Part shown: positions 1 through 64,000 of the stretch, piece by piece
How the letters are laid out: each line of letters begins with the position of its first letter
Numbering within the stretch: the stretch's first letter is position 1
NCBI GenBank assembly: GCA_051362555.1
Contig: JBPQGU010000016.1
Span: forward strand, 5,890,001 to 5,954,000
DNA from: Lingula anatina
Taxonomy: Eukaryota > Animalia > Brachiopoda
Length of the DNA stretch: 64,000 bases
Reading direction: 5' to 3'
Program-made: the position numbers and the translations under genes
Notes under the pieces: model-generated
Seen by the model: the letters and a program-made list of their open reading frames with translations, nothing else
Database searches by the model: none
Told to the model about the DNA's origin: nothing

Positions 1-682
1 ATTTTGTATTGACTCAAAACCCAAAATTGGACAGATTCTGAAAATAGTATAAATATGTATGTGTTTAGAGAGCGAGACGCTAAGATGAACTCAGTGGAAA
101 AAGTCAACAATGATTGAGCTCCACCCCTCTCTATCTCTTGACGCACTACTGCCGCTATGTTTGCAAATATTGACTAAATGATAAAGTTTCGGTTGGGGGG
201 AGAATTTAACCCTTTGTTTCTACAAACATGAAAAACTGTTAAATATGGAAAAGGTAACAGCAGAATATGATTAAACTTTTACTGAAAGTATTTGTAATTT
301 TTATTAGAGAGGGATTATCTGAAAAATAAGATGCCAGTTTTGATAAAACCCGGTTATGCAAACAAGCAACCAGCAACTAAGCTGAAAACATTTCTTTAAT
401 TTGTGGTTGGAATTAATGATGTTTTGACAACCCAAAAAAGTAGATAAATTTTTTGCATCGATCTTATTTTACATCTTTGCTAAAAGGATAATAGTGGGAT
501 AAACAACTCTAAAATTCATGACATTTGTAATGTTATCCCTTTTGTGAATTTTTTCATTAAAAATGTCACATTTTATGAATGAATAACACTATAGAAAACA
601 AAAGTCAAATTTCATTATTTCCAAAAGAAGTTATTTCTAACATTTTCTTCATGATTTTCTCACAAAATCTGCCATATTTCAG

Positions 683-809
683 AGGCCGCCGTCTCAAGGA
701 CTTACGTTTCCCCAAGCAGACGATGCTCAGTCCACAAACTCTGCAGACACGCCGGGACCCCCAGGCTCCAATCTCAACTCACAAAACCTGGACAACAGTA
801 GCGAAGCAG
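683..809 (+). CDS. Meis: Meis/homothorax internal exon (linker between MEIS domain and homeodomain); upstream exons lie outside the window
   Basis: tttcag acceptor and G|gtaag donor; translates RPPSQGLTFPQADDAQSTNSADTPGPPGSNLNSQNLDNSSEA(G), resembling Meis DD..S....TPGP...DNSSE; ends in phase 1, matching the next exon. Confidence 0.85.
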
Positions 810-1441
810 GTAAGAAACCATACACACATACACACTCATAATTTTATGCAAAGACATGAACATCAAGTAGAAATGATTCCACCTTGCTCCTGAAATCTGC
901 AATATGTAGTCAACAAAGATGAGTATTTTTTGTTATGAACTGGTCAGTTTTGATTGAACCTTTGATTTGTTATTATAACAAGGGTCTGCTGTATTCCATG
1001 AATTTAGGTTTAAATACTTTATGGCAAAAATTAATGATAGGATTTGTAGCAATTATAAATAAATAAATAAATCAGGTTAATTAGGTATGAATTAAAAAGT
1101 AAACTATATTTAGCAAAAATTTTGATATTAAACTGAAGACTGCAAATAAGTGAATTTTACTCTTCCCAGTTGAATTTTTAATAAGTGTATGCTGTAGTAA
1201 AGCAGTCAACAGGTAATTTTTTTTTCATTTTTCACTTCTGTAAATTTAAGTTTGTCGTGAGAAACAGTTATTTGGTACTACCCAACCCCAAATCAAAGAT
1301 GATTATCATGCCATTGACACAAGCTGGGGGAATGTCGCGGTGATGAACTGAGAGAGAGAGAACCCATGACAGTGATAGGGCTTACAGACCGCATCACAGG
1401 GAACAGGGTAGTTTACACAGGGAACAGGTATTCCCCTGTCA

Positions 1442-1443
1442 CC

Positions 1444-1488
<45 letters not shown>
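1442..1488. repeat. poly-C followed by (AC)n microsatellite
   Basis: directly visible. Confidence 0.95.
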
Positions 1489-1490
<2 letters not shown>

Positions 1491-4400
1491 CTCTCTCTAA
1501 TGTGAAAGTGTATGACACACAGGTTCACAGACAGTGATTATAGATATATTGGCTTGATATGAAAACATATTTATTTATAAACCTAGAATCAAATCTTCAG
1601 GTGGTGAAAAATAATTTAAATGTAAATATGAAATGGAAGTGACTGTCATTAAAGTTTAGAAAAAAATTCAATTTGGGAGGTTATCTTATTAAATGGGTTG
1701 CAGGGTACTTAGCAATATGCTTAAGAATGCAAGGAAATTTTATCTCAAAATTAAAATCTCAAGTAGATATGAAAGAGGAAGAAGTGATAGTCTGTAAATG
1801 ATAAGTTTGAGTGTCCCCCACAAGTGAGAATACACGGGCAATGTGTCACAGTAAACTATGGACATCCCACACCAGTGAACAGCCCCTCTTCTGAAAATCT
1901 AATTCTCTTTTATCAAAGGTGACGTGAACAAGCACTTGCTTTTCAAAGACCCATCTGAAATGCATTTTTATTCATTGTAAAGCATATGTGACAATGTATT
2001 ACAAAGTACACATATTGACTTTGGATGAAGTAGCTATCTACTGCGGAATGGTACCCTGTCGCCATGATTAATGTGGAAAACCGGCCTGACTTAGATCAAA
2101 GAGAACAGGACCGAAGCATTCTTTCCAAGCCAGGAACCAAAACTTGAAATGGACTGCAGATAAGAAAGTGTGAAAAGAAAAACGATTTTGCAAAACTGAT
2201 TAGAAGTTTTATGCGCAGTTTACTTATGATAATGATAAAAAGGTCGGGTGAGAAAGAGGAAACAAGCATGGTGTGAAAGAAATGTTCCATACTACATTTT
2301 CTCAACAGCTTAGATTTGTCTGGATTGACAACTCTTCTGTGTTTATAAAACTGCCTCACCCTACCCTTGAAACACTTTTACATATTTCTAAAAAATAATT
2401 TTCTAACAAAATTACTTAATTTAATTTCTTTTAAAAAATTCATCCTGGGGAATTTTTAAAGAAAAAAATTTGTAAGATTTATGCAGAAATATTAATTGTA
2501 CACTCTGTTACTGGAAATAGGACAGATGAATTGAGTTGTAGATTTTTACAGTGACATATACAATATGTTGTTTCAATACTATAATATCTCGCAGCCTCTT
2601 CACACCTGGATTGCAGCACGTTGTCGATGATAAATAGGCAACAGTTTGTGCCACAATTACAGCCAAAGGCGCGAAAAATTGCTATCTCGATACCTTACTT
2701 CACATGTTTGTGGAATGTTCCTAGGATATAGAAATGAAGTATGGGGCAGATTTTCCATTGGACCAGATGTTAATTTGAGGGACACATTTGCTACAAAGGT
2801 AACCTGACAAATTGCTCCATTGAAATATAAAATACTGGACCTAATTAAACACCTGTTCCCCCTCTAAAACACCATCTATTATTGAAGATGATGGAGGGAG
2901 GTGGCCCTAACACATTGCACTTCCATGGTAACACCCAAAAACATGGGAGGTCTGCCAGAAAAGTTTTTTCCCCTCTCTCTTTTTCATGTAGAGCAGGTTT
3001 ATTCAAAACCATATTTATTCAGATATTTTGTTCAGCAGAATAGCGCTGTGTTTATGTTTTGATTCAAAGCTGTGTCATTTTAAGTTTTTATAGCAAAGTT
3101 AAAATCTTGATGGAAATGAAATGAAACTTGTGCTATGTTTGAATGTTTTTATCCAGAGATTTGTCAGACATATTGGTAGTTAACTGGCTGTGTGGCAGTT
3201 CACTTCATTCTGATATTTAGGTACTTATCATTTCTTGGGCTGACAGATTTTTTAGTTATTCTTTTTGAGGAAGTACACAAAACAAGAAACGGCACATTTA
3301 TCTCATCACAGTAATTTAACTGAAGCTGAAGAATTTTTCAGTAGGTTGATCAAATTTTTTTGAAAGGTCAGGTTCCAGTAAGAAAGAGGTACAACTTTTG
3401 TGGCAGCCATTATTTATCACCAACAGGTGGATACCATGCACATACAACTTGTCTGCTTTGTGCATTTTTATTTTTCCATGTATTGAAAAAATATAAATTG
3501 ATCGATCAAGACGTGTGTTTTGGCAATTTACAGTTGCGCTTAAGGTAATGTGATTGATTGGGATTCATGGACTAGCAGTTACCATAGTTTCAGTCAAGCT
3601 CGAACTTCTTATCGCTTTATTTTATGGAGTGCTTTGCTAATGCAAACTTTTGTTAATAATTTTTGATGGGGCAACTAGGAACGAACTCCTGTAGTTTTAG
3701 GTAAAAGGATACCCAGTTATCATTTTAAAATCTTGAGAAGTAATACCTGACAATTTGCATGACTTTGCTCAAAGTTGAGCCTATATACAAATCCTTTATA
3801 GTGCATTGCACTGACTAAAAATATAACAGCACTTTTTTCTCACGAAAGAAAAAAACACTACCTAATAAATATGAAAGTTAGGTTTAAAAAAACTAACATG
3901 GTGTAATTTCTTTATTTGTGTAGAAAGTAAAGTATTAAAAATAGTAAAAGTTCAGTTGAGATCACAATTTGGACAAATTTATTTCACCCAAACCAAATTT
4001 CTAAATTTCACATCTAACCTGTAAAGAATACTGTCTCCTAAAAAACCATCGGAGCAGATATCCGCTTGGCTTTGTGTGCAAGGAAATTCTTGGAACAGAG
4101 AAAATTCTCAATATTCTTGCTGCAGCAGATGCAAACAGAAGTGGAAATACCTGGGAAGAGGTTCAGATCGCAGACCGGGATAAGGAGGATGAAATTACAA
4201 GTTAATGAGATTGTTTGGGGTTTGCCAGTTGTTCTCTACTAAGCGTGGACAAAATAGGAAGCCGTACACAGTGTTACAAAGTGCAAACTGGCCAAGGACT
4301 TGGGAGGGGGGGGGGGATATTAACTGAACTAATGCTTGTCATAGAATTAGAATTTTAAATTTTGCTAGGAACAAAGGTTGGGGACAGTCAACTTTGTTTC

Positions 4401-7400
4401 ATGGACCTTTAGTTTTAAACGACGTAAATTATGTTTGTGTCTCTCGCCAGAGACATCCTTGACTTCTCTTTAAAAAGCAGACAAAAAAGTATATATTTTT
4501 GGTAACTACAATTTACAAATATCATTATTCTTGAAGATGATCGATATGGCTCTTCACTTTATACAGAAAAGCTTCTTTGATGGTCTCTGTTGAAACTGTA
4601 GGCTAAAACAAAACAATTCCGTTTACTAGAGTTTAATGATGCTTTAGATGATGATAAATTTCACTTTACCATCTCCAAGTTACAATAGGTGTGCAGTTAT
4701 ACCTTCAAATGATGATGATAAATTTCTCCTGGTAGACCTGTTGCAGTGAGTGCCCTCTAGTGTCAAAATTGTCTGCGTCTGCCTCTCTTGTCATGACCCC
4801 TCGTACTTACCATGTTCTGAGAGTAAATAGATAGGACATTGCTGCTCATTTCATGGGGCAATCCATGGAGATTACTAGTTGATGGAATTTGCAAGTCAAG
4901 TGCAAAAATATCTCTTAGAAAAATATCATATTTATATGCGCAATTGTGGCGACAGATCACATTGCTCATTACTAAGAGACTAAGGCCTTCTGCAGGGGAT
5001 AAAAAAAATTAATAACCTCTAAGACACAATTTCTGTCGCTTTCATTTCTAAAGTTCATACTCATACTCTTGACATTCAAGTGGCAATTTTTATGATGAAA
5101 TTGTGTATCTTTAAAAGTGATCTTTTTTATTTCCCCCTTTAAGTTAAACCTTTGGGGACTAACTGAAATGAGAGTGGGTTGAAGAAGGTTAGATAGCCAG
5201 ACTAGAAAACCATGTAGTCAGTCAACCAACTCAGGTAGCCCTCTGTCCTTCTGTTTCTCTTGAAGCAAAGATACTGTTGATAGACATCCAACCTCAGACC
5301 AGCGATGTTCATACAAAATTTGATGTTTATCCATCTCGCGCATCCTGTCATTAGCTTTATAACTTTGTGGTACTTTGCACAAGCACAATACAAAGGCATT
5401 TTTTCCCTCAGCATCTCAGTGTTGGTTGTTGAAGAGAAAAGCCTGCTGTTTACTTTATCATCAAAAACCATGCTTTGTGGCTCTATTCAACGCCTTTCTC
5501 CACTCCATTAACCTTTCATAATATTCTTCAAATTAGAAATCATTTAATGGGCAAAATGGAAAAGGGGCTCTCCCTATATGCTGCTGATTTTTTATGTGGC
5601 TTATAAAAGCTGCGGCAGAACGTCAGCAACAGTTAGTAGAGCAGAAAGATAGGAGTACTTCATGGCTGGGACGGGTAATATGAGACGGCAAATGTTCTTG
5701 CAGTTTTAGCATTTTTGAACAGAAAATGGGCATGAAGCAGACATCAGACATACCAAAAGTAATTAAGAATTTTGGCGGCTGAGGATTTTCCCCAGTAATA
5801 GGGACAGAATATTAAAAAATCTCTAATCCAACTTAGAGGGCACAGGATTTTGAAAAGACCAGTCGTCAGCACTCAAATTCCAAATGTGTCAGTGGGGAGA
5901 TATCTGCGTATTCCAAGGTTTATCATCAGCATGTTTCACATGCATTTCCTGTTAGAATACTTTTTGGTTATTACTTATCCTTGTTATCTTATCTTGTTAG
6001 CTTTCTTTTTATTATACTCTCTTTTTCTCTCTCTCTTTCTCTCATGCTATCCCTCCTCCCTCTGTGCCGATCTAAGATTTTTTAATAGCTGATCTTTGTT
6101 GCGGCATCCGTCCTGGATGTAGCTAGTGTAACCCCTGCTGTAGGTTATCTGTGTTACCAACCCTGCTATCTTGTAGTTTAGTGATGTACAGAGATTTCTA
6201 TCCTTGCTTATCATGGACCATGTCATTTCCAGCCACTGTGTCAATAAGACCAGGAAAATTAATGTCATTTTGAAATTCTGATTTCCTTTTACGATTTCCA
6301 TTTCTTTTTTTTCTTTCTTCTTTTATTTCTTTTCTTTTTTTATTTTGGCTGATGACTTTGATTTGAGTGCATTGCCCACTTTATATGTGATGCCTTCAGA
6401 TCCGTTGCCCTTGTGAATTGGAGAAATCGAAATTGGAATCTGGCTACCTTGGGACTGGCTGGTCAGGCTCTATACCAGTATAGACACTTGGTTCAGTGTA
6501 TTGATTTTGTACTGTCAAAGTCAACATTATCTCCTTTGCTGAAAAACAAATAACTGAGAGGGCCTTCAACGATAAAACCTCAGAATGATTAATTATCCAA
6601 CATCTTAACGAGTCATTAAAGGATTAATTAACAGATCTCTCCCTCATTCTGACTGTTTTTATAGTCGTATCAATACCAGAGATGCAATAGGAATTTTAAT
6701 TAAATTGAGAGGCCAACAAAAACTGATAGATACAAAGGTAATATTTTCACGTTGAAGGAAATTCAACATGCCCTCATGACCTTAGTCTGTCACTGTTGGC
6801 AACTCTAAGCCATTACCCCGATATTATCATCAGATGAATTTGGATGTAAATCACACACAAAAACCCAGTAATAAAATTTTTGAGATATGTCCATTGATAA
6901 ATTGTATGCGTTTCTATTATTATGTTTCCCTATTCACCGATATCTATTTTACTTTTTAAGTCGGGATTAACCCTTTCTAAACTGTGACTTCAAGGGGGGT
7001 AGAGAATTTTCTTTCTTTCTTTTCTTTCTTTTTTTGATTTTAATTAATCAGAAAGACGAAGAAGGGTAATAATCATAATATTGAGGCAAAGGCAGACTGG
7101 AAACAAATTGTAGTGAAAGGAAATTATTTCCCTCTTGAATGCATGCTTGAATTCATGAATTTGTACCACCAGTATTCTCTTGCTACTCATGTTGTACAAC
7201 TGTTGAGTGTGAAGCGAAATTAAGATTGGGAAGTGAGGTTTATAATTATGTGGAGGAAGAGGGCAGTCTCTGGGTCCGCCCTCTGATCTGTGATAATAAC
7301 AGCAGGTGTGAAGATGTGGTACGCATCATCTTTGTTATCATTGGAGGAAATTACTTTTATATAGAGCAATAGATGTTTATACATAAAAGTATCATATCAT

Positions 7401-8915
7401 ATGTAAACTGTTTGATTATGGTGTATTTGGTTTGTAAGAATGATTTTTTTTTATGAAAGACCTTTTAAGAAAATCTTTGTTATCCTTTTTTAAAAGAAGT
7501 ATATGGATTAATTGGTTGCTGAGGAATGATGAAATATTTTTGTAAAAAAAGAAGGGAGGGAAGTACTTTTTACTCAGCGTACTGAGATTAATCATCTGCT
7601 GTGCACAAATTGGTCATCTCGTTTGTAGAGAGTTATTTGCGTTTTTGCCAGGTGTTCCAATTTAGACTTAAGATACTCCAAAGGAAATCCTTTCCCAAAA
7701 TGTTGGACCCATTAAGTTTTGTTGTTTCCTGTTTGTAAAAGGTTTCTCCCATCTGCAAGATGGGGTTGCACAGTTGTCAATAATGTGTTCACTGTGTTAG
7801 CTTCACATAAATTTCATTTTATTATTTTGAGAACATTAACTTCACAAGTCGAGTTGGGATTGAAGTATAAGAACTTTTTTAATGAGCTCCCCACTAGCAA
7901 CACCACTGTAATATATGTTGGTGCGGAGAGAATAGTTTCTATGAGATGAGAATGGAGGCTATAAAATTAGTGATACATTATTTATTCCCAACACCTTGAA
8001 CTATAACAGAAAAGGTTCATTATGAAATATTGCTGTATATTTTAATGAGGACTTCACTGGTGGAGTAGTCTGCTGGCGGTGCTATGGAGTTGCACATGTT
8101 TGTAGGCAAGACTAGACGTGAGAGAGGTGATAGAATATATGTTTGCTGTAGCATATGAATGAGCTGGGTTCAGTGAGAAAATGTATCTTGTATCTGACAG
8201 ATTTGCCGACTGACTTTGACAGTTTCAATCTTCGCTGATTAGGCCTAACAAAATGTTCCACTCTGTGGCCAGGGTTAGGGGAAACGATGAGTCGAAATGG
8301 AGCAATAATTTTCTTCTGATGAAGAATGATAGGCCGGTTTAGCCATAGTGCCATAGCTTAGTTTACACTCCGAGCTGTCATTTTGCATACTTGTTGGGTG
8401 TTAGAGGTGAAATGCAAATTTATTTATCAGGCAACTGGTGATTCTGCATATTTATTTACTACAACTGACTTTGAGGATACTATTGTTTTGATTGATAAAG
8501 ATAGTAAAATAGAACTTTTTTTTTTGTTACAGTTTATTATTTTATGCCTTTGGTATGCTTGTGTTGATCTGTTATATATATCATCTTGAATCATTTTGCA
8601 CATTATTATAAAAAATCCATATTGATGATTTCTTTCTGTTTATTATTACTTATTTTATTATAATTTTTTCACGTTTCAAAAATATGAAATTTTTCTTTTG
8701 TTTTTTTATTGTAAAAAAAAAAAATAGCAGTTAGTACTTGGCTCAAAGACTTTTGCTAAACAGGTTGGGGATTTTTCCTCCTCGCTAACCAACTTGCAAA
8801 CGCACATATACACACAGACATTGACCAAAAATAGTCCACCACCGCAAAGTTCCTGTTCTTGACATTAAGTGGGGATAACGGGTCAAAAAGTAGGCAATTT
8901 GGACTTGTTTTTCAG

Positions 8916-8971
8916 CGTTTTCCAAATGTTCCGCGAGTCTCTCCTCTATTGCCTCCCTGGGTATGGGGTAA
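8916..8971 (+). CDS. Candidate alternative Meis exon (homeodomain-less terminus, or 15-codon cassette)
   Basis: ttgtttttcag acceptor; phase-1 reading AFSKCSASLSSIASLGMG*; donor-like GTATGG at 8961 and GTAAGT at 8968. Confidence 0.4.
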
Positions 8972-11900
8972 GTGGGGCACTTTGAAGCCACCGGAGGGTC
9001 AGATCTTAATGGCCATACGCCGCCCGTTATGCCGTTTTGTAAGCCATGATACCAAATGTTGAGCCAGCAGGAAAAACAGTTGAGTAGTGCTGGCGGAATA
9101 ATTCATTTGCATTGACAGCATACAATTGCATGGCAAAAAACATGGAAATAGCATGAAAGACATGGCCCCATCATCTTTTGAATAATTACTTAATAATGGC
9201 ATTATGCTACAGATGTTCCTTCACGAACATTTGAAATATTCATAAAATACATGATAGGCTGACAGCTATCAATGTCTTTAGTAGATTTGCTTGTTTTGAA
9301 TTTAAATAAGTTATCATTCTTTAAAATATGTATAACTGAAGAAAAATATTTGGTATTCAAACTTGAAAGTATGATATTTGATATGAATAATGTTATCTAA
9401 GAAAGACCAGTTGTCATGTTGACAACTCTCTGACTGCTCTTACCTCCACTTATATTCCACTTTATGATTATAAAAGTTAAAAATATACTGAAATATAAGA
9501 TTATCAAGACAAAACTTTTTTTGAAAGTCAGGAAATTATGTATCCGATGGTGACTTGGAATTATTATTCTTTATTAGTATAATGTTTGTTTGTCAAGGAA
9601 AGAGAAAAAAGTTGGAGAGGTTGCTTTTGCTTTGAACAATTTTTATAATCAGTGTAAGATTTTTTCTTTAAAATAGAAAAATATGAAAGAAATAATGAAG
9701 ATAATTAAATAAAGAAATTATATATATGATATATGAAATATGAAACTTTTACTTGAAGAGAAAGAAAATGATGAAGTGTTTAATCCAAATATTCCCCTGT
9801 TCTTTCTTATGAAATGCAGCAGCATGTAGCAATGTACTGAAGCCAGTGCAGATTTCTGTCCGAATGTCATCTCACTAAGGACGGATGCCATGACAACCCC
9901 TATCCTGTCGGGTGACATTCTGAAATTAGCATTGGATATTTCATTACTTTTAAATATTTTATTTTATGTCTCCCAGCACTGAATGAACTAGAGGATTAAC
10001 ATTCATGCCTATTGTTCTCTTATTTGTATATGCTGTCCCTATTTATTATACCTTTTTATTTTTGAATTTTTGATATGAGTTAGATAGATGAATGAAATGC
10101 TGTGAAAAAAGTAAGATTAGCATAAATTATTTCATACTGACCACCATCAGCCTGTGGAATACACAGCAATATTTGCACCTGTTCATAGCAAAAAAATTAA
10201 TTCTTTTCTTATGAAAAGAATTATATTATTGCATCAAAGAAATCCTATCCAATTCCCCAGTTTATCATGTCTTGACCTAATAAGTGTAACCATAGACATA
10301 GAGCCATCTTAAGTTTCTTGTCCAAAACAAAATGCCTTAAATTCCACTGAAGCTGTTATTCTAAGGCAGTTTGCAGTCTTTATCTTCCTTATCTGTACCT
10401 GATAGTTAACTATCTCAACAACACTCAGCACACAAAAATTAGGTATTGGGATATTTTTTTCCATGGTTTGAAGTGTGACAGAATTATTTGGTTCCCAGTC
10501 TTTTTCTGTGTGACCCCGTGTTGGCAGAGAAGGTAGATTAGTATGCCTTCCACGGGTCAAAGCAACATTGTAACAACTGAGCAGAAAAAAAAAGCCGAGC
10601 TGAAAAAATGAGAATGAAAAATGATCAGGAAACATTAGTGACTTCAACAAGTTTTGAGTTTCATTAATTTAGTTGAACTCCTTTAACTCTGAATAAAGTT
10701 GCTATAAATTTTGTTGTTGTTGTCCTTGTCAGCTTGAATATAGCAGAGGGTGGATTGTTTGGCGGTATTATGCAAATGCCATATGTTTGTATGTTTATAT
10801 TGCAAATCGATGAGTTGGTTGTACGCCACCTCACAAATCATGTGACATCAGTTGTCACCGGGACTATGGCATCCAGTGACAGGTTGACTGCCCTGTTTGT
10901 AACACCCTAAAATTTCTATGTCAGAACTTTGACTGGAGACACATTTATCTTGTTGTATTACACAGTATTAATTTGACATTTTCTTGACATTTTTTGGACG
11001 AATAATAACGTGAGTAAAGGAAGGATAAGGCAGTTGGGGCAGGATAGAGGTACAGAAATGGGTACTTCACTTGCAGCAGGAAAACCTCGGAACTCTCATC
11101 ACCCTTTTAATTATCAAAATAAAAAATAATATTGAGAATAAACTAATGAGTTAAAAAATCCTGCAGCAGTCATTATAGTCAGATATATATAAGTTATTAC
11201 CTTAAAAGATGTATGCAGGTCAACAAGAAGTAGTAGGAATAATTTCAATTTTTTACTCTGTTTTATGTTAAAAAGATGAAGATTATTTTTATACAATATG
11301 TGTAATATGGTTATGATAATCATTTAAGGAATTACATTTTTAAGGAGAATTTCAAAGATTTTAAATGATTCCTCTTAAACCATCATTAAATGTGTATATT
11401 TAGTTGTATTTTTTACTCTAAAAGAATTATCTTAAAATATTTCCATTTGATTATAACAAACTAAGACATGTTCATATTATTGCAATGTGTTTGAAAATAT
11501 AAACTGGGAGGTTAAAAAATCATTCTTGAAAATAATAAGTTTTTTTTTCTTGGTATTTATTCACAAGATGCTATAGAAATCACAGCAAATAGAGAAATCA
11601 CTTAGCTTCTTCACTTGACCAGCGAATTTGATTTGAGCGGTTAATGATTGTTGGGAATGAAGATAACCATCGCTATCTTCAGCAGGCTGTCAAATTTGTC
11701 ACTAGTAAGGTGTCTTGTCATCTGATGCTATCGTGACTTTACATGGCTGATTGGACACATAGTATTTGTGGACATTAATATAATTCTATTTGCTCACACT
11801 GCTAGTTTGATAAGTCATGAAAAGCTTGTGTATTAGACAGGTTATGGTGTTGGCTTGGAGTTAAGGTACTTCTTGGAGTAGCAGCAGCAGAGGAACATTA

Positions 11901-12651
11901 TTTTTGTTTGCTTGGCATTCATGGCAGCATTGTTAAATCTAATAGCATTGTCAAGTCAGATCAAAGACAGATCCGATCAGAGTACATTTGCATGGTGACA
12001 TGATAGGACTGAGGATGGGAAAAGAAGTTGAGCATTTTGTTGTTTTCTGCTTCATAACTGGGGATTCCCCTCACATTCTGTTTTTGTGATCAGGCTTCTT
12101 GTCGATTAGGGAGAAAAAAAGAACAGAAAAAAAAAGAAACTGAACAATCTTCTTTGATATGCGTCATAAGAAGTTTGGTTTACATTTGTAGTACATCTTT
12201 TGAAAATTAAGAAAACATCACATAAAAGACAGCCTTGGTTTGCCTTTACAGTACATCTTTGGGGGGATTTGAGCAAGGACCCAGAGTTTTACTGTGTTTT
12301 CATGTGTCCTATCAGCCCAAGTCTTGTGCCTACAGATTTTATCAGATCATAATTTCTGGCTTCAGTGACATTTTTATTACTGCTCTTGTTTAAACTATTT
12401 TTGATAAAAGCACCAATCAGGTTTGACAAATTAGGGCATTAGATTATGACATTGGAGTCAAAAGGACATAAAAAAGGACTTAAAACTGAAGCTCAAGTGG
12501 GTTTGTGTAAAGAATTGGGAATTGGGTCTTGATATTGAAATGGGACATGGTATGGGGCAATATATCTTTTATGATAAAGCTTGCCTGGTTTTCTAGTGTT
12601 GTGTATATCTGTTTTATGCTTTATGTGGTGGACATGGAACATTAATAAATG

Positions 12652-12679
12652 AGGTCAAAGGTCGGGAGGTCAAGGGCCA
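12652..12679 (+). promoter_or_regulatory. Nuclear-receptor composite element DR1-DR2-DR1
   Basis: AGGTCA a AGGTCG gg AGGTCA a GGGCCA. Confidence 0.5.
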
Positions 12680-13294
12680 GACAATCTTGTTGTAGTGGGT
12701 ACAGTTATCTCTGCTTGGCACGAAAAAAAACTGAAATTCTTGCATCTAAAGTAAGCAGAGCGTAAATTTCTCCCCATCATGCAAGGGACATGAAAAGAAA
12801 TGAAAATATGGCAGTCCTTTGATGTGAGGGAAGAGAATGTTGTTACGTCATGAAACAAGTTTTAAAGCTTATAGCATAACATGATATTAGTGATATTAGT
12901 ACGCATGTTTCTTATTAGTGTTTGGTTTTTCTGTTACGTTTTAGAGCAGTTATATTTAGGCTAATTTTTTTACTCTGGTTCATTATTGCCAATCATTAGT
13001 GTTTAAAAGCAGAAATTTTTATTGGGATTAAGAAAAATAATTTTACAAGTTGTGTCACACAGGGCAATTTAGTGACTTTTTTTCATTATTTTTGTCCTTG
13101 TCATTGTCTGATAAACTGTAACTAATATTCCTTCTTGCCATGGAAAAATTCCAATAGTTGATCCAAATGTGTTTTTGATTTACAAAACTATTGTTTTCTT
13201 TGATATGCTAAATTTCCTTTGATGTACAATTTTAGATACCCTCCTATTCACAGTGAGAGATTGTTAGAAATGTGTGCATTTTTTTCCTCCCCAG

Positions 13295-13443
13295 GTGACT
13301 GCCTAGACAACAGTGTGGGCTCTGGTGAAGGAACAGCGGATGAAGATGGAGATGATCGACAGACAAAAAGACAGAAGAAAAGAGGCATTTTCCCAAAAGT
13401 AGCTACCAACATCATGAGAGCATGGCTATTTCAGCATTTAACA
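13295..13443 (+). CDS. Meis: Meis/homothorax exon: start of TALE homeodomain
   Basis: ccccag acceptor, gtgag donor; [50 protein letters not shown] contains the canonical Meis homeodomain N-terminus. Confidence 0.97.
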
Positions 13444-15225
13444 GTGAGTACAAAATACCCAGTGATGCAATTATCACATCTAAATGAGATATTTACAAAT
13501 CCATGGGTTTGATTAATTAAATGATGAATATCACACCTTCAGAAGAACCCTCACTCTACCTGATTGGATTTCCCTTTACAGATTGTTTCAAGCAGGGATA
13601 TCATGAGTTAAAGTAGCCAATTCAGAGGATTATCCCGGATTAATTTATCTCTGATTAACGCCACTATTCCCCCCAGTGGTGGCCCAACTTAAATCCTATC
13701 AACAAAGCTTCACCATCAACATTAACAACAGCAGGGGCTTACTTTATAAGATTAATATAAATATTGCCCAAATATTTTATAATTGGGCCAAGTTGAAGGT
13801 ATGTAACATTTTGCCACCACCTGGTGCAAATAAATAAATAAATAGTGTTACTGAGCCATAATGTGATGCACAATTTTAATAGCAGAAACCAATCACTCAT
13901 TAGTTTTAATTTTGACCTGATCAAATGTTTTTATTGTGCAGGCATCCTTTCCAAAGATTAAATTATAAAATGTAGATGGTGTGAAATGTTTCTTAACAAC
14001 TTGTTTCTAAACAACAAATGAAGCTGTTTAAAAGATCACTCATCCTAAGAGCACACAGACACAGAGTGTGCTTCTAGTGTTTCTTTCCATTCTAAATGTA
14101 CAGAAAAAACATTTTCCACTGAATGTGATAGAAAATGATAGGGAAATAAGATAAGACAAAACAACATATCCTTAAAAATAGCTGCATTGAATTTATTGGT
14201 TCATTTGTGTGATTGTTGGTCAAAAATTAGATGACTCTGAGTTTGAACTATCTGAAAAGTGGTCAGTATGATGAAAATGAATTGGTTTTCTCTGCAGACA
14301 CTGGTCCCCAAGGGTGAGAGTCACTTAACTGTTAAAAAGGGAATATTACTTTTAACAAATGATACTTGACAACTTCTTCCCAGTGCACCAAGGCACACTT
14401 TTCTTCTTGAACCTTGGTCAAATGGAGCATGTTGTCATTATTTGATTTAGGAAAAAAGCTCCCTCTCCGACATCAGCCTGTCACTAGTCCCTGTCTGTGC
14501 CTGGTGTAAGAACCATTTGAACATTCTCCTCTTCACCCTCTCCCATCTCGTCTCCAGCCCCGGCTTTCCGCCATATATCTGGTGTCATCTTTTTTGTCCT
14601 TGATGGGAACTCATTTATTTCTTTGTACATCTGATGGTGGGACTTTAAAACAATATTTTTTTTTAAGTTATGGGTATTAAGATTTTAATTATAAGCAAAA
14701 AATATGAGTGATTTTAGAACTAAAATTGTGGGATTTGACCATTAACAAATAGAAAAAAGTCCAAAGTGTAGTAGCTAAAAAGTGTTGTAATTGCTTCTGA
14801 AAGGAGGAGAACTTTTTGGTACCTTGAAATAGCTTTCAGAATTTATGACTGGCGTTTATTTTGTCTGGAGTAGTGTCTTTTTGACTTGTTTTAATTAAAC
14901 TATGATTGAACAGTTTAAAGAGGAAACGGTTAGTGTGGTTTATAGATTATTGGCCTTCTTCTTTGCCGTATTTATGGTAGCAAGAATTAGCAGGTTATAG
15001 ATTAACCTTGAGGTGGATGCCAAGTTTATTTATTTCAGAGATTACTCTTGATAATTAGCAACTGCTTTTCAAAGTAAGTGGAGGGAAAGATGCTGATTAG
15101 CTGAAGAAAAATATTTATCCTCTCCAGCCTTTCCTGTATTTCCTAATTAGATCGGTCACGTCTGCAAGCTAATTGGTTGCCCGGTCTGAACTCCAATAGA
15201 AATCTGCAACATTTCTGTAGAGAGA

Positions 15226-15407
15226 GTGAACCTCGCGGTGGGTACGTGCGTGCATGTGTGTGTGATAAAGGTGGCAATAACCAGCTTAGGAAGCTGGGGA
15301 GCTTTTGGGGGGTGAGGTGAACCTCGCGGTGGGTACGTGCGTGCATGTGTGTGTGATAAAGGTGGCAATAACCAGCTTAGGAAGCTGGGGAGCTTTTGGG
15401 GGGTGAG
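15226..15407. repeat. Perfect 91-bp tandem duplication in a Meis intron
   Basis: gtgaacctcgcggtggg...gggtgag identical at 15226 and 15317. Confidence 0.95.
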
Positions 15408-16508
15408 GTATGTGTGTACGTGAGCACGTCGTTGCACCGTGTGTAGAAATGGCGACGACTCCTGACCTGGCCTGACCAAGCAGGATTTGTTTAGTGACTC
15501 AACTAGTCCTGATCCGTTACAAAGTACACAAGTCCCTTGGATATTTTATCAGCGCTGGAGGATTAGCGAGTAAAGACAGCCTATGTGATGTATTGACTTA
15601 AGCGCGGATTGGAGGTTGGGCTGCTAGTAGAGAGAAAAGCTGATTATGTTGATCAGCCAGCGCAGTTTTAAAAATATCTCAGGTGTAAGATGCACTGTGC
15701 AGTTGGATCTTCCTTACTAGCACCAAAAGTCTAATTCAATCAGACCCTCACTTAGTCCAAAAACGTATTAGCTAGAGGAGAAAAAGAGATGAATGTGCAA
15801 GCTATGTGAAAGCCATTATGGATAGGGCTAATAGAAAAATGCTGTTTTCTGCAGTGCTACGAGTTTTGTGTTTTACTGTTCATTCTGCCAGAACCCATTA
15901 TTTGCAATAATAATCTGAGCGCAGTCTGATGAGAAGTCATCAAGACCAAGACAGGAAAGATTTTATTGCACAAAAAAATACACCAATTTTCTCCAAAGTA
16001 ATCAGAGACCCTGTGAGTTTTGTGGGGAAACTACGGAAAAACAAAGAACACACAGAAATTAGAGCCATTTTCCTTTGAATTGGAACATAAAGTTTTACTT
16101 TAGCGAGCAAAGTAATTTCAAGCTACGGTTAATGAGGGAGGGACAACAAATGTGCAAGTTGTTGAGAGAAATTGCTTGCTTTTAACATTCATTGTCTTTC
16201 ACACTGAAATTTAATGTCTGCAACCTTTCTACATGCAAATGCAATTTAGCAATAAATATGCTAGCTGGCAAAATATCATTTTCTGCAAATCACTTGCTAG
16301 TCTGCCGATTCATCCATTTTTCATCTCCAATTTATTAGATTGGGAATCCTTTGTAAGCCTCATTGACATTTTGAAATTCATGCTTTTCTACACTGACAAC
16401 CATTATGCAGAATCTGAAACATCTTTGTTGCTAGTAGTTTACAGGTTGGGTGTCTCTCTAGAATTCTACTATGTCACACTAGGCCATTGTGTGTACTAAA
16501 ATCATTGT

Positions 16509-16514
16509 GACACA

Positions 16515-16547
<33 letters not shown>

Positions 16548-16564
16548 GTGCACACGCACACACA
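16509..16564. repeat. imperfect (AC)n microsatellite
   Basis: directly visible. Confidence 0.9.
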
Positions 16565-19288
16565 GACATACAGTTTTGACTTCTGAAGGTAATTTGTGTA
16601 CAAATATTTCAAAGAGGATTTCGATTGAACAAACTGACATCAATCCTTGACTCTCCATAAAGCCCGTCTCTTCCACTTCTCTGTCCATCTCTCTTTTTTT
16701 ACATGCCCATACGTGCATGCGCCGTGTGCACTCTTAGCCACATTTACTCACACAGTAGGGACTGTGTGTGTTCAGTGACTTGCTGCAGGTTTGGAAGAAA
16801 CAATTTGGATTTGAATTAAATTTGGAAACTGAAAATTTGTGAAGGGAAGGGTTGTAAATAAACACTGATTTAGGGAAAAATGTAGTGATTCCAGTTTTCA
16901 ACTCTTTTTTTTTCTTATAGTGATAAATCTACAATTAATATCTATAGATCAGTTTTCTTCTTAATTGCATGTAGAAAATAGTGCCAAATGGGGAGAGAAA
17001 AAACAAAAAACATCTGACAAGTTGAAAAATCTGTTTAAAGTTTAGATAAACAATTTTATTGGACTTTGGGTAGCATAGGTTTCAGGTTTGCTTGATTGAC
17101 ATGCGGTCTTATCTCCATATGGGTTCAACTGATTATCCACAACCTAAACAAACGTGGAGTAACAGTTTAATGGACAGAGGCAGGACTGCCACACCAGTTC
17201 ACTTGTCTTACCACCAAACACCTTCATCTCCTCTTTAATTTCTATAATAGGTCTTTTTAAGTTTTGCCTCTTCCAATTCTTTCAATACATCATCATCATC
17301 TTTTTCCCAGACATTAATAATCCATTGTTTGCCCAGTCCAGCGTAATTGAGAGGAGTGAAGTGGCCAAGATTTGACCAGAAGTCAATTCTAATTAAGTCA
17401 AGACTATAAACACAGCGGCCCAAGTGTTAGGCTACAGAGAGCCATTAGTTGCACTGCTATCTCCGCTGTCACCCAGATATACACACACGCGGTGACATTG
17501 TTTACTCAGAACTTCTGTGAGGTGTCAGGCGAGACTGAAATTGATGCCATGTTGAAAATGTTGCAGTCTTAGGCTGTGTAACAATAGATTATGATCAAAA
17601 TACTTTAGGGTAGTACAACAGGTGATTTTTTTGAAGTGTTCATTTTTTGGCAAATTTATAGGGATTCTTTGAGATAGAAACAGGTTCAGAGAGGAAATTT
17701 TGAGCAACAGAAAAAGATGGAGGGAGTGAAATAGACAGAAGAAATGAAAACCCATTTATAAATATCAAACAAAAGTAGAAGTCATAAAGCACCCTATTGA
17801 TATCGGGGTGGTCGACTTAAACGGCACAGGGGGAAATTGTTCCTAGTTGTACTGCCAATTTTCTTCAAAAAATCAGAGGACAAACATTTAAGGAATTTAA
17901 ATTGATACCATCCCAGCACAATATGGCTGGCCTTTAAAGCAGCAGGTTGGACCATGCAGGGGCTTTGATCGCGCACCTAGAGAAGCAGCATTCAACTGCG
18001 TTTACAAGCCAAACGATCTCAGAAATAATGGCAGAGCCGAGAGAAGCGGATGTTTGAATGCTGTATCTCCCCAGTGGTGTGGGGCACACGCTGGTCGAGG
18101 TTTGAATACATTTACCAGGTGATCTGGGTTGGAGTCAAATTAAACCCAGAGCTGGATGACGGACTTCAATACCTGCTGATCTCTCTAGGTTGATTCAGTA
18201 ACTGGCCCTCCTTACACACCTCACATCTCACGTGTTGTACATACAATATATAGATATTTTTATGCCAAGGATACTGTCATTTGGCAAAAAGAATAAAACA
18301 TTTCAGCAATAAATTATTTTCTCTTTTATCTCCTTTACTTGATTTTTTTCCACCTCCAACAACAAAGGTCATTATGAACAAAACTTGTCATCCTGATGAA
18401 TAAAAATTTGCAGCCCAAAAATTTATGATGCTTCTTTTGTTATGGAGCAGTGTTTTATTTGTGCAGATTTTACTTCAATACTACACATTTAGGCCAGTCT
18501 TTCTGAGTGAAAAAAAAAAAACGCCAAAGACAAAAAAATAAAAAATTTTAAGAAAACCTGGCGATGCTCTCTGGTGCCGCCCTTACTGTTCCCAGTATGT
18601 GACAGAGTTCTGAATCAATGGCCGCCACAGGTCCCCACACCCAGCTGTACTCAACCAAAATTGAAGCAGACGTTTAGTGTGGTTTCATGCTGTATCCTTG
18701 TTACGGAAAAATAAATGAGTAGCACCCAGTACAAAAATATCGGAATTTATGAAACGGAGTCCTGCTGAGTGAATATGTATCATATTAAAAATTGAAGGAG
18801 GAGTTGCTGTTTGAGAGGAAGAAGAATGTCCCGTGTCAGTTTGGAAATGTCAGATTTTTAGACTGCCTAGATTGGAATGGAAGTTTGAATTGAAATGAAT
18901 CTATTTGTTAAAAAGTTTCAATTTTTAAATTATTTTTGAGCATGATTGAAATAAAATCATTTGAAGAAAAAATTAGAGTTAAAGTCAAGAGATCAAAACT
19001 GGAATGAAAAATATTTTGTATGTAACCACATAAAATCTTCACATGGATAATTGTTTCTTTAAATGTCATTCATTTTTTTATTTTGTTTGGTTCTGAAAGA
19101 ACTTCCAGTTTTTATAACAGTATAACATTTTTTCAGTATAGCAAATATTTAATTTAAAAAAAACAGTACTGTGAAAATTGAGTACAGGTTACCAAATTTT
19201 AACAGTTAAGCCTAAAAACTGAATTGTGATTTTGTGTAGCAATTTGACATTAAGCCAAAAAAGTAACTCAAATTTTAATTTGTTTTAG

Positions 19289-19365
19289 CATCCATATCCC
19301 TCAGAAGAACAGAAGAAACAATTAGCTCAAGATACTGGGTTGACAATACTACAAGTAAATAACTG
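19289..19365 (+). CDS. Meis: Meis/homothorax exon: TALE loop to helix 3
   Basis: ttttag acceptor, TG|gtaag donor; HPYPSEEQKKQLAQDTGLTILQVNN(W); phase 0 to 2. Confidence 0.97.
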
Positions 19366-22300
19366 GTAAGTCTGAAAATTTATTTTCAGTTACAATTTAA
19401 GAAGACTAAACATACTTAAGGGATCAAAGAAAAAGGTAGAGAAACAAGAAAATTTCTCTGATGAGCAAACATTTCAAGGCAGCTGAGATTAGTCTTTTTC
19501 ATGGGAAACCATGAAAGTTGCCGACATTCAATTTACATGGGTCAGTAAAATGGGCTACAAACAAATTACAACCTGCATCTGTTTGTGTCGGCTGTTTTTT
19601 TGGAAGCAGTACCAATCAAGCAATTACAATGAGGGGGTCTGTTTAGCTCCTGGGGTGTCCATTTCTATCCCCTTAATTTTGTGTATCTCCATGCTACTCT
19701 TTGTTGGAAGGAGAGAGAAAAGTCTGGCCCTTAGTTTTGCTGTCTTTCTCCATCATGCGGTTGGTTGCCTCTGTCAGCTATGTTGTCTCCTTGTCAAGAC
19801 CGACAATGCAGCTAAATGTTTTGGGATGTACAGTATGACAAGCCATCAGATCGGCAACATTTCTTCTTTGATGTGCGGCATGTGCGGTACACGGGCAACT
19901 GACAAGTACGTGCAATGCTTGGACAGATTTTGTTGATTTATATTATATCATCTGTTACTCTGATGCTGGATTAGACCCAATGCCTGTGACAGCAGCCTCC
20001 TAATGCCTGTGACATTGATGGGCCTTGTTGTGTGGATTATATACTGGTTAATTAAGGCCCTGTTTTGTCAGCTTTGACAGTACTTCTGGAGGTTTAGAGT
20101 TATGGTTGAAAATTTATCGACTTGACTCCTTTGTTAGGTAGTTGACAATTGTAATAAATACTAATGGCAGTATTGATGGTTGAAACGCTATCAACTATAA
20201 GCAAAGGAAACAAATTTCACCTGGTTAATATCACATTAGGTCAAAATCAAAAAGTCATGTCTGACAAGTTTTTTTTCCTTTTTCCCACCCTTTCATTGTT
20301 TACTAGAAGACAGAATAAATCTTGGATATTTTTAGCCTGAGTTACAAATTTAATTCTTTAACATGGTGAAGATTTGTGACAGTTCTTTCACACCTTCTGC
20401 ACATCTCCCGTGATATGTCTGCTTGCTTTACCGGCTGGCATTGTTTTAGAATATAATGGCAGAGCTGTTTATAAATTCACTAAAACAAACACCATGGGGA
20501 AAGCGCTTCTTGTGATCCATTATTTCGCTGATTGAACTTGACAAGGCTACATTTGATCGGAATACTTTCCCGACTTTTTCCCTCTGTGCTCCACACACGG
20601 CCGACCACCTCCCCCTGCCCGCTGTATAGAAACATGCAATTTGTACATCTCCTTTCTCTTGAAAGACCAAGATTAATCAGAAATTTCCATGACACATAAA
20701 AGAAAAAATAAATTACAAAGCCTACAGAGCATACAACTCGCTAAATTACATAGTTAGATTACACTATCAAAATTGGTAAGGGATTTTGAGAAACAGTATT
20801 GCAAGGGTAAATGCAATTTTTCAGGCGGAATTTTTTTAATGAAATTGATCGGAAGATCCCGTGGCATTGCAAATTAATGTCTAGATCTTGCAAATCATTC
20901 AGCAACCAGCTATTCCCATTTACTACTCTCAGAATACCAGATAATATTTTTTCACAGCTAATCTGTAAATTTTCCATTTATATTTATAAATACATATAAA
21001 TGTTCACTTTTTACACAAATGACCTTTCTTTGCCCACATTTTTAGATGGGAAAAGTTTGGGCCGACATGTGGAAAAATCAAACTCTATTTTATGGTTCTC
21101 ACCTTGTGCTAAAAACAATGGTTTTTATGGAGGCCATTAGCCTAATACCCACACATCTGCAGCGGCTTGTTAATTGCCTTTTGTCATGACATCGCTATGT
21201 ATTGTGCTCAAAACAATAATACATGACCAATGTGGACAGATCTTGTTAAATGCTTCATTGTTGTTCATTCATTTATTTACTTTTTGCACCCAAGGTTCCA
21301 AACCCATTTATCTATTAACTTAATTGCACACGATAGAAGCATGATTTATATATAAAAGAGCAGTTAGGACAATAGCACACCGTTAACTTTATCCAAGCTA
21401 CCTTCACATCAGGTACTTTGTGTTATAACGATTATTTTATCTTGGTCTTTTTTTTTTTTTTTTGGTCAATGGAGAAAATGGAAATAAATGTCATCATACA
21501 TCTATTTTATCTTTAAGTAATCAGGACCACATTTTATCTTGTCAAAGAACAGGTTGAACTCAATATCATTACCATTGTCAAGTTTTCCCTGTTTTTCCTT
21601 CACCTGCTTCATGGGGGGATTTTATTATATTTTTTTTTTTTTTCAAAAAAAATGTTTAGTTGATGTCAAACTGGAGGCTGAATGACTCCCGTTACGTATC
21701 TGTTTACCTGTAGTTAATCAGGTATTCATTTGTTAAGTGTGTAAAAGAGCAGTTAAGACTGCTGTCTCATTAGCATTGTCTCTGTCACCTGTCAAAGACG
21801 GCCACAATGGCTCACTACACCCGTTGCACTCAATTGGCTCTTTGTCCGGGGACCCAGCGTCCTCTCGCCCACAAAGGGCTGGGAAGGAGGACCCTGTCAT
21901 TATAGCCCAGAGCACATAGAGGATGCGGTGTCTTGTCGTCTCCGCTGTCTCCTCGTACAGTTACCTGTGTAGGCTAATTTAGCAAAGGATGATTACCTCT
22001 GAATGGAGAAGTCAAAGATCAAAAGGCACCGGTAAGACACCTGACACCCGTGATCAGGCCAATAATTGCAACTTTAACCCAGTCAGTTTTGTTTAGGGTA
22101 CAGACACTATTTATCTCCCATCTTCAGTCTGCAGCTCTAATCCACTAAACTTTGGGTCCCTACCAGAGGCAGGTATTGTGTGGAAAAATACAGAGACGAT
22201 ATGGTCTGTAACTGCCAACAAGAAGAAGGTGCTCATGTTTGATTTTTGCCAAAAGGAAAGTCAGTGAAGCGTACCTTACCTTGCACGCGAGGTTGTAATT

Positions 22301-23545
22301 ATGCATTATGCGCTGAAAGGAGTTGACGTTTATGCTGTATGAATGCATTGTACGCGACGCAGTGATTTTCAGGCCTTCACCACTCACCAAATGACATGGG
22401 GAGAGAGAGCCTTTTCATCTTTCATAGCAACATCTGAACATTATGGGAAAGCACAATGCTTGGTAACAATGGTACAAGTGGCATGATGATGACTGCCGGC
22501 GCACTCTGGAGGCTGCCGATGACTTGGGACATGAAACCAGTGCCAACTAGAAGTTCATGTTTATACATGTGACTGGGAAATTTTCAGTGTACTTGCTAAC
22601 ACTCTTTTAAAAAAAGTTTTCAAGTTTTTAAAAATGTGTGTTTGTATGAGTGCGTTGTAAGCAGGTATTTTATATGCCTCTTGTATGCGTCATGACATCA
22701 TGAAGAGTCCTTTATCATTCTGTACTGCGTCACTTCACTATACAACACAAAACAGTTTTTGGTTTTTCTCTTGACTCGGATGCGTGGAAACATAATTAGG
22801 CCTCAGTGGAAATCAAATGGAGTAATATTACTACTTTGCCCAAAACATCATTATTTTCCTTGAGTAGCAGACACAGAACGACCATATACTTGTCCGGACT
22901 TACTGCCTATGTGATCTTATTAGTAATGATTGTTAAATGAAATGTGTGCAAAATGCAGTCACGGTGTCTCAGCATCTCTCTCTTATTAGTGTCTGAGGAA
23001 TTTAGTCGATGTATTTTTTACTGACAAACTAATAAAAGCCCCTTCCTCTTTCCCAGAATGCGTCGATAAAAGCTCAGCATTAATTAGAAGAAAAACCAGA
23101 TTAGAATTGGATGATTTAGGTGGATTTCAGCCCAGGTAATCAGGTTAGTTGTGGTTCATGGACAGTGGTATTTATTAATTGGGCCCTAATAGAGGAGGGG
23201 GGGACAGCGCCATCTCCCCTAGGTAGCGAGGTGTATGTTAACCACGCACTCCACTTGGGGAGTGTTGATGCTGATTTGGTGAAGCAGTCAGTTGTGGCAG
23301 AGCGATAGCCTTCGCCCCTCCGCTGCACCTTTCAGACGCCTTGGCAGCGGGACTCCAGGTTGGATTTCCTTACCTTGGCCAGAAGCTACTTAGTTTGCTA
23401 ACTTTAGGGTTGTAACAGAATCTGGTGAATGGAGGACCTATGGGCCAGACTGTCTGTATCACCCCAGTGGTGTACAGACAGGTGAAAGCCGCTGTGATTA
23501 CCTCTACCTCTGGTAATAGGGCCATTGGCGTAGGGAAGAAAGATT

Positions 23546-23548
<3 letters not shown>

Positions 23549-23578
<30 letters not shown>
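23549..23578. repeat. G30 homopolymer
   Basis: directly visible. Confidence 0.9.
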
Positions 23579-23579
<1 letters not shown>

Positions 23580-26500
23580 GAACACCCTTCATCAACCTTA
23601 ATTGCCCTCCTACCTTCAGTGTAGCACTGTACCTGTGTTATCTGTGAACACTAAGACTGCAGGAGGCAGTGGGAGTAGATAACAAACATTTAAGCACAGA
23701 TTTGCAGGTGTTTACTTTGACTTGCTCCCCCTTCCCCCCTTGCCTGTGTCTTCACTAGCAGGAGACTGATATTGAAGTCAGCTACATGACAGCATGGCAA
23801 AAGAGCACATGACAAGGAGTCTGCACTGCTACCCCCTGGTGACAATGAGGAGAACTACTATTGAAGTTTCTGGATGCTCTTACTTCCCTTGAGGAAAAAA
23901 TGTATATTTAAATTTGAATCATCTTTGACATTTGTGTTTTAAAGATACTAGTCGTTACTTGTCTAGATTAGTAGATAAATATCAACTGAGGGAATAGAAG
24001 TGAAAAATAGTAACTAGCAGTGAAAAATATGACAATCTATGCATATGATCATTTTTTAACAAAGTGCAAAAGGTTGTCAGCATCAATTTACTAGGATTTA
24101 ATTCTTGATTATTAAAAGTGTAGATTTTCCCATGGATGAAATGAGATATCTGTAATAAACATTCCACAGACAGAGGATAGGAATAGCTTTTATTAGCAAC
24201 TTTCCCCCCTTTTTTATACGGCCAAATTAGTTAATTAAAAATCACAATCTTGGTAGTAATTTCTAGGGTGAGTTGTACCAGATTCTTCTGTCACAATGGC
24301 AGAGTGACACAGGAGAAGTGTGAGAACACTGTCACACTAATGGATGGCTTATTACCATGGGGTGGGTCATTTGACATTATTTGCTTTTGTCCTGAGTTAG
24401 GTAGATTGTGTTAAGTTAGATGTATTACAATTGTTGACACAGAGAGAAAAGTTTCTTAATGCAATGAAAGACTAGGGATAGCAGAAGAAATGGATGGAGA
24501 TAGAAAAAAAATATTGATATTGTTTTTTTTTCTTTTGCCTGTAGACAGAAACAGGTAATAACCTTTTGTTTGATTGTAGTGAAAAGAACCTGAGATGAAA
24601 GAAAAAAGAAGTTTTATTTTTTGTGCTTTTCTCATTAAAGCCATTCGATTAAGAAATGGTAAATGACCTCTGATAATGCATTTCCAAATCTGTTTTCAAT
24701 CCGGAATCCTGATTTTGGTCGACGTGAGTGGGGAAAAGTATGGGAGAGTTCACCAGATAGTTACAAGTTCAACTTAAGAGCTATTTCTGCACACTCAAAA
24801 AGCACCATTTTGCCAGCTGCACAACTCCTAGATTACATTTTAAGATTTTGAGCTCATGTATCCTGGACATAAACAATTCTGGAACCATAGCTCCTTGCCA
24901 AATAGTAAACTAATGGAGGTGCTGAAAACTCGTTACACTTCTCTGTTTAGGCTTGGATAAAAGTTAAACCCTGTCTAAAGTTGTTGGTTTTTACTAAGGG
25001 TAGTTTTTTAGGCCAGTAGATTTCCTATTGCTATTAAACTGTTTAAAGCTGTTTGGGTTAACTCATTTGTTTACTTATTAGCTCCTAAGGGAATTCACCT
25101 GCTTCAATTGTACTCATTCTGTTTGTTTCTTGTTTTCTATCACCTGCTGTTTTAATGTACTGTATTGTCCTCTTAGGCTTTTCATCTTCCTTCCTTTCAT
25201 AAATGTAATTAGTTATTTAGTAAAAGGCTGAAGTGGTAGTAATACGTTGTCGTAGAGCAGTGGGAGCCTTTTGTTCTGTTAATTACTGTTGTACTTCATA
25301 ACTGCTTCTTATCACTTGATTACTATGCTGGAAGCCCACTTGAATAGTTTTGCCATGATTAGTGCCAGTCAAGGCTGTTACTCAACTTGATAAAACAAAG
25401 CTGTCCCTACAATGGACCTTTTTAACGCTAATGATCTGTGCTCACTTAAGGGTACGAAAAAGTTGAGGCAGCAGATTTTTTGTTAGACTTCCAAGTTGTC
25501 TTGATGTAGTTTTAATGATAGTCAAAGACTGATTGGGTTACATCTTACAGCTGGTCAGATGATAGAACACATGGAGGGGGTGGGGGTGGTAAGGAGGGTG
25601 GGGGGTGAGATAGCCAGGAGGGGACATGGAAGAAGGGAGGGTTGACAAGGAACTAAAAGTCCCAATAATCGGCACAACTGGCATTAATTGTCAACTCTAT
25701 TGGATGAACAGTTGCCGAGTCATTAATTAGATTCCATAAACTCCTCTGCGGAGACAGGCATGGACTGGTCTAACTGTCTGGGGACACTTGATAGTGAAGG
25801 AAGAAAATGATTCTGGATTATATTTTATAAAGTACAAGATAGGGTCCCCAGGATTTGATTATAAGTGATGAATTTTTTCAGTAATTTGCTTTGATGGGGG
25901 TTTGCTGCTCAGTAAGATCAAATAACTCAGCTGCGGCTTTGTTTCGCTGTCAGAAATAATATACATAGTAATTCAATCAAGCACTGGATCCAGTCACTGA
26001 AACCCATCTACTTTGGTCTCATTATGGCTTGATGGGCAAACCTCTTAGAACCCAGAAAATGTTGACCTCCTCCGATTGAATTAGTGCCTCATTGTTTTAA
26101 AGATGAGTTAGAAGCTTAGATGATGGATGAGCCCAGCCACCGAAGCCATGCAGTTCCCCAAATGCTCGAGTTACAGTTTAATGTTGTTTTCATTCCCTTA
26201 TCAAAATTTTGATTTTGGTTGCCTTGGAAACAGAGTAGTTTTCTGCTGCTCTCCAAGGACTGGATACTTGGAGAAGGACTGCTATTGTTTAAATAGAATT
26301 TGGGACAGATTTGCAGCATGATGAGCAGAAAGTGTTGTCTCTTGAAACTATTAAATCAGTAATGAAAGTTGTAAGCTTCACAAACGAATCACTAAAGAAA
26401 AGAATTGCACAAATAGGAGAAGGGGAGTCAGTAGCAGAAATGGAGATTTTGCATCCCAGAATATTACAGTGTTTAGTGTTGGCCAATTTGTAATTTATAA

Positions 26501-28704
26501 TGCTTTACTCCTGTATATTGTGTATGCGGATTTTGTTTTATTATGGTCACTATATACATATCTAATTTTTCTTTTTCTTTATTTATTGGAATGATTTGCA
26601 TGTTATAAAGTAATTATGTAATGGGTTTTCTTTTTTGTTTCTTTTTTTTTTTTTTTTTTGGGGGGGGGGGGGATTTCTACTCAAGGGAAATCTTCTACAA
26701 CCAGTTGCCACCCGAGTTTTGTAAACATAATTAGTGATTTATTTTTTTCACGTTTTTTTCTTACTTATCATTTCACTGGTTAATGTAACAGACCTCAGAA
26801 GACCCATAGTGTGTGTAAGCTGTCTGTCTATATATCTATCTGTCTGAAAGAGAGGGTTAGTGCTAGACACTGCTGGGTGATTCATTCCACTCCAGAGTTT
26901 CACACCATTGGAGTTGAGGTAGTGGCAATTTTTGCACCTGCTCACCCGTAGACTGGCTGGTGCATTCCGTATCCAGTTCCAGATCTTCAGCACAGACCTT
27001 CTCTCTCTCCATGGGGAACAGCAACAATCAGCAGCATTTTCACCTCATGCAGAAAATAAATAATACATTTTGTAATACATGGTGCTGTCAGAGAATTTGA
27101 CAGCCTCAATCCATCATGATACGGAGAAATCTAATATTTTTCGCCCAAAAAAATTCTGCAGAAGTAAGCATTATGGACCTCATCTAATTAAGCCCAAAAC
27201 AACAGGATGCCGTAAATTGGCAATTAAATTAAGCAGTAAGCTCCTAGGGTGTCAGGGAAGGTTTGCTGAGTGAGATGGAGAAAAAAATGGAGTAAAAAAA
27301 GTTTCTGTCTGTCTGCCTGTGCAAGAGCGGTGTTATGCTACCAGTTTTCCAGTTGTGTCCACAGGCAGTAGTAAGTTGTCGCCTGAAAGTTCCTGTAAGG
27401 ACCCAACCACTGATGTACTCTCGAGTGATTTCACTTGTTCTTATAAGACAGTGAAGTTGACATTTTGGATCTAAAGGTACAAATCTGTCTAACTCTGAGA
27501 TTTTCATTTTCTTTTGTTCCCCCTTGCCATTGGATCTTTACTCAAATTTTATGTATTTTCATTTTATTAAAAGGGAAAGAAACTACAGTGGGTTATACAT
27601 CATAACATAATTGCAAAAATATCATTAATTATGCATGCAACATTATTATATCCACCAAGTCACTTGTTGGGTTTTTTTTTTTCATCAGAAGAAGCGCCAT
27701 TTCCCTCTCAACATTTTGTTAAAAGCCCATTCACTTATAATTCTTTTTATCCTGTCTCCAGTGGATTCTGGGAAGATCCTTGAATATCTCGGATGTCAAG
27801 ATTTCTGTGAAGAGCCTGTCAATTAGCCAAGTAGCAGTTATTGTTGTCACTGTGCTTCTAAATGTTGCCTTTCTGCAATGATTGGGTGTTAGACTGGGTG
27901 TGAGTAGAGCAGGGGGGAAGTTGACAGGTATTGACACTCTTGTTTGATCTCTTTATAGCCAAGTGGTAATTAGGCCCCTTCTATGTCAGCCTACATCAAA
28001 AAGACTGACAGTTACTAACTACATTATGGCCTTAATTAGTGCTCCACTGGCACAACAAGAGTTTTTGCCTGTCATATTTGTATGCATGAGCTGTCAAAAA
28101 TTCCGTCTTGTCAGTCCAAAATTTCCATGTACTTAGTTAGAGAGGTTGTATTGTTTCTTTACCCAGCGCGCAGCCAATCATCAGTGACAAGTATTGGAGG
28201 AGAGCAACGCAGAATTGATAACCAAATGGCATTAAAGAACGGGAAGTTTTGAAAAGCGTTTGAACCAAAGCCAGTACTTTGGGTCCAATATCTACCATAT
28301 GGGAATACTATAACTGTGCAGGAATTTTTGTTTTATGATACTGATTAATTTTACATACTCATTAAAAAAGATATTTTTATATGAATTTATTTATTGATTG
28401 ATATATGATTGGAATTTTAATATTTGTTGATAACTTTTTATTTTAAATATAGTGATTCCTTCTTTGACATGGTATTTATTAGATGAAGATACTTTGGAAT
28501 TGAAACAAGCATTTATGTACAAAATTAGAAAGGATATAAAGCGGGTACACACCTCCCCAATCCCAACATTGTTATGTGACTTACATTTTAAAAAGCGTGT
28601 CTGTATTCTGATTCTGACATAAAAAAAAGATTCTGTGTGGTAGATAGTTTTGATGTATATACCTAACATACACTCATGATTAAATATATACATGTATATT
28701 TCAA

Positions 28705-28709
<5 letters not shown>

Positions 28710-28776
<67 letters not shown>
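28710..28776. repeat. compound (CT)n(AT)n microsatellite
   Basis: directly visible. Confidence 0.95.
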
Positions 28777-28778
<2 letters not shown>

Positions 28779-31730
28779 CTTGAGTTCAATCAGATTTATA
28801 TTTGTATAATCTTTCATATTGCACTTGCAATCACAATCTTATAAATGAAAATGGCGTACCTCCAATAACTGCTGCGCCTTCATAACCTCCCACACTTGTG
28901 GAAGTCGGCATTAACATTATGAAAAAAATCTCTAGGTGTCATGTTACTCCCTGTTCCTGAAGTTAACCAGTATTTTTCTATTATTTAAGATCCAGCTACC
29001 TTTTTTAAATGATTCCATGTGACATAAGCTGGTGTTTATTGTTGTTTTCTGTTGTATTGAAGTACACAGTGCTCAGCATCGTCTTATTGATGATAAATAA
29101 CTATTTCTGCCATTGTTTTTTATTCATGGTCTTTGGGTATTAAATTACAGTAAGTTTCATTTTTTCTTGTGCTGTAAAATATTATTTCCATATTTAGTGC
29201 AAAAGTTTACAAACCAGCTGTTTTGGAAGTTGAAAGGTATAATGATGTAAGGGTTGTGAAATACAGGTATTTGTAACATTTTATATCATCATTTTCTTTT
29301 TCATCCTTATAATACATTAATTTCTTACATTTGCGTGATCCATAACTAATCTCTTAATTACCTCTCATCTCAATAATCCCTTTCCTCATCCGCACAACTT
29401 TGTCAGTATTTGCATTAATCAAGTCATCTATTGTTCATTAAAACAAATGAAAACGGACAAACATTAATTGCATTTATAAGCATGGCATCAGGAAGGTGGG
29501 ACATTCTAACAGTTCATATTGAATTGCCATTAATTCAGACACACATTCATCCTTGGAAATGGAGTAAAATTATGGGGGCTCATTTGTTGCCAAATGATGT
29601 GAAATCATGACGGAGGGTTTTCTGATGAAGATTAATAATACCTTGCGCTAGGGATCGGAATATGATTGTTACCTAGACAACTGGAAGTTTATCAGTTATG
29701 TAGTCAAGGTGAAGGATTGGATGTGCTTTACATCATCTTATATCTGGTTCTGTCGAGGAATTGATATTTTTCTTGAGAAATAGTTTCAGTAAGAATATTA
29801 CTTTTCATTGATAAAAAAAGAAACATTTTACCAAAACAGTTTGGGTGTACTAGTCTGTCAAAAGTAATAGACTTTCATGAAAAGAGGTAATCATTTATAA
29901 AAAATTGCAGATTGGTAACAATAATATTAAATTTGATTAATGAAGATCAGAAAGTATTTAAAATGGACAGAAAATTGAAGATCATTCTATAGAATTGCCT
30001 ATTCTCTGATAGCAGTCCATGTGCTGTCTGGGATTGGCCATGCTAGGAAGAGACATAGGGTCATATCATTCTTCTTGATTTAAAAATCATTTGTCTGATA
30101 TTATTTTGATTCTAATTAGTCTCGTTGTGATGATCTGATCTTGATGACTTTCTAGAGGCTCTTGATTGCTCATTTTTTATCTGATCTACAAAATAAGAAT
30201 TCAGATGCTAGGGAATATGCTGTCTTTAACTCCTGGAAAGTGATTTAATGATTAACCAGCCTCACTTGAGTGATATCAGAAGAAATACTATAGATAGGTA
30301 GATATTTGTATTCTGTGCTGAATGTAGAATACTCTGAAAATGTGAAGGCATATTAATGAGAAAGGACAAAAATAACGTCATGAAATGATTCCTAGAAATG
30401 CATCTTTGGAGACTTAAAATTGTTTTATCTTCGATGAGATTACGCGTCTTCAGCATCAATGTTTGTTTTTGAAAGACATTTACTGAGATGATTTTTAAGG
30501 TTTCTGAAACCTTCTTCGTTACATCTTTGACTGTTTAGAGAAAGTTATAACAAGCTTAGTGTTCTAGAAACCCATGCCCTGAATTATTATCTCATTTTCA
30601 GTCTATTTTAAAGTAATGTTGTATTGACAGATGTTTACTTCTCTCTGCAGATGAAAAGAAAGCTACAACATGTCAATTCTGTGACTTAACCTTGATCAAG
30701 ATCATATTGTTTTTCTCTGCACAATTCTAATTATGAATTGTCTTTCCTTTCCTCTGAAGAATAAATTTGTATGGATTTGAAAATTCAGACACTACCCAAT
30801 TGCTTAACCAATGGAGTCTAGGGCTACTTGTCTGAACAAGTTAGGACCCCCCACCACCACTACCACCAGCCAAAGGTTAAGAAGTCCAGCTGCTTTATAT
30901 GAGAAAATTAATCAAGAAAAAGTACATTCTGAAAGGTCTGTTTTTTAATTGAAAAGGATGTTGATGTAGGCAGTATTAGGAAATTAGTCAAGATTGTAAC
31001 AAAGGAGAACTCTAGATGGAGTGTGATCTTAGATAGAGATTGTCATTTTAACCATCCAAATTCAAACACATTTCCACATATGCATAAACATGTGCCTGCC
31101 CTACCACAACATATGCACGCATGCATGCGTGTGCGCGCGTGCACACACACTCACACGCGTGCGCGCACACACACACACAGGGCACTTGCCCTATTATTCC
31201 TAGACAGTTACAACTACCAAAGAAAAAAAAGTTGGCCTTTTGCATGTATCCTAAATGAACAAAGCAACATATGAACTTATAGATCAAAGAAACTTCACTG
31301 GAATACAATTGAGACATTTAGAAGATTTCAGTTAGGTTTACCAGCTAATTAGATCTTGCTGAGGGGGTCTGGCTTTTTTTTCCTTCTTCCTGTCTCTGGG
31401 AAAATCAGATAGATAATCATACAATGTACATTTATAGCTCATATCCTTTGCAATTTTATTGATTCTATTTTGTTCTCCCCCCTCACAGGAGACCCATCAG
31501 AATGGAACATGAACCTTTGGCAATTTGCAAGATGGATATTTCTCTAGCAGTTTTGCTGATCATGCTCCCAGTTTGTCCATTATATTTTCCCCTGAAATGC
31601 ACACGCAATATTCATTGGAGTGATTCCTCATCACACTCCATTGGCACTTATATCAATTTCATGTTCCATTTCAATGGGCAGCAGAGACCAATCTCAGACC
31701 CACTGGAGGATGGGGGATAGGACGCCTCAG

Positions 31731-31735
<5 letters not shown>

Positions 31736-31766
<31 letters not shown>
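31736..31766. repeat. (AG)n microsatellite
   Basis: directly visible. Confidence 0.93.
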
Positions 31767-31771
<5 letters not shown>

Positions 31772-34700
31772 AAAGAAAAGCATAAGTTTTGGTATAGAGC
31801 TATATGGACAACAGTCTATAGGGTGTTGTTGACTTGTCACAAACAAAAAGATAAATAAAGAAAGGGACACAATACAAAAGCAGCATATTTCTTTATTTCT
31901 TAAGATGGGTTTCTGTGTAGAAGTTTGTCAGTTTGTCAGTTTGTCAGTCTCAGAGGCAACATTGAAGGTACTGTAGATGATCAGAGATTTTTAGCATTGC
32001 AATTCATTATTGAAAAAAAAAAGACTGAAGAAGAAATCAAGTTTTCCTAAATTATTGTTTGCATGAAATTTGTTATTTTCTTAAACTGTTGTAATTGTTT
32101 GATACAATGGATGCTTCCAACAGTAGGTGTTTTAAAAGTGTATCAAAAATGCAAAGCTTAGGTTTTGTTGCCACGTTTTTTTCCCTTTCTTTATTCTGTG
32201 CCATCCAGTTCTTTTAGTCTATACTCATTTTCTGCTGCTAATGGTTAGATGAGAAGAAAGGACCCAATGCCATTTCACTGTGTAACCAAATAGCCATCCA
32301 CAATAACAATAATTGATCTCTTTTCTTTCATCAAACCTGGGGAGGAAAAAAGGATGAACATAACTATTTAATTACACTTCTGCACTGCAATATCTGATGA
32401 TATTTAAACCACTATGTGCAAGCCTAAACCTATTGTTATTTTAGATCATTAGACTCTAATGACCAAATTTCAATATCCTGGCTGGAGAATTTATAGGATG
32501 ATAATGAAATAAAAGTAATCTCCCTTCGAACAATTGCATATGATCAAGAGTTATTATGGCCCAACGCCTCAATGGTTAACAAGGAAATTTGCCGCAGAAT
32601 GGCTGGAATTAAAACCTTCAAAGCTTTTTATTGCCCGTTTTCTTTTCCATTTTTATGCCAGATTGCTGTAAGTTGTTCAGAGACATTAGCTAGCAGCAGT
32701 GGCTTTCGTGATAGTGCCTATCTTGGTTGGAGATCTGTAGCCAGGCTGAGAAAGCACATGCTTCGTACCTTAACACAGAGAACAGCAAATCCTGTCTACT
32801 TAAGGGATGCAAATGGGTCATAATCTGCTATGGTCGTTTCATACTAACATACTTGAAAAAGACAGTAAATCATTCTGAAGAAAATAAACGAGACAGTCTT
32901 ACAAAAGCTGACACTGGCTTAACACTAGGGAAAGCCTGTAGGCACAGGAGAAGGGCTGGTCGTAGCATTAGTAGGGAAAGGAAGAAACACTGATGATCCA
33001 GTGACAGGCAGCTTTTCAGAGAGATTTATCCTATAATTACTGGTAGATTAATTAAGTTCATTACAATTCTTGGAAAAGTTGCCCAATAAAAAGATAATTG
33101 TTTGGTAATTGTAACAATTGAGGGATTTGTATGAGATCAATAAAACACAATTTATGGAGGGATTTGAAAGCAATTGTTATTATGTCATTATATTAGCATG
33201 AAAAATGTGTTTTGCTGCTGTGTATTTGTTTGTTCATTAATCTGCTAAAACTGAGAACCGCCTAATCACGATCTGTCCAAGGCCAACAAGCAAGTAGATA
33301 AAATCATGTTTTCAAAACATTCTTTTTCACATATTGTTTTTCATAAATACCAGTGCCATTTAGTTTTTTTTTAATAAAGTAATAATGTCTCATTTCAGAC
33401 TTTTCCAGTCTATCTAAATATTTGTCAATTATCTTTTATAACAACTTCATTTTTTATTTTTGCCCATAATTACCAACTCTGTTTGTTTTTTGAAAATAAA
33501 GTAATAATCTCTGATTTCAGACTATTTTTCCAGTGTCTGTCTAAATATTTGTCTGGTTCTGTAGTATAACCACTGTATCCCTGGGCCTTGCAGGCTAACA
33601 GCAGGTTTCTAATGGTGGGGAGATAATTTTAGAAATCCCTCAATTCCATCATGTATACTTTAATTAGATTAGAAATAAATGGACCAATGAGACTGATGCG
33701 CAGATTTTCTAGAGATCAGGTGAATGATAAAAAATACAGATTAGGGCTGATGTTAGGGATGCTGTCTGTACGTCTGTCTGACTAACTAGTTTTGATAATG
33801 TAGTTAAGGTGGTGTATGGCACTATTCTCTCTCCCTCACTCTCCCTCCCCTCTCTTTCTCTCTCTCATGTGGGTATCTTTTCACTGTCTCAGTTGATTTA
33901 CAAAGAAAAAATGTAAGGAGCACACTAACCATTAAAAGAATTATACTATTAAGATTTAACATGTCACAACAGTGCAAAAATTGTCAAAATCTTTCTGCAC
34001 ACTGTTTTAGCCGAGTCTGATCAATTTCACTGTATGGTGCACCCCAATAAGGCTGTAATTTCTTAACTGCCTTTCTTTAAAGTCTGCCCTGATGCTATTA
34101 TAGAGATTGAGTTGCATCTGACCAAGGATTTTGTTCAGGTTAGGAAAAGAAAGCCCAAATCTTGCACCAAAGGTCAGGGGGGAAGGCAAGTAATGAGCTG
34201 TTTGCAGGGTTCTGGAGGGAGCTGTGTGATGGCGGACAGGACTCAATGGCGCCAGCGCGCTTGGCAGTGGGCTGGCCTTTTATTTTGCAGGAGGTGTGGA
34301 GAAAATAGTTGAGGGTCTCACCTTCCATTCTCTGTTCTCTTTGAAACAAACTGTTGCTGTTATGTGTGAAAGTGAATGTTTACAAGGTTTAGGGTTCATC
34401 TCATTAGTAAGAATTGTTTTTATCACTGATTGTCAGTTTTGAATTCATTTGAAATGACCAATTTTGACAAAGAGAAATACTTGTATTTATTTTACAGTCT
34501 TTGGTGTCTTTCCTTGCTTATTATGGATTTTACAGAAAAACAGATGAGTAGGGACAAAGTTGTTCATGATTATACAACAGAACATTTCAAAAATAATAAA
34601 AAAAATATGGCTACAATATTTCTGGATAAAATTATCTCCAAACTGGTCTTAAACTTTTTTCAACTCAAAAGAAATGTTCTATTTTAGGCATTTGTTTACA

Positions 34701-36307
34701 AAGTAAAGAAAAAAGTACTAGTTTCCCTTCTTTCTCTTTCCTCTGTCTCTCTCCAGCATGTCTGTAGCCTACGCGGCAAGCAGCAAGTCTGTCTCTGAAA
34801 ACAAAATTCACACCGGTGTTGATGAAATACCTGCTGTTTAGAGGATTTTTTATAATTTTTGGAAGGAATTGAACATGCTTTGTGGTAATGACATCCTGCT
34901 GTGGTGGTGCCAGTACATGCAGTTTTTCATTATGCCCCTATTTATGCTCAATTTAGTTTGTGGAGGATTAGTTCCACTAAGAAAAACATTCACATAACAT
35001 TAGACTTTGCACACCCAATGGTGCCTTTGCACTGATGTTCTGAAATTAAATTTTGCTACAACTCTTGTCTTGCTTGAATTTCTGTCTAATACTAGGTAGA
35101 CTTCTGCCTAACCTTCTTCTCTTGGCATGGTGACCAAGTGCTGCCCCCTATTATCAGGAAAAATCCCCTTCACATCATGCCAGCCACAAGATGTTGGCCC
35201 AGTTAGGACTGTCATGTATTCATTAATAAAACAAATAAATTTCAAAATTCTGTACAGTCGGCTGCAAATGAGTAGCATGTGAAAGCGTCAGGTTTACCTT
35301 GTGTAGCTATATTGGTTTGATAAATCAAGCCTGCTAAGTACCGAGGCAAGCAGCTTGCTTAAATCTTGCCACTGCTCCATCCTGACAGGCTGAGTGCTAG
35401 CTACAAATCATTGTAGTCAGAAAATCACATTGCTTCAATCTATTCAACATTTATCTTGAGGGGGAAGTAGTGTGGACCACACAGTGAACTGGGGAAGGAA
35501 CTGATTTAACTCCAACTTTGCTACACACTCTCCTCATGAAGCCAGGGCAGGCCAGGCCCACACCTCAGCCAATTCAATTGATTATATACTGCTCCTCTCG
35601 GGCATACTCTGCATCAGGAGGCTACTGTCAATAACAACAAAAAATATACAACTTGTATTTTCTTGGTTGCACAGCTGTGAGGCAGTTGTATTCCCTCTTT
35701 AATTTGTTTCAATTGCTTGTGGCCAGTTTTAAGACTAGTTTTAAATACCTGATAATGTTGAAAGTTTTGGATTTTCTTTAATTTTTTTCCTATTGATTTT
35801 TTTTCATGTATACGCCAAACATTTATTAATGTGCATAAAGTTTTTATATCAGCATTAATAAAAGGGGGTTTACGAAAAGCCTATTTAATATGACAGATAG
35901 AGCTTTATATTTTACCTACATATTCTTATTATATATAACTTGAATTAACTTGTATTTTAATTTTGGATACTGTCAAATAAAAAGATTTTTGCTAGTTAAA
36001 AAGGCAAAGGTTTAAATAAATTTTCAGCTTTCATGAAAAAAAATGTTCTTAAAATTATTGGATAGATTTTTTAAAAAGCCCCAAACTTTACATTCTGATT
36101 ATTCACAAGTTACCCGATGATTTGTGAATTAATTTTTCAAGTGCAGAGTTTGTAATTTTTTCTCCCAACAAGATATACAAAGCAAAAGTGCAGGATAAAA
36201 AAAAAAAAGAAATGTCAAATGTCAGATGTTATGAATTCTTGGTCAGTGAAACGGTCAGATATAAATTGTGGTCACTTCATGCTCGGTCAGTGTCGTCCAA
36301 GTGAGGC

Positions 36308-36342
36308 CGGTTGCCCTGGACAACCGTGACATTGATTGATGG
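36308..36342 (+). promoter_or_regulatory. Candidate enhancer core: X-box-like palindrome, MEIS-like TGACAT and PBX-HOX TGATTGATGG
   Basis: cggttgccctggacaaccg tgacat tgattgatgg are contiguous. Confidence 0.4.
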
Positions 36343-38109
36343 GTGCGGACAATATATTGTTTTATTGAATAGTTAGCCTGTTAACCTCTGCAAGCTCTGT
36401 ATGCTGCTTAACAGCCTTATATTTTGAGTTATCAAATAATTTGTTTTTTCACAAAGCACACTATTAATTTTAACATGTTAGCAAGAAAGTAGAATTCTGG
36501 GTAATTATGTTTATGAGCTGCGTTTGTGTGAAGTACGAAGTAATTTAATGTGTTATGACATGCATTATTGTTTTAAAAAAATGTTCATACTTTGTGTACA
36601 AAAATGTTTGAAGTTAACACAGTTTTCTTTAAAAATACTAGTCTCTGTTCAATTTTAAACCTGGTGATCTTTTTGATCTAAAAAGGGGTGTGGCTAAATC
36701 CTGATATACTTGTCAAGAACAATAAATCCCCAGCCCTTGGACATGTTTGTTGTTTTGTGTAATGGTGGTTTCATAATCTGAGCTTATTTACGTGCACCTG
36801 GACACATCTAGATCTATATATAGGCATGCATATCTGTGCAAAAATCATTATGATTCTCCTGCTGCGATAGATAACATGTATAGGCACAGGTGCACAGCTT
36901 GTCTGCTTGTATACATACTCATAGAGGTACAGTGACTAGAGACTATAAACTACATGAAGGCATGTTTACAAATACAGACACAAACACATTAATTTTTACG
37001 CCCACACCTGACGCCTTCTGATCTTTTCACTGATTGATTTTTGTATCTGTTTAAGGAACTTTGTTGTGTGATGTACACAAGTAGACGTCACCTTGACTGG
37101 AAACTGTTCTCTTTATCGCACAATTTCCAGGAACTAATCAGGTTTTTCGAACATAAAAGTGATCGCAAAATTCCATGCCGATTTACTTTAAAGATAAACT
37201 TTTTATTCACTGAAGATATTATTCTATAAGAGCAGAAATAAGTGAAAGAATATGAGGGCATGTATATTCACATCCTTTACATATTACATCAACAGATAGG
37301 TGCTATTACTGATGTATTCCTAGTTGGTTATTTTAAGTACACACACACATACATTTACACTCCCCTGGCGCGGCCGATCATTTTACTGATAGATTTCAGC
37401 ATCAGTTATGAAGGGCCTTCCCGCGGTAACGAGGACGCATCTATATTGATCCTCCAAATTGTGCAAAATCACTAATGGTCCCTAATGATAGTCGTCAAGC
37501 TGCTACTAATGTAGCTGATCTATTCATACTGCAGATTGTTATGGAAATGCATCATTTGTTTTGCCCTTTAAGTAAGCAGGTTTAATGATTCTTACTCTTG
37601 CCTCCCTATCTTATCCATCATCATTACTACCCTCTTACTACAGGCACTGCTGGGTGGAATATTTAGTTTTACATGCTCTCCACTGGTTTTTTCTGCTCAA
37701 TTGAGCTTGCTGGGGAGTTATTTGTCACCTCCATAGAGGTGACAGCTTGACATTTATTATGAACTTAATGAATGTCAATTGCATTGTTTTGAATAAACTG
37801 TTGAAACAATACTGTTATTTTTTTTCTTAAAACCTTTTTAAAAGGGATTTTATATTTGCAGAGCATACAGTATACATGATTCGTATTCTATAAGATATTT
37901 TTTCATTTGTTTAAGCAATGAGACCAGGTGGAGACACTTAACTTTTTTTATTATGTTGAAATATATATCAACTAATTAATTTGTCTTGTCAAGCAGTAAC
38001 AGTGGTAAGATAATAGACACTAGCAAGGTTTATATAGTTGGTTAGTTATATCTTTATATTTTACTTATCAATCCTTTTTTAATAAAGCCTGACTTGGTTT
38101 TGTCTTCAG

Positions 38110-38168
38110 GTTTATCAACGCCAGGCGAAGGATAGTGCAACCTATGATTGACCAATCAAATCGTGCAG
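38110..38168 (+). CDS. Meis: Meis/homothorax exon: end of homeodomain (short form, GC donor); can extend in frame to a GT donor after 38246
   Basis: cttcag acceptor; (W)FINARRRIVQPMIDQSNRA(G); donor CAG|GCAAGT; second donor CAG|GTAAAA 78 nt downstream in the same phase. Confidence 0.93.
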
Positions 38169-39735
38169 GCAAGTCTCCTGTGGTTACGGTGTTCAAATCA
38201 CGGAGGCGTAAATCCTCATCCAGTATATCCCCTGGTCCTTCACCAGGTAAAACTTGTTTGGGAATGGTTGCCATAGCAACTTGGCCCCGTGAATGGTTGT
38301 CTGGCAACAAGAAGAATGTTATACCTGGTGAAGATCTGTCGTATCATTCCGGCCCACCTAGATGATGGAGACCATTATGGCCGCTCCTTCTGCCATGACA
38401 ATGGCTGACACTTTCCAATATCTTTTTCTCGCATGTGTGATCTAATCCCTATATCCTGGTCACTGTGTTATGAAGAAACTCAAATTTGGATGAAATGTGG
38501 AAAATTAAAATTGACTACCGAGATCTACATTTAAGGAAGTTTGCAAAATTTTCATGATTATCAACATTACATTGTAAAGTCATTTGACCTAATATTTTCA
38601 GAATTTGTTATCAAGGATAAGTGTTTTTCAACCCTTTCTGAAAATTTTTGTAAAATATGTATCAGAGAATTAATAGTATTGCCTGGCAGCTGGCACAGTG
38701 AGTTTCTTGATGCAAAATGGGACTTTTTTTTGGGGGGGGGGGGGGGGGGGGTGAAAAAAAGAAAAAAGGATTTGAGAAAATTGACCGACAACCTTTTCCT
38801 TTCTCTGACTTGTGTTCCCCATCTGCATGCTTCCTTGCCTCCTGTGATTTGAACACCTGTATACCGTGAGTATGTTCTAAGGAATGACAGCTACAGCCAT
38901 GCAGACATACATAGCACCCCCACACACATATCTCTCCTGGAGTGCACACTAGTGACACCTATAGTGTAGATCATCAGCTGCATCTTTATTGGAAAGCATG
39001 AGGAATAGTGGCACCTGATTTTGCAAGTTAGCACAGGCACATTAAGAAATAGACAGGATATTTGTTATTTTTCTGTCTTCTGAGTACTTATGTTGAGTGA
39101 TATTTCTGCAAACTTAATCTCTTTTGCACTCTTTGCACTCTGAATATGTTTTTGAAATGAAGTAAGGCAGAGAGAAGTGTTTACTTTTTGCAACCTGTGA
39201 CTTCCTGAATTTTGAAACTTTTGTGCTGTCATGTTACTTTCAAAAGTCTTTCAGTAAGACAAAAATAATAAAATAAACAGATGAATGATTATTTTAAAAT
39301 TGACTATTTCAAGTTCTCATTTGTTTGTTAAATTTTGACGCAAGACCAAAAAAAAAAGTATGATCCATTTGTAACACTGTACAATGATAGACAGTATGAT
39401 CATGTAAAAAAAAATTGATGTAATTGTTGAAAATCAGAGCCTAATCAAAATTTGTGTATCTGCAAGGAGTTATCAGAGAAAGTCAAAATCAGACAATTCA
39501 AGTGTTGCTGTGTTTAAAAACATCAAAAGTTAATTTTATAAACTTGAAATCTGAAATTTAAAACAAGCTACTGAATATACCAATATACCTTCCTTTAAAA
39601 AGGATTTGTTAAAGAAAGAAATGCAATGCCTAGAATTAGGACAGCTCAGTAGTAAATCTGGTCCCTCTGCTGTCTTCTCTCAGCATAGTTTATGCAAGTT
39701 GAACTTTTAGTTTGAGTTTCACTTTCACTTTCCAG

Positions 39736-39813
39736 GCCCCAGTGGTTATAGTCCAGATGGTGCTGGCATGGGATATCCCATGGAGAATCAGCAAATGCAC
39801 ATGAGACCACCAG
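39736..39813 (+). CDS. Meis: Meis/homothorax post-homeodomain exon
   Basis: ttccag acceptor, G|gtaag donor; GPSGYSPDGAGMGYPMENQQMHMRPP(G), resembling hth GPSGY...HRPPG and Meis YSPDG; phase 1-1. Confidence 0.9.
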
Positions 39814-39818
39814 GTAAG

Positions 39819-39820
<2 letters not shown>

Positions 39821-39868
<48 letters not shown>
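39821..39868. repeat. (TAT)n microsatellite just 3' of a Meis splice donor
   Basis: directly visible, starting 7 nt into the intron. Confidence 0.93.
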
Positions 39869-41665
39869 CATCCAAGGAATGTCTGTATTTCAAAACGTAT
39901 AACTTACTAACTCTCAAAATTCAGTCATAAATACAAAATTCATGAATATGAATTTTATAAAACTAACATAACTGAATTTTTCAAATCTTGTTGATTGTGA
40001 ATTTTGTGAAGTTATCTGAAGCCTGAAATGTGTAGGATTTTAACATGAAATATAATTTTCTTCCAAAGAAAGCAATTTTAGCTACTTGTAAATTATTGCT
40101 AAATCCATCCCAACACTTAGCTTTCATGTTATGTATCATTTCTAGACAAACCACTTATAATAAAAAATGAAGAAGTCAGATCATAATGACAGTGGAGAAA
40201 TAATAATAAGTAAATATTAATAAAAATATTTTGGAAATCACTTTGAATTTCATATGTGCTTTGTAAGAAAAGTACCAACTTACTCGATCCGAAACCATTT
40301 TTTCTCAATTCAAAGATAATATGAATAACTAATCTAATGTAGATTGCTAGTCTCTAGTTTAGTAATTGTGTTGTACTTTTTAAACTCTGGTAAGATATCA
40401 AACATGGCCAACTCCCAGACATATACACACAGGTAATAACTAAAGAGGAAAAATCTGTAACACAGCTTAATAGCAAATTAACCATGGCCAGAGCTATCAT
40501 TTCCAATGAAAGTCCAACTAATGCCTAAGAGAGAAAGCATGTTCACTTTGCTGGCTGCACATTGGTACCATACTTCATGGTTTTCTATATATTAAAGATT
40601 CATTAAGACATCGTATGACAGAGAAAAACTTTGTAATGTGTAGTTTAATACTTTGTTAATAAGGTTGTGAGTTTTGTACATTTTCTGTATTTGATATTGA
40701 TTACAAAGAGACCTCTGACATTAGGTTATTAAAATTATTTCACATATGTGGATATTTTGTATGTTCATCAAACAGGGCTCAGGAATGTATTCGTCATAAA
40801 CAGTGAATAGAATATTTGATAAAATCTTGAATATTTGTGAGGGAAGCTCAAACAATTAGAAACAATGAGGATTTAAGTTAAAGATTACACTTCAGTATTG
40901 TTTGATTTCATAATTCTGTCAAAGACTTTCATTCCACAACATATTTATTCCATAGCAAGCTGTTCAGACCTAAACCAGTCTGCCCAGCCTACTTACTGCT
41001 TATTCTAAAGAGTGATTATGTTTATCTGTTGTCATCCATTGCTTCATCTACCCCTGTCACAAATGCAGCTTTTCAGAAATAATAGATCATAAATGATGGT
41101 ATATGACACTGTAAAATAAATGGACAACGTGTGATATATGGTTGATATGGCATCTGGGAAAACACGAAAAAGAACAAAAATTGTGTAACTGCAGAACGCT
41201 ATGAGCCTGATTACAGGAAAAAAGAGATTCTGAGTTGCGTTTCAAATAAACATATTGTATGAGTAATGACATGCAAATGTTAGATACATCACACTAGAAT
41301 GTGTTTTGTCTCTAAAGGATGATCAGACAGCTTCAGTTCCAGCTTGATGTTGTTACTGAAGGTGCAGATGTTCTGTTTTCTATATATTAGCCTAATTAAT
41401 AAGACATGGAACTTTGGACTCTAGTTATCAATTAAGCCCATTCAGTATGAAAACGCATTAGTTTTTTTCTCCTGTTTTAAACAGTATTCTTTTTTTAAGT
41501 AGAGATATTACATAGATCGTTAAATATTTCATACATAGAAACAAAAGCTTGTTATCTGTATTGTCATATTAATTATTAAATTATTATTGATATGCTGTTT
41601 TTTTATACTGCTAATAAGATGCACATTTTCCTCATCAACCGGGGTTGTTCAGTTGTACCTTTTTG

Positions 41666-41810
41666 TTGCTATTAAAACATCTTTATTTTATGATGGTTTC
41701 TTAACAGAGCTGTGATATAATTGACTTTGCAATTTTTTTGCTATTTAACATCTTTATTTTATGATGGGTTCTTAACAGAGCTGTGATATAATTGACTTTG
41801 CAATTTTTTT
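41666..41810. repeat. About 71-bp tandem duplication, near-identical
   Basis: acatctttattttatgatgg...ttgactttgcaattttt occurs twice. Confidence 0.92.
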
Positions 41811-43281
41811 CAATTAGTAAAAATCTGTTGCACAATTCCATTTGTTGCTCTATACACAGAAGGCATAAATATGGCATGACTAAAATTTTTAACTTATTCT
41901 AAAAAAATATTATTCCAAGAATATACCTTAGTGTAAGTGAAATATCGGACCAAACTTTAAAAAATTATTTTATGTCCACTAAGGAGGTCTTGCCCTTGTT
42001 GCTTAGTTGGTATATTAGTAAACAGCTTTAGTGTAGTTTAGGACAGATTTTGATAAAAGTCTTACCGGAAAGGTCAGTTACAGGCCCACTTAAAATCAGT
42101 TAGATTTAATATGATGAGAATTGAACTACCTTAGTGTGGGTTTTTGCAGACTGCGGGATTTTTTAAATACATCCCTTTGTATTTAGTGGGACTCTACAAA
42201 GTTCTTAAACTTCGTAACCTCTCGGTTCAGTGGTGAAAGTAAAAAACAACCAACCCCTCTGATTCTAACGAAGTTTGACTGTGCCTCAGTGGGGAGGGCT
42301 GTTCTCACTGAAAGGTTAACAAGATGTAGCATATGTTTCTATTCAACTTTATGTCAGATTACAGTGTATTTATCTGTGATGAACCTAAAGATGTGACTTA
42401 TGCTGTCTTCTTCTTAAGACCATCTCAGCCGGGGACGGCTGCAGTTTTGACAGGTTGGGTCCATTTCAGTGCTCCAGGGCCAAGAGTTAATTCCCTATCA
42501 AAATTGTCACGTCAGCATGATTTGCAGGCAGGCGTGTACGGAGAGACATAAATTCAAATCATAATCATGAGTATCATTACTTGCTTATGTGTTTGGTTAT
42601 GTGTATTAGTTCACTGGATCACGCTGGCTGGTTTAGACAGTGGGCAATCTGACAGGATTTATACCAGTTACACTGACTTACTTATAAATTATGACAATAA
42701 TCAATAGGTGGCTATGTCCGATGGGTAGACCAATCCTGTCACATTTCAATCCGCCAGTTTGCTAGCTGAATTTGTTCTGCTGCAGGTGAAAAGAAACTTA
42801 ACGCTGTGAAGAAAATTATGGATTTTTGTTAATAATCCAGGACAGTTATGACAGTTGAGTAATCGGTAGACAGAAACAATAAAGATATTTTTTACAGGAG
42901 AATAATAAAACTCCAAACAATGCCCCATACATCATCCTGACAGCTGTAGTAGCAGAGGGGGGAGTCCCCTAGGCAAAAACATGGGGGAAAGATGAGCTCT
43001 ATCATGCACTGAATTGCTTGCAAATGGAAGAGGTCATGAGAAAAAATACACAAATAAGAAGTGAAGTGTCTCTTTCTTCCATTCTGTTTTTTTTTTTTTT
43101 TTCTAAAAAGAAGAGCAATTTTCTTCACTAATAACATATGTTCAGAAATGATTTGCAAAATGTGGGGACTTGTTTGAAGAAGATAGACATTAAAAAAAAT
43201 ATAAGAAAACTGCCTTTGAAAAAATTGTTTTAAAAACATGAGGTTCAAGTAATTAGATACTAACAAATTTTCAGTGCAGAT

Positions 43282-43335
43282 AAGAATTATAATGTGAATA
43301 GTGTAGCAAAGAATTATAATGTGAATAGTGTAGCA
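43282..43335. repeat. 27-bp tandem duplication
   Basis: aagaattataatgtgaatagtgtagca x2. Confidence 0.9.
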
Positions 43336-45299
43336 GTGCATTTATTTATTAACAATTTGTTTTGTACAAAAAAGATATTTTAGGTAAAACTTTAAACACC
43401 CAGCATCAGTGTAGGTGGCCCTTGAGTTCTAACAATACATCAGAAATGGATACAGTGTAACCAGGAGACTTAAGTTACAAATTTCTCATAATACGACAGA
43501 GAGAAGAGAGCAGTAATTTGTCATCCCACCCGACCACCTAGAGATAGAAATAATAACAACAATATTCACACCTGCGATGATCTGCCTTTATCTCTTTATC
43601 ATCTATCAGACACTGCTAATCTCGTTAAGTGATGTTACTGTTCTTATTTATAGCTTTGACACTGAACACACAGACCTTGAGTTAATTGCTGTAATAGGTG
43701 ACTTTGGCCCTCCAGTTAGGATCCCATCCATCACGTTTGTCATTCACGTGGACAGTCATCAGTCGGAAAATGTCACCTTCTTGGCATCGGACTGTTGCTT
43801 GAATGCTGTTAGGGTACTGGTGGTCTCTGGGGGAAAGAGAAAACAAAAACGTCTCTAAATGAAATTATTATCACCTGCAGGGAGAAGGTTACAGTCTGCT
43901 ATTAAAAACTCTTTGGTCTTGGTGATAAAGCAATCTAGCAGAGATGTTGCATTCTTTGAGGGTTTTGTTCTCACATAAAAAAGAAAGAGCAACATTGGGA
44001 ACATTACGAATCTTGTGTTCACTGTGATTGAACATTAACTTTCAAGAAAAAATTATTTTGTTTTTAGATTAATGCTCGATTTTGTGTGAACAATTCTTCA
44101 AAATACCTTTTGTTTATTTATTTTGTTTCTTCATAAATTAAAAAAAAACTAGTATATCATAGAAGGAAAACTTTTGCTATATTCTTACTGTTTGACAAAG
44201 ACATTTTTGTTTGTCTGGTACAATTTACTCCCCCAAAAATATATATCAACTTTAAAAAAGAAGAGTGTACCAATAATTATTTCTTGTTTAGATTTTTTTC
44301 AAATGTATTTTTCTTTTAATATATTTCTTTAACTTATGACTTAAAAAGTTCAAAGAATGGGTTCTCTTTGTGACAGTTAAAGATAATGACAGGAACCAGG
44401 CAGATTTCTCCTCTGTTATTTCCTGTCTATTTTAAGTTTAATAACGGTACACGTAATTGTTGAGGTCATTTTCCTGAGATCAGATACAGTGAATGCACAT
44501 CCTGACAGATATAACTACCTTTGTGGAGATCAGCTGACTTTTGTTCCAACTTCCTTTCACCTGAGATCTTAATCTGAAATAAAGACCTGACGTCTCCTTG
44601 GTTGCCCATTATGATAGGCTTTCCCCATAATTACTGGAGTCCGCCAGTTAAAATGATATAGACTTATACATAGGTTAACTGCTCAAGTTAATTAGTATGA
44701 TAAGAGAGGAGGAGTTGGGGTGTGATTTGGATAGATGATACCCACATGGGATATGTGTCATTTGGTTATAAAATTTATTTTATTAAACAAGTTCATAAAA
44801 TTGTGATCACTTACTTACTGAAGCTCTTCATCTAATTTGTGATTTAATTATTCCTCTTATTGGGTAGCTTAAAAAGATAATATTTAAAAAGATGTACATT
44901 TTTTTGTTTATAATGACTTAATTTTACAACTTACTGAAAAAATATGTAAATAGTAAATTGATAATTTACAAACTGTTTTATTTTGTATTATTTCATCAAA
45001 AGAAATTCAAGACGTGGAATCTTGTGGTGTTTATATATTGATACTAATATCTTGTATTGAAGGAATTTCTGTTAAGAGTGTGACTAAAGCAATTTGTTAT
45101 TGCAGACAGTATGTATACACATTTTTGGCAAATGTATTTTTCATAAAAAATTACATTTTCCTCAAGAAATAATTTGAATAAAAATTTTTTTGGGTAATAA
45201 AAGAGAGGCACAACATTTGCTATTTTTTCTGTATGATTTTGATTATTATGCTTTAACTTTTGTGGAAAAACTTGACAACATATTTTTCAATCTTTCCAG

Positions 45300-45541
45300 G
45301 TCTCCAAGCTATGCCAGGGGATATGTATGGTATGCCCCCTGCCAGCAGTTCCTATAGCAACATGTCCCAATTGCGTCCTCCTGTCCACTCGCAAGCCATG
45401 CTCATTCCAGGCCACCCGCATCACATGATGATGGGGCATGGCGGCCATCTTGGACCCCCATCGATGTTGGACCCCCAAAATCCACAACTTCATGGAGGTT
45501 TAGAGAGTATGGCACATATACAAGATATCCATGCAGGATAA
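45300..45541 (+). CDS. Meis: Meis/homothorax terminal coding exon (Meis1b/Meis2-type C-terminus)
   Basis: tttccag acceptor; GLQAMPGDMY...SQLRPPVHSQAMLIPGHPHHMMM...IQDIHAG*, resembling vertebrate GLQSMPG...IPGHPHH...MDIHAQ; the six exons sum to 732 nt in frame. Confidence 0.92.
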
Positions 45542-48500
45542 GTTGTGAACCCCATATCAGCAATAAAAGAAAGTTTAAGTTAAAATGAAGATTGTGAGGA
45601 ATCACTTGGACTGTTGAAGGAGACTGTTTTCAAGTTTTTTTTTGCAAACAGGGCTCATTTTAATTTCATCCAAAGGGATTTATCCAGGAAGCATGGGGGT
45701 CATGCTGCATTGTTCTGTTAGTCCATTAGCAGGAGTGAGGGTGGACAAGAAGAGAGAGATATAGTGCTCAAATCATTTTCCCTAGTCAACAGTGAACCAT
45801 ATACAGACAATGAACAAAGTTTTGTAATTATTATTATTTTGATGAAGAAGGAGAAGAAAAGAAGACGAGGAAGAGGGAGATGAACTTTACAGAAAAAAAT
45901 ATATATACAAAATACCTAATAGGGAGGAGACATTTATTTTTCTGATGCTGAATATTTGTAGATCACTTAAAAATATAAGATAAAAAGAAAAAACAAGCAT
46001 TATTGACTCCAGCAGAACCATGTCATTTTATATAGGTGCAAGATTTTTTTTACTTGTGTATACTAGTGTTGTGATAAGGTGCTGGAACTTACTTCCAATC
46101 ACAAGGTCTTAATTGCTCTTTGCTTGCAGCAATACTTTTAGATCCATTTATACGTATAAACAATAACTCTTTCTCATGAAGTAAAAAAAGAGGGGGGCCG
46201 ACCTGACATGTTTAGTGGCATCATCTTATGCAATATGTTCACTGAAACTTTCCTATTTGAAGCTTTCCTGCCAACCTTTGAAGGAACTTGGGTGTCGCCA
46301 CATTTTTACACAATTTCAGACATGCTGCTGATGCCTTTAGATACCTTTTTGCTGCTTTAAACTAAAACAGAACGCATGTCAAAGTTTCCATAGAAACGAT
46401 GAGCTGTAGGGGAGGCACCTGGCACCAGCTTGGTCATTCCTGTTAAAGTTTGTAACACTTCCACAAATGAAACAGTTGGCAAAACTATGTTGCTTACAGC
46501 AGAAAATCACACATAGGCCTATGTGTATATACATAAATACAATTAATTCACAGAGGTTAAGCGGTAGTTAACAATTTATGCTCTGAGCTGTAGCTCACCA
46601 GACATTGCCTGAAGTTGCAGCCTGCTGCCACAAAATGTCAAGCACAGCATTGAACTTCAGCGGTAACAGATGATGCCAGGGCCAGGACTTATACAATGAC
46701 AATATAAACTAACACAATAATGATTAGAAAAGTAATAGGATTACAGTGATGATATATGTTTTTTTGTGCCTAGCATTAAATGCATATTTATTGTGTGGAA
46801 CCTCCGGGCATTTTTTGGCTCCATTCCTGTAAAGCAATTCTATGGCACAAGTAGTCATTCAGTGAGACTCTGTCAGTCTCCCAATGTCTCTAGTTTTTAC
46901 ATGTAAATAGAGAGGTACAAGTGTACATAAGTGACAATCTCATTCAGTATGAACGCAAGCACTGGAGAGGAGGAGGAAAACTTCGGTGACAGATCAGATC
47001 AGAGTATTACTCTTTTTCTCAGTGAGAAAGGAAAATGAGATCTCTCTGGCAGCCATCATAGGCCTGTGATGTTGTCTGTTTCAACCCACAGGGCCTTAAA
47101 CCATGGTTGAGCCATTTTTTGTGGAAAAATATATAGAATGGCATGCAATAAAAATTAAAAGATGGTTTTATTCACATTCAAGACAATAATATGAGCGTAC
47201 AAAAATCCGATTACAGTTTGGAGTGATATTTCGGGAGGGGTCTTTCAAGATAGAGGGAAAAAAATGCTTGTTTTTAAAAGATGTATTGCATTGGTTTTGA
47301 ATTTATTTGTCTTTAATGTCCATTTATGCTGTCATTGATTTATTATTTCCATATAAGGCTGTCACTGAATTATTATTTTTAAGTTTCTAACTAATTTTCT
47401 TCATGGCAAGACTGTCCAAAACCCCTGTTGTCTGCGGGGAAATAAGAGCACCCTGGGTTTCAGAAACATGTTTCAGACTTACATCTTCAGCGGGGCATGT
47501 CTGTCTCACCCTTTAGAAATCTGAAACTCGGGGGCAGAGGGTTTGACTTTTGGTTGCTTTTTTCAGGTCACATGGGTGGTCACATGAGTGGTCACATGAG
47601 TGGTCATTTGAGTGGTCATTTGAGTGGTCACATACTAGTGGTCACATACTAGTGCACTTTTCCATTATTTTTTCTCTCACGTCTTGTTGTCCCATTCTTC
47701 ATGTTAAATCAGCATTTTCAAAGGTGATGTCAGTTAAGATTTAATGGCAATTTACCTGCATTGTAATAAACATAAATTTTGTTTAATTCTAATTGTGCTG
47801 TTATTGTATATGTTTCTAGTTTTTGGGGGGAATGGTTGTGAAACTGTCATCAACTTGTACAGTTTTAGTCTTAGATGCAGTATTATCGTAGAGTGGACAG
47901 GATTTGGCCATTTTTTTAGAAGTTGCATCAGCTTCTATCTATGTACTCTTTTTTCCTTTATTTTTTCTTATTTCTCCTTTTATTTATTTTCTTTATTATA
48001 ATTTTTTTGCCTTACAAAATGTTATTATATTTGGTTGAAAGGAAACAGTATTAGACGTAGTGTTTATCAGTTATAGGAAACTTGGCAGATAGTGAGGGCT
48101 ACTGGCATACACGTGTATATTTATATACAGACGCTAGAAACCCAGATTAGACTATACAACGGCACACTTTGAGTTTAGAACTAAAATGAATAGAATGCAT
48201 TATTTTTAAGCAATTTATTGAACCAAAGATTTCAACAGTCCTTGATCTGTTGAATAGAGGGGAGATGCTGATGTAGACTTAGATACCTGGTGAGGAAAGT
48301 ATTTTTAAAACAAGCTCTGTCTTTGTAGGGACATTCTCTAACTTCTCCCATTCTCTTTTGAAGTCGACATTTTTGTCAAACTTCGTTTGAGACACAGTGT
48401 TGACAAGGGTAAATGTAGCTGCGGATAGATAGGGGGGGATGCAGTTTTCTTTGAAGTTTGAATTTGACAAGCATTACTTTTCCCAGTCATGATTCGAATA

Positions 48501-49514
48501 TGCCAAGAAAAAACAGAATTACATGAAGTTGCACAAAAATGTGTTTATTAGATGTCTGTCTGATGTTTTAGTTAAATGGGCAGTAGCTTGACTTTCATGT
48601 GCAGTACGATAGATGCTGTTTATCTTTTCTTAAAATGACTGATATTATTATTATTTTTAGATAACACAAGAACTTTATTCTAGTCTGGAATTTGCTTCAA
48701 TAACATGGTAAACAGGTACTAGGATTCGATAACATTTTGTTAAAAATCTATTGCTACTGATTTGAATTTGAAAGTCGGATGTCCCAAGGACTTAAAAATA
48801 CAGAAATTGTTTCACCGACTAGTGCTAATGTTTTAGACAATAAAGGGTGAAAGTTGATTCTATGCCAAGTTTTGATCAATCCGCTATTAAAACTGATAAA
48901 AATTAGAATATTTTTATGTTTAGTCACATCCATGGTGCTTTAGACTTGCTTGTAAGATATGCGTATGTAATACTCGCTGGAGTCCTTGGTGTTAACTGTG
49001 TGCCGTTTCTTTAATAATTTGAGAGGGGTATTAAGGCAAACTTTTAAGAAATTACTATAATTTGTACACTATGTATTATATTTAATCTTTATCTATGCGC
49101 AGTGGTTATTCCTATGTTATTGTGTTAATAGCATTTTGATTGATAACTATGTTATGGTGGTTTCAGAAACATTGAAGCATTGGAAAGATATTCCATAGGA
49201 TTCCAAGGACGTTTTATTGTTGTTATTATTGTACACTGTTCCTATGGAAGTTTTTGTTGTTTTCAGGTGGTTAAAAAATCAACCAAAATTAATGATAAGT
49301 TCCCAACTTTATTATTTCAAATGTTATGTCTGTCCTTACGTTTATAATATTATTCTTATATTGTAGTGTCCTGTGGGGTTCTATGGAATATCGTACCGTT
49401 TTGTAAGAAAGATCATATACCTCATCCAGCATTCTTTGAACATTGTATAGGAAAGCAGCATAGAAAGAAAATAAAACCATATCATAACGGTTTAGTCTGA
49501 TGTTTGAAAATAAA
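45542..49514 (+). other. Probable Meis 3' UTR with several candidate polyadenylation signals
   Basis: U-rich, CpG-poor sequence after the stop; AATAAA at 45562, 47147, 47765, 49470 and 49509; the true end cannot be determined from sequence alone. Confidence 0.45.
47566..47654. repeat. 12-14-bp tandem repeat (ggtcacatgagt-type, 7 copies)
   Basis: ggtcacatgggt, ggtcacatgagt x2, ggtcatttgagt x2, ggtcacatactagt x2. Confidence 0.9.
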
Positions 49515-49599
49515 TAATTATAAAACCGAAGTGTGGAGCTGATGGTATAGACTATTGTAGACAGACCCACGTAGATAAATGACCGAACTTTTGCTGCAA

Positions 49600-52303
49600 T
49601 CTTTAAGAACAGGTCTTTGAAATAAAAAGTCAAACCATTTTGCATCTTGTTGCCGCTTTTATTTCGTGATGATTTCCACTCTGACGCGCAGTTGAAAAAT
49701 GACAATGGCGGTTAAATGTCAAAGACAAAGGCATTCCTCACGCTCTTTTGTCTTGAGATAGAAAACGGGACGGTGGGAAGAAAAGTGGCTTTCACCAAGA
49801 GAAAAGAAGCTCATACCTCTCATAAACACAGTTTGTGTATGGAAAGGGAACTATCTTTGTGGTCCTAACCAATTTTTTACCTTTAAAAACCTCGGTAGAA
49901 TTAACATGTTGCACCAAGATGAGAACATAAAGACGTCATTTGCGACCTTAAAGATGAAATAATGCCCCAATTTTAATACCCATTTAAAGATTTTTCAAGT
50001 GTGAATCGATTTTTAACCGTCCTTGCATCTTCTTCTAAGATGCGACAGTTCAATAGAAAACAAAAACGTGCGCCGAGTTTGAAAGTAAAATGCTGCTAGA
50101 CTTTTCTTTGACAAATCCAACCGTAAAATGACTGTATGTTCATTAAAGGATTTTTCAAGTCTGGTTTGTGTTTTCTGTGTCGTTTTTCTTCGCCAAAAAT
50201 GCGACAAAGGTATGAGTTAATCACGACGCGACAATTGATCGTACATTCAGAGTGAAGGTAGACTAGCTATTGTAAATATGCCTACAGAAATATGACTAAA
50301 TTTGAACATTTGCCTTTTCTCAATTCACGTATTTGAAAAGCATGCCATTATGCCAATAGCGGAATGTACAGCACGTCTTCCATTTACTCTCTCTCTCTCT
50401 CTCTCTCATGTGACGATGATAATCTAAAAAATACAAAATGAACATGGAAAGTCTGATATTTTAATACTTAAAAGTGCTAGTGTTTCAGAAAAATGGCAAT
50501 ATTTTGAAAAATCTTCAAAAGGAGACAAAAAGGCTGTCTTTGTTTTAAATGTTGTTAACAATTTTCTGAAGAAAGAAAATATTCTACATAATTTTTCTTT
50601 TACTTTCTGATTAGGCTTGTCTGAAAGTTTTTTCTTCGATAATTTTTAAAATGTTCACATTGATTTGTCGCCATAACACTTCCATGAAAATTTTTTTTTT
50701 CCAACGACCACGGTCTTTCAAAGATCTTGAAAAAATTAAACATTTCATGGGAGAATTGTGAACAGTAAATGTTAATTGAATATGTAGTCAAACGTCGATT
50801 TTTTTCTTTGCTTCCACAAGTATAAACAGATAGTGCTATAAACACTATATAAGGCATTAGAGATAGGCCTACCAAATGGCGTTTTTTTTATTCCAATTTT
50901 TTATTTTCATTTATTTCTCTGTACTATTAAACAGCATGAATATTAAAATTACTTAATATATTTTATCACACATGTATTAAGGCATAAAGCAATCTATGTG
51001 AAAAATAAAGTAGGCCTACCTTCAAAGGGGAGACAATAACTTTTTATTTTTTGTTTTTTCACGTAAATGAATAACTTGTCATTTGAAAAGTTTTTAGCAC
51101 GAATGTCGTAATGTATAATTCAACATTGAATTATCACCTGGCGCTGTTTACTCCCAAAGGAAACTATTTCGTAACACCAGCGAAGATACATAGAAATCGT
51201 TTGTGAAGAAAGACTCCAACATTAAACAGCGTGTTTTCAGCGATATTGAACACGCGCAAGATTTTTAAAATAAACTTTTCATGTAACTGGTTATAATTTC
51301 CTCAAATACGTAAATGCTCAACTGTTGTTACGTCTACTTAAAACCACACAGTGTATTATTTCCTATTAGTGATCTCGGGATATTAACGGCGTTGCATTAT
51401 TTCCTTTATTATATGACCTTCTGTAATAAAAAATTCCGTATTGCCATGTAACGATCATAAACTGTCACAGCATACGTATATACCAGTATTAAAATACAGA
51501 GTGTCCGCCCTTTATAAGATACATACAGGACAGGGTTAGCTGACGTAAGAGGGTGAAAATCTCGGACGTCCCCGAATCCTGTATCACAAGGGATTTTTTC
51601 GTTTGTGATCCCTTGTTTCTGTCTTTTCACATGGCTGGAACTTTTAAGAAAAGTCAAAATGTTGATTTCATGTGAAACACCACATTTTTGTCACGATGTA
51701 GGATAAATTTAACAGGGGGTGAATGCTGGAACTCTTTTTCTTTATTTTTTCCCCTTTTTATGTTGTTTTATAACATTTTCAGTGCATCAGGATTTTATTT
51801 TGCGACCAATGAGGCCAATCAAATCATTTATCAGAATGAAATGAAGATGAAAATGATTAGACTTTTGTTTGAAATTTGGATTTCAAGATCAGAAGCAAAG
51901 TTGTTACGAAACGACCCTCAAAAATTGAAAATAAGCGACATTTTATTTGACTACTAAAGGCTCGATTACATGTACGTGACCTTCTCTAAGAGAGACAATC
52001 TTTTCATTTTTCCAAAACAAATGACACTAGCATCCTGAAAAACGCTTATTTCAGGAAATTATTCACGCTAAACGAGACTGCAATAAGGTTAAAAGGCCAG
52101 CGTTGCCAAGTCATAATGATCTGTGTATTTAGCCAATTTTGTTCATTTCTTCGTTTATATTAGCATTTTTTGTGATAAAAACACAATGATAACAATGCTC
52201 ATGTCTCAACTACCGCAATGAAACCAACCTGCTAGCCACGAGCTCCATCTGGCGGAGACGGAACGACTGAGCGGGAAAGGAGTAGAAACTTTGGACTGCA
52301 AAA
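49600..52303 (+). promoter_or_regulatory. CpG-richer intergenic/promoter region upstream of the CATSPERE-like gene
   Basis: CpG is visibly more frequent than in the flanking gene bodies (judged by eye); CCAAT near 52133, GTTGCCAAG X-box half-site at 52102, CTCF-like motif at 52242-52255; lies directly 5' of the ATG. Confidence 0.4.
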
Positions 52304-52371
52304 ATGACATTTATTCGCTGGGTCATTTTCTGCCTTTTGATATTCACAAAGAAAAGCAGAGAAACTTGGAG
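52304..52371 (+). CDS. CATSPERE: CatSper subunit epsilon-like, exon 1 (signal peptide)
   Basis: aaaATG; MTFIRWVIFCLLIFTKKSRETW(R) hydrophobic leader followed by WRY as in CATSPERE LWRY; AG|gtaaca donor. Confidence 0.8.
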
Positions 52372-52705
52372 GTAACAATGTAGTAAGAATTTGATTAGGA
52401 TTTTTTAAAGTTACGAGTATTCAAAATTGAGCGAGAAGATTCTGAAACCACCTGGCATCCTAGCGCATCAATATCTTTTTTTTCTTAGAATTTATCGGAA
52501 ACTCACTGAATACCAGTGTATTTAATAAGGACATCATGTGATACTCATACTGTTTTGTTGTAAAAGATGTGGCCAGAACAGGGATTAAAAATGCTAGTTC
52601 AGAAAATGATATCATTCAACCACACTTCATGAATTGAATTTCTCAAATTTAACACTGCCAGAATTTACTGATGATTTATGGTGATTTCTGTTTATGATAT
52701 TTTAG

Positions 52706-52754
52706 ATATGGTAATGAAATTGGGCAATCAGAACTTTTCAACACAAGAAATCCA
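52706..52754 (+). CDS. CATSPERE: CATSPERE-like exon 2
   Basis: tttag/gtaagt; (R)YGNEIGQSELFNTRNP, cf. human RYSTN...IFSTRST. Confidence 0.82.
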
Positions 52755-52960
52755 GTAAGTAACACACTCTTGTTGATACTTTCTGTGAAAATCTAGACCT
52801 TTAAAGTGTACTCCATCATTTTCTGCCAATGCTACATAATATAAACATTGTACTACTACAAGGCTGGTTCTGTAACATAAAAATTTGCATGATTGAAAAC
52901 AAAAAAATCTGTAGCAGTAGTGATTGCTTTTCAGTGAATCTTTTCTTTGTGATTTGTTAG

Positions 52961-53043
52961 ATCAAGCTAGAGTATTTGTTTGAACAAGATGGAGTAGAGA
53001 TAGAATGGCACATAAATGGAAATTGCGTTGTCTCTAACAAGAG
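52961..53043 (+). CDS. CATSPERE: CATSPERE-like exon 3
   Basis: ttag/gtaaaa; IKLEYLFEQDGVEIEWHINGNCVVSNK, cf. human IKLEYEG...EW..PETCFVLNK. Confidence 0.87.
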
Positions 53044-53376
53044 GTAAAAATGATTTATTTGCATAAAAATAATAAATCTAGTTTTCTTCTTCACTGTCCA
53101 TATTTCCTCTATATGGGAAGTTTTGAAATGAATTCATTATGGCTAAATCAGTGAATAGAGGGGATTTTTATCATTTGAATTAAATAAATGTGAACATTTA
53201 TTTATTATCTCTTTATAAAACATTTAATTATATATTTGACATATTTAAATAATTTTTATTTCTTGTATGACCTGGTTCAGGTTAATGTTATTTATAAATA
53301 AGGAGTGGGAAAGATGCTTGAGATAGAAATAATTTTACTTATAGCTTCTGTGATAGTTTTAGTGCTTTTTTCTCAG

Positions 53377-53434
53377 TTCTCAAGTTGCCTCCCTGACTTG
53401 CAGTAAACCAGGACAGTATAAAGTAGATCTTAAG
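53377..53434 (+). CDS. CATSPERE: CATSPERE-like exon 4
   Basis: tctcag/gtcagg; (S)SQVASLTCSKPGQYKVDLK, cf. human LRCSSPG. Confidence 0.82.
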
Positions 53435-53708
53435 GTCAGGAACTGGTTTTTAATGTTAACCAACCAAACTGTTATTTCACTACCTGATCAGGCAAACATT
53501 TTTGAAGTAAAACTTAACTTTATAACTTACTGCACTTATTTGTAGTGAAAGAAATAAAGATTTTGCTTTGTTTTATGATAATGAAAAAGTCATTATTGAA
53601 TGTTTCTAGCTGAAGATTATTGTAAATAGAAGAGGGGATTTTTCTCATTTCCTACATGCTTCTCAGCCTTGTAAACTGCTGTAAATTAACATTTTCTTTT
53701 ATCTTCAG

Positions 53709-53803
53709 TTGAACGGCAGCAGCACAGAGGAAGCAGGCCGCTATATAAATGTTCAGGCCTACCACGCCTGTTATCGATGGTACTTGGTTAAAAGCGATAA
53801 TCA
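53709..53803 (+). CDS. CATSPERE: CATSPERE-like exon 5
   Basis: cttcag/gtaagg; LNGSSTEEAGRYINVQAYHACYRWYLVKSDN, cf. human EERYLFVESSHTCFLWY. Confidence 0.87.
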
Positions 53804-54081
53804 GTAAGGGTTATTGTCTTATTGATTAAATAATAGTTTGGAATTTTTTGTGAGTCCTTTTAAATTAAGAAGACACATCTTTAACTAGTTTCAGTAAGTT
53901 AGATATGGAGACATGAATACTTTGACAGAACTTGGAAGTAGAAAAAAAATTAATAGCTGATTGGTATCCTTTGACTACATGGGCCAAGCTTGTGTCTTAT
54001 ACTATAGCAATGTATTTTTCCCTTTTCACAATATTTGTAAAGTCACTGGTACGTTTATTGTTGAATTTATTTCTCTTTTAG

Positions 54082-54139
54082 ATCTTTATCTGTTTCAATT
54101 CATCATGAAAACACTGAATCAACATCAGACCATACCATG
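54082..54139 (+). CDS. CATSPERE: CATSPERE-like exon 6 (GC donor)
   Basis: ttttag acceptor; (Q)SLSVSIHHENTESTSDHTM; ATG|GCAAGT is the donor that gives the phase 2-to-0 bridge needed between exons 5 and 7. Confidence 0.65.
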
Positions 54140-54684
54140 GCAAGTAGAGCAGTGGATTTTTATTGTGGCCCTAATTTTAGTCCCTGATTTTTAATGTCTT
54201 TTTATTAGTCTGGTTTAAGTCACTTGTTAGGAAAATCATGCATAATATGTTTGCATTGAAATGAAGATATACATGTGCTTGTAGCTTTAGGGACTGTTTG
54301 TGGGATTTTGGCTCGGAATTTTTTTCTGGTGTTATTTAAATATTTAAAGTGATTGTCATCATTAGATTTAATGTCTTGTTTATGTGTTTTTAAAGGCTTT
54401 TTTCATGACTTGTCTAGTAAGCAGTTATGATGTTATCTTCATTTTCACTTTGTTTTAGAAAATCAATAAAAAATACAGTTTTTTCAAAACCTAAAAATAT
54501 GATGAAACAGGACTTTCACTCATGATCATAAATGCATTATACATGTACAAAAAAAAAAAAAGACCAATTAAAACATTAAAATGGCTTAAATCTTACAAAC
54601 AGTACCTTTAAACTTTTGACATTAATTTTTGTCATACTCCTTTACTTATAGAATGAAATGTCACATTCTTCTGTCTGACTTCAG

Positions 54685-54765
54685 GATATCTACAAAGTAT
54701 GGGTTGTGAATGATCAGCATGTATCTGCCAGGGAAAGAAATGGTACAGCCCAGATCCCCTCAGCA
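54685..54765 (+). CDS. CATSPERE: CATSPERE-like exon 7
   Basis: cttcag/gtaagt; DIYKVWVVNDQHVSARERNGTAQIPSA, cf. human ITVWAYD...LLGNAEEPS. Confidence 0.83.
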
Positions 54766-55088
54766 GTAAGTATAAATATTGTCCATACTCAGCCCAGATC
54801 CCCTCAGCAGTAAGTATAAATATTGTCCATACTCAGCCCAGACCCCCTCAGCAGTAAGTATAAATATTGTCCATACTCAGCCCAGACCCCCTCAGCAGTA
54901 AGTATAAATATTGTCCATACTCAGCCCAGACCCCCTCAGCAGTAAGTATAAATATTGTCCATACTCAGCCCAGACCCCCTCAGCTGTAAGTATAAATATT
55001 GTCCATACTCAGCCCAGACCCCCTCAGCTGTAAGTATAAATATTGTCCATACTCAGCCCAGACCCCCTCAGCTGTAAGTGTTGATACT
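54746..55088 (+). repeat. 44-bp minisatellite, about 8 copies, spanning the exon 7 donor of CATSPERE
   Basis: unit cagcccaga(t/c)cccctcagc(a/t)gtaagtataaatattgtccatact starting at 54746, 54790, 54834, 54878, 54922, 54966, 55010 and 55054 (last copy degenerate). Confidence 0.97.
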
Positions 55089-55623
55089 GTTTATAGATCC
55101 TCCACAGATGTTAAGAATGTGATTCGAAATATATGGTGTTTTCATTTTAGTTGTTGAATGATAAATATAAACCTTACAAAAAAAGAAAAAAATGGAATTA
55201 AAAGGATTAAAGATGAGAAACTACCTTATTATTTAAAGAAAATTTATTCTGGTGGACGACTGCATGTCAAAAACCTCAAAAACCTATCCCATTTCTTATG
55301 ACCCAAGACAAGGTAAAACTTGCATCTTATTTAAATAAACAATTCTTAATTTTCCAGAAATAAACAAAGCAAATTTACATTTCACGAAATTTGAATCTGA
55401 CTAGCTTAATACCACGCTTTAAGTACAAATAGATAAAAAAAGTTTGTTTCAGAAGATGGACATTTGTTAAAAAAAAAGTTTTAGCTAGCAGGATACATTG
55501 TCACCACTGAAGTTCTCAAAATTCAATACCAATAAATTGACAAAAGAGAAACCAATAAACAAAGAAATTTAATGGTCTCAGATGTAAAGTAAGTTAGTCA
55601 CCAGTGTACATAATATCCCAGCC

Positions 55624-57093
55624 TTACTCAAGGTATTTGAACTTTTTGACAATGTGATGGTCAGAGTCTGCCACATACACATGCCCGTCATTGGTCACTG
55701 CTATCCCCCTGGGCCAGTGGAGAGGGCTGCCTGTGCTTTCAATACACAACACGAACTGACCGTTGCGGTCAAATACCTGGACTCTGTTGTTATACTGGTC
55801 TGCCACCAGAATATGGCCGCAATGGTCAGCTGCCACTCCCTGGGGCCCCCGGAACTCCCCCTTTCTGTGCCCCTTCTGACCAAAGTTGAAAAGGTAGTTC
55901 CCCACCTCATCAAACACGTGGATGCAGTTGTTTGAAGTATCTGAGACCACGATACTGTCGTCATCCATGACACACACACAGTTAGGGCCACGGAAGTTTT
56001 TTAATCCTCTTCCGCTGACTGTTTGTATTTGTTCCCCGCTGGTGTCCGAGAGGATGTAGAGACACTTTCCAAACAGGTCAGCCACTATGATCTGATCCTT
56101 GCTGTTAATAGCCAGGTGCATCCCACACTGGAAGGGTTGGGTGGCCATGCTCACCTGTTCTCCCGTTTTTGTTAGTTTTGCGATCGTGTTCACACACCCT
56201 CCCAGATGCTGGTCTTTCTTCATCAGAGGACAGATGAGCATGTCGTCAGAACTGCAAACAGCAACCCCCACGGCGTTGTAATCTTTCAGATCACCGTCCA
56301 GTTTGAAGTGACTCTTGAAAGTTCCAAGTTCGTTGAAGATCTGAACCCGACATAGCTCGTCGACTACGTAAACATCCCCTGTGAGGTCTACTGTGAGGGT
56401 ACGAGGAAAGTTGAACAGCCCAGGTTCTTTTCCTTTTCCGCCAAACCAAAGGACAGGATCATTGCTCTGTACGTCAAACTCAAACTGACTTCCTCGTACT
56501 GTAGTCTTGTTGTCAATCGGGTTGACGGACCCGTAGTGCATGCCTGAAACCTGGGGCTTGAAGTGAGCAGTGTATGTGCCGTCTTCATTGTCTTGAACAG
56601 CACACTTGATGACATCATTGTATTTGTCCCTTATCTCAACTTCCACTGGGTAACCAGATAGTGCCACCTTGCTGCTGCTGGAGAGTGTTATGTCCACTGT
56701 GGACGTGAAACCTGCTGTGGCGGGAACCGTCTCAACCTGGACCACTGCCGGGAGCTGCTTTTCGTCATGGCGGACTTGGATGTATTCCTGGGCAGACGAC
56801 ACATACTCTACGCAAGGACCGCTGTCAAACTCGATGTAATTTTTCCCAGAGTCTGTGTGGGTGTTGTTGTACTCCTGGACCTTGTTTTCCAACATTTTGC
56901 AGTGTGTTGTTGCCATGGTGACGAGGTTTGGGACGTCCAAGTCTCGTAGCGCAGCGTTGTATACTTGTACTGTGCTGTCCATACAGAGGATTTGGCTCTC
57001 ACAGGAATCTATGTGCTGGTCAAGATGTTTGGATTTCTCTTGAAATTTCTCCTGAATGGTGGTGGTGACTTCCTGGTGTTTTTTCTTTATGAC
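55624..57093 (-). CDS. TRIM-NHL protein, coding exon 2: coiled coil, filamin/Ig domain, NHL repeats
   Basis: tttacag acceptor in phase 0; VQDNEDGTYTAHFKPQVSGMH filamin signature; NHL motifs FNFPRTLTVD, FRGPQGVAADHCGHILVADQYNNRVQVF, LHWPRGIAVTNDGHVYVADSDHH; about 772 aa in total; minus-strand AATAAA at 55243-55248. Confidence 0.93.
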   Translation of the reverse strand, partial: VIKKKHQEVTTTIQEKFQEKSKHLDQHIDSCESQILCMDSTVQVYNAALRDLDVPNLVTMATTHCKMLENKVQEYNNTHTDSGKNYIEFDSGPCVEYVSSAQEYIQVRHDEKQLPAVVQVETVPATAGFTSTVDITLSSSSKVALSGYPVEVEIRDKYNDVIKCAVQDNEDGTYTAHFKPQVSGMHYGSVNPIDNKTTVRGSQFEFDVQSNDPVLWFGGKGKEPGLFNFPRTLTVDLTGDVYVVDELCRVQIFNELGTFKSHFKLDGDLKDYNAVGVAVCSSDDMLICPLMKKDQHLGGCVNTIAKLTKTGEQVSMATQPFQCGMHLAINSKDQIIVADLFGKCLYILSDTSGEQIQTVSGRGLKNFRGPNCVCVMDDDSIVVSDTSNNCIHVFDEVGNYLFNFGQKGHRKGEFRGPQGVAADHCGHILVADQYNNRVQVFDRNGQFVLCIESTGSPLHWPRGIAVTNDGHVYVADSDHHIVKKFKYLE

Positions 57094-57295
57094 CTGTAAA
57101 TAATAATATTACTGTAACTTCATAGGCTGTAAGTAAAATTGATCACTATTGCATAAGTGTAGTTATACATTTTTTCACACCTTATCTGATCAAAAGCATA
57201 ACAGTGGGGAAAATGTATTTCCTTTTTAACTTGAAGAACATATTTAATTAAATAGATATTATATAGTAAAACAGTTGAAAATAAGTATTAATTAC

Positions 57296-58144
57296 CTCTA
57301 TCATTTTAGCAAATATTTCGTCAGCTTTCTGCAGGGCTGTCTTCTTCACACTTGCCAACATTTCTTTCTCTGCCAGCACATCTTCCACATGCATCTGCTT
57401 ATCACTCACCGCCTGTTTTACACAGACGATATCTTTGCGTAGTTTGTCAGCCATGATTTCTCCAGCTTGGTATATGTCGCAGATGTCATGGTCGCTGTGG
57501 TTGACCATCGTACCTGATTCTTCAGTGGCTGGAAAGTGGTTGAGTTTTGTGCCACTTGGTGCAGATTTCGTGGTGTTAAAAGATTTTTCGCTGCTAGTTT
57601 CATTTTCATCATCAGCGTCAGTTGTATGCTGACTTTGATGATCGTCATCTAGGTCTGTCCCATTGTTGCTTTCTAATTCTTGATGACGTAGGTTGTCCGA
57701 GTCGACACTTGTTGTGCTACCATTGTGTTGAGCAATTTCATTGGTTGTGTTGACATTGTTGACAGTTGTTGCCCTGGTAACTGCATGGGAACAGATATCG
57801 CAGACAGTTTTTTGACAAGTTTTACAAAACCCTGTAACGTCCTGCCCTGGATGCTCTGAGCAATGGACTGACTGAGAGCCAACATTTCTATGATCTGAAT
57901 TGTGAATTGTTTCAATTAACTCCACCAAGTTGGTCTTTCCTTTAAGCTCTTGAATATGTGAAGTATAATCAGGATCTTCTCTGTTACGGAACAGTAACAG
58001 TAGAGAACAGTCTGGACAGAGCTCATGGTCAAATGGCAGGTGTGTTAACTGAAGGTGCTGGTCAGTGTCTGAGGGGTACTGTGTGGTACACACCTGGCAA
58101 ACTGAAGACCCCTCCTGATAACAGCTATTGTCTGGGCTGTCCAT
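57296..58144 (-). CDS. TRIM-NHL (TRIM2/TRIM3-like) protein, coding exon 1: degenerate RING, B-box with insertion, start of coiled coil
   Basis: acceptor ttttcag|cccacaATG (exon starts 58150); MDSPDNS...CSEHPGQDVTGFCKTCQKTVCDIC...HSDH...AKMIE; donor GAG|gtaat; 283 codons. Confidence 0.8.
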
Positions 58145-59621
58145 TGTGGGCTGAAAATAGAATTGTTTACTGTCATTGGTCAATAAATTTAAACAAGATG
58201 AATATTGATAAATTTCCACAAACTTTGTTTTGTTAGTAATACTGTAAATTAAATGATTCTGAAGTTTTTAAAAGTGATTTGGCTTTGTGACAGAAATTAT
58301 GTTATTTTATAACATAAATGATTAAGTTTGAAAAAATTAGATATTTAAATAAATTTTGAAAATTTCAAATAATTATGGTAATATTTGGAAGTTGACAGCC
58401 TGGTGATTTTTTGGGCGGGGGGGGGGGGGTCACAATAGCTGTTGTCAATATTTCAACATTGGTTCACATTAAAACTTAATTTATTGCACCTAAAGAATTT
58501 TAAAGTTTCTATCTTCAGACTATAGTGTTACTGAGAGGCAAAACCTTCACTTGGCCTTGCTATTACACTCTATTGTAACTGCCCAGATAGCATGTCTCTG
58601 GTGGATTGTCATGTATAGATGGCAGACCAGTATGTATATATGTAGAACAAATGACAGCTTGGATTTAGTTGAACGCCCTGTGTACAAGCTATCTATCAAT
58701 CAATACCCCACACAGTCCCATCCCAGCCAATCTATTCAGATTATGAAATTTAACTTTGATAATTTCTGCCCCTAAGCCTTGTAACTAAGGCCTATCAAAT
58801 CAGCTCTTAACAGAAATCAACACACAAGTTAACTTTCATAGAGGCTATACTGACTCACATCTGGTAGACTAATGTAAATCTCATTTATACACTCCAGTTA
58901 TATTTTAAATCCCTGAACTGATTTATTTCAGCATGTTCTCAGTACAGTATGCCTGGTGTAGCCTGCTTGTTACTATGGCATTTGTCATTAAATGATAAAG
59001 TTGCCAACGAGGTAAAAAGCGTAACCCACCTGTTCTGTGCCTGCTGCCCTGTACCTGTGTTAACGTTGCTATGCAGGGAACATTTGTAGACTTATCGATG
59101 AACTTGAGATAAGAGCAGCCAATAGTTTGTGCTGAGCAAGGGAAAATCAATATGGCTAAACACTTAAAAGGGTTGCAGTCTAAATCAATAAGTTATGAAA
59201 ACGATCCGGGATCAATCAATAAGCTGATGTGCACATAGATTATTTTACTAGGGGTGTGGGACTGTGAAGTGCAATTTTTCACCCATTGGGCCATGTTGAT
59301 CTAGCATGTGATCAAGATTTTTGATTTTTACCACAAAAATGGGGTCATGCTCATTAAGTTGAATTATTGTTATGGCATTATAATTTTTATCATATCAGTA
59401 ATGTATGGTTAATAAACGTAGCTATTCTAAGTGTGATTTTTTAAACAAAAGTTAATTGTTAAACTAAGGAAACATTTTAATGTCTATATTTCATAATGTT
59501 GGTGCAAATGTATGCAGTTTTAGGCATGTAAGAAGTACATCAATAAGTTAACAGTCATTATTTTAAAGTTTTTTTTCAAATTTTCATCTCTTTTCTAAAT
59601 AAATTCCTGCACAATTTCCAG

Positions 59622-59746
59622 TATTCCCAAGTCCTAAGCAAACAATTCCATTACCTGGGCCAGCAGCCTCATGTTCAGTTTGCCCTGCAGTCCAAACATA
59701 TGCCTCACAGAGAGGTCACCTTGCGGGAATTTGACCAGAACTTGGG
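59622..59746 (+). CDS. CATSPERE: CATSPERE-like exon 8
   Basis: ttccag/gtgagg; YSQVLSKQFHYLGQQPHVQFALQSKHMPHREVTLREFDQNL(G), cf. human SIVLSTQMATLGQKP. Confidence 0.85.
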
Positions 59747-60025
59747 GTGAGGAGTGTATTTTTCCCTACCTCTGGAAATTACTAAAACTTGGTTTTTGTT
59801 TGAAATATGAAGAAAACCTTTTTAATGAATCAACTTAATACTGTAAGATATGTTGTCTGACTGAAGTTTTAAAAAAATGGGATTTTTTTTTACTGAAGTA
59901 TGAATAAAAGATTATCATTAAGATGATTTAAACTGAAATGGAATTATATTAAGCATCTTCAATGACAGTGAAGAGGTTTGTTACTCTCATTCAAGTCATT
60001 GTTTTCGTTTCTTTTTTGCATACAG

Positions 60026-60124
60026 GATTTGGATATTTTCAATTTCTTCCCACCCTGAAGATGTACAAACAAGCTTTAAGATAATTGGCAAACGACCAGT
60101 CGCTGTTTATGAGTGCTTCATAGA
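60026..60124 (+). CDS. CATSPERE: CATSPERE-like exon 9
   Basis: tacag/gtatgt; (G)IWIFSISSHPEDVQTSFKIIGKRPVAVYECFI, cf. human GTWRI...IRGNQVTFQDCFI. Confidence 0.83.
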
Positions 60125-60375
60125 GTATGTAAACATCACTTGATTTTATTCCATTTTATTTACTTTTAATTAACTTATAATTACTTGAAATTTTCTTTTC
60201 ACAAAGATAAATCTAAAAATTTCAATTAAATTGATTATCTTTGTTTGTAGTTCATTGATATGTAGAGTATATAAACAATTATTTCATTTAATTTTTTTAA
60301 TGCAAAGATAAGAAATTGTGTGAGGAGATCTTTCCATAGTCAGAAATTTATTTGTATATTGTTTGTATTTTGTAG

Positions 60376-60436
60376 GGACACATTTATTTTGCAACCAGAA
60401 GAGAAATACCAGATGATGAGAGAATCCAGAACAGAG
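60376..60436 (+). CDS. CATSPERE: CATSPERE-like exon 10
   Basis: tgtag/gtatag; (E)DTFILQPEEKYQMMRESRTE; phase 2 to 0 fits its neighbours. Confidence 0.7.
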
Positions 60437-60584
60437 GTATAGAATTTGGTTTTCTTCATTTAAAGTTAAAGTACCTAAATTTTTGTATCAGAACAGTGCA
60501 TCATATGTGATTGTAATAGACTAATAGTTACTAATTTGAAATTTTGCTATAAAACCTTGAAAGCAAAGCTCCATTTCTTTTTAG

Positions 60585-60629
60585 GACAGTATTTTCACTG
60601 CCAATAAGATCAAGCCTAGGATGATGAAG
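60585..60629 (+). CDS. CATSPERE: CATSPERE-like exon 11
   Basis: tttttag and AAG|gtaagc; DSIFTANKIKPRMMK; phase 0-0. Confidence 0.65.
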
Positions 60630-61068
60630 GTAAGCAACCAGAGGGAGGTCACTGGTATTTGTATTATTGAAGCAAAAATTACAAAAGAAAAATGAAAATG
60701 GTTTATATTAGGATGCTGTTGCTTTAAAACAGCAGAGCTTATGAAAGAAATGTGAAATTTTTTTTGCATATATATACCAAATATGCCTAACTCTGTAGGG
60801 CCTTTTTCGCTGCCTCTCTTTTAAAGTTCTTTTATATATATGGCAAGTAGAGTACATAATATTATGTCACATTACTTTATGTTGGGTAAATATTTGAATA
60901 CAGGCAACCTCTGACCGAGTAAACATGACCATGAAGATAAAAGAACTTGGTGAGAGAAGAGGTCCACGTCTTCATTTTTGCACATGTCCTTATTTGTTAT
61001 TAAATCTGTCAATTTATTTCGCCATTTTGATCTCATTATGCCAACATTTCTCTCCCTTTCTCCCCCAG

Positions 61069-61106
61069 GATCCCTGCATGCAAAATGTGGCTGTAGTTTT
61101 AGCCAG
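61069..61106 (+). CDS. CATSPERE: CATSPERE-like exon 12
   Basis: long pyrimidine tract plus cag, AG|gtag donor; DPCMQNVAVVLA, cf. human DACVVASAVLV. Confidence 0.78.
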
Positions 61107-61525
61107 GTAGTCTAGCTGGTTGTTCTCTTGGGCAGGAGTGTCCTTGTGTGTTGTTCTGCTTATGCTAATTCCATTTGTGTTGTATATTTGGATATTTACT
61201 TTGTATTCATTTTATGATATTGTTTGGTGCTGTTGCTTCTTTATTTAATGTTTTATATTGAGGAAAATACTTTGGAGAGGTTTTTTTTTTATTGTAATCC
61301 ATGTAAAATGTAGGATAGCATTATTGTTTTTATTTTTAAATTTTTTCATACTCAGCAAATAATTTGAAGCACAAAAAGTGCATTTTAAGTCCTGATCATT
61401 CTGAAACCATAATATGGATATTTTACTGCATTGTGTGCATATTTGTTGATTGTGTATTGAACTCTATTTACAGTTTTATTTCAGTTACATCTGTATGAAT
61501 TAAATAAAAGCCTATTGTATTCCAG

Positions 61526-61595
61526 GGATGAGCTGTTAATGTCCCAGGATAACTTTGCCAGTACCCAGCACTTGGGTGTGCCTGCAGGATTCCAG
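61526..61595 (+). CDS. CATSPERE: CATSPERE-like exon 13
   Basis: ttccag and CAG|gtatt; (R)DELLMSQDNFASTQHLGVPAGFQ, cf. human TTDSFKSWTRIRVP. Confidence 0.78.
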
Positions 61596-62125
61596 GTATT
61601 TCCATTGTGTTGGGATGTTCCCCTGGCTCTCCTAACACAATCTATATGTTACACTTACTGCACATTACTTGATTCCATCACACTGGTGGACAGGGGTATT
61701 CTGATGTTCATTCCATTAAAGTTAATCTTGTTTTCCTACATACCCCTGCAACTTTCAGGTAAAAAAGCTGATGATCAAGTAAGAAATGGATAATTGGACA
61801 ATTTTGTCTTTTTGACACCTGGAACAAAGTACCTTTTATTGGTTCACATGCACTTTTATATTTCTTGTGATGCAAGATGTTATCCATTTTAAGAGCAGAA
61901 TTCCTGTAAATTTAATAGTTATTTTTTTATAAACGGGGAGGTCTGGCAGAGGTCACTAAATCTCATAGCATGCTTTTCTTCCCAGCTCTTGGAAAATGGT
62001 CATTTGAATAATTTCTTTCATATGACAGCTCTGTATCAATTCTTATTCCAATCTTAATGATTCCTTGCCCAGGAGACCAAGGGTTATTACTATAAAGGAT
62101 ATTGATATCATTTGATTTCTCTCAG

Positions 62126-62237
62126 GGCGGCCGGACCATTGATTGGGTGACCTTTATAGATGATCATATTGTGCTGCTGATAAATGGAAGTGTTTATCTC
62201 AGGGGGAAAACAAACGAGTCACTCCTGGAAATTGAAG
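62126..62237 (+). CDS. CATSPERE: CATSPERE-like exon 14
   Basis: ctctcag/gtaggt; GGRTIDWVTFIDDHIVLLINGSVYLRGKTNESLLEIE, cf. human IVFLINGVLYIK. Confidence 0.85.
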
Positions 62238-62792
62238 GTAGGTTTTGAATTGATGAATTCTATAAAAACTTGAATTGTGGGAGATATTGATATCGACAAT
62301 CAGCTGGTTGTGACTAATGCTTGTGTCAATTTTTTGGACGGGGGGAGGATTTGACTGGAATAACCTGTGATTTAATTGTATAAGTTTGAGAGCAAAAGTT
62401 AATCGTGTTTATAATGTCATTCTCTGTGTGACAATAATTAGGTATAGAATATAAATGTAGAAACAAGACTTCTAACCTTTGCCCCTCAAATTATTTTGAA
62501 ATTGTTCAAAATGAATTGAAGAACTTAAATCTCAAGATTTTTATTGAACAAAAACCAGAAATCTTGAAAATATTTTGGAATGTGCAATGATTTGTAGACA
62601 AAATACTATTACTACCAACTTTTAAATCATTGTCTAGCATCTTTTTGTTCTAAACCAGATTTTTTAATTAAGCCAATGCACCAATGAATAAATAAAGCTG
62701 TTACCAAAAATTAAAAGAGAAAATATCCATTTATAAGGCAAATGCATAAGTGCATTTTAGTTATTAAACGATATATTGTTTTGTAATGACAG

Positions 62793-62857
62793 GTCTTCCA
62801 GGTGACATCTTGGGTATCAGGGGCAGAGACACCTGCAGTGAGGGGGTGTTAGCACTG
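62793..62857 (+). CDS. CATSPERE: CATSPERE-like exon 15
   Basis: gacag/gtaagt; (G)LPGDILGIRGRDTCSEGVLAL, cf. human LPDGGITGISSRKWC. Confidence 0.8.
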
Positions 62858-63266
62858 GTAAGTATCACACAGGTAGACAAGGATAGAGGGTGAGGGTGGG
62901 GGGTTGAAGAGACACCAGCAGTGAGGGGGTGTTAGCACTGGTAAGTATCACACAGGTAGACAGGGATGGAGGGTGGGGGTGGGGGGTTGAAGAGACACCA
63001 GCAGTGAAGGGGTGTTAACACTGGTAAGTATCACACAGGTAGACAGGGATGGAGGGTGGGGGTTGAAGAGACACCTGCAGTGAAGGGGTGTTAACACTGG
63101 TAAGTATCACACAGGTAGACAGGGATGGAGGGTGGGGGTGGGGGTTGAAGAGACACCAGCAGTGAGGGGGTGTTAGCACTGGTAAGTATCACACAGGTAG
63201 ACAGGGATGGAGGGTGGGGGTGGGGGGTTGAAGAGACACCAGCAGTGAGGGGGTGTTGACACTGGT
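62825..63266 (+). repeat. About 83-bp G-rich minisatellite, 5 copies plus a partial copy, spanning the exon 15 donor
   Basis: agagacacc... unit starts at 62825, 62908, 62991, 63067, 63149 and 63232. Confidence 0.96.
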
Positions 63267-63358
63267 GTCACATTGTTAGATACTAGTACAAGAATATTAT
63301 TATTGTTTTATTATTCTTATTCTTATGTAGAGACTTTTCTATATTTTATTTTTTCCAG

Positions 63359-63487
63359 AGGGAGAACAGCCACTTTGTAGCCTTCAGTAATACCAAGGTG
63401 TATCTATGTACTGCTAGTACAGTGGAGCAGTTAGAATGGCCACAAACACTACTACAACTAGAGAACCTATTATTACAGGATCCACAG
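63359..63487 (+). CDS. CATSPERE: CATSPERE-like exon 16; the gene continues beyond the window
   Basis: ttttccag and CAG|gtaaga; RENSHFVAFSNTKVYLCTASTVEQLEWPQTLLQLENLLLQDPQ, cf. human RRSTFAVWTENEIYL; the 16 exons total 1236 nt with no stop. Confidence 0.78.
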
Positions 63488-63954
63488 GTAAGACATAGGA
63501 ACATATGACTACAGTGTTCATTATATGATCTTATAGTTGTATTATCTGTGTACTGCTAGTACAGAAGCAGTTAGAGTGGTCTGAGACACTGCTACAACTA
63601 GAGAACCTATTATTACAGGATCCACAGGTAAGACATAGGAACATATGACTACAGTGTTCATTATATGATCTTATAGTTGTATTATCTGTGTACTGCTAGT
63701 ACAGTGGAGCAGTTAGAGTGGCCACAAACACTACTACAACTAGAGAACCTATTATTACAGGATCCACAGGTAAGACATAGGATCATATGACTATAGTGTT
63801 CATTATATGATTTTAAAGTTGTATTATCTGTGTACTGCTAGTACAGGGGAGCAGTTAGAGTGGTCTGAGACACTGCTACAACTAGAGAACCTGTTATAAC
63901 AGGATCCACAGGTAAGACATAGGACTTCAGTGTTCATTATGTGATCTTATAGTT
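63401..63954 (+). repeat. About 142-bp tandem repeat, about 4 copies, spanning the exon 16 donor
   Basis: tatct(a/g)tgtactgctagtacag... unit starts at 63401, 63543, 63683 and 63825; CAG|GTAAGA at 63488, 63628, 63770 and 63912. Confidence 0.96.
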
Positions 63955-64000
63955 TTTTAATGGGATTTTTTTCTTGGGGGGTGGGGGGGGGGGACTTTTT

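What the first reader, a model, noticed from the sequence alone, without database searches (positions are those of the whole stretch)
54746..63954. Recurrent pattern: three unrelated tandem arrays each begin inside an exon and multiply its 5' splice site
Seen: units of 44, about 83 and about 142 bp, unrelated in sequence, all start in the 3' part of a coding exon (7, 15, 16), cross the donor and expand into the intron, giving 8, 5 and 4 donor copies. These are the only long arrays in the gene and none spans an acceptor. Three of 16 donors being hit looks non-random. Inference: either a donor-anchored mutational mechanism (for example transcription- or splicing-coupled slippage in a germline-expressed gene) or a selective filter in which only donor-side duplications are tolerated because the first donor still gives normal mRNA. 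Either is a route to new exons and intron growth.
Basis: partly seen in the sequence, partly recalled or inferred. Interest (0 to 1): 0.8.

Follow-up and report, generated by a model that had tools for sequence, protein, structure and literature searches.

The report
Three splice-donor mirage repeats in brachiopod
In a brachiopod gene that likely encodes a sperm-channel subunit, three exon ends are copied head-to-tail with their splice signals into the next intron; this repeat type is already known from lancelets and humans and is likely harmless because the first signal is probably the one used, but why such repeats gather at splice signals is still open.

Summary
Observation confirmed. A 16-exon open frame (likely CATSPERE, Lingula anatina) carries three unrelated arrays (44, 83, 142 bp) that start in exons 7, 15 and 16 and repeat the donor 8, 5 (plus 1 decayed) and 4 times. 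Their unit junctions occur in DNA runs of other individuals, so they are not assembly artefacts. All 15 downstream donors would shift the frame or read a stop. One RNA pair leaves at the first donor of array 3; that is the only direct splicing evidence. The class is known: amphioxus "mirage" minisatellites and human F7/CBS/IFI6 VNTRs; this scan noted it in many other genomes, including several per gene. Donor-only tolerance is not supported: acceptor-side mirages are published and 3:0 gives p=0.17. Tolerance alone also does not explain 3 of 3 on donors rather than inside introns (p about 0.001-0.004, post hoc). Leads: all three sit on GTAAG donors (p=0.036, post hoc), and array 1 diverges stepwise away from the exon. 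No genome was held, so the genome-wide test is open. New member of a known kind.

The parts
52304..63487 (+). Host gene, coding exons 1-16 (runs beyond the window); likely CatSper auxiliary subunit epsilon (CATSPERE)
   Evidence: one open frame over 16 exons, 15 GT and 1 GC donor; exon 8 hits PF22843 CATSPERE_NTD2 E=1.3e-4, 22.4 bits, below the 27-bit cut-off
54685..54765 (+). Exon 7; last 20 nt are the exon part of the array 1 unit
54746..55079 (+). Array 1: 44-bp unit (20 exon + 24 intron nt), 8 donor GT at 54766, 54810, 54854, 54898, 54942, 54986, 55030, 55074
   Evidence: unit junction in DNA run X3
62793..62857 (+). Exon 15; last 33 nt are the exon part of the array 2 unit
62825..63266 (+). 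Array 2: 76-83-bp unit (33 exon + 43-50 intron nt), donors at 62858, 62941, 63024, 63100, 63182 and a decayed one at 63265; G-run (G4-like) motif in 3 units
   Evidence: unit junctions in DNA runs X1 and X4
63359..63487 (+). Exon 16; last 87 nt are the exon part of the array 3 unit
   Evidence: 3 of 4 differences in run X4 are synonymous; one RNA pair of run X16 covers about 63387-63489 and then leaves the window sequence
63401..63924 (+). Array 3: 140-142-bp unit (87 exon + 55 intron nt), donors at 63488, 63628, 63770, 63912; exon parts alternate A-B-A-B
   Evidence: donor 1 to unit 2 junction in contigs of X1 and X4
63565..63627 (+). Candidate in-frame cassette (63 nt) inside unit 2 of array 3; use not shown
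   Evidence: acceptor score 5.4 against 4.6-12.8 for the 15 real acceptors; 77-nt intron from donor 1 against 148 for the shortest real intron
63677..63769 (+). Candidate in-frame cassette (93 nt) inside unit 3 of array 3; use not shown
   Evidence: stop-free; acceptor score 3.2, below all 15 real acceptors and reached by 23% of 504 intronic AGs
54798..55073 (+). Seven candidate 12-nt in-frame micro-exons, one before each downstream donor of array 1; use not shown
   Evidence: acceptor score 6.4, no CTRAY-like branch motif at the one tested; the motif is also absent at 10 of 15 real acceptors
55627..58267 (-). Nested TRIM-NHL-like gene (B-box, filamin, NHL) inside intron 7, downstream of array 1; context, not part of the arrays

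Best explanation
These are three independent tandem arrays that each repeat an exon end with its donor into the next intron ("mirage" minisatellites), and they are likely neutral because splicing likely keeps using the first donor. Shown: unit anatomy, no sequence shared between arrays, presence in other individuals, loss of frame at every downstream donor. Inferred: each began as a local duplication across the donor and grew by slippage or unequal exchange; new units are likely taken from the exon-anchored end (array 1 differs from the exon by 0,1,1,1,2,2,2 bases with distance; the last intron head has decayed in arrays 1 and 2 while the exon end has not); the upstream-most donor wins as in human F7, so the mRNA stays normal and selection does not remove the arrays. 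The excess on donors most likely reflects a general tendency of junction-spanning repeats to arise or expand, as reported gene by gene in lancelets, inflated by post hoc choice of this window; its cause is not shown.
For: Anatomy. Real in DNA runs X3, X1, X4 (3 laid of 11 DNA rows). 15 of 15 downstream donors non-productive. One RNA pair ends about 2 nt past donor 1 of array 3 and starts 14 nt upstream of the array, in unique exon sequence (depth bins). Exon 16 alleles differ mostly at synonymous sites (3 of 4), so the frame is still under constraint. Precedent: F7 pseudo-donors are functional but silent (PMC1557585); mirages do not disturb splicing and show concerted evolution that spares boundary units (PMC3087553); two donor-side arrays at consecutive exons of lancelet PGBD5 (PMC3902484).
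Against: RNA evidence is one pair; 15 reads in all were laid from 5 of 9 RNA runs, none at testis-like depth, and the first donor of array 1 lay in neither stretch laid. In human IFI6 and CBS two pseudo-donors are used besides the real one, so silence is not guaranteed. Uniform placement plus tolerance gives p=1.2e-3 to 3.6e-3, so neutrality alone leaves the position unexplained. 14 of 73 acceptor-to-donor intervals inside the arrays are in-frame and stop-free. The monotone gradient is seen in array 1 only; array 2 is not monotone and array 3 alternates.
Confidence: 0.72

Rival explanations
1. Donor-anchored origin: transcription or early spliceosome (U1) engagement at strong donors promotes local duplication and repeated re-copying of the exon-end unit in the germ line.
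For: 3 of 3 multi-copy arrays on donors, beyond placement plus tolerance; both intronic duplications of >=40 bp stayed at two copies; all three on GTAAG donors, which are 6 of 16 (p=0.036, post hoc), including both donors with 8 of 9 matches to the recalled U1 consensus; homogeneity ends at +6 and +2 of the last donor in arrays 1 and 2 (8 of 24 and 36 of 50 mismatches beyond, against 0 of 20 and 1 of 33 at the exon edge).
Against: n=3 and post hoc; acceptor-side mirages exist; no shared breakpoint motif or fixed distance to the donor (20, 33, 87 nt upstream); 5 mapped Meis1 exon ends and 13 other donors of this gene have no array; testis expression not shown; boundary units escaping homogenisation is ordinary repeat turnover.
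Confidence: 0.15
2. Composition or chance: arrays arise anywhere but expand best in GC-rich or G-run sequence, which in this AT-rich gene is mostly at exon edges; three hits in one gene are the tail seen when many windows are scanned.
For: Exons 43% GC against introns 29%; units of arrays 1 and 2 are 43% and 54% GC; G4-like runs in array 2; the scan covers some 250,000 windows (tool text of the search of earlier findings).
Against: Array 3 is 36% GC with no G-run; donors 12 and 13 are as GC-rich and have no array; the 44%-GC nested gene (bin 56001-58000) has no array. Repeat density here is low, so the dense-repeat explanation given in scan notes for other genomes does not fit this window.
Confidence: 0.2
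3. The copies are functional: they supply alternative donors or new in-frame cassettes that lengthen or down-regulate the protein.
For: Donor hexamers are intact in 15 of 15 copies except the last of array 2; in-frame candidates of 12, 63 and 93 nt; 6 of 10 differences between exon 16 and unit 4 are synonymous.
Against: Unit 4 holds a stop and unit 2 a 2-nt deletion; intact donors follow from homogenisation; the synonymous excess is what change on the exon's own branch gives; the one informative RNA pair uses donor 1.
Confidence: 0.06
4. Assembly artefact.
For: Tandem units shorter than reads can be mis-counted; no long read was available here.
Against: Units carry their own variants; junctions are in contigs of three runs from three studies.
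Confidence: 0.02

Closest known systems
Amphioxus "mirage" minisatellites (Adh3, globins BflGb6/BflGb9, troponin C, PGBD5); PMC3087553 and PMC3902484, passages read; the original Adh3 paper was not held
   Same: Tandem units of 10-160 bp that span an exon-intron boundary and repeat the splice signal; more than one array per gene (two donor-side arrays at PGBD5 exons 3 and 4); concerted evolution that spares a boundary unit; proposed route to new introns.
   Different: Here in a brachiopod (no report for Lingula came up); three arrays, all donor-side; normal splicing and length polymorphism are only hinted at here, not shown.
Human donor-spanning VNTRs: F7 IVS7 (37 bp, 5-9 copies), IFI6/6-16, CBS IVS13, LMNB2 (100 bp), PDGF intron 4 (81 bp); PMC1557585, abstract, Introduction and Discussion read
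   Same: First unit spans the exon-intron junction; identical pseudo-donors follow; the most upstream donor is used alone (F7, LMNB2, PDGF) or mainly.
   Different: One array per gene as listed there; donor choice was tested by mutation in F7 and is untested here; exon share of the unit is larger here (20-87 nt against 4 nt in F7).
Internal tandem repeats at exon-intron boundaries of primate segmental-duplication genes; PMC2812944, passages read
   Same: Variable tandem repeats at boundaries that can alter splicing and create introns.
   Different: Those have transcript support for changed structure and lie in recent paralogues; no changed transcript is seen here.

Membership tests
Mirage minisatellite (amphioxus type) | Tandem unit spans an exon-intron boundary of the host gene | tested here: met
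   3 of 3 arrays
Mirage minisatellite (amphioxus type) | Unit length in the reported 10-160 bp range, repeats carry the splice signal | tested here: met
   44, 83, 142 bp; GT donors in every unit; range from PMC3087553
Mirage minisatellite (amphioxus type) | Regular splicing is not disturbed | tested here: inconclusive
   one RNA pair at donor 1 of array 3; no RNA at the other first donors
Mirage minisatellite (amphioxus type) | Length instability between haplotypes | tested here: inconclusive
   loop contig depth 285 against flanks 98-145 in X1 and 53 against 24-33 in X4; the tool states that depth is no copy number
Mirage minisatellite (amphioxus type) | Concerted evolution inside the cluster, boundary unit excluded | tested here: met
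   internal intron parts 100% alike in array 1 while the last intron head has 8 of 24 mismatches; same trend in arrays 2 and 3
F7-type donor VNTR | Pseudo-donors identical to the authentic donor | tested here: met
   identical -3..+6 in 4 of 7 copies (array 1), 4 of 5 (array 2), 3 of 3 (array 3)
F7-type donor VNTR | Pseudo-donors functional when the first is inactivated (scanning rule) | not testable with these tools
   needs a minigene or natural mutant
CATSPERE (host gene) | Pfam CATSPERE domains above the curated cut-off | tested here: inconclusive
   single exons only: 1 of 9 exons scanned hits PF22843 (22.4 bits, cut-off 27); none of 3 exon queries; no PDB hit for exons 5, 8, 16
CATSPERE (host gene) | Testis/sperm-specific expression | not testable with these tools
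   tissues of the RNA runs are not given; trace reads only; CatSper is reported in Brachiopoda (PMC6660944, passage)

The most novel reading that the evidence does not exclude
Strong 5' splice sites are mutational hot spots: U1-bound, germline-transcribed donors seed tandem duplications that keep being re-copied from the exon end, so that mirage arrays are enriched at strong donors genome-wide and feed new in-frame cassette exons such as 63565-63627 and 63677-63769.
Probability: 0.12. Interest if true: 0.75.

Novelty: new member of a known kind. Interest (0 to 1): 0.3.

Why it matters
As a class it is known and probably neutral. Its value is as a clean test case: three independent events in a repeat-poor window, where short introns and repeat density do not explain the position. 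The lancelet paper calls the origin of such arrays unclear, and eight literature searches brought up no genome-wide test of donor against acceptor against intron placement. If enrichment at strong donors held, splicing signals would shape where DNA duplicates, with consequences for intron gain and exon birth. Such arrays can also mislead gene prediction (as reported for lancelet PGBD5).

Tried and rejected
Whole-genome test: no genome is held. No RNA holder listed for the stretch; not used as evidence. Homologue searches with exon 8 and exon 16 found no full-length relative; the single phmmer hit P0001 is a repeat-rich protein with bacterial-type domains whose score is summed from 7-of-17 matches, rejected. 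PDB sequence search with exons 5, 8, 16: nothing meaningful. Protein atlas unavailable. Generic donor/acceptor scan with recalled frequencies missed several real sites and was replaced by frame continuity. First exon 5 end (53779) gave a stop and was replaced by 53803; this choice has no RNA support. Origin from spliced mRNA rejected: the last copies continue with donor GT, not with the next exon. Remnant likeness of the last intron head to the unit, beyond the donor, is not significant in arrays 1 and 2 (empirical p 0.15 each; shuffle p 0.16 and 0.04), so decay and a seed made of a short exon-end copy cannot be told apart. RNA run X13 gave no reads, X18 one partial read: no test. A joint 58430-61320 in X3 (24-nt side, G-run) was treated as a low-complexity artefact. 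A search for the human biobank VNTR-splicing cases that I recalled (UPF3A, NOC4L) returned nothing relevant, so they are not cited. PMC10078293 passages held no placement test. Supplements of the papers were not opened; those of PMC3087553 and PMC3902484 hold the unit alignments.
Full report
Setting. The window holds the 3' part of a Meis1 gene whose last exon is 100% identical to Lingula anatina Meis1, then a + strand gene from 52304 that runs off the end. Sixteen exons give one open frame of 412 codons, with a hydrophobic N-terminus, 15 GT donors and one GC donor (exon 5 end chosen for frame). Exon 8 matches Pfam CATSPERE_NTD2 at E=1.3e-4, below the curated cut-off; the other 8 exons scanned in that call gave nothing, nor did three exon queries. 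CatSper is reported for Brachiopoda (PMC6660944, passage). The gene is therefore likely, not surely, CATSPERE. A TRIM-NHL-like gene is nested on the - strand in intron 7.

Observation. TRF gives the three arrays at the stated places. Registered on the donor: array 1 is 20 exon + 24 intron nt with 8 donors; array 2 is 33 + 43-50 nt with 5 donors and a decayed sixth; array 3 is 87 + 55 nt with 4 donors and A-B-A-B exon parts. No array covers a real acceptor; one weak 22-bp two-copy repeat does at exon 3.

Reality. Ten runs of four studies hold the stretch. I laid 3 DNA and 5 RNA runs on two stretches holding one to one and a half units per array. X3 has a contig that runs from unit into last unit and flank, and a loose end that continues as another unit of array 1. 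X1 and X4 hold intron-part-to-exon-part junctions of array 2 and the donor 1 to unit 2 junction of array 3; in X1 the latter is a 170-nt contig that closes on itself at the 140-nt period. X3 and X4 differ from the window at many sites, so they are other individuals; X1 may be the source. Copy numbers are not established: contig depth hints at fewer turns in X4 than in X1, but is no copy number.

Chance. With arrays collapsed to one unit, a unit of 44, 83 or 142 nt falls on a donor alone with probability 0.054, 0.106 and 0.133; product 7.6e-4 (1.9e-3 without the nested gene). If only donor-spanning and purely intronic units survive, the product is 1.2e-3 (3.6e-3). Donor against acceptor is 0.17. 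Window-wide, 3 of 5 duplications with unit >=40 bp are on donors, P=1.5e-4, using 21 donors of which the 5 Meis ones are approximate and the nested gene's is left out. All are post hoc, for a window chosen from very many. The useful point is logical: tolerance cannot by itself explain an excess over intronic positions, which are tolerated too and are 3-15 times more numerous.

Consequence for splicing. Each of the 15 downstream donors adds a frameshift or a stop, so the gene works only if donor 1 dominates. RNA evidence is thin: 15 reads in all from 5 runs, 6-25% of each run read. One pair in X16 starts at about 63387, in unique exon 16 sequence, and both mates leave the window sequence about 2 nt past donor 1. 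Binned depth in X12 fits one pair spliced from exon 8 to 9 (211, 45, 45 bases), an inference since the tool lists joints only from 3 reads. Exon 16 in X4 differs at 4 sites, 3 synonymous. Of 73 acceptor-to-next-donor intervals inside the arrays, 14 are in frame and stop-free: seven 12-nt candidates in array 1 and seven in array 3, the best being 63565-63627 (score 5.4) and 63677-63769 (3.2), against 4.6-12.8 for the real acceptors on a profile built from only 15 sites. None is shown to be used.

How the arrays grew (inferred). In array 1 the exon part differs from the exon by 0,1,1,1,2,2,2 bases with distance, and the last intron head has 8 of 24 mismatches while internal ones are identical. 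In array 2 likeness stops at +2 of the last donor (36 of 50 mismatches). Array 3 is more symmetric. At 63445 the window's exon shares its base with unit 3 while the X4 allele shares its base with unit 4, which fits unit 3 being copied from the exon after the two alleles split. Together this suggests old seeds that are refreshed from the exon-anchored end, though boundary units escaping homogenisation is ordinary repeat turnover. Breakpoints share no motif or distance. All three arrays sit on GTAAG donors (6 of 16; p=0.036, post hoc).

What is known. Human F7, IFI6, CBS, LMNB2 and PDGF carry minisatellites whose first unit spans a donor; in F7 the copies are functional but only the most upstream is used (PMC1557585: abstract, Introduction, Discussion). 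In lancelets such arrays are called mirages, occur at both boundaries, leave splicing normal, vary in length and were proposed as a route to new introns; their origin is called unclear (PMC3087553, passages). Lancelet PGBD5 has two at consecutive donors (PMC3902484, passages). Related repeats at boundaries occur in primate paralogues (PMC2812944, passages). The scan's own notes list the class in sharks, rays, sea urchins, annelids and an octopod, donor-side and acceptor-side, up to seven or twelve per gene or window; these are unchecked notes, from which I took the word mirage and then read the papers. None was listed for this genome or for Lingula. Eight searches of the held library gave no genome-wide placement test; most subscription papers are not held.

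Verdict. Real, non-random within the window, and a new member of a known kind. Best reading: neutral mirage arrays tolerated through first-donor use (0.72). The donor-only filter is not supported; a donor-anchored origin remains possible (about 0.15) and is the part worth testing. Interest 0.3.

Noticed in passing
window 55627-58267 (-): TRIM-NHL-like gene (B-box, filamin, NHL repeats) nested antisense in intron 7; run X3 differs at 40 sites in a 1976-nt contig and has loose ends near 56973, suggesting a divergent allele or a paralogue family.
   Followed up: partly
window 54139-54140: Exon 6 appears to use a GC donor with an otherwise full consensus.
   Followed up: no
window 52754, 53803, 54765, 60124: Four of 16 donors have A instead of G at -1, with GTAAG or GTATG after it.
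   Followed up: no
window 15226-15409: Exact 91-bp two-copy duplication in a Meis1 intron; it ends at a donor-like site although no exon is mapped there. May be an assembly overlap.
   Followed up: partly
window 41661-41810, 43282-43335: Two-copy duplications of 71 and 27 bp in the last Meis1 intron, far from splice sites.
   Followed up: partly
window 47566-47654: 12-bp unit x6.7 minisatellite between Meis1 and the CATSPERE-like gene.
   Followed up: no
window 683-45538 (+): Meis1 exons with introns of up to 18.7 kb next to a gene whose introns are mostly 150-550 nt; CatSper-subunit-like gene starts 6.8 kb after the Meis1 stop.
   Followed up: no
window 52952-52996: Weak 22-bp two-copy repeat across the exon 3 acceptor; chance or a decayed acceptor-side duplication.
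   Followed up: partly
window 55031-55310, 57935-58198: A few + strand intronic RNA reads in run X12, antisense to the nested gene or its 3' flank.
   Followed up: no
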